Shown here: in pieces, positions 1-47,129 of the stretch
Layout: the number at the start of each line of letters is the position of its first letter
How positions within the stretch are numbered: position 1 is the stretch's first letter
From: Promethearchaeia archaeon
Lineage (GTDB): Archaea > Asgardarchaeota > Lokiarchaeia > Sigyniarchaeales > SOKP01
Assembly (NCBI GenBank): GCA_029856125.1
Contig: JAHQWJ010000034.1
Span: forward strand, 1 to 47,129
Length of the DNA: 47,129 bases
Reading direction: 5' to 3'
Position numbers and translations under genes: made by a program
Notes under the pieces: generated by a model
The model's database searches: none
The model's input: the letters and a program-made list of their open reading frames with translations, nothing else
What the model was told of the DNA's origin: nothing

Positions 1-19
1 AAATTATTAGAAAAAGGAT

Positions 20-1348
20 TTAATAAAACTTCAAATATTCATACGCTTTATTAGAAGTTTGGAAACAGTATTTAATCTCTTGAAAATCCTTTTTAAATTC
101 AGCGACCTCTTGTTTAACTTTTTGAGGATCTTTTTTGTTGATTAGTAATTCTTTAAAAAATTCTGCAATATCAACCATTTCACTTTTTCCCATTCCAAGG
201 CGGGTGATTTCGGAAGTTCCTAATCGTAAACCACCAGGGTTCATATAGTGTCTTCCCTGACTAATATCCCATGGTAGAAGGTTTCTGTTTATAATGATAT
301 TCGCTTCCTCTACTAATCTTTCAATATCCCCTCCTAGGCCGATGGTTTTTTCGAAATTTGTAATATCAATAACAATCTGGTGAGATTCCGTAAAATTTTT
401 GTGTTCCATAAGAGCATTTATGCCCCTTTCGTAAAGAGCTTGGCCTAACGCTTTAGCGTTATCAATCACTTTTTTGTGATAATCTTTCCCAAATTCTAAC
501 ATTTCAGCGTATGTAACGGCCAAACCTGCAACATTATGTAAGTGATGGTTAGATAACAAAGCTGGAAACACGTTAGGTCGTAAGGTATCAATTAAATCCT
601 CCCTATCTGATAAAAGTGTTCCATGTTGGGGTCCTGGAAGCGTTTTATGAGTGCTGAGTGTCATTACATCTGCTCCTTCTCTTAAAGGGTCTTGAAAATA
701 ACCAGATCCTATTAACCCGGCCACATGTGCAGCGTCATAACCCACATTCGCCCCTACATCTTTTGCTACTTCACTTAGTTCTTTAACAGGGTGAGGAAAG
801 AGAAATACGGAACCTCCAAATAAAATTAATTCCGGTTTGAACTCCCTTATAATTTTTGCTGTAGCATCCGGATCGATGTTCATCTCGTCATTATTAAATG
901 CCATGTATTCGATATTCAACCCACGTACGGTTCCAGCAGTTCCATAAATCGCCATACCACTTTTTGTGAATTTAGGTGCGTGAGAAATGTGTCCTCCTTT
1001 TGGTATGGGCATTATTAGCATTTTTCCATTATTTGCTGATGTAAACGCATTATACATTGCTAAATTTGCTACAACTCCAGAAATGGGTCGTACATCTGCG
1101 TGGACGCAATTAAAATACTCTTTTGCAAGCTCCATACATATATCTTCAACTAAATCAATATACTTACATCCCGCATAAACCCGTTGTCCGACCCATCCTT
1201 CTGCGTATCTGTGAGAAAAATCGCTATTACAAGCTTCATCTACGGCAGGGCTGGTAATATTCTCTGACGCAATAAGTGGGATTGATTTACTAAACAATTC
1301 ATTATGTTCGATGAGTATATTCCTAATTTCTTCTACTCTCTTATTCAA
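20..1348 (-). CDS. glyA: Serine hydroxymethyltransferase (archaeal type)
   Basis: LIASEN, RYAEG..R.Y.GC, GGHISH, YDAAHVAGLI, PLP-lysine motif STHKTLPGPQ, GLRLGTSE; TTG start. Confidence 0.97.
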   Translation of the reverse strand: MNKRVEEIRNILIEHNELFSKSIPLIASENITSPAVDEACNSDFSHRYAEGWVGQRVYAGCKYIDLVEDICMELAKEYFNCVHADVRPISGVVANLAMYNAFTSANNGKMLIMPIPKGGHISHAPKFTKSGMAIYGTAGTVRGLNIEYMAFNNDEMNIDPDATAKIIREFKPELILFGGSVFLFPHPVKELSEVAKDVGANVGYDAAHVAGLIGSGYFQDPLREGADVMTLSTHKTLPGPQHGTLLSDREDLIDTLRPNVFPALLSNHHLHNVAGLAVTYAEMLEFGKDYHKKVIDNAKALGQALYERGINALMEHKNFTESHQIVIDITNFEKTIGLGGDIERLVEEANIIINRNLLPWDISQGRHYMNPGGLRLGTSEITRLGMGKSEMVDIAEFFKELLINKKDPQKVKQEVAEFKKDFQEIKYCFQTSNKAYEYLKFY

Positions 1349-1601
1349 AAAAAATCAACACATTCTCTATTTTAAATTCAATTCTTAAAAAGAAATAAAA
1401 TTCCAATGGTTTTAAACCTTTTGACAAATCCCTAGGTTGCCAGAAGCGGAGTAGGTAAAATTTAACGTTATTTAATTGGAATGTTTTAGAGGAAATGGTG
1501 ATCTTTATTTTATAATTCGCATAGAAGCGATACAATTAGTGTAATAAAGCCTTATTTTCCCTCAAAATTTTTAAAAACAATTTAATAATCAAAACTTGTG
1601 G

Positions 1602-2528
1602 TTATGCGTTGTAACCCTTAGAGCTCTCAAGGATTAATCTAGCTTCATACAAGTTTAATTTTCTACCTGCCTTTTGTTTTTCAAGAGCAACAGCGAGTTT
1701 TTCTTGTTTCAATTTTTCCAACTCAAAATTTCTATGTGTGGACGGTCTTTTGGAGGTTCTCGGTTTTTTGGAAGAATATTTAGATTGTCTTCCTTTAGAT
1801 TCTTTTTTCCTCTTATTCATAACGCGAAGGAATTTTTCATGGTAAGCATCAGCCGCTTTTTTGTTTTCAATCAAATTTTCTTCAAGAGCTTTCTTTTCCT
1901 CTCTTAACTCGTTCACGGTTTGATAAATTTCAAGCATTTTAGCGTGATAATCTTGGGATTTGGTTGACCATTTATTTAACTGTTCATAGATTTTGTTTAA
2001 GTTAATTTTAACAATTTGAATCTTACGGTCAATTTTAAATGAATCGCTATTTTGTTGTTCAGCTAAAAAATCTATTTTAATCTGCGCTAAGTCTCTAATT
2101 TGATCGACCATAGCATTTTCTTCTAAAATATCTAAATTTTCGATTTCAATCCTCCTTTCGAGATTATCGATCTTCTTCTCTATCTGTCGGACGGATATGA
2201 AATCTTTAGTATCTCTGCCTTTTTTACTCTTTTGATTAATTTTTTTTTTTTCTTCAAGAAATTTATCTAAAATCTCTTTATACTCATTTTTTTTGTCTTT
2301 TAGCTTTTTAACCTTGTTATTCCAATAATCCCTTTTTTTTTTATAGTCCTGTTTGGCAAGGTTTAAGTGATTGTCAATTTCGGTATCAATAGTTTGTAAT
2401 TTGTTAATAAAGTCCTTAGTTTTTGCATTTAAATCATCCCGCTTTTGTCTAAATTCTTCAATTTGAAGTTGCAATTCTTTAAAAGAATTTTTTGAAGTCT
2501 GGGGGATATTAGCGTTCGCTTTACTCAT
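1602..2528 (-). CDS. Conserved archaeal long coiled-coil protein (COG1340-like)
   Basis: K/E-rich heptad pattern throughout; ADAYHEKF and C-terminal ALEKQKAGRKLNLYEARLI resemble this archaeal family. Confidence 0.75.
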   Translation of the reverse strand: MSKANANIPQTSKNSFKELQLQIEEFRQKRDDLNAKTKDFINKLQTIDTEIDNHLNLAKQDYKKKRDYWNNKVKKLKDKKNEYKEILDKFLEEKKKINQKSKKGRDTKDFISVRQIEKKIDNLERRIEIENLDILEENAMVDQIRDLAQIKIDFLAEQQNSDSFKIDRKIQIVKINLNKIYEQLNKWSTKSQDYHAKMLEIYQTVNELREEKKALEENLIENKKAADAYHEKFLRVMNKRKKESKGRQSKYSSKKPRTSKRPSTHRNFELEKLKQEKLAVALEKQKAGRKLNLYEARLILESSKGYNA

Positions 2529-2736
2529 AGATTAATTCATTAACGAGTATTTATAAAAAAGGTTGCATAAACAATGATTGAGTATTTCAATATATCATTT
2601 ATTTTATATTTTATTAAAACCGCTTGATGCGTTTGTCTTAACGCGTGAAAAAAATTACAATTTTGTAAAATTATCCTTGCAAATTTATTTGGTTTAATAT
2701 AAATGCTAAATAAAAAATACAGATTTATTAGAATTG

Positions 2737-3618
2737 ATGGAAATGAAAGATGATTTAATAAAACCGAACGATTTAATTTATTTAATCCTTGATGCAAGAA
2801 GAAAATGGTTAGTAAAAGTAGAAGAAGGAAGAGAATTCCAAACTCATAAAGGAACAGTGAAATTTGATGATGTTATAGGTAAACCATTCGGTTCTGTAAT
2901 ATTTTCTCAGCCTTACGAATCTCAAGGATATAAGTTCTATCTTCTTAAGCCGTTACCGTCTGATTATGTAATTTATATGAGTCGTAAAACTCAAATAATA
3001 TATCCAGAAGATGCAGGATTAATTTTGATCTATACTGGGATTAGCCCTGGTAGCGTAGTCATTGAAGCTGGATGTGGTTCTGGGGCATTAACATGTATTT
3101 TAGGAAACTATGTTAGACCGAATGGGTACATTTTTTCGTACGATGTAAGAAAACAAAGTTTAAAAAAGGCAAAAAACAATGTTCTTAAGGCGGGGTTAAG
3201 TGAATTCGTATCGATTCAATACGGCGACATTGTAAATGACGACTTAGGACATGAAAATGTTGACTCAGTTGTTTTAGATATGCCACAACCGTGGATGGCG
3301 ATTGAGAAAGTCAAACAATATCTCAAACTTAGTGGAACTTTGGTATCGTTTTCGCCCGCGATAGAGCAAGTGAAAAAAACAACTTTTGCGCTGAGGGAGA
3401 ACGACTTTTACGAGATAAATACTTACGAATTAATAAAAAGGAAATATCAGGTGAAAAGTAACGCGACTCATCCAGAAGTAAGAATGATTGGTCATACAGG
3501 TTATATGACTTTTGCACGAAAGATTCAAGATGTTAAAAATCCTTACAGAGCGCGGAAACCAAAACAGAAGGAATATGTGAAGCTGAATGGAATGCCTTTA
3601 AGTGGTGAGAATTTGTAA
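2737..3618 (+). CDS. trmI: tRNA (adenine-57/58-N1)-methyltransferase
   Basis: FQTHKG N-domain, RKTQIIYPED, EAGCGSGALT, LDMPQPW, FSPAIEQV, HP..RMIGHTGY; start ATG 2737 or 2743. Confidence 0.95.
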   Translation: MEMKDDLIKPNDLIYLILDARRKWLVKVEEGREFQTHKGTVKFDDVIGKPFGSVIFSQPYESQGYKFYLLKPLPSDYVIYMSRKTQIIYPEDAGLILIYTGISPGSVVIEAGCGSGALTCILGNYVRPNGYIFSYDVRKQSLKKAKNNVLKAGLSEFVSIQYGDIVNDDLGHENVDSVVLDMPQPWMAIEKVKQYLKLSGTLVSFSPAIEQVKKTTFALRENDFYEINTYELIKRKYQVKSNATHPEVRMIGHTGYMTFARKIQDVKNPYRARKPKQKEYVKLNGMPLSGENL

Positions 3619-3953
3619 TGATAGAATACAGTGATTTTGCAAAATTAGATATGAGGGTTGGTTTAATAAAACAATGTGAAAAAGTGCCAAAATCTAAAAA
3701 TCTTTTCAAGCTAATGATTAATTGCGGAGAGAAAGAAAAAAGACAGATTATTACTGGCATTTCACAATTTTATTCGCCAGAGGAACTGGTTAATAGGAAA
3801 GTTGTTGTTCTAGTAAATCTTAAACCAAAAAGAATTATGGGATTAGAAAGTCAAGGGATGCTTTTAGCGGCAGATTTAAACAGCGAACCGTTCTTGCTAA
3901 AAATAGATGAAAGAAACGGTAAAAATATCCCTCCTGGAAGTATTATAAGGTAA
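3618..3953 (+). CDS. Stand-alone tRNA-binding OB-fold protein (MetG C-terminal/Trbp111/CsaA family)
   Basis: DFAKLDMRVG, RQIITGI, NLKPKRIMGLESQGMLLAA, PPGS; TAATG overlap with trmI. Confidence 0.92.
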   Translation: MIEYSDFAKLDMRVGLIKQCEKVPKSKNLFKLMINCGEKEKRQIITGISQFYSPEELVNRKVVVLVNLKPKRIMGLESQGMLLAADLNSEPFLLKIDERNGKNIPPGSIIR

Positions 3954-4373
3954 TTAGAATCCTTTTAACTTAACGCCAGTTTGCATTACCTTCTTTTTCT
4001 TATACCTTTCGGTCATAAAATAATGCTTTTTTTTATCTGGTAAAATGTTAATATACTTCCTTAGTATATCCTCAACGAAAATTTTTGTCGTTTTATTTGG
4101 AATTTTATTCGGATTTGAGAGGTTTGCTAGAATCTCCTTGTTTTTGGCATTAGGGGTTAGACCAATATTTTTTATTGGTATATGAAAGGAATGTACAAAC
4201 CATCCACTACTTTTCTCTTCGTGAACAATTACTCGTAAAATATTCGCTTCCTCTTTTTTTATCTTAATATCCACTACTTTCTTTCCCGGTCGTACGATGA
4301 TCGTTGCATAAATTGGGAGGTTATTTTTAGGATCGTGAATCTTCTTTAAGAATTCCTTTAACTTTTCACTCAT
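3954..4373 (-). CDS. Hypothetical basic protein
   Basis: 139-aa ATG ORF filling the gap between recognised genes; no motif recognised. Confidence 0.65.
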   Translation of the reverse strand: MSEKLKEFLKKIHDPKNNLPIYATIIVRPGKKVVDIKIKKEEANILRVIVHEEKSSGWFVHSFHIPIKNIGLTPNAKNKEILANLSNPNKIPNKTTKIFVEDILRKYINILPDKKKHYFMTERYKKKKVMQTGVKLKGF

Positions 4374-4441
4374 TTTACTTTAAAAAGGTTGGATAATTAA
4401 ATAAATTTATTACTAAAAATTATGAATTGGAAGTAAAAATT

Positions 4442-4864
4442 ATGACAGTTTTATTGGAAACATTTGAAATAAAAACTAAAGCTTATTACGAAGCAAAAGA
4501 TATTACACCTCAAGTTCAAAATGCGCTCGAAAGAAGTGGGTTGAAAAACGGCATCGTAAATGTTCATGTCGCAGGTTCCACAGGAGCAATATCTACTGTT
4601 GAATACGAACCAGGTTTAGTCCAACACGATATTGAAGATTTTTTAGAAAAAATTATCCCTTATAAAGAAAATTATGCTCACCACAAAACCTGGCACGATT
4701 ACAACGGTGCGGGGCACTTAAGAAGCTTTCTCATTAAAACCTCACAAACATTCCCCTTTCACGATAAGAAGTTAATCCTTGGGAGTTGGCAAAATATCAT
4801 TTTCATTGAAAACGACGAAAAACCTAGACATCGTACAATTTATGTAACATTAATAGGGGAATAA
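4442..4864 (+). CDS. yjbQ: YjbQ/UPF0047 family protein (secondary thiamine-phosphate synthase-like)
   Basis: DITPQV, GSTGAISTVEYEPGL, Y.HH.TWHD.NG.GHLRS, LGSWQNI; ATG 4442 preferred over TTG 4427. Confidence 0.9.
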   Translation: MTVLLETFEIKTKAYYEAKDITPQVQNALERSGLKNGIVNVHVAGSTGAISTVEYEPGLVQHDIEDFLEKIIPYKENYAHHKTWHDYNGAGHLRSFLIKTSQTFPFHDKKLILGSWQNIIFIENDEKPRHRTIYVTLIGE

Positions 4865-4969
4865 TGCAATTTTTTCTTTATCTGTCCGAATCAAACTAAG
4901 CTATTTGAAATTGTCGAAATAGATTATAACTATTTTATCCTTATTTTAAAAAGAAAAGGAGTAAAAAAT

Positions 4970-5191
4970 TTAGATTCTTTCGGAAAATTTATTAAATTCA
5001 TTGACTAACAAGTTATAAACTTCTCTACGGCGAACATTTTCGAACTTATCAATCATTTTTAGGATTGTTTTGTGTCGGTCTTGTATCATACTTTTAAAAA
5101 TGGGAATCTTACGAACCACATCATCAAATTTATTTTTTTGGATAATTTGATAGTTTAGATATTCCAAAAAATTGCTTTCTTCTTCTTTCAA
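4970..5191 (-). CDS. Small hypothetical protein
   Basis: 73-aa TTG ORF with GAGG upstream; helical composition; no motif. Confidence 0.5.
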   Translation of the reverse strand: MKEEESNFLEYLNYQIIQKNKFDDVVRKIPIFKSMIQDRHKTILKMIDKFENVRRREVYNLLVNEFNKFSERI

Positions 5192-5446
5192 TTAAATCCT
5201 CTTTTTTAGATTAGTATATTTACCAGATTGAAATAATAATCTATAAAAAATAGTAGTGTCATGTATGTATTTTTCAAATAATATCGGAGGATTTAGATAT
5301 TTGGATGTATAGTAGAAAAAGAACAAAAAATTAAAAATAATGAACTTCACTTACAATATAAAAAATACATTAAATTAAGTTTAAAAGCAATAAAAGTTTT
5401 TTTTTTTAAATTTTAGATTATCATTAATTAAGATAGTATCGATATT

Positions 5447-6382
5447 ATGCAACAATTTATTAAAGTTATCATTGCAGGTTTGGATAACGCAGGGAAAACC
5501 TCCATCTTAACTGCTTTGAACAAAAAATACAATTTCCATAAAGATATAATATCCCTTACGCCAACTATTCGAGTTGAATACCAAGCGACAGAATTTCTAA
5601 AAAATCGCGTAGTTTTTTGGGATATGGGTGGTCAAGAAAAATATAGAAAATTATATCAAAAAAAGCAAGATCTTTATTTTTCTGGAACAGATTTATTAGT
5701 ATACGTCGTTGATATTCAGGATTCTGAAAGATTTGAAACTTCTATGGCTTATTTGGATATGATTTTGAAGAATTTTAAGAAGCATAAGATGGATGTTCCG
5801 CTTATAATAGCCTTTCATAAATTCGACCCAGAATTCATAGGAAATGAACAAATGGTTGAGCAGATAGAAGCTTTGAGGAAGCATATACTTAAACTATACC
5901 CCTCCTTTAGAATTTTATTTCAACAAACCTCAATTTACGATATTATATCAATAGTGCAGCTCATATCATACGGATTATCAGTGTTTGATGAAAATTTTTT
6001 TGATTTATCCGAACTGTTAGAGAAATCTCTCAAGGAATTCGATAGCGAGTCTTTAATCTTATTTGACAAAAATGGGATTATCATAAGCGAGTATTATAGG
6101 GAAATCGTTGAGCCAGAGATTTATGTAGAACTTATAGAATCAATAAAAGAGCACCTATTTTTACTGAAAAGGATGCAAGAAGAATCTCACGAAACAGATT
6201 ATGCGTTTTCGTCGATAGGAGATGAATTGATATCTTATTTGCATCGAATTGAAATCAATAACGAATCCATATTCGTGTCTGTAATAATTAAAGAAAAATT
6301 AAAGGATTTACTTCTAGAAAAGTTCTCAGAATTTACGCTTGAATTAATAGAGTTGATAGAGCCCTTAATTAAAGGAAAATAA
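5447..6382 (+). CDS. Small GTPase (Arf/Rag-like) with C-terminal roadblock/longin-like domain
   Basis: G1 GLDNAGKTS, G2 PT, G3 WDMGGQ, G4 HKFD, G5 TSIYD; C-terminal LILFDKNGIIISEY. Confidence 0.88.
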   Translation: MQQFIKVIIAGLDNAGKTSILTALNKKYNFHKDIISLTPTIRVEYQATEFLKNRVVFWDMGGQEKYRKLYQKKQDLYFSGTDLLVYVVDIQDSERFETSMAYLDMILKNFKKHKMDVPLIIAFHKFDPEFIGNEQMVEQIEALRKHILKLYPSFRILFQQTSIYDIISIVQLISYGLSVFDENFFDLSELLEKSLKEFDSESLILFDKNGIIISEYYREIVEPEIYVELIESIKEHLFLLKRMQEESHETDYAFSSIGDELISYLHRIEINNESIFVSVIIKEKLKDLLLEKFSEFTLELIELIEPLIKGK

Positions 6383-6389
6383 ATTTTTT

Positions 6390-7478
6390 CTAAACGATAC
6401 CAAGTAGTTCTCGAGCTTTATCAACTAGTTTCTCCTTCTTTTCCTGATGTTTTTTTATAAATTTTAATACTTTTTCCGCACATTGAGCTTTATGTTCCCC
6501 ACAAAGTAATTCTCCCTTAACACATCTTTCGAATTCATCTGCTAGAATTTCATCATTCTCTTCAAAATGATACATTAGCATTTTATAAACCATACACTTT
6601 TGAGGTTCACCACCAAGTTCTTGCTGTTCTTTCTTGTTCTTCCGCCCGCCTGTTAGAGCCCCTTTTACTTTTTTCTCGATAGAGTCTAAAGATTCGTTGA
6701 AAGTAAACGAACTATTCGGATTTCTTTTAGCCATTTTATCTGATCCATCAATCCCCGGTAATAGATAGTGATAAGTAGCACCAGGTAAGAAAAAGTTTTT
6801 GTAATACCTTCGTGTGAGGTCTCTTGTAAGTCTTATATGTGGATCTTGATCTATTCCGACGGGAACTACCGTAGGTCGAGGCCCTTCTCTAACTTGGGGG
6901 AGTACTATATCTCCTACTTGAACGAGTGCTGCTAAATAGAGTCCGAATGTTTTCTCCCCATAGATTGCATTCAACATGTTTTGGGTTACTAATCTACTTA
7001 CTTTAAAGCATATATCTTTAACCAAGGGCTCTTTAGATTGCCTCCAAATATAAGCCTTGTCAGGAGAAGGGTCTAAACCAAACGCTAAAATATCTGCTAC
7101 ATTATCTATCGCATTTGGTTCTGCTTTGTCATAAGGTATCCCATTATCTTCCCAGGATTCTATATCTGCGATACCATAATATACTTTACCTCCCATTTTT
7201 TGAAACTCAACAATTTCTAAAGCAGTTGTTGACGTTCCTAAGTGGTAAGGTCCAGAAGGTTTTATACCGCTCATCACAGCCCATGGTTGATTTTCTTCAA
7301 TTGCTTTAAACACTAATCCTAAATCTCTATGACCAAAAATGATTTTCCTTCTGAAAAATCGATTATTTAACAATTTTTGTCTCAAATTTTCGCTTATATC
7401 TTCGATTCCAAATTCTTTCTTTATTCTCTCGTAATCCTCATCTTCTACAGGATTAGAGGAACCCCAAGGATCAAGCAT
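6390..7478 (-). CDS. trpS: Tryptophan--tRNA ligase (archaeal type)
   Basis: LDPWG, FFRRKIIFGHRD, SGIKPSGPYHLG, VPVGIDQDPHIRLTRD, ALTGGR..GGEP..C, GELLCGEHK. Confidence 0.96.
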   Translation of the reverse strand: MLDPWGSSNPVEDEDYERIKKEFGIEDISENLRQKLLNNRFFRRKIIFGHRDLGLVFKAIEENQPWAVMSGIKPSGPYHLGTSTTALEIVEFQKMGGKVYYGIADIESWEDNGIPYDKAEPNAIDNVADILAFGLDPSPDKAYIWRQSKEPLVKDICFKVSRLVTQNMLNAIYGEKTFGLYLAALVQVGDIVLPQVREGPRPTVVPVGIDQDPHIRLTRDLTRRYYKNFFLPGATYHYLLPGIDGSDKMAKRNPNSSFTFNESLDSIEKKVKGALTGGRKNKKEQQELGGEPQKCMVYKMLMYHFEENDEILADEFERCVKGELLCGEHKAQCAEKVLKFIKKHQEKKEKLVDKARELLGIV

Positions 7479-7702
7479 TTTTTATAATTAACTCGTTTAT
7501 ATCGTAGGTACAATTTAATTGATCAATATAAAGTAATATCCCAATTAAAAATTTGGGTTCAGATTGAGGCTATATAATTGGTTGAATAATAATTTAAGCA
7601 TTAATGTTATTTTTTAACTTCTATTTGTTAACGGTATTTGGTTTTACTTGAAAGGATATAAGGTCAACATATAATAATTCTTTTAACCTTGTTAATATTA
7701 AG

Positions 7703-8113
7703 ATGACTGAAAACGATACGCTACAAGAAGAGGAATGGAAGGAAAAACTAACGGAAGAACAATATCGCGTTTTAAGACTAAAGGGGACTGAACGCCCTTT
7801 TACCGGCAAATATTGGAACAATAAACAAAAAGGCATTTACTACTGTGCTGGTTGTGGGACTCCATTATTTGACTCAAGCTCGAAATTTGAATCAGGATGT
7901 GGGTGGCCAAGCTTTTCTAATCCCATTAAAGATTCTAAAATTAAAGAAGAAACCGATATTAATTTCAATATGAGAAGAACGGAAGTTTTATGCGAAAAAT
8001 GCGGAGGACATTTAGGACATGTGTTTAAGGACGGTCCTAAACCAATGGGTCTACGATACTGTATTAACTCGATATCATTAGATTTTACACCTAAAAATAA
8101 GGACGAAAAGTAG
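7703..8113 (+). CDS. msrB: Peptide-methionine (R)-S-oxide reductase
   Basis: GTERPFTG, two CxxC zinc pairs, [27 protein letters not shown]. Confidence 0.97.
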
Positions 8114-8129
8114 AGGACCAACTAATTTT

Positions 8130-8585
8130 TTACAATATAACAATCGAGGAATTTTTATATTCTTTTAAAACCATGTTAGAGTTAGTTTTGGTTATAAATT
8201 CTTTCTCGTTTAATTCTCGGATAAAGTTATGTACATCCTGAGCTTCTTTAAACCGACAAATCAACGCCGCAGATTGTTCTCCTGTTGTGTGAAACACGGA
8301 ACAAATTTCTGGTTTGTGCGATATTTCGTCTAAGATTTCTTGCGTGTGTTTACCATCAATATTAATTCTTATTAAAAATGTTAGCTTATAGCCCAATTTC
8401 TCGTTATTAAGTTTAAGTGTATATCCTTCGATTATCTTGTTTTCCTCTAATTTCGAAATTCTATTATGAATGGTTCCAATCGAAATATTCAGTTTATCCT
8501 TAATTTCTCGATAAGACGTCTTAGCGTTTTCTTGTAAAATTTTAATAATTTCTTCGTCAATTTCATCCAAAGTTTCTTTTTTCAT
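8130..8585 (-). CDS. Lrp/AsnC family transcriptional regulator
   Basis: LDEIDEEIIKILQENAKTSYREI...TIHNRISKL wHTH plus RAM domain (HTTGE). Confidence 0.93.
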   Translation of the reverse strand: MKKETLDEIDEEIIKILQENAKTSYREIKDKLNISIGTIHNRISKLEENKIIEGYTLKLNNEKLGYKLTFLIRINIDGKHTQEILDEISHKPEICSVFHTTGEQSAALICRFKEAQDVHNFIRELNEKEFITKTNSNMVLKEYKNSSIVIL

Positions 8586-8788
8586 TTTTAATAACCCAGA
8601 AAAGTATCTTAATCTTTAAATTTTGTTCATTTGTTCAACATTACTAAAAATATTTGAAATTTATTTATAATTTTTGAAATCCACATTTTTTATTTTTAAA
8701 TGATCTCCAAATCACAAAATTCTTATAAATTGAGTCATTAAAAAATTCAAGAATTAAAAATTTTTAAAAACAAAAAAAAGGTAAAAAT

Positions 8789-10375
8789 ATGTCTGTACCG
8801 ATTATAATTCTCAAAGAAGGAACGGAAGAAACAAAAGAAAGAGAAGCTCGCATGCAAAATATTAATGCAATCAAAGCAATTACCCAAACAGTGAAATCTA
8901 CTCTTGGGCCAAAAGGCATGAATAAAATGTTGGTGGATTCTGTAGGAGATGTTACAATTACTAATGATGGTGCTGAAATACTTAAATTGCTTGATATAGA
9001 TAATGTTGCTGCAAATATGATGGTTAATATTGCCAAATCTATAGATGAAGATATTGGTGATGGCACCACAACTGCTGTCATCTTCTCAGCATCCTTATTA
9101 GAAAATGCTCTTGAGTTGATTGAACAAGGTATTCATCCAAAACCGATTACTCATGGTTACAAACTAGCAGCAGATAAGGCATTAAAGATAATAGGTGACA
9201 TTGCGGAGAAAATTTCTCCTGACGATGACAAAATACTCATGGATGCAGCGAGAACTGCTATGAATTCTAAAGATATAGTAGGTGTAAAAGACTATTTTGC
9301 GGAATTAACAGTAAAAGCCGTCAAACACATAAGTGGAGATGATGGTAATACATTTTCGAAAGTAGGCAATGTTAAAATTGTCAAAACACCTGGGAAATCA
9401 TTAAAAGAAACGGAGTTAATTAATGGCGTCTATATTCAAAAAGAAAAAGTCAATTCAACAATGCCAGATGTAATTAAAAACGCGAAAATTGCAGTTATTA
9501 GGAGAAAATTAGACATTGTAAAGACGGAGTTTGATGCGCAGATAAAAATCTCTAACCCTGCAGATATACAGAAGTTCCTCGATCAAGAAGATAAGATTCT
9601 AGTAGACTACTTGAAGATCTTTAAAGATTTAGGCGTTACTGTTATTGTCAACAACAAAGACATTTCTGACAAATTTGGAGCTTATTTGGCTAGAGAAGGA
9701 ATTGCTGCAGTTAAAAACCTTAGCGATTCTGATATGAAAGCTGTAACGAAAGCTATTGATGCTAATACAGTTGATGATCTTCATTCCTTATCTGAGGAAG
9801 ATCTAGGTTTTGCTGAAAATGTCAAGTTCGAAAAAATCGCTAAAGATGAGTATATCCTCTTTACTGGATGCAAAAATCCTAAATCTGTGTCAATACTGCT
9901 TAAAGGGGGGCTAGATAAAATTTTAAGCTCTGCAGAAATTACGTTACACGATGTTCTTTCAGTTGTTGCCAAAGTTATGGATACTAAAGAGGTCGTAGCT
10001 GGTGGTGGCGCAATTTACATTGAATTAGCAAAAAGGTTAAGGGAATTTGCTAACAATATTAGCGGTAAAGAACAACTCGCTGTAAATGCTTTTGCAATTG
10101 CTTTAGAAGAAATTCCTAAAACATTGATTAAAAATGCAGGATTAGATGAAATCGAAAATATGACAGAACTACGGGCAGCTCACAAAACTGAAAGCGATAA
10201 ATGGAAAGGGATTGATACTATAACCAACGAGATAGGAGATAATTTCGAGAAAGGTATAATTGAACCAGCAGCATTAGTTAATCATGTTATAAAAGCAGGA
10301 AGCGAATTAGCAAATCTGATTTTAAGAGTAGATAGAATTATCAGTGCTAAAGGCAGTAGACCTCCGGGATTATAA
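8789..10375 (+). CDS. Group II chaperonin (thermosome) subunit
   Basis: TLGPKGMNKMLVD, ITNDGAEIL, GDGTTT, LHD, VAGGGA, LIKNAGLD, ILRVD. Confidence 0.96.
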   Translation: MSVPIIILKEGTEETKEREARMQNINAIKAITQTVKSTLGPKGMNKMLVDSVGDVTITNDGAEILKLLDIDNVAANMMVNIAKSIDEDIGDGTTTAVIFSASLLENALELIEQGIHPKPITHGYKLAADKALKIIGDIAEKISPDDDKILMDAARTAMNSKDIVGVKDYFAELTVKAVKHISGDDGNTFSKVGNVKIVKTPGKSLKETELINGVYIQKEKVNSTMPDVIKNAKIAVIRRKLDIVKTEFDAQIKISNPADIQKFLDQEDKILVDYLKIFKDLGVTVIVNNKDISDKFGAYLAREGIAAVKNLSDSDMKAVTKAIDANTVDDLHSLSEEDLGFAENVKFEKIAKDEYILFTGCKNPKSVSILLKGGLDKILSSAEITLHDVLSVVAKVMDTKEVVAGGGAIYIELAKRLREFANNISGKEQLAVNAFAIALEEIPKTLIKNAGLDEIENMTELRAAHKTESDKWKGIDTITNEIGDNFEKGIIEPAALVNHVIKAGSELANLILRVDRIISAKGSRPPGL

Positions 10376-10396
10376 TAATTTGATTGAATATTCCAA

Positions 10397-10410
10397 TTTT
10401 TTTTATTTTT
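10397..10410 (+). terminator. Probable oligo(T) terminator of the thermosome gene
   Basis: T-run (T8-A-T5) about 20 nt after the stop codon. Confidence 0.4.
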
Positions 10411-10541
10411 ATTAATCAAAACTTATTATTTGTGATTATTTATTGGTATTTCTTGGATTTAGAAAGACTTTTAATACCTATTGATTTATGTTATTTTCTA
10501 TAATAAAAAATTTGAATTGACATATTTATTCATGATTTGAA

Positions 10542-12434
10542 ATGGATTTAAATGAAGAATTTGCAGTAGCTATTGGTACAGACTTAATATCTCAACAAGA
10601 TATCGAAAAATTATTTGCTTTAAAGAATGATCACGTTTTAAAAATTATCAAGCAATTCGTAGATTTGTGTAAACCTAGTAAGTTAACCGTAATTTCTGAC
10701 TCTGATGAGGATATTAAATATGTAGTCCAGAAAACACTTTCTATTGGAGAAGAAAGTAAACTCAATGTAAAAGGGCACACAGTTCATTACGATAGCTTCT
10801 ATGATCAAGCAAGGGATAAAGGAAACACTAAAGTTTTAATCCCAAAAGGAGAATATCGGAGTCCTTGGATTAATACGATGGATAGAGATGAAGGGCTTGA
10901 AGAAATATTAGAAATTATGGATGGGTGTATGAAAGGGAAAGAATGTTTAGTAAGATTTTTTTGCCTTGGACCTATTAAATCTAAATTTACTATAGGTGCT
11001 CTACAACTTACGGATTCATTCTATGTTGCTCATTCTGAAGATATTTTGTACAGAAAAGGATACGAGGAATTCAAAGATTTAAATGGGTCTAATAACTTCT
11101 TTCATTTTATACACTCTGCTGGAGAGCTTGTTGGTAATCCTCCAGTTACTAAAAACATTGAAAAAAGGCGAATATATGTAGATCTGCAAGAATCACGGGT
11201 TCTATCTGTCAATAATCAATACGCGGGTAATTCTCTTGGGTTAAAAAAGTTAGCTTTAAGATTAGCAATATGTAAGGCAAGTAACGAAGGTTGGTTGACC
11301 GAACACTACTTTATTTTAGGAGTTCGCCCGAAAGGTAAAAACAGGGAGACATATTTTACTGGGGCTTTCCCAAGTGCATGTGGAAAAACTTCTACCGCAA
11401 TGCTTCCTGGACAACTAATTGTTGGAGATGATATCGCATATTTACGAGCTTGGGAGGATGGATTTGCACATGCTGTTAATATTGAGAAAGGAATTTTTGG
11501 AATTATAAAAGATGTGAATGCGAAAAACGATCCTGTAATTTATGAAGCTCTCACAACCCCAAGAGAATTAATTTTTTCTAATGTTCTCGTAAAAGATGGG
11601 AAACCCTACTGGCTTGGTATGGGTATTGAGCATCCTAAAGATGGTTTCAATCATTATGGACAATGGATCGATGGAATTTCTGATGAAAAAGGAAATATAG
11701 TACCTCTTGCTCATCCAAATGCTCGCTATACAATTAATCTTACCGATCTATCAAATTGTGATCCAAAATTAAATGATCCTAATGGTGTACCTATACATGG
11801 AATATTTTATGGTGGAAGAGATTCTGACACAATGCCTCCAATTCTAGAAAGCTTAAACTGGGAACAAGGGATTTTTTTAGGCGCTATTATAGAGTCTGAA
11901 ACGACTTCAGCAACTCTTGGGGCAACTGGCGTTAGAAAAGCAAGCCCAATGGCAAACCTCGATTTCTTAGTAGTTCCTCTCGGGAAATATTTAAATAATC
12001 ACAATATTTTTGGAAAAAAATTGAAACATTGCCCACAAGTATTCTCTACTAACTACTTTCTAAAAGGTAAAGATGGGAAATATTTAAATGCTATTTTAGA
12101 CAAAAAAGTTTGGGTTATGTGGTCGGAAGGGCGTACTAGGGGTGATTTTGATGCTATAGAAACTCCAATTGGTTATTTACCTAAATATGAAGACCTTAAG
12201 ACATTATTCAGAATAGAGCTAAATAAAGATTATACCAAAGAAGAATATATTGAGCAATTTACGCTAAAAATTAATTTTTTACTCGAAAAACTAAACCGCA
12301 TTGAGAAAATGTATAAAGCAGAAAAAGAAATTCCTAAGTTTTTCTGGAATATTCTTTATTTGCAACGATCAAGATTGAATGGTTTGTTAAAAAAAACTGG
12401 TAAAGAAGAAATTAATCCCTTTGATTTAATCTGA
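10542..12434 (+). CDS. pckG: Phosphoenolpyruvate carboxykinase (GTP)
   Basis: QYAGNSLGLKKLALR, WLTEH, GAFPSACGKTS, VGDDIA, HPNARY, FYGGRDSD, NYFL. Confidence 0.96.
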   Translation: MDLNEEFAVAIGTDLISQQDIEKLFALKNDHVLKIIKQFVDLCKPSKLTVISDSDEDIKYVVQKTLSIGEESKLNVKGHTVHYDSFYDQARDKGNTKVLIPKGEYRSPWINTMDRDEGLEEILEIMDGCMKGKECLVRFFCLGPIKSKFTIGALQLTDSFYVAHSEDILYRKGYEEFKDLNGSNNFFHFIHSAGELVGNPPVTKNIEKRRIYVDLQESRVLSVNNQYAGNSLGLKKLALRLAICKASNEGWLTEHYFILGVRPKGKNRETYFTGAFPSACGKTSTAMLPGQLIVGDDIAYLRAWEDGFAHAVNIEKGIFGIIKDVNAKNDPVIYEALTTPRELIFSNVLVKDGKPYWLGMGIEHPKDGFNHYGQWIDGISDEKGNIVPLAHPNARYTINLTDLSNCDPKLNDPNGVPIHGIFYGGRDSDTMPPILESLNWEQGIFLGAIIESETTSATLGATGVRKASPMANLDFLVVPLGKYLNNHNIFGKKLKHCPQVFSTNYFLKGKDGKYLNAILDKKVWVMWSEGRTRGDFDAIETPIGYLPKYEDLKTLFRIELNKDYTKEEYIEQFTLKINFLLEKLNRIEKMYKAEKEIPKFFWNILYLQRSRLNGLLKKTGKEEINPFDLI

Positions 12435-12481
12435 CTATTATCAAAGTATATGTAAAATTCTGAAATAAATAGCGGAAAACC

Positions 12482-13162
12482 CTATATCAAGAGTTTTAAT
12501 CCATGTTTTACTTTGTAAGTCCGTTTTAATCTATCTAATTCAATAAATCGTTTTATCTCAAGATTATTTAATAAGTCCCTCATTTCAACAGGATTTTTAT
12601 TTAGTTTTGCTGATAAACCCTCGATATCAGTTTCATATGAGCGAAGCACCGTAAGCAGAGAAGAGTAATGATCAAATATTTGATTTACAAGATATTTGAG
12701 AGCTTCGTTCAAATTTTCTCCCGTTCGGGTACTTGTTGGAAAAATCACTGCGTCGTCTCTTAAATAATTTTGGGATCTTACTACTTCGTCATGTCTAGAT
12801 CCGGCCATATCTTGTTTATTTGCCAAATAAACTATAGGTGTGTCAAGCCCTATAGATTTTCGAAGAGAATTTAGAATAATTATTGCGTCTTCATCTCTTT
12901 CTGGGTGAGCCGCATCAAATAAAAAAACAAGGCCATCAGAACCTCGGACTATTACATCTCTCATAACGTTAAATCTTAATAAACCAGGGGTGCCAAATAA
13001 AAAGACATCAAATCCATTTAATTTTACGCTTCCTAAGTCCATTCCAACGGTATAATATTTATTATCTCTGGCTTTAGCTTCCACATTTAGCGCCTTATCA
13101 TCAAAATATTTAATAAAACTCGATTTACCGCTTTGGGTTGGGCCTGATACTGTAATTTTCAT
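12482..13162 (-). CDS. MglA/CvnD-like small GTPase with C-terminal winged-helix domain
   Basis: GPTQSGKSS, TVGMDLG, LFGTPGLLRF, ANKQD, TSTRTGEN; C-terminal helix-helix-wing pattern (LSAKLNKNPVEMRDLLNNLEIKRFIELDRLKRTYKV). Confidence 0.85.
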   Translation of the reverse strand: MKITVSGPTQSGKSSFIKYFDDKALNVEAKARDNKYYTVGMDLGSVKLNGFDVFLFGTPGLLRFNVMRDVIVRGSDGLVFLFDAAHPERDEDAIIILNSLRKSIGLDTPIVYLANKQDMAGSRHDEVVRSQNYLRDDAVIFPTSTRTGENLNEALKYLVNQIFDHYSSLLTVLRSYETDIEGLSAKLNKNPVEMRDLLNNLEIKRFIELDRLKRTYKVKHGLKLLI

Positions 13163-13439
13163 GATTGTTAGCTCTGTATTTAAACAAACTTTACCAAATG
13201 AAGCTCTTGCCGGATTACAATTGAAATAGTTTTTATTACTTGATTATTAATTTAATTAGCTTTTATTTAGCATTAATATATAGATAATATAATTCTATGC
13301 TATAGAAAAAATAATTTAGCAGATAAAAATCACTCATAGGTTATAAAGAATGGATTTTAAGTAGCCAAAAAATTGGTTTTGTTCTGTTTTATGTTAGTAA
13401 AATCTAGTAAACAAAAAACTCTGAGATTGATTTTAAAAC

Positions 13440-14594
13440 CTATCTATATTCTTCTGCTCTTCTTGATTTTCTGTTGCTAAAACTAATAATTTGAGCAATC
13501 ATTTTAGATTTTTCGACAGACGTATTTAATTCAACAGGTTCCCTAATATATCCTTTATTTAAAGCAAGGTTATATATTTTCTCTCCAGCCTCAGTGCGAA
13601 TTAATGTTGTTGTTAATCCTTGTTTAGAGGCTATGCCCCCAAAAGAAATATCTGAGTAATAATTAGTAAAGTTTTCACATACCCTACATGCATTTCTCAT
13701 AACATCTTGTAGCTCTGAAAATTCTATTGTCAGCGGCTTATCCCTATTTTTGAGATTTATAATTAAGTTTTCCTTAATATTCATCTTTTCAATATCGTTA
13801 AAAGAAATGTGAAACCTTTCTTCGATTTTCGCTCGAACAACTTCGTCAAATTTAAAATTTTCATAACAAAAAAGACCTAAGGTGTACTCAACTACATGAG
13901 CCGGTATTATTTTTAATTCTTGCATTTTTCTTATGGAGTGAATTTGACAAGGAACCCCAACTACAGCAATTTTGATCTTGTCTGTCTGAACCACCCTTTT
14001 TAACTCTGTAATTGTAGGAACGAAAGTGTTATATTTTCCTAACTCTGAAACAGGACCTTCTATGTTATAGTTCGTTCCTATCGCATCTATAATATCTTGC
14101 TTATTTTTAGCAAAGAAAGGAGTTCTTTGAAAGGGACCTACTTTTTTTGATACAATCGCTGCATCAATTAAATTGTTTTCTAATAAGGCAATTAATATTG
14201 CTGTAACCACTCCTCCATCAGTAGCAAACTGTTGTATCTGAGGATCGCTAGCTTGAGCTGTGGCTATTTTAGTCCAGTTACCTATTGGGGGTTTGAAATT
14301 AAATTTCTCGTTTAATTCTTTGTCTAATTCGTGAATTTCGGGGCAGATTAAATAGCAAATACCACAATGTAGGCAATTATCTTCATTGGAATAATAAGGT
14401 AACCCACTTGCCGAGATATCAATGGCTCCTATTTCCGCAGCTGAACAAAAACTGACACATCCTCCGCATTCTCCACATATTCCCTTTTCATGAACTTCTT
14501 TAATAAGATCTTTAAACGATTTAGGTTTTACTTCATTTTCTTTATAGAATCGTTCTTCTGTCAAATCTCGGAACACTCGTAGTATCTTTTTCAC
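13440..14594 (-). CDS. Coenzyme F420 hydrogenase/dehydrogenase beta subunit family protein (FrhB/FdhB/FpoF-like) with N-terminal 2x[4Fe-4S] domain
   Basis: CGECGGCVSFC, CLHCGICYLICP, ATDGGVVTAIL, VVGVPCQI, GLFCYENF, ACRVCENF, DISFGG; GTG start. Confidence 0.92.
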   Translation of the reverse strand: MKKILRVFRDLTEERFYKENEVKPKSFKDLIKEVHEKGICGECGGCVSFCSAAEIGAIDISASGLPYYSNEDNCLHCGICYLICPEIHELDKELNEKFNFKPPIGNWTKIATAQASDPQIQQFATDGGVVTAILIALLENNLIDAAIVSKKVGPFQRTPFFAKNKQDIIDAIGTNYNIEGPVSELGKYNTFVPTITELKRVVQTDKIKIAVVGVPCQIHSIRKMQELKIIPAHVVEYTLGLFCYENFKFDEVVRAKIEERFHISFNDIEKMNIKENLIINLKNRDKPLTIEFSELQDVMRNACRVCENFTNYYSDISFGGIASKQGLTTTLIRTEAGEKIYNLALNKGYIREPVELNTSVEKSKMIAQIISFSNRKSRRAEEYR

Positions 14595-14780
14595 TTATTA
14601 ATTATTATTTATTTCGTAAGATTCAAAACTGCAAGTTAAACTTCTAATTGCTATAAATAAAAATAAGGTTATCAGTTATAAGATTACCCATCAAAATTAT
14701 TTTATTCAATGAAAAATATATAATTTTTACTTGATTTGGTGTATTTATTTTAATAGAATACATTTTTCAGTATTTTTTTA

Positions 14781-14794
14781 ATGATTATAATCAT
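14781..14794. promoter_or_regulatory. Perfect 14-bp palindrome ATGATTATAATCAT near the centre of the frhB/hdrA divergent promoter region
   Basis: Seen directly; core GATTATAATC recurs upstream of the second metV. Confidence 0.4.
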
Positions 14795-14967
14795 AAATTC
14801 ACACTTTTTTATTTAATTTAATAATAATTATATATATTATGATCGGTTATTATTATTTCATTAAAAAATATAATTAAAAACGTCAGAAAGAAGCGTTATT
14901 AACTTAAATGTCGTAAGAAATTCCACACTTTTTAAAAATTATCTTTGTTCGCATTTGGTGTAATCAT

Positions 14968-16263
14968 TTGACCAATAAAATTAAAAGTGTTATGGTAGTT
15001 GGGGCAGGTATTGCCGGGATCCAAGCCTCATTAGATTTAGCTGAAAGAGGCATAAAAGTTGAGTTAGTTGAGAAGAATGCGTGTATAGGAGGAAGAATGG
15101 CTCAACTAGACAAAACATTTCCGACGAATGATTGCTCGATTTGTATTTTAGCTCCAAAACTTGCAGAGTGTTCTCGACATCCCAACATAACTCTGCATGT
15201 GCTCTCTGAAGTTCAAAGTGTTGAGGGTTCTGCTGGAAATTTTACTGTAAAAGTCTTAAAACACGCCCGATATGTTAAAGAAGATGAGTGTATTAATTGC
15301 GGAATCTGCGTTGAAAAATGTCCAATGAGAGTAGAAGACGATTTTGATATGCAATTAAGAAAACGTAGGGCAATCTATATTGATTATGTTCAAGGTGTCC
15401 CAGCAATTATGTCTATTGATAAAGAAAAATGCCTATGGTTTACAAAATCAGCCTGTCGAATCTGTGAGAAAGTTTGTGAGAGAGAAGCCATAGACTTCGA
15501 ACAAGAAGATAAGGAAATAGAATTGAATATTGCATCTATCATTGTTGCCACAGGCTATGATGTTTTTGACCCTACAGCAATTAGTTATTTAGGATATGGA
15601 CGGCTCCCAAATGTTGTAACTTCTTTAGAGTTTGAGCGGATGATTAGCGCTTCAGGACCTCTTGGAGGGCATTTAACGCGACCTTTTGATCAAAAAGAAC
15701 CGAAAAATCTAGCTTTTATTAACTGCGTTGGTTCTAGGGATATAAAAAATAATCCTTATTGTTCTTCTTGTTGTTGTATGTATACAACCAAAGAAGCTAT
15801 GATTGCTTATGAACATAATAGTAACATTCGAACTTCGATATTTTATATTGATCTTAGAGCTGGTGGTAAGGGCTTTCGAGATTATATTCAAAGAGGATGC
15901 GACGATTATGCAATTACTTACATTAAAGGAAAAGTAGCAAAAATTTTGCAGGACGAACAAAGAAATCCAATTGTTTTTTATGAAGATACAGACACATTTG
16001 AGGTAAAACAGCCAAAATTTGACTTAGTTGTCTTAGCAACGAGTATGGTCCCTAAAAAAGACGCTGTAAGAATGTCAGAAATTTTAGGTATAAATGTAGA
16101 TGATTGTAATTTTTTCAAGAGTATGACCTACCATCCGCAAAAATCCTCTAAAGAGGGTATCTTCCTCTGTGGCACTTGTAGAGCGCCAATGGATATTCCA
16201 AACTCAGTAGTTGATGCAAGTGGAGCTGCAGCTAAAGCAGCTGAAATAGTGATGAGGGTATAG
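14968..16263 (+). CDS. hdrA: HdrA-like flavoprotein, module 1 (FAD domain with inserted ferredoxin)
   Basis: VVGAGIAG, LDKTFPTNDCSIC, two CxxCxxCxxxC motifs, EFER, CVGSRD, YCSSCCCMYTTK; TTG start. Confidence 0.93.
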   Translation: MTNKIKSVMVVGAGIAGIQASLDLAERGIKVELVEKNACIGGRMAQLDKTFPTNDCSICILAPKLAECSRHPNITLHVLSEVQSVEGSAGNFTVKVLKHARYVKEDECINCGICVEKCPMRVEDDFDMQLRKRRAIYIDYVQGVPAIMSIDKEKCLWFTKSACRICEKVCEREAIDFEQEDKEIELNIASIIVATGYDVFDPTAISYLGYGRLPNVVTSLEFERMISASGPLGGHLTRPFDQKEPKNLAFINCVGSRDIKNNPYCSSCCCMYTTKEAMIAYEHNSNIRTSIFYIDLRAGGKGFRDYIQRGCDDYAITYIKGKVAKILQDEQRNPIVFYEDTDTFEVKQPKFDLVVLATSMVPKKDAVRMSEILGINVDDCNFFKSMTYHPQKSSKEGIFLCGTCRAPMDIPNSVVDASGAAAKAAEIVMRV

Positions 16264-16267
16264 GTAA

Positions 16268-17935
16268 ATGACAAATGACGATATAAGAATTGGTGTATTT
16301 GTATGTCATTGTGGAACTAATATTGGGGGTATATTAGATGTTCCTTCGTTAGCAGATTATGCAAGAACTTTACCGAATGTAACTTATTCAGCTGATAATC
16401 TTTATACTTGTTCTGAAGTAGGATTAACTGACATTAAGGAAAATATAAAAGAGCACAAGTTAAACAGAGTTATCGTAGCTTCATGCTCTCCTAGAACTCA
16501 TGAACCTTTATTTAGATCTATTTGTCAAGAGGCTGGTATAAATCCATACTTATTCGAAATGGTTAATATAAGAGATCAGGATTCTTGGGTTCACATGAAA
16601 GAACCAGAAAAAGGAACGGAAAAAGCGAAGGACCTTATTAGAATGAGCGTCCATAAAGCAGCTTTACTTGAACCATTAGAAAGAGTAAAAGTTGCAATTA
16701 CGCACTCAGCTGTCATAATAGGTGGTGGAATTTCCGGGATGACAGCTGCGTTAAATTTGGGAAATCAAGGTTTTAAAATATATTTAATCGAAAAGGAACC
16801 AGAATTAGGAGGGCTCCTTAAGTCTTTAAATAAAGTATTTCCATCCAATGAGGATGCGTCAAAATTATTGGAGAGTAGAGAAATAATTGAATCTCACGAT
16901 AATATATATGTTTACAAATCATCAATTATAGAAAATATTACTGGATTTGTTGGAAATTATAAAGTTATTATAAAACAGAATAAGAAAAACATTGATATAG
17001 ATGCTGGGGTAATTATCGTTGCGACTGGAGCTATTCCTTTATCTCCGGAGGGCTATTTTGGATACGATAATAAAAATATTATAAGCCAGCTGGATTTAGA
17101 AAGTCTCCTAAAAAATGATCAAGTTAAAGCTAACAATATTACTATGATATTGTGCGTTGGATGCAGAAATGAGGAGAGAGGATATTGCTCAAATATCTGT
17201 TGTATGAACGCTATTAAAAATGCGATGTTAATAATCGAGAAAAATTCGAATGCTCATATTACAATATTGTTTCGAGATATACAAACACCTGGGACAGTAT
17301 ATGAAAATTATTATAGAAAAGCCAGAGAATTGGGTATTCTTTTTATAAATTATCTGCCTGAAAAGCCACCAGTTATTAAAAAAGATGTAGTAGATGTGTA
17401 TAGTGACTTATTGAATCAAGATATTAAAATACCGCAAGATCTCGTAGTTTTATCAACTCCACTGATTGCAAACGAGGATTCGGAAGTACTTGCGAAAATG
17501 TTAAAAGTACCATTAGGAGAAAATAAGTTCTATTTGGAAGCTCATGTGAAATTAAGACCAGTCGATTTTTCTACTGATGGTGTTTATGTTTGTGGGTCAG
17601 CACATTGGCCAGCAGATATTGCTGAAAGTACGAGTCAAGCAAATGCTGCCGCTTCGCGAGCTTCTACAATTTTATGGAGAGATCATTTGGAAGTAGAAGG
17701 GTCAACAGCAGAAGTTGAAACAGAATTATGTATTGGGTGCGAAGCTTGTATTAGAATCTGTCCCTACAACGCAATCACAAAAGATGAAGAAACAGATACA
17801 GCTATTGTGAACAAAGTAATGTGTAAAGGATGCGGATTATGTGGTGCAAGTTGTCCTAAAAATGCAATAATTATTCATCATTTTACAAGCGACCAAATAC
17901 GAGCAGAAATTTTCACATACGGAGGTGAAATATAA
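16268..17935 (+). CDS. hdrA: HdrA-like flavoprotein, module 2 (N-terminal Fe-S, FAD domain, C-terminal ferredoxin)
   Basis: RIGVFVCHCGTNI, ASCSPRTHE, NIRDQDSWVH, IIGGGISG, YCSNICC, EAHVKLRP, two C-terminal CxxCxxCxxxCP. Confidence 0.93.
   Translation: MTNDDIRIGVFVCHCGTNIGGILDVPSLADYARTLPNVTYSADNLYTCSEVGLTDIKENIKEHKLNRVIVASCSPRTHEPLFRSICQEAGINPYLFEMVNIRDQDSWVHMKEPEKGTEKAKDLIRMSVHKAALLEPLERVKVAITHSAVIIGGGISGMTAALNLGNQGFKIYLIEKEPELGGLLKSLNKVFPSNEDASKLLESREIIESHDNIYVYKSSIIENITGFVGNYKVIIKQNKKNIDIDAGVIIVATGAIPLSPEGYFGYDNKNIISQLDLESLLKNDQVKANNITMILCVGCRNEERGYCSNICCMNAIKNAMLIIEKNSNAHITILFRDIQTPGTVYENYYRKARELGILFINYLPEKPPVIKKDVVDVYSDLLNQDIKIPQDLVVLSTPLIANEDSEVLAKMLKVPLGENKFYLEAHVKLRPVDFSTDGVYVCGSAHWPADIAESTSQANAAASRASTILWRDHLEVEGSTAEVETELCIGCEACIRICPYNAITKDEETDTAIVNKVMCKGCGLCGASCPKNAIIIHHFTSDQIRAEIFTYGGEI
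17921..17927 (+). promoter_or_regulatory. Shine-Dalgarno GGAGGTG embedded in the hdrA 3' end, 8 nt before ATA 17936
   Basis: Full-consensus SD at canonical spacing to ATA 17936; too far from TTG 17957. Confidence 0.7.
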
Positions 17936-18712
17936 ATACCATTCGAACCTAAAATTTTGGGATTTTTATGTAATTGGTGTTCGTATGCTGGTGCTGATCT
18001 AGCAGGGGTGAGTCGAATTCAGTATCCTACCAATATTAGGATTATTCGAGTAATGTGTTCAGGTAGGGTTGATCCAACATTCGTTGCTGATGCTTTCCTG
18101 CATGGAATTGATGGAGTGCTTGTACTAGGTTGCCATTTAGGGGATTGTCACTACATAACTGGCAATTACGAAGCTGAAATAAAAATGAGTACGCTAAGTA
18201 GGTTATTAAGTATTGTGAAGTTTTCTGATAGAATGCGCCTTGATTGGGTTTCTGCTGCAGAAGGAAACCGATTTGCCCAAATAGTATCGGACTTTACAAA
18301 ACATATACAAGAATTAGGGCCATCTCCAATAAAAGAAAGTAAAAATAAAACTCAAATTATTGATGATCTCGAAGCTGTTAAAAGCGTTTTAGAGAGTACA
18401 CGACTTCGAGGTTTAACCGCTCGCCAAAGGGATTTAGTTACTGAAAAAAATGTATATGGGAATCAAATAACAGCCGAAAAGTTTGAAAATCTTCTTAATG
18501 ATGCCATCAATAACGAATTTTTTCGCCATAAAATAGTTATAAAAATAAAAGAAATTGGTAAATCCGTTCCGGATATAGCAAATGAACTTGGCATTAAAGC
18601 TAAGGAAGTCTTGGAGCATATCGTTGTTTTAAGATCGCGAGGCTTAGTGGATGTTTATGAAATTAACGAGGAAATTCCAACATTTATTTCAATTCAGGAG
18701 GGAAAAGAATGA
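17936..18712 (+). CDS. mvhD: MvhD/FlpD-type [2Fe-2S] subunit with C-terminal winged-helix extension; probable ATA start
   Basis: (M)PFEPKILGFLCNWCSYAGADLAG, RVMCSGRVDP, GCHLGDCHY..GN, WVSAAEG; the conserved FEPKI lies upstream of the track's TTG start. Confidence 0.88.
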   Translation: MPFEPKILGFLCNWCSYAGADLAGVSRIQYPTNIRIIRVMCSGRVDPTFVADAFLHGIDGVLVLGCHLGDCHYITGNYEAEIKMSTLSRLLSIVKFSDRMRLDWVSAAEGNRFAQIVSDFTKHIQELGPSPIKESKNKTQIIDDLEAVKSVLESTRLRGLTARQRDLVTEKNVYGNQITAEKFENLLNDAINNEFFRHKIVIKIKEIGKSVPDIANELGIKAKEVLEHIVVLRSRGLVDVYEINEEIPTFISIQEGKE

Positions 18713-21700
18713 AAAAGATAGGTTCAGTTCTCGTTGTTGGAGGCGGAATTGCGGGTATACAAGCTTCTATGGATATGGCTGATTCTGGATACAAAGTATA
18801 TCTAGTAGAATCAACGATGAGCATTGGAGGTGTGATGTCCCAGTTGGATAAAACATTTCCGACTAATGATTGTGCTATTTGCATTCTCGCTCCTAAATTA
18901 GTAGCCGCAGGGCGTCACGAAAATATAACTCTCTTAATTAATTCAACTCTCAAAAAAGTTTCAGGAAATCCTGGTAATTTTACAGTAAATTTAAAACAAA
19001 AATCATTGTTTTTAGACCAAGAAACATGTACTGGTTGTGGTGTTTGCGCTCAAGAATGTCCTGTAGAAGCAGTGGACTTTTTTAACGAAGGATTAGCTAA
19101 AAGAGCTGCGATATCCGTAAAATTCCCCCAAGCAGTCCCTTTAGTTTTTTCAATTGATCAAGATTTATGTATAGGGTGTGGGTTTTGCGAAGGTGTATGT
19201 AAAGCTAAGGCTATAGATTACACGCTTGAAGATAAAACAACCACGCTTAATGTAGGTGCTATAGTTTTAGCTCCTGGATTTGACGAATATGATCCTTCTC
19301 CAACGCAACATTATGGATACGGGAAATATCCTAATGTAGTTACTAGCATTCAATTTGAACGTATATTAAGCGCGAGTGGCCCTCACTCAGGACTCATTCT
19401 TAGACCATCAGACGGGATAATACCAAAAAAGATCGCATTCTTACAATGCGTAGGCTCTAGAGATAAAAAGCACGGTGGTGAATATTGTTCTTCAGTTTGC
19501 TGCATGTACTCTGCTAAGGAAGCAGTTATTGCCAAAGAACATATGCCAATCGTTCAACCAACCATATTTTCAATGGATATAAGGGCTTGTGGAAAAGATT
19601 TTGATAAATATATTGATCGTGCTCAAGAAGAATATGGAGTAAAATATATCCGAAGTAGAATTTCAACAGTAAAAGAGATTCCCGAATCAAACGATTTAAT
19701 TCTTAACTATGAATCTGAAGATGGGAAGATAATTGACGATGTTTTTAACTTAGTAGTTCTAGCAGTAGGGGCGATGCCAAATGGAAGTAATAAAGAGTTA
19801 GCGAAAACACTAAAGATCGATTTGAATGACGATTTATTCTGCAAGACAAAACCTTTCTCTCCAGTAGAAACATCTCGAGAAGGAATTTATGTTTGTGGAA
19901 TGTTTTCAGAACCAAAAGATATTCCAGAAACTGTGGTTGAAGCCAGTGCCGCTGCTGGAGCTGTCAATGTTTTATTGTATGAAGTTAGAAATACATTAAT
20001 CACCGAAAAAAAGCTTCCGAAAGAGATTGATAATATTGGAGAGCCCCCTCGAATTGGAGTTTTTGTGTGTCATTGTGGGATCAATATTGCAGGTGTTGTT
20101 GATGTTGCTGATGTTGTAGACTATGCGAGTAAATTACCAAATGTAATTTATGCTGAAAGAAATTTATATACTTGCTCAGCCGACACCCAAACAACTATAA
20201 AAGAAAAAATTAAGGAGTATAAGTTAAATCGAGTAATAGTTGCTTCATGTACACCTAGGACGCACGAACCGTTATTTCAAGCAACCATTAGGGAAGCGGG
20301 ATTGAACAAGTATTTATTTGATTTGGCCAATATTCGAGATCAATGTTCATGGGTACACATGCATGAGCCCAAAGAAGCCACAGAAAAATCTAAAGACTTA
20401 GTAAGAATGGCAATTGCCAAAGCTCGTAATTTAGTACCATTACAAGAACAACAAGTTCCAGTAATACATAAAGGAATGGTGATTGGCGGAGGTGTTTCAG
20501 GAATGACAGCAGCCTTGAATTTAGCAAATCAAGGGTTTGAAGTGTTTCTTGTCGAGAAAAGTGATAGATTAGGTGGGTTTTCAACTAATATCTATCAAAC
20601 TATTGAAAATTATGACGTTCAAGAACTTATTGCAGGTTTAATAAAAAAAGTTAACGATCATAAACTTATCAACGTTTTCCTTAATGCTAAAATCAATTCA
20701 ATTGGGGGATATGTTTGTAATTTCACAACTAATATAGATTTTGGAAAAAATAAAGAAAAAAAGGAATTTCAACACGGTATTATAATTGTCGCTACTGGTG
20801 CTTACGAGTATAAACCAAAGGATGGAGAATTTCTTTATGGCAAAACAGATAATGTAATACTGCAATCTGACCTTGAAAAAGTGCTTTTTACCGATTCAGA
20901 ACAAATCAAGGGTTTAAAAACAATAGTAATGATACAATGTGTTGGATCTAGAAATGAAGAAAATCCCTATTGTAGTAGAATGTGTTGTTCAGAAGCAATA
21001 AAAAACGCAATAAAAGCAAAGGAAATTAATTCAAAATTAAATGTTATCGTTTTATTCAGAGATATAAGGACATATGGTTTTAAGGAGAAATATTACAACA
21101 TAGCGAGAGAAAAGGGAATCGTTTTTCTTCGATTTGATAATGATTTTCTCCCTGAAATCGTTCAAAAGGAAACGGAATTGAGCATAGATGTTGTTGCATC
21201 TAGAGGGGATAAAATTACTATCAATGCAGATTTAGTGGTATTAAGCGCTGGCATTGTTTCTGGTGGCGAAGGAAACGAAACTTTAGCAAAGATGTTAAAG
21301 GTACCCACTAACAATGAGAAATTCTTTTTAGAGGCTCACGTAAAATTAAGACCTTCAGATTTCGCAACTGACGGAATTTTTTTATGCGGGACCGCCAGAG
21401 GAAGCGCTACGATTAGTGAAAGTATTGCACAAGCATTATCGGCAGCATCGAGAGCTACTACAATATTATCAAAAGACATTTTGGTTACAGAAGGTGTAAT
21501 TTCAAAAGTCGATCCCGCATTATGTATTGGCTGTAATAAGTGTGCCGATGTATGTAGTTATGGAGCTGTTGGTGTTAAGTACGAACAAGGATTGATGATC
21601 TCCGAAGTTAATCCCTTATTATGTAAGGGTTGCGGAGATTGTGCTGCTGAATGCCCTGCTGGGGCAATTACGATGAGCCATTTCGGAAACACCCAAATTG

Positions 21701-22173
21701 AGCCAATGATAGCTGAAGCAGCTCGCGTTGAATTCGATAATGGTCGCCCAAGAATTATTGCTTTTCTCTGCAATTGGTGTAGTTATGCGGGAGCAGACTT
21801 AGCGGGAGTAAGTAGGTATCAATATCCTCCAAACGTAAGAACTATAAGAGTAATGTGTTCTGGCGGAATCTCCAAAAGCTTTATCTTACAAGCATTTTTA
21901 GAAGGAGCGGATGGAGTTTTTGTAGGGGGGTGTCATATTGGAGATTGTCATTATATTGCCGGAAATCATGACGCCTTAAGAAGGACACTTGAAATTGAAT
22001 CGGAACTTGAATCAATAGGAATAAATCCAGATAGATTTATGCGTAAGTGGGTATCTGCGAGCGAAGGTAAAATCTTCTCAAATACGATGACAGAATTTGT
22101 TGGGAAAATAAAAAAATTGGGTCCTCTTGAATCGGACCTCAAAAAAAAATCAACAACAATAATTGCGAAATAA
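18709..22173 (+). CDS. hdrA: Fused HdrA-HdrA-MvhD flavo-iron-sulfur protein
   Basis: Two GxGxxG FAD domains, TFPTNDC, internal RIGVFVCHCGINI, four ferredoxin motifs, C-terminal FLCNWCSYAGADLAG...GCHIGDCHY; GGAGG SD and ATGA overlap. Confidence 0.94.
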   Translation: MKKIGSVLVVGGGIAGIQASMDMADSGYKVYLVESTMSIGGVMSQLDKTFPTNDCAICILAPKLVAAGRHENITLLINSTLKKVSGNPGNFTVNLKQKSLFLDQETCTGCGVCAQECPVEAVDFFNEGLAKRAAISVKFPQAVPLVFSIDQDLCIGCGFCEGVCKAKAIDYTLEDKTTTLNVGAIVLAPGFDEYDPSPTQHYGYGKYPNVVTSIQFERILSASGPHSGLILRPSDGIIPKKIAFLQCVGSRDKKHGGEYCSSVCCMYSAKEAVIAKEHMPIVQPTIFSMDIRACGKDFDKYIDRAQEEYGVKYIRSRISTVKEIPESNDLILNYESEDGKIIDDVFNLVVLAVGAMPNGSNKELAKTLKIDLNDDLFCKTKPFSPVETSREGIYVCGMFSEPKDIPETVVEASAAAGAVNVLLYEVRNTLITEKKLPKEIDNIGEPPRIGVFVCHCGINIAGVVDVADVVDYASKLPNVIYAERNLYTCSADTQTTIKEKIKEYKLNRVIVASCTPRTHEPLFQATIREAGLNKYLFDLANIRDQCSWVHMHEPKEATEKSKDLVRMAIAKARNLVPLQEQQVPVIHKGMVIGGGVSGMTAALNLANQGFEVFLVEKSDRLGGFSTNIYQTIENYDVQELIAGLIKKVNDHKLINVFLNAKINSIGGYVCNFTTNIDFGKNKEKKEFQHGIIIVATGAYEYKPKDGEFLYGKTDNVILQSDLEKVLFTDSEQIKGLKTIVMIQCVGSRNEENPYCSRMCCSEAIKNAIKAKEINSKLNVIVLFRDIRTYGFKEKYYNIAREKGIVFLRFDNDFLPEIVQKETELSIDVVASRGDKITINADLVVLSAGIVSGGEGNETLAKMLKVPTNNEKFFLEAHVKLRPSDFATDGIFLCGTARGSATISESIAQALSAASRATTILSKDILVTEGVISKVDPALCIGCNKCADVCSYGAVGVKYEQGLMISEVNPLLCKGCGDCAAECPAGAITMSHFGNTQIEPMIAEAARVEFDNGRPRIIAFLCNWCSYAGADLAGVSRYQYPPNVRTIRVMCSGGISKSFILQAFLEGADGVFVGGCHIGDCHYIAGNHDALRRTLEIESELESIGINPDRFMRKWVSASEGKIFSNTMTEFVGKIKKLGPLESDLKKKSTTIIAK

Positions 22174-22206
22174 TAAATTATGTTTAAAATAAAGGAGTTA
22201 TGAGAA

Positions 22207-22902
22207 ATGATAATTACGCAACAAAAAAATATTGAAGAAATATACAATATGGTAAAACAATATTCAAAAATTTTAGTTACCGGGTGTGATGGTTGCTGTC
22301 AGCCTCCGCGCTCGATCAACGAGGCTAAAGTGCTAGCCCAGATGCTAGAATTAAAGGCTCGAAGCGAAGGAAAGGAACTAAAATGGAAAGCTATAACAGT
22401 ACTTAGGCAATGTGACGATAGAATCGCAGCAACTACCGTTCGACCTTTTATTGAGCAATATGATGCGATAGTATCGTTGTCCTGTGGATTAGGCGTCGTC
22501 ATGATGAACCGAATATTTGAAAATATTCTTACCTACCCTGCTCAAAATAGCATGTTTGGAGGAGCAGAAAATAATGCAGAAAATACTTTTGCTGAATACT
22601 GTGAAACTTGCGGAGAGTGTTTACTTGGCGTTACTGGTGGAGTGTGTCCTATGGCAGGATGTGCTAAAAATTTGAGTAACGGGCCATGTGGTGGAACAGT
22701 TAACGGTAAATGCGAAGTTGGTGGATATGTACACGAGTGTGCTTGGATTAAAATATACGAACGCCTTAAAAAATTTAATAGAATGGATCTTTTTACTAAA
22801 TACCGTCCGCCAAGAAACTATAAAATTTGGTCAAGTCCACGGTTTATTGATATTAATAAAACTTATACAAACGAAGAAGAACCAATAAAGGAGGAGAAGT
22901 AA
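22207..22902 (+). CDS. metV: Methylenetetrahydrofolate reductase small Fe-S subunit (MetV, MTHFR_C domain)
   Basis: GCDGC, RQCD, SCGLGV, CETCGEC.L..TGGVCP..CAK.L.NGPCGG...KCEV...CAW..IY.RL. Confidence 0.9.
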   Translation: MIITQQKNIEEIYNMVKQYSKILVTGCDGCCQPPRSINEAKVLAQMLELKARSEGKELKWKAITVLRQCDDRIAATTVRPFIEQYDAIVSLSCGLGVVMMNRIFENILTYPAQNSMFGGAENNAENTFAEYCETCGECLLGVTGGVCPMAGCAKNLSNGPCGGTVNGKCEVGGYVHECAWIKIYERLKKFNRMDLFTKYRPPRNYKIWSSPRFIDINKTYTNEEEPIKEEK

Positions 22903-22905
22903 AGA

Positions 22906-23844
22906 ATGGCAAAAAGACCGGCATATAGTAATTTAGTAAAAACTATGAGGGAAGGTAAATTTTTATTTACTGGTGAATTAGAGCCAAAAAAAATGGTTGA
23001 TTTGTCTTCTATTCTGCATTCTGCCGAAGAAATGAAGAAAACGGGAAAAATAGTTGCTGCTAATGTAACAGATGGACCACAAGGAGATGCTTATACTTGT
23101 TCCATGGTTCCTTGCTACTTAGTTCAAGAAAAAGTTGGTTTAGAATCAATTTGGCAGATGACCGTTCGAGATAGAAATCGAATTGCCTTATTTGGCGATA
23201 TATTGGGTGGAGCGATACTTGGCTTAAAAAATATGCTTGCTTTAACGGGAGATCATTCTGCTCTTGGAGATCATCAAAATGCGAGAGCTGTATACGATTT
23301 AGACTCTACACAGTTAATTGATCTCGTTTCTAAAATGGTAGATGATGGTACTGATTTAGAGGGAAAAGAAATTGAAGGCGGGAAAATTGAAATGAATGTG
23401 GGATGCGCCGCTAATCCAAATTCAAACCCAAGAGAACCAGAAATCTTAAAAGTAGGAAGAAAGGTAGAAGTTGGTGCCGATTTCATTCAAACTCAAACAT
23501 CTTTTGACATAGATGATGCCAAAGAATTCCTTAAAGAATTAGAAAGATTCAATATTCCTGTTTTACTAGGGTTATTTCCTATAAAAAATTACGGAATTGC
23601 TTGGTATTTTAACGAATATATTCCTGGTGTTTCAGTTCCAAAGGATCTCCTGAAAGCATTAAAGACTGCAAAGAAAGAGTACAAAGAAGATAAAAAAAAG
23701 CGGAATGAAGTTATCGATAAGATTAATATTGACTTTTTTGAACCATTTATCAAGGAAATTCAGAAAACCACTAAGGCTGCAGGTATACATTGCATGGCTG
23801 TGCATTACGAAAGATTATTTGAGCCTTTATTAAAGAACTTCTAA
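22906..23844 (+). CDS. metF: Methylenetetrahydrofolate reductase catalytic subunit
   Basis: TGELEP, ANVTD, QMTVRDRNRIAL, LALTGDH, DLDS, KVEVGADFIQTQ, PGVSVP, GIHCM. Confidence 0.92.
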   Translation: MAKRPAYSNLVKTMREGKFLFTGELEPKKMVDLSSILHSAEEMKKTGKIVAANVTDGPQGDAYTCSMVPCYLVQEKVGLESIWQMTVRDRNRIALFGDILGGAILGLKNMLALTGDHSALGDHQNARAVYDLDSTQLIDLVSKMVDDGTDLEGKEIEGGKIEMNVGCAANPNSNPREPEILKVGRKVEVGADFIQTQTSFDIDDAKEFLKELERFNIPVLLGLFPIKNYGIAWYFNEYIPGVSVPKDLLKALKTAKKEYKEDKKKRNEVIDKINIDFFEPFIKEIQKTTKAAGIHCMAVHYERLFEPLLKNF

Positions 23845-23920
23845 AAATAAATGATGAGTAAAACAAAATCGTGATAAAATTATTTAAAAAATTTTATCCA
23901 CAAAAAAAGGTGAAATGTAA

Positions 23921-24382
23921 ATGAAAAATTTAGATGAAAAGGATAAATGTATATTAGAAATGCTTATAGCTGATTCACGACGTCCATACAGAGAGATAGC
24001 TGACGAAGTAGGATTGTCCGAATCAACAATAAGAAAGCGAGTAATTAAATTACAAGAAGAGAAAGTAATTGAAAAATTCACGATTAAGGTATGTAGAGAG
24101 GACGAGCGTTGCATTATAGCATTTATCACATTAATCCCGAGAAGTCAATCTGAATTAAAGTTATTATTACGCGAGACTCAAGTTCTTCCTCAGTGTGAAG
24201 AGGTTTATTTTCTAGCTGGAGAATGTGGAATTCTCGTCAAAGTAAATGTTCCAGAAATAAATGAACTGGATGCAGTTATCGAAAGTTTTAGAGGTAGAAG
24301 TGATGTCAAAGGCGTAGAACGAGTTTGTGTTGTGTTAAAACCAATTAAGACTGTCTCTCAAAATGAGAAACTGTTAATTTAA
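23921..24382 (+). CDS. Lrp/AsnC family transcriptional regulator (six Cys)
   Basis: LDEKDKCILEMLIADSRRPYREIADEVGLSESTIRKRV wHTH plus RAM domain; AGGTGA SD. Confidence 0.92.
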   Translation: MKNLDEKDKCILEMLIADSRRPYREIADEVGLSESTIRKRVIKLQEEKVIEKFTIKVCREDERCIIAFITLIPRSQSELKLLLRETQVLPQCEEVYFLAGECGILVKVNVPEINELDAVIESFRGRSDVKGVERVCVVLKPIKTVSQNEKLLI

Positions 24383-24462
24383 AAAACTTACATCTATTCG
24401 ATTTTCAAACTAAACTCTTAAATTAAGGAATACCCCTTCATCTAATTTCAGTATGATAATTC

Positions 24463-25485
24463 TTAACTTGAATAAAAAAATTTTCCGTTCTTTTCAAATT
24501 TCTGTACTTTTCCTTGATTTTCGAGAAAAAGTAAGTGTCCTAAAATTTCACTTAATGCCATAAACGAGTTAATTTCGTCTAAATCTTCACCAAAGTGAAT
24601 TTGAGATATTTTTCTTGGGGTTAGAGGATTATTTTTTATTACTTTGGATATATCATTAAGCCTATTTGCGTGATGATCCTTAATGGCATTAATTCTCTCA
24701 TGGGGATTGTAGATTATCTCTTGATGGCCTGGAAAAATAATTTTTGGATTCAATTTGTCAATTCTATCTAATGACTGAAGGTATTGATCAAGTACATTCT
24801 TGAAATCATAGTCCGCATATTCATCAACGAGAAAATCAGGTATAATAAAATTACCTATATGAGGTGTAATGCGACTTAGAATGTGATCTCCACTGAAGAG
24901 ATATTTCCTTTTAGCGTCAAAAATACAGATATGCCCAAAGCTGTGGCCGGGTGTCCAAATTATTTCTAAATCATTTAAAAATTTATCATTATCATATAGA
25001 ATCTTATCAGGTGTTTGATATTTCCTTAATTTTGGCCAGTATGTGAAGAACTGTACAATTCTTAACCTCTCTTCTTCGGTTAATCCATATTTCTTCATTT
25101 CAAAAGAAATCTTAAGAGCCTCTTTTTCAATTTCCTCCTTATTTGACTTATCTGTTTCCCACTCTAAGATTTTATTAGTTATATTATGCATTACAATCTT
25201 TAAGTTCGGGTTCTTCTGTTTAAATTCTTGAATTAATCCAATATGGTCTAAATGGTTATGCGTTATTATACAAACATCGATATCCTCAATACCCAATCCA
25301 ATCGTGTTAATTTCATGTAGAAATTTCTTCTTCCATGCTGGGCTATTGAAACCCGCATCGATTATAATATTTTTATCTTCTAATTTAAAAAGATATATAC
25401 AGACATATTTTACCTGAAACGGGACATCAATTTTAATTTGATATACATCATCAATTTTATTAATCTCAGATTTAAATTTAAACAA
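24463..25485 (-). CDS. MBL-fold metallo-hydrolase with C-terminal wHTH
   Basis: IIDAG, THNHLDHIG, TPGHSFGH, SGDHIL, FPGH. Confidence 0.92.
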   Translation of the reverse strand: MFKFKSEINKIDDVYQIKIDVPFQVKYVCIYLFKLEDKNIIIDAGFNSPAWKKKFLHEINTIGLGIEDIDVCIITHNHLDHIGLIQEFKQKNPNLKIVMHNITNKILEWETDKSNKEEIEKEALKISFEMKKYGLTEEERLRIVQFFTYWPKLRKYQTPDKILYDNDKFLNDLEIIWTPGHSFGHICIFDAKRKYLFSGDHILSRITPHIGNFIIPDFLVDEYADYDFKNVLDQYLQSLDRIDKLNPKIIFPGHQEIIYNPHERINAIKDHHANRLNDISKVIKNNPLTPRKISQIHFGEDLDEINSFMALSEILGHLLFLENQGKVQKFEKNGKFFYSS

Positions 25486-25595
25486 AAAAAGTACCTAACC
25501 TTCAATATTTAATCCTTAAATGAAAAAATAAAGAAAGCAATTTTTAATTTGCCTTTTGAAAGAACAAAATGAAAAAAAAGATTTGTAATGTAATT

Positions 25596-26312
25596 TTAAT
25601 CTTTTAGACCGTAGTACATCAGCCAAAAACTAATTAAATAGCCGATCCTAACAATAATCACCATCAATATATCTCCTGGAGCAGTTAAACCCTCTAGTAA
25701 CCCAAATATACAAAAGCATATAGAACCCATTGATAAGAAAAAGAATTTCTTCCTTAGTACGCCTGTAGACTGAAAACTCTTTATTAAAAAACCAAACCCA
25801 AGAACAATTAAGACAGCGAGCAATAAGATTGCCATTATTATTCCCGCTGGCTCAAATAAATTGACGTTATAATCAATTAACGATTCTCCTGGAACTAATG
25901 GAGGGATAAAATTAAACGTACCCATAGGATCCATGAAGAAAAGAATTACAAATACTATACAAATAATGATGATTATAGACATAAGATACCACTTTCTTTT
26001 GGGTAATAAGAGTTCAGCACCGATATATAGAGCAAGTATCATTACTGGAGCGAACCAGATGTAACTTAAGATTCCAACTAAACCGTAAGAATTATCCAGA
26101 TTAGTTTCTGTTGCTAGAACTACTAAAAAATCTGTAAAAACCCCTAAATACATAAGCCCCGCTAAAATATTTACAAATCCTAAAATAGTTAAAATCTTAG
26201 CACCAGACTTACGCGCTTTATATAAGAAGAAAAATCCAAAAATGAACCCAAAAATAACAACTCCAGAAGCAGTAATCCCATCTATCCAACCAAATTCATT
26301 TAATATTAACAT
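25596..26312 (-). CDS. Seven-transmembrane-helix membrane protein of unknown function
   Basis: About seven hydrophobic segments and no soluble domain. Confidence 0.8.
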   Translation of the reverse strand: MLILNEFGWIDGITASGVVIFGFIFGFFFLYKARKSGAKILTILGFVNILAGLMYLGVFTDFLVVLATETNLDNSYGLVGILSYIWFAPVMILALYIGAELLLPKRKWYLMSIIIIICIVFVILFFMDPMGTFNFIPPLVPGESLIDYNVNLFEPAGIIMAILLLAVLIVLGFGFLIKSFQSTGVLRKKFFFLSMGSICFCIFGLLEGLTAPGDILMVIIVRIGYLISFWLMYYGLKD

Positions 26313-26491
26313 AACATAATCACTCTTCTTTTTTATTTTTCATAAAACTAATCATAAAATTAATAACAAAACTCTAATATAAACTAGCTCGATCCTCTTT
26401 ATAAATGATAAGATATTTGATTGTTAATCAAGTAAAATTAAAGAATAAATACAACAGAATTTATATAAGTAGATTGAGCTCGAGTAAGAAT

Positions 26492-26773
26492 TTATGTTTG
26501 CTTCTCCTTCTTCTCAAAAAAAAGAGTCTTCTTCATGTCAAATTCTAACTCACGCATTTTAATTTTAATTTCAGTAGGATTATAATCCTTTTTTAGCAAA
26601 TCAATTATTGTGTCTTTCAAAGTCTCTAAGTTATCAACCGCGCATTGATAAAATATGTTCTCCTCATCCAAATTCATGTTCAAAATTTCATACAATCCGT
26701 TGAGAGAATCGCGGATTTTTTCATAATGTGCCCAAGCCTTTTCTAAATCAGAGTTAGTTTCTTGATTAGCCAT
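26492..26773 (-). CDS. Hypothetical helical protein
   Basis: 93-aa ATG ORF with amphipathic helices and protein-like composition. Confidence 0.75.
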   Translation of the reverse strand: MANQETNSDLEKAWAHYEKIRDSLNGLYEILNMNLDEENIFYQCAVDNLETLKDTIIDLLKKDYNPTEIKIKMRELEFDMKKTLFFEKKEKQT

Positions 26774-26811
26774 TACTATAATAAAAATAGAAGTAAAATA
26801 AAACTTTTTCC

Positions 26812-27150
26812 TTATAAAATAGATTTAATTCTTTCAACTAATGCTCTTGCATCTGAAGCACCAGATTCGAGAAGAGTAAACACTTCTTTAATATTCACTT
26901 TTAGAGACCCATGTAGTAGTTTTTCAAAACCAATTCTGGTATTCAATCTTTCGGTTTTCTGTAAATGAAATATCACTCTGCCTAATTCGTTTTTTAAAAC
27001 ACCTGAATCGGCTTCTAAACAAATATCTAACAAGATCGGAGCTAACTCATCAATACTTTCTTGAGTTACTCTACTTGCGTAAGAATAAATACTGCTCAAT
27101 TTATCATCTGATAAGCTTAACATTTTTTCTTGAAGTTCTAATAATTCCAT
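26812..27150 (-). CDS. Hypothetical helical (HEAT-like) protein
   Basis: Leu/Glu-rich helices; GGAGTG SD favours ATG 27150 over GTG 27162. Confidence 0.75.
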   Translation of the reverse strand: MELLELQEKMLSLSDDKLSSIYSYASRVTQESIDELAPILLDICLEADSGVLKNELGRVIFHLQKTERLNTRIGFEKLLHGSLKVNIKEVFTLLESGASDARALVERIKSIL

Positions 27151-27662
27151 ATTTTCTATCACTCCTTTTTTTTTATTAATTTGTTTTTATAACTAAATAC
27201 ATTTTAACCAATTTTAGTATTTAAATGCTTTGGGAGTTTTTCCTTTACCCAATTTACGAGATTGGGCGAATTTTTAAGAATCTTACTAATTCTGACTATA
27301 TTTTGATTGAAAAAGGAATTTGTCATTTTTGGGGAAAATAATCCCTCTAAAATTCGTTATACACAAAAAAAAGATCGAAAAATGATGAAAATCATACTTT
27401 TTTTGACTTTTTTCTCACCTTATTTGAAAAAATGTAAGAAAAAAGGAATTATTTGCTCCAAAAATGTAAGGGAAAATCTAATAATAACTCATATATTATT
27501 GAATGAAATTAAATCAATTCAGTAAATGTTTTCGTTCCAATTTTAAGGTTTTCTTGTTTAGTTTTTAATCGGAAATCAAACGGAATGTTTTCATTAAAAT
27601 TTTAAATCACGATTTCTATTATTCTAACTATATCTTTATTAAATTTTACAGAAATTGAACGG

Positions 27663-29150
27663 ATGAATTATAAAATGAAAAAAGAATTAGAAAAAGACTT
27701 ATCTAAAATAATTAAAAAAGAACGGTTTCAAGGCAACATGGTCAAATATGTCTCTGGAATTGGTAAAATTCTATTATTTGTACTTCCTATTCTTCTATTA
27801 ATAGTAACCATTCTAGCTTTTATATCAGTATTGGACTTCACGTTAAAAATTGTATTCTTCGTAATCTTAGGATTATATGCCTTCAATTCAATAATGCTAT
27901 TTCTAGGAGCAAATTCTACAAATTCTTCTCTTAAATTACGATTAAAAGTTGAAAGAAAAAGAGGAAGACCAATAGACAGCCTTGATGGTTTTGAAATGCT
28001 GTTTTCTAGCGTTAAAAGAGTTGTTAACTTGCTAAAAATTATTGCCACAATATGTTTTGTAGCACTTATTTTATTCTTAGTAATGTTGTTACTTGGAGAC
28101 CTTAACTTAGGATTCGCAGCAGCAGGATTTGCGCTAATTGGGTTAGGATTAGCGATTATCATTCGCAGTTTAAATCTCAACATTCACGATGTCAATGGGT
28201 TACAAGATTTTTATAAACCTACAACTCATCAGATTTTTCTAGACAATTTCTTTGGAGAAATATTTTCTGATCATTTAGATCCTATTACATATCTTAAATG
28301 GGACGAATACTTAGCAGGGATAGATAAACTTTTAACGCCAACTTTTATTCAAAAGGTAAAAGAAACCGAGGAAGATGAACTACCAATAACTTTTGGAATT
28401 GAATCAATATTATTCTTATACTACTTACAATATCAAGGCGTTTTATCAGATGAACAATTTACTCGTGAATTAAAAGAAGTAATTAATGTAGATTCTGCTT
28501 CTTTTGATATTAAAAGGGGGTTGTTAATTGATGGTATGTGGTATTTCTCTACTTCTGATATCTATAAATTATTCAATTACATTAAAAAATACAATCCTGG
28601 CTTTTTTAACATCATTGATAGGCTTCAACTAGAATTAGCTGACAATATCGAAAGGTTATCGAAAGATCCAATATATATGGATTCCTCAGCCCAAGAAGTA
28701 GTATTTTTGAATGCGGAACTAAATATTTTGATCTTTCTATATAATAATGCCCCAGACGATAAAAACTATACTATAAAAGTAGTTGCCCCTGGATTTGAAC
28801 CTAGCAAATTGAAGTTAGATATCAAAGTCGAAGGAAGAGGAAGCTTTTTAATTCCAAATAAACCCATTCCCCTAATTTCTTCTGAAAGTACTGATATTGC
28901 CAGTGTATTATCAACAATGCTAGAAAACGGGGATACAACTTGGTTAACTTTAGAACCAAGAGAGACGGGAGAACAGACGATTCAAATTTTCTTGATGTCT
29001 TCTGATGGAACTATTATAGAAGGGAAAACAAGAACGATAAAAGTTACCAAAGACATGAAGACTTACCTGAAAAAACTGACTTCTATTGGCTCCTTACTTG
29101 GTGGGTTGGCCGTTCCATTAGCAAAAATCCTTCCCACTTTAATACAATAA
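27663..29150 (+). CDS. Membrane protein of unknown function (4 N-terminal TM helices, large soluble region, hydrophobic C-terminal helix)
   Basis: 495-aa ORF with two hydrophobic hairpins, a beta-rich C-terminal domain and a terminal SIGSLLGGLAVPLAKIL helix. Confidence 0.8.
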   Translation: MNYKMKKELEKDLSKIIKKERFQGNMVKYVSGIGKILLFVLPILLLIVTILAFISVLDFTLKIVFFVILGLYAFNSIMLFLGANSTNSSLKLRLKVERKRGRPIDSLDGFEMLFSSVKRVVNLLKIIATICFVALILFLVMLLLGDLNLGFAAAGFALIGLGLAIIIRSLNLNIHDVNGLQDFYKPTTHQIFLDNFFGEIFSDHLDPITYLKWDEYLAGIDKLLTPTFIQKVKETEEDELPITFGIESILFLYYLQYQGVLSDEQFTRELKEVINVDSASFDIKRGLLIDGMWYFSTSDIYKLFNYIKKYNPGFFNIIDRLQLELADNIERLSKDPIYMDSSAQEVVFLNAELNILIFLYNNAPDDKNYTIKVVAPGFEPSKLKLDIKVEGRGSFLIPNKPIPLISSESTDIASVLSTMLENGDTTWLTLEPRETGEQTIQIFLMSSDGTIIEGKTRTIKVTKDMKTYLKKLTSIGSLLGGLAVPLAKILPTLIQ

Positions 29151-29170
29151 TTTTTTTTTATTTTTTTATT
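29151..29170 (+). terminator. Probable oligo(T) terminator
   Basis: T9-A-T7 immediately after the stop codon. Confidence 0.45.
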
Positions 29171-29233
29171 AATTTGTGTCTTAAAATTATATCTCGCTAT
29201 CGTCATAAACGAATTATTTCAAAAGATACAATG

Positions 29234-29243
29234 GATTATAATC
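29234..29243. promoter_or_regulatory. GATTATAATC palindrome upstream of the second metVF pair
   Basis: Same core as the palindrome at 14781-14794. Confidence 0.3.
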
Positions 29244-29471
29244 AAAATAAGAATGAAGTTTAGATTATTTTCTAATTTATTTTATCATGCGCTATGATTT
29301 GCAAGGTTTTCGATCAGCTAGTTTTCATAATTCGATAAAATTATCATTTTTATACATTTTATTGTTAATTTATTGTAAAGATCAAGTTAAAATGGATTCA
29401 TTAATTTTTTCTAAATATTATAAGATTAAAATTTAAAATCTATTAAAATCAAAAAAGATGAGATAAAAGTC

Positions 29472-30143
29472 ATGGTTGTAATAACTACAAAAAAACCAGA
29501 GGAAGAAGTTTTTGAAGCTCTTAATAATTATCAAGTAAAAAATGTATTAGTTGTGAGCTGTGGAGTTTGTGCGGCTCTCTGTCAAACAGGAGGGAGTGAA
29601 GGGGCTGAAGAATGGTCGGAAAAACTAAAAGAAAGAGGTTTTAATGTTACCAATGCAATTGTGAGCGAAGATGTTTGCGATAACCGCGTGATGAAAAAAG
29701 ATTTACGCAAGATTGATGAGGATGTTAAAAAATCTGACGCTATTTTAACGCTAGCCTGCGGTTTAGGAGTACAATCAATTATTCAAGTTCTTTCAAAAAA
29801 TCATCCAGAAATACCTGTTTTTACGGCTAATAACACTGAGTTTATAGGTATGACAGAGCGCATCGGACGCTTTTATATGCGCTGTCAAGGGTGTGGAGAC
29901 TGTTTATTAAACGAAACTGGTGGAATTTGTCCTGTAACAACTTGCGCGAAAGCGCTTATGAATGGTCCTTGCGGTGGAATGGTTGATAGTAAGTGTGAAG
30001 TGGGTAACTACGAGAAAGATTGTGGATGGGTATTGATTTATAATCGTTTGAAAGAATTAGGACGTTTGGATTTGTTCGCAAAATTAAGAGACCCCTTAGA
30101 TTGGAGTGATATTGGTCATCAAAGAGAAGTCGTTTGGAGGTAG
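29472..30143 (+). CDS. metV: MetV paralogue 2 (MTHFR small Fe-S subunit)
   Basis: SCGVCAALCQTGG, ACGLGVQ, CQGCGDC.L.ETGGICP..CAK.LMNGPCGG...KCEV...DCGW. Confidence 0.92.
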   Translation: MVVITTKKPEEEVFEALNNYQVKNVLVVSCGVCAALCQTGGSEGAEEWSEKLKERGFNVTNAIVSEDVCDNRVMKKDLRKIDEDVKKSDAILTLACGLGVQSIIQVLSKNHPEIPVFTANNTEFIGMTERIGRFYMRCQGCGDCLLNETGGICPVTTCAKALMNGPCGGMVDSKCEVGNYEKDCGWVLIYNRLKELGRLDLFAKLRDPLDWSDIGHQREVVWR

Positions 30144-30145
30144 AG

Positions 30146-31081
30146 ATGAAAATGACAGAAATAAAAACATATTCCAAATTAGGTGAAGCTATCGCAAAGG
30201 GTGAATTTGTATTAACTGGAGAACTTGAACCTGAAAAGACAACAGATCTTTCCCACACGATCCAAGAAGCCAAAGAGATGGCTCCATATGTTATTGCCGC
30301 AAATGTGACAGATAGTCCTTTAGGAATTGTAACAATTAATTCTATGGCTGCGACGCATTTAATCCAAAAAGCAACCGGTTTAGAATGCGTTTGGCAAATG
30401 ACTGTGAGGGATGTTAATAAGTTAGGAATTGCTGGAATGATAATGGGTGCACACGCTCTAGGGATACGCAACGTACTTGCCCTTACAGGAGACCACACAG
30501 CCTTAGGCGATATGCCCGAATCCAAGCCAGTTTTTGATCTTGACTCTGCAACTCTTATAAAGTTAGTGAGAGACATGGTTGATAGTGGTGCTATTAACGG
30601 CAATGAAATCGAAGCACCTCCAACATTACACGTCGGTGGGGCTGCCAATCCTAATGCTGAACCAATGGGTGCAGAAATATTAAAAATCGGTAGAAAAGCA
30701 GAAGCGGGTTGCGAATTTATACAAACTCAAGTTGTTTACGACCTCGATCGTACTATAGAGTTTTTAACAGAAATTAGGAAGTATAAAGTGCCGATATTAC
30801 TTGGAATCTTTCCTATGAAGTCGTATGGAATTGCGAAAGGTTTTGACACGTTTGTGCCCGGCGTAAGCGTCCCTAAAGAGATTTTAGCTAAGTGGAAGAG
30901 CGTAAAGAAAGAAATTACCGATAAAAAGGAGCGGAAAGCATTATACGATCAATATAATTACGATTTCTTTAAACCCTTCATATCTGAATTGCGGAAAAAA
31001 AATCTACTCGACGGAGTCCATTGTATGGCAGTGCATTACCCTCGAATTTTTCCAAAATTAGACAGTATTATCAACGGATAA
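30146..31081 (+). CDS. metF: MetF paralogue 2 (methylenetetrahydrofolate reductase)
   Basis: TGELEP, ANVTDSP, QMTVRD, LALTGDH, FDLDS, FIQTQ, GVHCM; GGAGGT SD favours ATG 30146 or 30152. Confidence 0.92.
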   Translation: MKMTEIKTYSKLGEAIAKGEFVLTGELEPEKTTDLSHTIQEAKEMAPYVIAANVTDSPLGIVTINSMAATHLIQKATGLECVWQMTVRDVNKLGIAGMIMGAHALGIRNVLALTGDHTALGDMPESKPVFDLDSATLIKLVRDMVDSGAINGNEIEAPPTLHVGGAANPNAEPMGAEILKIGRKAEAGCEFIQTQVVYDLDRTIEFLTEIRKYKVPILLGIFPMKSYGIAKGFDTFVPGVSVPKEILAKWKSVKKEITDKKERKALYDQYNYDFFKPFISELRKKNLLDGVHCMAVHYPRIFPKLDSIING

Positions 31082-31257
31082 ATCTAAAGAATCTACACAT
31101 TTTTATTCTTTTTTTTTTAATGCACAAAAATATTGCCAGCTTTAATGTTTTTAACTTACTGATTAATTTTTAAATTAAGAAAAAATTCACATAAGATATA
31201 TTTAGAATAAGAAATATTAGCAATAGATAAATTAATTTTTAAGAGTTTGCATGTAAA

Positions 31258-32448
31258 ATGGTGGATATTAGCGAGATTAAAAATATTACAGTTGTAGGAG
31301 CAGGAGTTATGGGTTATGGAATAGCTCAAGTTGCTTTAATGGCTGGATATAATGTAACTTTAGTAGATGTAAAAAACAATATTGTTACAAATGGTTTTAC
31401 TAAAATTGAAGAGGGTTTAAAAAAAGCTCAGATAAAAGGTAAGCTAGAAGAAGGAGCTTCCGTTTCTAATATAATGTCAAGATGCAGAAAATCAATTGAT
31501 TTATCATCTGCAGTTAAAGAGAGCGATTTCGTATTTGAAGCAGTCGTAGAAAAATTAGACATTAAAAAACAAATTTGTAATTTAGTTATGGAAAATTCAT
31601 CCCCTCACTGCATTTTTGCTTCAAACACTTCTACTTTTAGAATAACAGACATCGCTGAAGATTCAATTAGGCCAGAAAATGTTATTGGAATGCATTTTTT
31701 TCTCCCCGTTGTCCTTCAATGCTGTGTTGAAGTAATGAAGGGTGAAAAAACATCTGATCGAGCTTTAGATATTGGTGTTGAAATTGGAAAAAGGTTACCC
31801 TGTCTTAAAGGAAAACGACTCTCAGTCCGAATTGAGAAAGAAAGCCCTGGATTTATTGCGAATAGATTACTTATGCCTCCAATTATTTATCTTAGCTGGA
31901 TTTTTGATATAGCTTTCGAGAAAGGCATTCCATGGGAACAAATCGATGCTGATGCCGAAGCACGAAAATTGATTCCAATGGGACCCTGCGAATTAACTGA
32001 CTATCTTGGTGTAGATACGTCTTACAATGTCTTGAAGAGTTACGAAATGATGTTTTCTCCTGATTTTGCCCCCGGAAAAGTTCTTACAAATCTTGTGATG
32101 AAAGGATATTTAGGAAGAAAATCAGGGCGAGGTTTTTACGACTGGACGGCGGGGAGACCAAAAATAAATTTAAATAAAAAAGCAGGAATTTTAAACCCAG
32201 AAATGACAATGGCTATTATGTTAAACGAGGGATGTAAGCTGTTAGAAGAGAAAATAGTTTCTGGATATAAAATTATAGACGATGTGATGTTAGCTGGAAC
32301 GAGTATGCCTGGCCCTTTTGGCCCTGGAAAAAGAAATTACGAAAAGTGGTCTAAATTGTTAGAAGACTTCGTGGAAATAAGTGATAAAAAATACCTTAAA
32401 CCTTGTAAGTTAATGAAATCTGGCGGTTTTATTCATATGCGAAAGTAA
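31258..32448 (+). CDS. 3-hydroxyacyl-CoA dehydrogenase
   Basis: VVGAGVMGYGIAQ, FEAVVE, ASNTS, GMHFF, PGFIANR, PMGP, LGRKSGRGFY; duplicated C-terminal domain. Confidence 0.93.
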   Translation: MVDISEIKNITVVGAGVMGYGIAQVALMAGYNVTLVDVKNNIVTNGFTKIEEGLKKAQIKGKLEEGASVSNIMSRCRKSIDLSSAVKESDFVFEAVVEKLDIKKQICNLVMENSSPHCIFASNTSTFRITDIAEDSIRPENVIGMHFFLPVVLQCCVEVMKGEKTSDRALDIGVEIGKRLPCLKGKRLSVRIEKESPGFIANRLLMPPIIYLSWIFDIAFEKGIPWEQIDADAEARKLIPMGPCELTDYLGVDTSYNVLKSYEMMFSPDFAPGKVLTNLVMKGYLGRKSGRGFYDWTAGRPKINLNKKAGILNPEMTMAIMLNEGCKLLEEKIVSGYKIIDDVMLAGTSMPGPFGPGKRNYEKWSKLLEDFVEISDKKYLKPCKLMKSGGFIHMRK

Positions 32449-32592
32449 TTCTATAGAATTTTTAATGCACGTTAATTAATTAACGAATATTCAAATGGAA
32501 GCAGATAGCAGATATCTCAATCGATCTCGTTTTTCTATAATCTTTAACTCATTAGTAAAAACTTTAAAAATGATAGAGGTAGAATTGAACTT

Positions 32593-34119
32593 ATGGAGAA
32601 ATTTGATTTAGTAGTTGTTGGATCTGGAGCGGGGCTAAATGTCCTTAATTATGGACTTCAAATCGGATTAAAGTGCGCTCTAGTTGAAAACGCGAAACTT
32701 GGGGCAACCTGTTTAACGCGTGGTTGTATTCCATCAAAAGTATTGGTTCACCCTGCAGACTTAATAAGAGAATCAGAGCATGCCGCTAAGGTAGGGATAA
32801 AATTTAAAGTCGAAGGTATTGATTGGGGCTTAATTGCTAAAAGAATGTGGAGTCAAATAGATGAAAGCAAAGAAATGGAAGAGGGGCTATCGCATGTATC
32901 AAATTTAAAACTTTATAAGGGAGTAGGTGAATTTATTGGAGATTATGAAATGCAGGTTAAATCTGTTGGGTCTGATAAAATTATCGGTCACTTTAAAGGA
33001 GAAAAATTTATCTTAGCTTCTGGTGCGCGTTCCTTTATTCCTCCTATACAAGGATTAGACGAAATCGAATACATCACAAACGAGAATTTCTTTGGTGATA
33101 AATTTCCTAAGAAGCCGTGGGAAAGTCTAATTATTATTGGGGGGGGAGTTATTGCAGCTGAATTTGCCCATATTTTTTCTGCTTTTGGTACAAAAGTAAC
33201 TATTGTTGAGATGTTACCTCGCTTAGTCATGACTGAGGAACCAGAAATAAGCGAATTCTTGGAGCGTAATTTTAAGAAACATATGACTGTGTTAGTAAAC
33301 CATAAGGCTATTAAAGTTGGTGCAAAAAAAAATCTGAAAATAGTAACCGTCCAAGATGTTGATAGTGGAAAAGAAATTGAATTACAAGCCGAAGAAATTT
33401 TAATTGCTACGGGGCGTCGTTCTAATGCTGATTTATTAGCGGTTGAGAAGACTGGGGTTGAAACTGACGAAAGAGGTTGGATTAAAACCAATTTATTCTT
33501 AGAAACTGCAAAACCGAACATTTGGTGCTTTGGAGACGCTAACGGTCTTTATCAATTCAGACATAAAGCAAACTATGAAGCAGATATTTGTGCTAACAAC
33601 ATTTTTGGTCCTGAAAGCGAAAAACAGAGTGCTGATTATTCAGTAATACCTTGGGCTATTTTTACGTCACCTCAAATAGGACACGTGGGTATGACTCAAA
33701 AAGAAGCTATAGAGAAAGGTCACGAGATATTCGTTGCCGTAAATCATTACTCTGGAGTAGCGAAAGGGTTTGCTATGGGTTATGAAAATGACGATGTAGA
33801 TAATGGTTTTGTTAAATTGATCATCGATAAATCATATAAATTATTAGGTGCACATGTGGTCGGACCTCACGCTGCGATACTTGTTCAACCCTTTGTATAT
33901 TTAATGAATGCTGGATATACTTGTGATTCTCCCGATTTTCCCGGAAGAACGGGGCCTAATAAGTTAGGTAGAGCTTGTCCTGAGGCTGGTTCTTTTATGC
34001 CGGTTTATAAATCGATGGTAATCCATCCCTCTCTTAATGAGGTGGCTGGTTGGGCAATTGGTAAAATGCGGCCAGTAAATATTAAATCCCAAGGACACGA
34101 ACATCAACACGAGCATTAA
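32593..34119 (+). CDS. Class I pyridine nucleotide-disulfide oxidoreductase (dihydrolipoyl dehydrogenase/mycothione reductase-like)
   Basis: VVGSGAG, GATCLTRGCIPSK, IIGGGVIAAEF, ATGR, GD, IHPSLNE. Confidence 0.9.
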   Translation: MEKFDLVVVGSGAGLNVLNYGLQIGLKCALVENAKLGATCLTRGCIPSKVLVHPADLIRESEHAAKVGIKFKVEGIDWGLIAKRMWSQIDESKEMEEGLSHVSNLKLYKGVGEFIGDYEMQVKSVGSDKIIGHFKGEKFILASGARSFIPPIQGLDEIEYITNENFFGDKFPKKPWESLIIIGGGVIAAEFAHIFSAFGTKVTIVEMLPRLVMTEEPEISEFLERNFKKHMTVLVNHKAIKVGAKKNLKIVTVQDVDSGKEIELQAEEILIATGRRSNADLLAVEKTGVETDERGWIKTNLFLETAKPNIWCFGDANGLYQFRHKANYEADICANNIFGPESEKQSADYSVIPWAIFTSPQIGHVGMTQKEAIEKGHEIFVAVNHYSGVAKGFAMGYENDDVDNGFVKLIIDKSYKLLGAHVVGPHAAILVQPFVYLMNAGYTCDSPDFPGRTGPNKLGRACPEAGSFMPVYKSMVIHPSLNEVAGWAIGKMRPVNIKSQGHEHQHEH

Positions 34120-34219
34120 AAAAAACCCTTCCTTTTTTTTTTATCATTCCTTTTATGACGAAAATTAAATCTAAGTAAAAACTTCAAATATTTAGCTTCT
34201 TTCAACAATTTAGAAAATA

Positions 34220-36100
34220 ATGGATTTGCATAAAAATCGATTAAGCCAAATTTTTACACCTGATTATATAGCGGAGTTCATGGTTAAAAACATTAAGCAA
34301 CATTATTTTTCATCACGTAATGGGTCTACCATTGATAAGATTAAGGTTCTCGAACCTAGTGCAGGTAAGGGAATCTTTCTTAAATATTTATTAAGCGAAG
34401 GATTTACTAATATTACTGCCTATGAATTAGATCAAAATTTAAAAATACCTCTTTTAAAAAGTTATCCGGATATCGAGTTTAAATTTGAGAATTTCTTAGG
34501 ATCAGATGTTAACGAAAAATTTGATATCATTATAGGAAATCCGCCTTATTTAGGACAAAACTACAACGCTCAAATTTTTCAAGAGCTTGTAAAGAACTAT
34601 TCGATTTGTAAAAAATATTTCGTTGGAAATATGGATTTATTTTATTTTTTCATTCATTTAGGAATAGATAAATTAAAACCGGGAGGATTATTATCATTTA
34701 TCACAACTAATTACTGGCTAACTAAATCAAAAAAGACTGGGATAAAGTTTCTTAAGCCTCACATTACAAACGATTGCTTCATGATACATTATATTGATTT
34801 ATCAAAGATTAAAGTTTTTAAAGACGCTAAAGGTCAGCATAATTGTATTTTTGTACTTCAAAAAAAGTACGCGAATGAAAAACATAAGAAAATCGATAAA
34901 ATTATTGATGTAATTCAATTAAAACAGCGAACTAACCATTTTAATGAAAAGTCAAATGGAAAACTCTTTACAGATATATTAAACAACCAAAATTCCCCAT
35001 ATTTGTTAAACTACACCTCAGCAATGACAAATAAAGATTTATCTAAAAAAAACAGCTGGATTTTAAAGTATCCTCTTGATGTAAAGAATGTTGTTGAACA
35101 GATTGAGAAGCATTGTAGGTTTAATGGGAGCACATCACATCTAACTGATTTTTTTGTCATTCGAAATGGGCTAATTCTGATTAAAGATGAAATTTTCATA
35201 TTAAAGGAGAATGAGAGCCTCAAAATTGTCGATACGGACATGTTTATCAAGATTGACAAAACTTTCGTAAAACTAAGCGATGAGGAAAAACAAAAACTAA
35301 AAAAAATATTTAAGAGTAAAGTCATACGGCCGTTCTCTTATGACAAGAGTGATTTTTCAGGTTATCTAATCTATTTTGATAAGAATGAATTTAAAAATCA
35401 AAACTTAACAATACGAAATGAACTAATAAAGGAGAAATATCCTAATCTAACAACATATTTAAATCAATACAAAGGAGACCTTGAAAATATACTGAGGAAT
35501 GCCAAAGAAAATATTAAAGACATTTATTTTCCACGAAGAGGAAGCTTAATTACTCAGTATGATATTGAAGATAGAAGAAAATTAGTTAATCTCGAACCTT
35601 ACTATGATAAGGAACCTAAGATATTTTTTAGTTACATTTCCAATTCAAATTCATTTGGATATACTAAAGATTCGTATTATGCTACCTCTGATACTTATTT
35701 CTTATGGGGAAGGGAAGGGAAGAACGACATAGATTACTTATTTCTTCTTGCTTATCTTAACTCGAAAATTATGAAATTTTTATTTTTAGCAAAAAATATA
35801 ATGATAAAGAGGAGCAAGACTAAATTGGAAGAAGAAATTCCAATCCCTAACACCTCTCTATTTAACTCTAAATATCAACTAGAATTAATTGATTTAATTC
35901 GATATTTCACTTCAAATGTAACTCAAAATATAGTTTCCATAGATGAAACCATATTATATAAATTAAGAGAAATATCTCCTAATACTTTTTCTCAAATCCG
36001 AAATGAAAAATATCCCCGAAGGATAATAGATATCTTACTTTTTAAACTATTTGGTTTAGCGGAGGAGGATATAGATCTTTTGATAGAGAAATACTACTAG
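34220..36100 (+). CDS. N6-adenine DNA methyltransferase (gamma class, TaqI/Eco57I-like) with C-terminal target-recognition domain
   Basis: FTP, VLEPSAGKGIF, IIGNPPY, DLFYFF, LKPGGLLSFIT, YLFLLAYLNS. Confidence 0.9.
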   Translation: MDLHKNRLSQIFTPDYIAEFMVKNIKQHYFSSRNGSTIDKIKVLEPSAGKGIFLKYLLSEGFTNITAYELDQNLKIPLLKSYPDIEFKFENFLGSDVNEKFDIIIGNPPYLGQNYNAQIFQELVKNYSICKKYFVGNMDLFYFFIHLGIDKLKPGGLLSFITTNYWLTKSKKTGIKFLKPHITNDCFMIHYIDLSKIKVFKDAKGQHNCIFVLQKKYANEKHKKIDKIIDVIQLKQRTNHFNEKSNGKLFTDILNNQNSPYLLNYTSAMTNKDLSKKNSWILKYPLDVKNVVEQIEKHCRFNGSTSHLTDFFVIRNGLILIKDEIFILKENESLKIVDTDMFIKIDKTFVKLSDEEKQKLKKIFKSKVIRPFSYDKSDFSGYLIYFDKNEFKNQNLTIRNELIKEKYPNLTTYLNQYKGDLENILRNAKENIKDIYFPRRGSLITQYDIEDRRKLVNLEPYYDKEPKIFFSYISNSNSFGYTKDSYYATSDTYFLWGREGKNDIDYLFLLAYLNSKIMKFLFLAKNIMIKRSKTKLEEEIPIPNTSLFNSKYQLELIDLIRYFTSNVTQNIVSIDETILYKLREISPNTFSQIRNEKYPRRIIDILLFKLFGLAEEDIDLLIEKYY

Positions 36101-36116
36101 AAGAGAGAATAAGAAG

Positions 36117-37175
36117 CTAACCGAATGATATACCTCCTGATTTTGTTAACAATCTCAAATCATCCCATAAATAACTTGTGTCGATCATTGTGGGAGAATT
36201 ACAGCTATAACATTTCTCACTCTCTTTAATGAATCTAACAAATTGAGGAAGTTGCAACACTTCACTGACAGAAGATTGTCGCAAATTAGCTAAAGGTTTA
36301 TCGATCTGAAGACAATTTTCAATGTCTCCATTATAGTTTACAAACATGAAAACTTTTTTCGTATGGCATATGTATTGTTTTTTACCACCAATAAAGTGGT
36401 TTAGATACATTTCTGAATTTAGTATTTTTGAACCGTTCTTTTTAGCGTCTAAAATTCTTTCAAATGCTTTACTAATATCTTTATCACTCGCATAAAGCAT
36501 CCCTTTCTCATCTACATCACCGTGTGAATAATGTCGGATAGTATTAATTACATTAAAAGCTACAGGAATTCCAATTTTATCTGATAAAATTATCATTTCC
36601 TCAACACGATTTATATTATATTTACTAATTGTAAAGCTAAATTGAAGTGAAATCAATGGATAGCTTTCTTTAATGATCGGAACAGAATTCATTATTTTAT
36701 CATACAATCCAGGTAACCTTCTAATCTGATCATGTTCTTCCGCTCTAGGGGAGTCCAGAGAGATAAGAATAAAATTTATATCGTCTCCAAATTCTTTGAT
36801 TTTATCTGGAAGGAACCAACCATTCGTCACTATCCCAACAATTGTAAACTTTAGATCCCTTTTTACAAATTTAATAATCTCAGTAATATCTTTTCTAATG
36901 AGGGGTTCTCCACCCCATAGAATAGTTACTACAAATCCTGCTTCCTTTGCTTCCGAATAAATACGCTTAATTTCCTCAAGAGTTAGTTCATCTTTTTTCA
37001 TATTGTTTTTCCAAAGACAAGTTTCACAATCGCAATTACACTTTAAGGTTGTTAGAAAGTGAAATATAAATGGCTTTCCATTCTTCTCCTTAGCAGTTTT
37101 TGCAGCTAGCGCTAATTCGGCAATTTGCTGTTTTTTCTTTCTTTTAATTTGTTTATTAATTAACTCTTGTTCCAT
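36117..37175 (-). CDS. Radical SAM protein with C-terminal Cys-containing (SPASM/Twitch-like) domain
   Basis: CNCDCETC, GGEPL, TNG, ISLD...HDQIR, C-terminal C...NGDIENC...CYSC. Confidence 0.88.
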   Translation of the reverse strand: MEQELINKQIKRKKKQQIAELALAAKTAKEKNGKPFIFHFLTTLKCNCDCETCLWKNNMKKDELTLEEIKRIYSEAKEAGFVVTILWGGEPLIRKDITEIIKFVKRDLKFTIVGIVTNGWFLPDKIKEFGDDINFILISLDSPRAEEHDQIRRLPGLYDKIMNSVPIIKESYPLISLQFSFTISKYNINRVEEMIILSDKIGIPVAFNVINTIRHYSHGDVDEKGMLYASDKDISKAFERILDAKKNGSKILNSEMYLNHFIGGKKQYICHTKKVFMFVNYNGDIENCLQIDKPLANLRQSSVSEVLQLPQFVRFIKESEKCYSCNSPTMIDTSYLWDDLRLLTKSGGISFG

Positions 37176-37242
37176 AAATATATCTGTTATAAAGGATTAT
37201 TTATGATTAACGAAATTAGTGCTTTTAGTTAATTGATTTTTA

Positions 37243-38295
37243 ATGGATGGATTTCCCCAATTTGACGATGTAGGCAGTTTTCCTTTACCAGACTACATCG
37301 ACTTTGACAAGTTCACGCAGTTTTATTGGGTTGCTTACAAGGGAATTGTAAATAACGCCAATATTTTTGAGAATAGGGGGATTTATAATTTTTTCATCCA
37401 TCCGTTTCTCCAATCGTTTCAGCTAAAATTAAATGCGGGGGTAGAGGTAATCAACTACCCCCAACATATGGATATGTATACCCAATTTTTAAAACCTATC
37501 GAAGATTATGCAATTGAGCCCTCTTTGATTGACCCCAAAAAAGGAATTATTCCTGAACTCTTTATATTAGACTCTTTTGCGAAAGATTATTATGAAAGAA
37601 CTGGAAATGCTCTAAAAATAAAAGTATGTATTACTGGACCCATAGAATTATACATAAAAAAACACGGTTTTACTTTATATCCAGATATTGTGTTCAATTT
37701 TGCAAAGTCTTTAAACAGCATATTGAAAAAATCAATAAAGAACACTAAATATATTCAACATTCAATAATCTCGATTGATGAACCTTCATTTGGGTATGTT
37801 GACATGTTTAATATTGAAGAAGATGACTTGATTAAAGCATTTGATAAAACTGTGGAAGGCATAGACGACCTTATCCAAATCCACCTTCACACTTTAAATA
37901 AATTCACAATTCCTATTCAAACAAAAAGTATTGACGTAATCACATGTGAATATGCCTCTGATCATTCTAATATCATTCCAAAAAATGAATTAGAAAAGTA
38001 TGATAAATTCATACGTGTTGGTATCACGAGAACGAATATCAACAGCATAATGGCAGAGAAATTGGATGCGGGGGCCTCACTTGATGAATTTAAAACGTTT
38101 GAAGGCACTATGAGCTTAATTGATTCAGAAAAATTCATCAAAAAAAATCTGCTTTTTGCTCTTAAACATTATGACGATAGAGTTAAATTTGTAGGCCCCG
38201 ATTGTGGACTCAAAGGATGGAACCCACCTCAAGTTGCTTACGAATTACTAAGAAGAACTTATAAAGTCATTAAGGATGTTAGAAACGTGATATAG
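37243..38295 (+). CDS. Core (single-barrel) cobalamin-independent-fold methionine synthase, MetE C-terminal-like
   Basis: DDVGSFPLP, KVCITGP, IDEPS, IHLH, EY, VGPDCGL. Confidence 0.8.
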   Translation: MDGFPQFDDVGSFPLPDYIDFDKFTQFYWVAYKGIVNNANIFENRGIYNFFIHPFLQSFQLKLNAGVEVINYPQHMDMYTQFLKPIEDYAIEPSLIDPKKGIIPELFILDSFAKDYYERTGNALKIKVCITGPIELYIKKHGFTLYPDIVFNFAKSLNSILKKSIKNTKYIQHSIISIDEPSFGYVDMFNIEEDDLIKAFDKTVEGIDDLIQIHLHTLNKFTIPIQTKSIDVITCEYASDHSNIIPKNELEKYDKFIRVGITRTNINSIMAEKLDAGASLDEFKTFEGTMSLIDSEKFIKKNLLFALKHYDDRVKFVGPDCGLKGWNPPQVAYELLRRTYKVIKDVRNVI

Positions 38296-38490
38296 ATTGA
38301 TTAAAACTATTTATTTGCGATTTCTGTGTTGTAAATTATAGATAATCTAATTAATGATGTAAAATTCAGTTATACTTAATTTCTTGAGTATCCCTCTTAT
38401 TATATTTATAACTTTTTTGGAAAAAAAAAATAGAAATTAATATACTTCTAATCAAAATATAAAACAAAAACCAATACAATATAATAAAAA

Positions 38491-39084
38491 ATGATAATAG
38501 ATCATTTGAACCAAACTATTCAATTAAAAATATGTTATTTTGGGCCCGCGTTAAGTGGGAAGACGACGACTCTTAAATCCTTATTCAAACACTTTGGAAA
38601 AGAGGATAGCGTATTAAGTATTGAAAGTAGTATAAGAAGAACTCTATTCTTTGACTATGGTACAATTTCATTCGAAAATAAGCAATGGCGGCTTAAAATT
38701 CATATCTATTCAACAACTGGTCAAGATTTCTACATAATCACCCGACCTGTAACGCTACAAGGGATAGATGGAATCGTTTTCGTTGCTGACTCTCAGCAAT
38801 CCGCTTATTATCGAAATTTAACATCGTGGAATGAATTGTACAACTACTTCGAAGAATATTTCATTAAACTACCAAAAATTTTAGCTTTTAATAAACAGGA
38901 TTTGCACGAAAAGTTTAATTCAACCGATTTCTTAGAAAATATCAATTCTTTCAAACTTAAGAACTTTAAAACGAAGAAGACAGTAGCTCTTCATGGATAT
39001 GGCGTTGTAGAAACTTTTGAAGAGCTTATCGAACTTATGTTGAAAAAAATATACAAATCCCAAATTGTATCAATTTTCGATTAA
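38491..39084 (+). CDS. MglA-family small GTPase
   Basis: KICYFGPALSGKTT, RTLFFDY, TTGQ.FY, GIDGIVFVADSQ, NKQD. Confidence 0.88.
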   Translation: MIIDHLNQTIQLKICYFGPALSGKTTTLKSLFKHFGKEDSVLSIESSIRRTLFFDYGTISFENKQWRLKIHIYSTTGQDFYIITRPVTLQGIDGIVFVADSQQSAYYRNLTSWNELYNYFEEYFIKLPKILAFNKQDLHEKFNSTDFLENINSFKLKNFKTKKTVALHGYGVVETFEELIELMLKKIYKSQIVSIFD

Positions 39085-39237
39085 GTGGCTTATCAGTCTT
39101 AAAATAAATCCGATTTATTAATCTAAGGGTTACTTATTTCAAAATCTTATTTCTGATTTTTAAATTATTATTGAATAAATAAAATGATTGAAACTCAATT
39201 TTTAAGTCTACACTGCTTATTTTTAAAAAACAATAAG

Positions 39238-39245
39238 TTTTTATA
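39238..39245 (+). promoter_or_regulatory. Putative TATA box of the hsp20-cdc48 operon
   Basis: TTTTTATA about 28 nt upstream of the inverted repeat. Confidence 0.45.
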
Positions 39246-39272
39246 GCCTTTTTGACATATTACAATTGAGTG

Positions 39273-39293
39273 TTGTCAACCGATTGTTGACAA
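39273..39293. promoter_or_regulatory. Putative heat-shock repressor operator TTGTCAAC-N5-GTTGACAA
   Basis: Perfect 8-bp inverted repeat with a 5-nt spacer between the TATA candidate and the hsp20 start. Confidence 0.7.
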
Positions 39294-39322
39294 AACCATA
39301 AAAATCAAAAAAGGTGATATTT

Positions 39323-39946
39323 GTGTCAGATGAGTATGATGATGAGTATACGGATTTTTTAGAGCGTATCAAGAAATATTTTAATTTAGACCAAGGAGCT
39401 TTTGATGTGGATTTCTTATTTTTACCTGAACCGAATTTTGATCCAAAGACAAATCGTAATGATGATAAGTTTCAAGGCTTTAAAGTCACTTATCATTTCG
39501 AATCTGGAATGGATAAACCAGAAATAAAAGTTGAAGGTAATATTGACAAAAAAAAGCTTCAGGAATATTTAAAGACATTTGATCTATCTAAACATCCACA
39601 AATTAAACGGTTAAATCCTTCAAGTAATAGGCAAGCTATTGATGTAGGTACGCTTTCTTTACAACCTAATTCCAAAAAAGAAGATTCATTAACAAAAGAT
39701 TCTTATTTTGAGATAAATTTTCATGAAGATTCTGCTGAAATTATTATCGAAGCACCAGGAATTGAAAAAGGGCATATTTTACTAAGTTTAAGCGAGGATG
39801 GGAGAACTCTTAGAGTATCAATTGAAATCAATTTCATTAATATTAAAAGAGAGATATTATTACCTTTTGAGTCTACAATGGACGACCACATTTTAGAAGT
39901 TAATAACGGAATAGTAACGGTTATAATGCAAAAGAAGAAAGTTTGA
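39323..39946 (+). CDS. Hsp20/alpha-crystallin-like protein with long N-terminal domain
   Basis: C-terminal [13 protein letters not shown]...NNGIVTV; AGGTGA SD favours GTG 39323; upstream of cdc48. Confidence 0.75.
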
Positions 39947-39959
39947 GTGTGATTACAAA

Positions 39960-42278
39960 ATGAGTGAAATTTCAAGTGGTATAGAAGGAAAAGATAATAA
40001 ACTTAGAGTAAAAGACGCTTTCAAGGACGATTCTGGACAAGGCAGAATTAGGATTGACGCTGAAGTCGTAAAAAAGTTGAAACTAAAAAATGGTGATGCA
40101 ATAGAGATATCTAACCCCATTTCAAAATCAACAACTGCAGCATTATTATTTCCAAGTAAACCTGAAGATAACGGAACTGGTATTATTAGACTTGATCCTT
40201 TTTTAAGAAGAAACATCGACGCTACGATTGATGATTATGTAGAAGTTCGTAAAATTAAAGCTGCTCTAGCAGAAAAGGTCGTCTTTGCCAGCTTATCAGA
40301 ATCAGTTATAATCAGTCCTCGACAATTAAATAAACTATTAGAAAACAGAGTTGTTACTAAAAACGACATCTTGAGTTTTTATGCAAATTATAACAAGAAA
40401 TACGATATGATCGTAGTTGATTTCCAACCAAGAACGGATGCAGTGAGAATCCATCTAAAAACAGAAATTAGGTTAAGTGAAAAAACACATAAAGAATTAA
40501 TAGAGAGAGAAAAAGCTAGAGTAAGTTATGAGGATATTGGTGGATTAGCAAATGAAATTCAGAGAATTCGTGAGATGATCGAATTACCAATAAAACATCC
40601 AGAATTATTCAAAAGAATAGGAATCGACCCCCCTAAAGGTGTTTTATTACACGGTCCTCCTGGAACAGGGAAAACTCTATTAGCCAGAGCAGTTGCATTT
40701 GAAACTGAAGCCCATTTTATAACAATTAGCGGTCCTGAAATCATGAGTAAATTTTATGGACAAAGCGAACAAAATTTAAGAGACATCTTCGATGACGCTA
40801 AAAAAAACGCGCCTTCAATCATTTTTATTGACGAATTAGATTCTATTGCACCAAAAAGAGGTGAAGTAACTGGAGAGGTAGAAAGAAGAGTTGTAGCTCA
40901 GTTATTATCTTTACTCGATGGATTAGAAGGGAGAGGGGAAATTATCGTCATAGGCGCTACGAACCGGGTTAATGATATAGATATTGCGTTGAGAAGACCC
41001 GGTAGATTTGATAAAGAAATCGAAATAGGGGTACCAGATACTGATGGACGTTACGAAATCTTGCAAATTCATACTCGAGGTATGCCATTATCTAAAGATG
41101 TTGATTTAAGAACATTAGCAGAGAGGACCCATGGTTTTGTTGGTGCTGATGTTGAAGCTTTAGCTAAAGAAGCAGCACTGTTAGCTATAAGAGAGATACT
41201 TCCAAATATCGATTTAGATAAACCGATTCCCTTTGAAGTTTTAAATTCTATAAAAATTATAATGGAAAACTTTACTTCTGCATTACATAATATAGAACCT
41301 TCAGCATTAAGAGAAGTAGTAATTTCTCAACCTAAAGAAACATGGGAAGATGTAGGTGGCTTGGAAGACGCTAAATTACAATTAAGAGAAATAATCGAGT
41401 GGCCTTTAAAGTATCCTGAACTATACACGCATTTAAATTCAAAACCACCAAGTGGAATTTTACTATATGGACCCCCTGGAACGGGTAAGACATTATTAGC
41501 TAAAGCACTAGCCCATGAAAGCGAAGTTAACTTTATCTCAGTGAAGGGACCCGAATTTCTTTCCAAATGGGTTGGGGAGAGCGAAAAAGCTGTAAGAGAA
41601 ACCTTTAGGAAAGCAAGAGCTGCGTCTCCTTGTATCATATTTTTTGATGAAATTGACGCAATAGCTGGAAAGAGGGGTAGATCTGGAAGCTCCGAGGTTA
41701 CTGATCAAGTGATTTCTCAATTATTAACCGAAATGGATGGTTTAGAGGATTTAAAAGGAGTTATTTTACTTGCAGCTACTAACAGACCCGATATGCTAGA
41801 CCCTGCTCTACTTCGATCCGGTAGGTTTGGTAGGCACGTCGAGATTAGCATTCCAGATTTCGAAACGCGAAAGGAAATATTCAAGATTCACCTCAAGAAT
41901 AAACCCTTGGCAGAGGATGTGAATTTTGATAAACTCGCTGAAGCTTTAGAAGATTATACGGGGGCTGATATCCAAGCAATTGCTGAGGAAGCTACTTTAT
42001 TAACAATTCGAAAGGCAATTCCCACCTTTAATAAGAAGAAAGTAGAGTTACAAGAGCTCAAGGATCATCTGGAACAATTGCAATCAGAAAAAGGCAATGA
42101 GACTGCTATTCAGGAGGTAGAAAATAGAATCGATAAAGCTCAATCAGAAATAGTAGCTAAAATCGAAATTAAACATGAAGAATTCAATGAAGCGATCGAT
42201 AAAATTATAAGAGGAGCTGATAGGGCGAAAAAAGTCCACGATCAATATTCAAAAGAGTCAGACGATATGTATAGATAA
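39960..42278 (+). CDS. cdc48: CDC48/VCP (VAT) AAA+ ATPase
   Basis: N-domain, YEDIGGL, two GPPGTGKT Walker A motifs, two Walker B motifs (FIDE, FFDE), RPGRFD/RSGRF, C-terminal MYR. Confidence 0.96.
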
Positions 42279-42311
42279 TATAAGGTAATAAACGAGAATG
42301 AAGTGATGTAG

Positions 42312-43097
42312 ATGGAAATAGAAAAAAATGATCAAAACAAACAATTCATAAGTTTAGATAATCTATTAGAAATTTTAGGTAATCCGACTAGACGGATTAT
42401 ATTGTCTAAATTAGCAAAAGTTCCACACTCCACTTCGGAATTATCTAAAATTTTAGGCATTTCGAGACAAGCAGTACACAGTCAGTTAGAGATTTTAAGC
42501 TCTAATGAGGTTCTTGAGAGAATAGGGGATGAAAAGCGCGGAGGGAAATACAGAATAAAAAGCAATCTTTCTATAAGGATTGATATAACACCAGATTATT
42601 ATAAAATCAAATATACCATGTCTCAAATCGACAACGAAGCAAAATCTATTAATCTTAAAGACATTGGATGTTCTACCAAATTTGAAAGCATTAAATCTCC
42701 TGATGACAAAATAAGATATTTAGGGCAACAGATTAGAGATAGTGAGAAAAATCTTAAGATCTTAGAAGGAGAAAGAAGTAAATTACTACAAAATAAAGAG
42801 TGCTTTATCATCGAACTTAAAAATATCATTAATCAAACATACCAAAAACATTTCCTAAAATCAAAATCGGAAGTCGAAAATCTAGAACGGGAAATTTTCT
42901 ACACTTTATTTTATAATCCAGCACAATTTCGCAAAAGAATTAGCATTGACAAACTTATAGATAATTTATTTTTCTCTAATTTAGATAATTTTACGAGAGA
43001 ATCTAAAGTAACAAATGTTAAAACCCTACTGAAAGATATGTCCTCCTTTATGGATTTTCTTTGGGAGGATGATGATGATTGGTTCTTTGATTTTTAA
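42312..43097 (+). CDS. ArsR-like wHTH regulator of the Phr/HSR1 heat-shock family
   Basis: LEILGNPTRRIIL..L...P.STSELS..LGISRQAV..L, central coiled coil, synteny with hsp20 and cdc48. Confidence 0.8.
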   Translation: MEIEKNDQNKQFISLDNLLEILGNPTRRIILSKLAKVPHSTSELSKILGISRQAVHSQLEILSSNEVLERIGDEKRGGKYRIKSNLSIRIDITPDYYKIKYTMSQIDNEAKSINLKDIGCSTKFESIKSPDDKIRYLGQQIRDSEKNLKILEGERSKLLQNKECFIIELKNIINQTYQKHFLKSKSEVENLEREIFYTLFYNPAQFRKRISIDKLIDNLFFSNLDNFTRESKVTNVKTLLKDMSSFMDFLWEDDDDWFFDF

Positions 43098-43163
43098 AAC
43101 CGGATTAGTAACGCTATTTGTTTTTATTTAAAAATAAAAAAAAGTATTATTTCGAGGTGCTAA

Positions 43164-43664
43164 ATGAACCTACAAGAATTAAAACAACAGATGCCCGAAA
43201 TTTTCGAACATGTTAAAAAAGATGTGAAAAAGATAATGGGTCGTCACCGGGCGGGTTTGAGCTTAGGATTAGCCGAAATGGGTATGTTTCGAGGTGGTTT
43301 CATAGGCGGAATGCATTTTCATCCTGGTACGGAAATTGTTATAAACACATCTCCGTTAAAAATCATATTGGAATCACAACCGTATGAAATAATTTGGGCA
43401 TATACTTATCACATTTTATTACACGAATACATTCATTCGTTAGGAGTTATTGATGAGCAAAAGTGCAGAACGATTGCCCTCAATATTAGTGAAGAAATCT
43501 TCAAGGACACTAACCATCCAGCATTGATTCTCGCAAGAAATGGAATCGGTGTATTTATACCAGATTTGAAAATAATTTTTGTACCTCCTGAACGAAGACC
43601 GGATGGCATGCCAATAGAATTTGTAAGTGGTTTCGATAGAGAGAGTCAGTCCTATTTTTCTTAA
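43164..43664 (+). CDS. Putative zincin metallopeptidase (HExxH)
   Basis: ILLHEYIHSLG..DE; GAGGTG SD. Confidence 0.7.
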   Translation: MNLQELKQQMPEIFEHVKKDVKKIMGRHRAGLSLGLAEMGMFRGGFIGGMHFHPGTEIVINTSPLKIILESQPYEIIWAYTYHILLHEYIHSLGVIDEQKCRTIALNISEEIFKDTNHPALILARNGIGVFIPDLKIIFVPPERRPDGMPIEFVSGFDRESQSYFS

Positions 43665-43759
43665 CTTTTATTGCTATTTTTGTTTAAGAGTTAAAATTAT
43701 TTAATCAGCGTAATTTATTTTAATTAGAAATTTATATTAAAGTTCTCGGGAGAATCAAA

Positions 43760-44833
43760 ATTACTGAATCTTCAGATCAAGATGTTTCAGATCAAGAAAA
43801 AGAGGAAGAGATAGAAAAAACTCTAGATATAGCTGGAGATCAGTTAGTTTTAAATTGGCAATATAAGGAAGTTAAGAAGAAACTAACTTACGATATTAAA
43901 AAATGTATCGGGTGCAGTTTATGTAAACTTGTTTGCCCGGTTGACGCTATAGAACTTGGTCCAATCCCAGAAATTGCTCAAAATATATTGGACGATTCAA
44001 ACCCTAAACTCTTTATTGATCACGATAAATGTTGTTATTGTATGCTTTGTGTCGTTGTTTGCCCCACCGATGCGTTCCACGAAAACATTGAGCCAGAAGG
44101 ACAAATTGTTATGGATGAGTTTCCTACTATAGAGAAATTCTATGAAATTGATTATGATAAATGTACTGAAGATAAGAAAAATGAAATTTGCCGATTATGC
44201 TTAACAGTAAGAGATAGGAATCACATCCAAGAATATTTTAAAATTTCAAAAGAATGCCCCGCTGATTGTTTTTCTATCACTACTCCAATCGAAGGAGAAG
44301 TTATTATTAAGAAAAACATGTTACATAAATGCGATCCGCAAGGTTGTAAAGCTTGCGTTAATATCTGCCCCGTTGAATCTTTTTACATCCCTGAGAAAGC
44401 TGAAGACGTCCTAAAATATGGAAAGATTGCGTGCAACGAAAAAGAATGTTTTTATTGTGGAGCGTGTGAAAACTCTTGTCCTGACGATTTAATTGTCGTA
44501 AAAAGGAAAAAGATTCAAATTAAAGATCCGAAAAAAAGCGAACCTTATCCTTGGATAGAAGGTTGGGTTAAGAATATTGAAGAAGTATTAAGAAAAGCTC
44601 TTATTGAAGGAAAGGAGCAAATAGAAATTCCATCTATAGAAGATCATGTAAAAAAGATCAGTAAGTCAAAAATTGAAGAAGTTCCTCAACTATCTGAAGA
44701 GGATAAAATAAAATTAAACGAGCTTAATGATAAAATTCAATCTCTACTTCAATCCTCCAAAATAAGATATTGGATTAAGGATAAAAAAGTAGATAACATT
44801 CTCAAAGAATTAAAAAAAAAAATCCAAAAATAA
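43760..44833 (+). CDS. FwdF-like polyferredoxin; start is non-canonical (ATT 43760 or ATA 43811)
   Basis: Frame open from 43724; upstream of the track's TTG it encodes KKLTYDIKKCIGCSLCKLVCPVDAIELGPIPEIA; multiple further CxxCxxCxxxCP motifs. Confidence 0.82.
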   Translation: MTESSDQDVSDQEKEEEIEKTLDIAGDQLVLNWQYKEVKKKLTYDIKKCIGCSLCKLVCPVDAIELGPIPEIAQNILDDSNPKLFIDHDKCCYCMLCVVVCPTDAFHENIEPEGQIVMDEFPTIEKFYEIDYDKCTEDKKNEICRLCLTVRDRNHIQEYFKISKECPADCFSITTPIEGEVIIKKNMLHKCDPQGCKACVNICPVESFYIPEKAEDVLKYGKIACNEKECFYCGACENSCPDDLIVVKRKKIQIKDPKKSEPYPWIEGWVKNIEEVLRKALIEGKEQIEIPSIEDHVKKISKSKIEEVPQLSEEDKIKLNELNDKIQSLLQSSKIRYWIKDKKVDNILKELKKKIQK

Positions 44834-44848
44834 TTAATGTGCTTAATC

Positions 44849-45124
44849 ATGAGTGAAAAAGAGAGAAAAGTGTATAAAATAGTAGGTACCATAAAAGACG
44901 TTAAAGGTCAATGTAACGCAAAGCATAAAAAAGGAGATGTGATCGAATTGAGCGGTCACGATTCTGGAGGATTATGTGGGTTTTTTTATCACGACATTTT
45001 TCCCTCTATTATAACATTACAATTTGGTGGTACCTTTCCTTGGTCACAAGATCCGGATATAGTTGAATTAGAATGTCCGGATCGTTTTAATGTTGTGAAA
45101 ATCGAATTAAAAAGGGTTAGGTAA
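44849..45124 (+). CDS. Small Cys-containing protein (TIGR04076 family-like)
   Basis: VKGQC...HKKGD, GLC...H.IFP, LQFGGTFPW, CPD. Confidence 0.75.
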   Translation: MSEKERKVYKIVGTIKDVKGQCNAKHKKGDVIELSGHDSGGLCGFFYHDIFPSIITLQFGGTFPWSQDPDIVELECPDRFNVVKIELKRVR

Positions 45125-45181
45125 AGATTTAGCGATGTTAAGTTCAGAGACAGTTTTGATAAATACCTGAGTGAAAATGGA

Positions 45182-45517
45182 TTGGAAAACATCGATAATA
45201 ATGAAACAGTTATAATTGAAATACTGGAAACAGTTAAAAAGTTAGTTCTAGAACCAAGAACCGACATTTCTTGGTCAATATTTGATAGTAAAGATGAATT
45301 GATTATTGAAATAGATGCTCACATCCAAAAATTAAAACTCAGAGATTTTTCAAAAGTTAAAGACCTTATCCTTCTTTTTGCACCCACATCAGATTTTCAA
45401 GAAATATCACTGTCAAGTGGATGAAGTAATCATTATTTAAACATTTCTGAGAGATTTGATATTGCTATCCAAGCCTTATGTGAAAAATTTCACTTAAAAC
45501 CGTTTTTTAGCAAATAA
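45182..45517 (+). pseudogene. Hypothetical protein interrupted by in-frame TGA (45422-45424)
   Basis: LFAPTSDFQEISLSSG*SNHYLNISERFD continues 30 codons past TGA to TAA 45515-45517. Confidence 0.6.
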
Positions 45518-45655
45518 ATTCCGTTCTTTTTTGCCCTTCTTATTAAAATTTGAAGGTTTTTTATTGAAATTAAAAATATCCTCGTTTTTATAATTAGAGT
45601 TAGATGTATGGTTAATTCATAAAAGAAAATAGAAATAAATTTCCGGTCAATTAAC

Positions 45656-45943
45656 ATGATACTAAAATTAAAAATAAAATCAAATAACAAAACAAAAAAG
45701 AAGCAAATTTTTGTTTGGATTGAAAAGAATAAAGCGTTTAAAGAAGATGTCCAGCAGTTAATACAGTTCTTTAAAGATCAGATTCAAGTAAAAAAGAGGA
45801 TTGGGCGCCATGTTTATTACAAAATTACTTCAGATAATCCCGCAATAATGTTATCTCTTCTTACAACAGTTCAAGAATTAATTCCAGATATTTATTTCAA
45901 TAGTAATCAATCTGTTGATGTTGAAGAATATACCCAAATTTAA
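45656..45943 (+). CDS. Hypothetical protein
   Basis: 95-aa ATG ORF followed by a T-rich tract. Confidence 0.65.
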   Translation: MILKLKIKSNNKTKKKQIFVWIEKNKAFKEDVQQLIQFFKDQIQVKKRIGRHVYYKITSDNPAIMLSLLTTVQELIPDIYFNSNQSVDVEEYTQI

Positions 45944-46025
45944 CTTTCTTTCTTTTATGAGACATTTAACTATTTTTTTAATGTTATTTTAGCTTAACTA
46001 ATCCAAGTAAGAGAAATCGTAAAAA

Positions 46026-46099
46026 TGGGAGAGGGGGGATTTGAACCCCCGGCCACCTGGTCCCAAACCAGGAATCATACCAAGCTAGACCACCCTCCC
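46026..46099 (-). tRNA. tRNA-Pro (anticodon TGG), intronless, CCA not encoded
   Basis: Acceptor GGGAGGG/CTCTCCC-A, anticodon arm CCTGG-TTTGGGA-CCAGG, T arm GGGGG-TTCAAAT-CCCCC, followed by a T run. Confidence 0.97.
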
Positions 46100-46300
46100 G
46101 TTAAATCTGTAGAGGAAATTGATAATTTATGTTTTCGTAATGATAAATAAGATCATAAAATATCAATAATAAAGATACAAATATTTTTTCGATTTTTAAT
46201 TTTTTTATTTCTTTGTTCCATCTATTAGTAGTTTTTGTTAAATCATATAAAGTAGTTTATATTTAAATTCCTTAGGAAATCTCTTACACTTAGTTTTGAA

Positions 46301-46870
46301 ATGAAGAAAATAATTTACATACAGAGAATTGGAGATGTTGATCCCGGGATATTAATTGTATTAAAAAAAAATTTGAAGAGGTTCTTTAAAAAATATAACA
46401 TCAAAGTTGTTATCCTTCCTGATCAGCTTCCAATATTGGATTCCGAGCATGACTCCGAAGAGAGAAAATACGATGCGATACAAGTTAAAAAAAGGTTAGT
46501 CACTCATGGTAAGAATAAAAATTATTATCGCATTCTGGGGGTTACGAATATTGATATTTTGACCAAAGCTTCTAAGTTTTTATATGGTGTTGCTGATCTG
46601 CCTAAAAATAAGTCTTTTGGGGGGGCATTAATTTCAGTTATTCGCTTAAGAGAAGAATTTTATAGATTGACGGAAAACTCAGCTATATTTGAGCAAAGAG
46701 TCCTCAAAGAAGCAATTCACGAGCTTGGTCACACTTTTGGCTTAAAACATTGCGAAAATCTGTGTGTGATGAGGGCTTCAAACTCTTTAGTAGATACCGA
46801 TAGAAAACCGCCTAAATTTTGTGAAGATTGTGCTTATAGAATTGACATCTTTATAGATAATTCAGAGTAG
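46301..46870 (+). CDS. amzA: Archaemetzincin family zinc metalloprotease
   Basis: KEAIHELGHTFGLKHC...CVM..S....D.K...FC..C. Confidence 0.92.
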   Translation: MKKIIYIQRIGDVDPGILIVLKKNLKRFFKKYNIKVVILPDQLPILDSEHDSEERKYDAIQVKKRLVTHGKNKNYYRILGVTNIDILTKASKFLYGVADLPKNKSFGGALISVIRLREEFYRLTENSAIFEQRVLKEAIHELGHTFGLKHCENLCVMRASNSLVDTDRKPPKFCEDCAYRIDIFIDNSE

Positions 46871-47129
46871 ACTTTGTTATATATCTCTCTTTGAATTTTA
46901 ACCATAGTTCTTCGCTAATTTTTAGGATATCCTTGTAACCTCTTACTAATTGTGTCAAATCACCGGGTATATTTCCTTTACCGAAGTAAGCCCCTGCTAA
47001 ACTACCTCCTATAGCCCCCACAGTATCACTATCACCGCCAGCGGTGGCTAATTGGAAAATACACTCTTCAAATGAATGCAAATATTTTAAAAAGATGAAG
47101 ATTGCGCAGGCCACCGTGCTCAGAGTATA
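46851..47129 (-). CDS. ADP-ribosylglycohydrolase family protein, C-terminal part (runs off window edge)
   Basis: GGDSDTVGAIGGSLAGAYFG...IP; frame open to 47129. Confidence 0.88.
   Translation of the reverse strand, partial: YTLSTVACAIFIFLKYLHSFEECIFQLATAGGDSDTVGAIGGSLAGAYFGKGNIPGDLTQLVRGYKDILKISEELWLKFKERYITKSTLNYL

Follow-up and report, generated by a model that had tools for sequence, protein, structure and literature searches.

A candidate Hdr-type methylene-tetrahydropterin reductase operon, apparently derived by loss of hdrC and hdrB, in a Loki-type Asgard archaeon

The closest known system to the operon described here is the Hdr-type methylene-tetrahydrofolate (THF) reductase, a fourth type of this enzyme having the composition MetFV-HdrCBA-MvhD and known from Moorella thermoacetica and Sporomusa ovata (PMC9430772, which cites Mock et al., 2014 as a source on it). 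In these bacteria, metV and metF share a transcript with hdrA and mvhD. MetVF forms the iron-sulfur/flavin core where catalysis takes place, and HdrA is built from two thioredoxin-reductase-like modules that have lost complementary domains. The mechanism of the Hdr-type enzyme is unsolved.

Archaea provide further points of comparison. Asymmetric HdrA heterodimers have been proposed for ANME archaea and for the HdrA of Moorella; Ca. Syntrophoarchaeum carries metFV-hdrA-mvhD clusters, and MetF of the ANME-1 type was proposed as a replacement for Mer (PMC9012536). The HdrA2B2C2 complex of Methanosarcina acetivorans, a bifurcating Hdr that depends on F420H2 and ferredoxin, is a biochemical precedent for F420H2 as a bifurcation donor (PMC5296606). 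In Ca. Ethanoperedens thermophilum, FwdI and CODH zeta are F420-reductase plug-in subunits (PDB 8RJA, 8RIU; PMC11493965).

The window, meaning here the whole stretch of 47,129 nucleotides that was analysed, holds a related set of genes, assigned to families with Pfam and NCBIfam profiles. Their order is frhB, hdrA', hdrA'', mvhD, a fused hdrA'A''-mvhD gene, metV, metF and lrp, with frhB on the minus strand, opposite to the operon. The hdrA' gene (14968-16263, plus strand as are all that follow; 431 aa, NCBIfam HdrA2 model positions 139-561) is followed by hdrA'' (16268-17935; 555 aa, matching segments of the HdrA2 model), mvhD (long form, 17936-18712; Pfam FlpD, 2.7e-50), the fused gene (18709-22173; 1154 aa, HdrA2 1174.5 bits), metV (22207-22902; 231 aa with 13 Cys, Pfam DUF5981, the MTHFR C-terminal family, 6.1e-30), metF (22906-23844; 312 aa, Pfam MTHFR, 3.4e-31) and a gene for an Lrp/AsnC-family regulator (23921-24382; Pfam HTH_AsnC-type, 6.8e-14, and AsnC_trans_reg). 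The gaps from hdrA' to lrp are 4, 21, -4, 33, 3 and 76 nt when mvhD is taken to begin at 17957, its first canonical start (TTG), and each gene is preceded by a GGAGG- or GGTG-like motif. The mvhD start is most likely the ATA at 17936, directly behind the in-frame TAA of hdrA'', because relatives show TAA-ATG at the same junction; the hdrA''/mvhD gap would therefore be 0 nt. MvhD homologues are 256-258 aa long and begin with MxFEPKILGF. The standalone MvhD has a FlpD domain and, C-terminal to it, a conserved stretch of about 125 aa with resemblance to a winged helix; weak Pfam HTH matches fall at residues 190-233.

Between frhB (13440-14594) and hdrA' lies a divergent intergenic region of 373 nt (14595-14967; 18% G+C), whose A/T-rich blocks, including TATA-like stretches, are conserved in an alignment with loci L011 and L013-L015. 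This is the position occupied by hdrC-hdrB in type II relatives; tblastn found no remnant of either gene in it. Along the window's contig, no CCG (HdrB) domain, HdrC-like match or [NiFe] hydrogenase was found.

The four HdrA modules were aligned to HdrA of the Methanothermococcus thermolithotrophicus HdrABC-MvhAGD complex (PDB 5ODC). As in that complex, all flavin and cluster ligands are present, and MvhD would serve as the entry adaptor. Every module keeps GxGxxG, Cys386/399/403/404 and Lys409 (CMYTTK, CMYSAK, CMNAIK, CSEAIK), and the Glu356 position reads EFER, QFER, DLES and DLEK. Unlike 5ODC, the window encodes no HdrBC, hydrogenase or heterodisulfide chemistry, and MetVF is presumed to be the high-potential module.

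By their domain content, these modules form two complementary pairs, rather than four equivalent units. One pair is split over two genes; the other is fused in one polypeptide. The hdrA' product (5ODC_A residues 145-562, E 9e-126) combines the thioredoxin-reductase-like FAD domain with the inserted ferredoxin domain; Cys194/Cys197 (TNDCSIC) are kept, and the N-terminal and C-terminal ferredoxin domains are missing. The hdrA'' product (5ODC_A residues 3-242 and 317-644) has an N-terminal cluster domain, an FAD domain and a C-terminal ferredoxin domain of the 2x[4Fe-4S] type; Cys194/197 are missing, as is the inserted domain, but Glu356, the four-Cys cluster and Lys409 are retained. HdrA'' is the predicted heterodimer partner of HdrA', and in each pair HdrA' contributes Cys197 and the ferredoxin-binding inserted domain. 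The fused protein, with three stretches matching 5ODC_A and one matching 5ODC_D (MvhD), is the second such pair with its own MvhD (FlpD at residues 1016-1138).

This architecture matches the asymmetric heterodimers of ANME archaea and of Moorella HdrA, and the complementarity of N-domain and Cys197 between tandem or fused copies is likewise found in ANME archaea (PMC9012536). The bacterial enzyme, however, has two modules rather than four, and the inserted ferredoxin domain kept in the window's HdrA' modules is missing in bacterial HdrA. M. acetivorans HdrA2 (PMC5296606) shares the HdrA-MvhD fusion, and the window's fusion scores over the NCBIfam HdrA2 cut-off; HdrA2B2C2 differs in delivering electrons to CoM-S-S-CoB via HdrB2C2 and in having neither FrhB nor MetVF. 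Much of an earlier, sequence-only reading of this DNA is borne out: the tightly spaced gene order with lrp downstream (by ORF coordinates and domain matches), the lack of HdrB, HdrC and hydrogenase subunits (by the search of the contig), and an Asgard (Promethearchaeota) operon joining MetVF to HdrA and MvhD with intact bifurcation-type flavin sites, the Glu and Lys standing in exactly the motifs it had listed.

That reading also called the complex HdrBC-free, with MetVF in the place of HdrBC as the high-potential partner. The relatives show that this enzyme family as a whole is not built without HdrBC. The survey covered 80 related Promethearchaeota species, all with metV-metF-lrp (MetF orthologues 64-96% identical); the upstream HdrA'A''-MvhD gene is conserved with it in about 75 of the 80 loci, and lrp comes next after metF in nearly all. 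Inside the operon, hdrC-hdrB is found at 67 of the 74 loci informative for it. Because most related operons keep both, MetVF is not a general replacement for HdrBC. Layouts without hdrCB occur in at least seven species: a small clade (the window and four species), a pair of species whose donor is GltD-like, and a single minimal locus. The MetVF tree puts these forms in one derived clade, within which type III, type IV (L009/L010) and minimal L031, all with intact MetVF, are three independent layouts. Given this placement and the 67 loci that retain the pair, the absence of HdrBC from the operon is a recent loss. The window departs from the Moorella and Sporomusa enzyme in lacking hdrC and hdrB, though most of its Asgard relatives have them, and also in having no GltD/NAD(P)H insert, an adjoining FrhB-type gene, and an archaeal host with the tetrahydromethanopterin (H4MPT) pathway.

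The substrate is assigned from pathway context, as the sequence of MetF does not disclose its pterin specificity. The window's genome encodes Ftr, Mch, Mtd, RFAP synthase, CdhC (CODH/ACS) and the biosynthesis of H4MPT; Fhs was not found in it, nor was Mer: its best match reached 83 bits, under the cut-off of 349. Mer was likewise not found in any of the 14 sampled genomes of the window's family, all of which have the Hdr-linked MetF (at least 72% identity), a paralogue seen only in this family. Since the H4MPT C1 branch is otherwise present, MetVF is more likely to stand in for Mer, with methylene-H4MPT as its substrate, than to serve the bacterial-type folate Wood-Ljungdahl branch that had been suggested, which is unlikely. 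A second metV-metF pair lies in the window at 29472-31081; it could be the Mer substitute instead.

On balance, then, the operon is judged to encode an Asgard (Lokiarchaeia-type) methylene-tetrahydropterin reductase of the Hdr type, a derived version minus hdrC and hdrB. MetF and its iron-sulfur partner MetV form the catalytic core. The complex would couple methylene/methyl-pterin interconversion at MetVF to ferredoxin, via the domains inserted in HdrA', and also to a carrier of two electrons entering through MvhD. This carrier would most likely be F420, on which the FrhB-type F420 reductase of the divergent gene would act, and the substrate would probably be methylene-H4MPT, with the operon filling the Mer step. 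Because hdrCB is gone, electrons from the HdrA Cys386/399/403/404 cluster may pass straight to MetV. Pull-downs from Sporomusa ovata, where MetV associated with HdrA and MetF and not with HdrB (PMC9430772), are a precedent for such direct contact.

The FrhB-type protein (384 aa; Pfam FrhB_FdhB_C 1.4e-36, FrhB_FdhB_N 2.6e-16, N-terminal Fer4) falls under the NCBIfam FrhB/FpoF cut-offs, and the FrhB family also includes non-F420 enzymes (BciB, HCAR). Its N-terminal ferredoxin domain, of the 2x[4Fe-4S] type, carries Cys40/43/46/50 and Cys74/77/80/84, and four more Cys (216, 243, 303, 306) lie in the FrhB_N/FrhB_C domains. Its best solved relatives are FwdI (8RJA_E, 5.7e-44) and CODH zeta (8RIU_B, 4.9e-36), which share this architecture of a ferredoxin domain and an FrhB-like FAD/[4Fe-4S] domain in about 360-380 aa. 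The partners on which these dock are, however, Fwd and CODH rather than Hdr, and docking of the window's FrhB is hypothetical. CofH, CofD and CofE, of F420 biosynthesis, score over their cut-offs in the genome.

Is FrhB, then, a mere neighbour? Electrons might instead come from H2, by way of an Mvh hydrogenase docked on MvhD, from NAD(P)H or solely from reduced ferredoxin, or HdrA2-like modules might bind F420 themselves, as M. acetivorans HdrA2 oxidises F420H2 without FrhB (PMC5296606). This is a possible but doubtful account. Two [NiFe] hydrogenase large subunits do lie beside hdr genes on other contigs (C18 and C106), L009/L010, the nearest MetVF relatives, carry a GltD/NfnB-like-MvhD protein instead, and of 49 type I loci 47 have no frhB here, nor do five type II genomes checked directly. 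At 72 loci the upstream gene could be judged; in 17 of them frhB adjoins the operon (4 type III, 11 type II, and 2 type I with another FrhB paralogue). Yet the divergent gene is conserved in 15 species (those 4 type III and 11 type II loci), a second paralogue at L082/L083 overlaps hdrA co-directionally, and of the genome's 11 FrhB-family genes (this one is among the 11), 7 adjoin hdrA genes. Orthologues (66-70% identity) accompany the same four-HdrA block in two layouts, as the last gene of co-directional A'-A''-MvhD-AA-MvhD-flxCBA-frhB operons and divergent from hdrCB-A'-A''-D-AAD-metVF operons; the window's block is a block copy of such an frhB-linked locus. A functional link is therefore plausible, although frhB stands on the opposite strand and most relatives do not have it here.

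Two other accounts concern the acceptor side. The enzyme might still be of HdrABC type, with HdrC and HdrB supplied in trans, which is unlikely. The genome has 34 CCG-domain matches on other contigs, and on one of them (C61) an hdrC-hdrB pair that shares 56-59% identity with the operon type of relatives and could act in trans adjoins a paralogous frhB-A'-A''-D-AAD block; the cluster that feeds HdrC in 5ODC is in all four modules, and retention is the rule among related loci. However, no orthologue-grade hdrCB was found, other operon genes being 74-91% identical between types II and III; on C61 the pair comes with a cognate HdrA block of its own, and the hdrCB-less species persist, two with a completely different donor. 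Quite improbable is an anabolic, folate-specific MTHFR making methyl groups for methionine and the like, its Hdr modules a ferredoxin-level wire without energy coupling. FolD is present, Methanosarcina uses MetFV anabolically (PMC9012536), and MetVF takes reduced ferredoxin in vitro without bifurcation in S. ovata (PMC9430772) and in Clostridium ljungdahlii (PMC8515935). For a wire, however, two MvhD domains and four flavin sites conserved in the bifurcation type would be a large outlay, the pathway context speaks for H4MPT, and the Hdr-linked MetF type coincides exactly with the Mer-less family.

For the preferred Hdr-type reductase, the sequence is compatible with net flux in either direction, bifurcation or confurcation. 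Methylene-H4MPT has an E0' of about -320 mV and F420 of -340 to -380 mV. If methylene-H4MPT were the sole high-potential acceptor, F420H2 could not drive the reduction of ferredoxin; for the reductive direction, bifurcation would therefore require a folate-like potential or another acceptor.

The result would be a Loki-type Asgard without Mer, which normally catalyses one step of its route of carbon fixation, and with a bacterial-style MetVF tied to four HdrA modules and probably to an F420 port. Like Ca. Syntrophoarchaeum and ANME-1, it links an uncultured-archaea-type MetF to HdrA and MvhD in hosts without Mer, and the same hypothesis applies, of MetF on H4MPT feeding a bifurcating or confurcating complex. 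Unlike them, it belongs to an Asgard lineage, has a doubled HdrA block and a linked FrhB, and its family offers documented natural variants with and without hdrCB, useful as a natural hdrBC deletion series.

Hdr-type methylene-THF reductases have been known for more than a decade. Of the known systems, the one closest to the operon considered here occurs in Moorella and Sporomusa, an Hdr-type MTHFR (PMC9430772). The window shares with that enzyme (MetFV-HdrCBA-MvhD) the clustering of metVF with hdrA and mvhD, but it lacks the clustered HdrC and the clustered HdrB with its two CCG domains. Among archaea, metFV-hdrA-mvhD clusters have been described in Syntrophoarchaeum (PMC9012536). For Asgard archaea, a full-text literature search found general statements only, and no description of an Hdr-MetVF operon.

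The Asgard family offers, in effect, a natural deletion and swap series around one MetVF core. Its members have a fused HdrA pair accompanied by hdrCB; a four-HdrA block joined by hdrCB and FrhB; that block minus hdrCB (the window); nothing but a fused HdrA pair; or a GltD-like donor of the NAD(P)H type. A biochemical comparison of the forms could reveal the function of HdrBC, the donor, and whether H4MPT is a substrate of MetF. This bears on how Mer-less Lokiarchaeia-type archaea run and energise the Wood-Ljungdahl pathway, a question central to models of Asgard metabolism and of eukaryogenesis.

The window spans the complete 47-kb contig C34, which belongs to a genome of 3.69 Mb that is 99% complete, and the nearest public relatives of the window are Promethearchaeota/Promethearchaeia MAGs (Loki-type Asgard archaea). 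ORF calling with Pfam and NCBIfam places an frhB-like gene at 13440-14594 on the minus strand. An intergenic region of 373 nt (18% G+C) separates it from hdrA' (431 aa), which is followed by hdrA'' (555 aa), mvhD (251 aa counted from the first TTG), a 1154-aa HdrA'-HdrA''-MvhD fusion, and, at the downstream end, metV, metF and an Lrp/AsnC regulator. The adjacent metV and metF have the same orientation as hdrA and mvhD, and all form one tight cluster. The MTHFR domain of MetF (PF02219) scores 109 bits against a Pfam cut-off of 24, and the adjoining MetV (DUF5981) scores 103 bits against 23. The tight spacing with Shine-Dalgarno motifs claimed in the sequence-only reading is borne out, with gaps from -4 (a 4-nt overlap) up to 33 nt and a GGAGG/GGTG-like motif 5' of each gene. 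Conserved A/T-rich blocks appear in the alignment of the frhB/hdrA' intergenic region; no operator could be assigned in it.

At the hdrA''/mvhD junction (17921-17959), both genes lie in one frame with a single TAA between them. The codon right after this stop is ATA in the window, ATT in the related loci L014 and L015, and ATG in the other relatives. Because those relatives start mvhD with ATG straight after the hdrA'' stop, the window mvhD probably starts at 17936, and its translation probably begins at a non-canonical codon or through coupled re-initiation. The MvhD that stands alone in four-HdrA blocks also carries a conserved, winged-helix-like C-terminal extension (GKSVPEI...LRARGLVD; 18320-18712 in the window, residues ~130-251), which is missing from the fused MvhD domains and from methanogen MvhD. 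This extension may be a docking domain.

Residue-level alignment of the four HdrA modules with one another and with 5ODC_A (whose residue numbers are used here) confirms every motif that had been listed for them. GxGxxG, Glu356, Cys386/399/403/404 and Lys409 are kept in all four. Cys194/Cys197 occur in the two HdrA' modules together with the inserted ferredoxin domain; HdrA'', in both copies, is the mirror image, with the N-terminal cluster domain and with the ferredoxin domain at the C-terminus. Thus, the full HdrA domain set (N-domain with its partner Cys197, inserted and C-terminal ferredoxin domains) is complete only per pair. The same N-domain/Cys197 complementarity was found by Chadwick et al. 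in tandem and fused ANME HdrA genes and in Moorella HdrA, and was read by them as an asymmetric heterodimer (PMC9012536). Since HdrA' and HdrA'' are complementary, the operon encodes two units of the heterodimer type, of which one is split over two genes and the other fused; each has an MvhD. A reading as four equivalent bifurcating units is rejected because of this complementarity of domains and Cys197. The fusion, which joins HdrA and MvhD in one polypeptide, scores 1174.5 bits against a cut-off of 1100 for NF040770 (HdrA2), a score that sums two HdrA modules, so that the likeness to HdrA2 of M. acetivorans holds at the level of architecture only.

A MetF-anchored scan delivered 80 species loci with 64-96% identity, which were classified by tblastn and Pfam (short contigs restrict the assignment of L012, L016, L037, L039, L043 and L088). 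About 75 of the 80 keep metVF clustered with hdrA/mvhD. In type I (49 loci) the order is fused hdrA'A''mvhD, hdrC, hdrB, metV, metF, lrp, which is the gene set of Moorella. Type II (18 loci) reads hdrC, hdrB, hdrA', hdrA'', mvhD, the fused gene, metV, metF, lrp. Type III comprises the window with L011, L013, L014 and L015, and shows the layout of type II with hdrC-hdrB missing. Type IV (L009 and L010) has a single 910-aa GltD/NfnB-like-ferredoxin-MvhD protein instead of all the HdrA genes. Finally, the minimal locus L031 (5499-9999) has only the fused HdrA'A''-MvhD gene before metV-metF, with neither frhB nor hdrB; upstream of it, a remnant of mvhD (96 aa) is accompanied by half an hdrC match.

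Trees were built with FastTree and rooted at the midpoint. In the MetV+MetF tree, type I is basal and paraphyletic, while types II, III and IV form one derived clade in which type IV is sister to the window. Since 67 of the 74 informative loci have hdrCB inside the operon and the forms without it fall within the derived clade, gene content and phylogeny indicate that the HdrBC-free state is a recent loss, not the design of the enzyme. The description as HdrBC-free holds, then, for the gene content of the window contig, which has no CCG-domain (HdrB) match and no HdrC-like match, and fails for the family. Misassembly as the reason for the absent genes is rejected on account of the frhB/hdrA' junction, which is the same in four other species assemblies (L011, L013-L015). 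The HdrA module trees place the window's split pair and fused pair each as sister to the matching copies at another locus of the same genome, on contig C61, and set the type I fused hdrA gene apart as a separate lineage; this indicates that the four-HdrA block was copied whole and placed before metVF.

The MetVF nearest to that of the window comes from the two species with type IV loci. Their MetF is 96% identical to the window's, and they have the thermosome-PEPCK-GTPase neighbourhood in common with the window. Their 910-aa protein (L009:6545-9277, and in L010) occupies the genomic position of frhB and the four-HdrA region, and combines a short HdrA-like FAD stretch, GltD/NfnB-like Fer4_20 and Pyr_redox_2 domains, a ferredoxin domain and MvhD. 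These domains suggest a donor switch to the NAD(P)H type.

HdrBC might be supplied in trans by the C61 pair. The genome holds 34 CCG matches outside the window, and the C61 hdrCB is 56-59% identical to the operon type. That pair is, however, the best found in a search of the rest of the genome, which gave no hdrCB of orthologue grade; no remnants of hdrC or hdrB were found in the window, and the other operon genes are 74-91% identical between types II and III, well above the C61 pair. Further, three different hdrCB-less layouts persist in the clade, the window HdrA keeps the Cys386/399/403/404 cluster that is the electron donor to HdrC in 5ODC, and pull-downs in S. ovata showed binding of MetV to HdrA and to MetF, and none to HdrB (PMC9430772). 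Together, these three observations speak for MetVF being able to do without HdrBC in its wiring. The complete arrangement, a bifurcating or confurcating enzyme in which MetV would sit on HdrA at the place of HdrC, FrhB would handle the F420 hydride and the inserted domains would serve ferredoxin, is nevertheless a tentative proposal that we consider rather unlikely to hold in all its parts.

As for the F420 link, the product of the divergent gene combines a two-cluster ferredoxin domain at its N-terminus with an FrhB domain, with twelve Cys in the expected [4Fe-4S] motifs; FrhB_N and FrhB_C score 126 and 60 bits against Pfam cut-offs of 23 and 22. Equivalog-level matches to FrhB or FpoF are absent (173 bits vs 269 for PRK09325, 149.5 vs 331.5 for TIGR03289, 105.7 vs 475 for FpoF), and by these scores the protein is a member of a separate Asgard paralogue group. 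Its top solved relatives are FwdI (8RJA_E, 5.7e-44) and CODH zeta (8RIU_B), both proven F420-reductase modules that plug into iron-sulfur enzymes of Ca. Ethanoperedens (PMC11493965). The genome encodes CofH, CofD, CofE and an F420-dependent Mtd, and seven of its eleven FrhB-family genes abut hdrA genes. Orthologues of the window protein (66-70% identity) either close operons of the order hdrA'-hdrA''-mvhD-hdrAA-mvhD-flxC-flxB-flxA-frhB or are transcribed divergently from metVF operons of type II.

The linkage itself is partial. Of the 18 type II loci, 11 visibly have a divergent frhB, and in L082/L083 the fused hdrA gene is overlapped at its start by another FrhB paralogue; most type I loci, however, have no frhB nearby, and the best frhB of five type II genomes sits at a different place, next to another hdrA locus. 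HdrA2 of M. acetivorans, moreover, uses F420H2 without FrhB (PMC5296606). FrhB is thus a likely but optional F420 port. A complex prediction of FrhB with the long MvhD from an alignment of each scored 0.00, which weighs neither for nor against.

Energetics constrain any such scheme. F420H2 is too weak to reduce ferredoxin if methylene-H4MPT is the sole high-potential partner. The complex would then either work in the oxidative direction, as a confurcation, or require a folate-like potential or one more acceptor; this last could be the contribution of HdrBC in the relatives.

As for the pterin, the bacterial-type folate branch proposed from the sequence is unlikely. The genome has RFAP synthase, Ftr, Mch, Mtd, CdhC and FolD; Fhs was sought in it and not found, and its best match to Mer reaches 83 bits, where the cut-off is 348.7. 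In cultured Asgard strains, metF, folD and fhs are present (PMC12222021). Within the phylum sample, Mer is above cut-off in 38 of 101 genomes but in none of the 14 of the window's family, while the Hdr-linked MetF type (at least 72% identity) is in all 14 and in no other family. These 14 genomes are kin, so the pattern amounts in effect to one event. The simplest reading of this distribution is that the Hdr-linked MetVF would fill the Mer step on H4MPT. MetF would not thereby be a Mer; the claim is limited to doing Mer's job. MetF in Mer's place has been proposed for the ANME-1 type, which clusters with Asgard sequences (PMC9012536).

A second metV-metF pair lies in the window at 29472-30143 and 30134-31081, its MetF 49% identical to the Hdr-linked one; after it, to 34119, come genes for a 3-hydroxyacyl-CoA dehydrogenase and for an Lpd-like pyridine-nucleotide-disulfide oxidoreductase. 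The second type of MetF (45-53% identity) also occurs in Mer-holding Asgard families, often no more than a few kb from mer (for example in genomes G012, G043, G017 and G028). Elsewhere in the host genome, C142:60916-61356 holds a second Ftr-like match with one in-frame TGA.

Paralogous four-HdrA loci lie on five further contigs of this genome: C61 (L091), C29 (L092), C95 (L089), C131 (L090) and C97 (L093). C61 has the order hdrC-hdrB-frhB-hdrA'-hdrA''-mvhD-fusion, and C29 is a near-duplicate fragment; both contigs break off at one and the same point of the fused gene. C95 goes on with mvhD, two Flx-like polyferredoxins and a FAD/NAD-binding FlxA-like gene, and operons of its type end in frhB in the relatives L095, L099 and L100; from its genes, this may be an F420/NAD(P)H/ferredoxin complex of the Flx-Hdr type. 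On C106 (2278-12827), hdrA and mvhD, along with the large subunit of a [NiFe] hydrogenase, are found at most ~10 kb from mtd and ftr, a neighbourhood that makes this a second hdr locus with a tie to the H4MPT branch.
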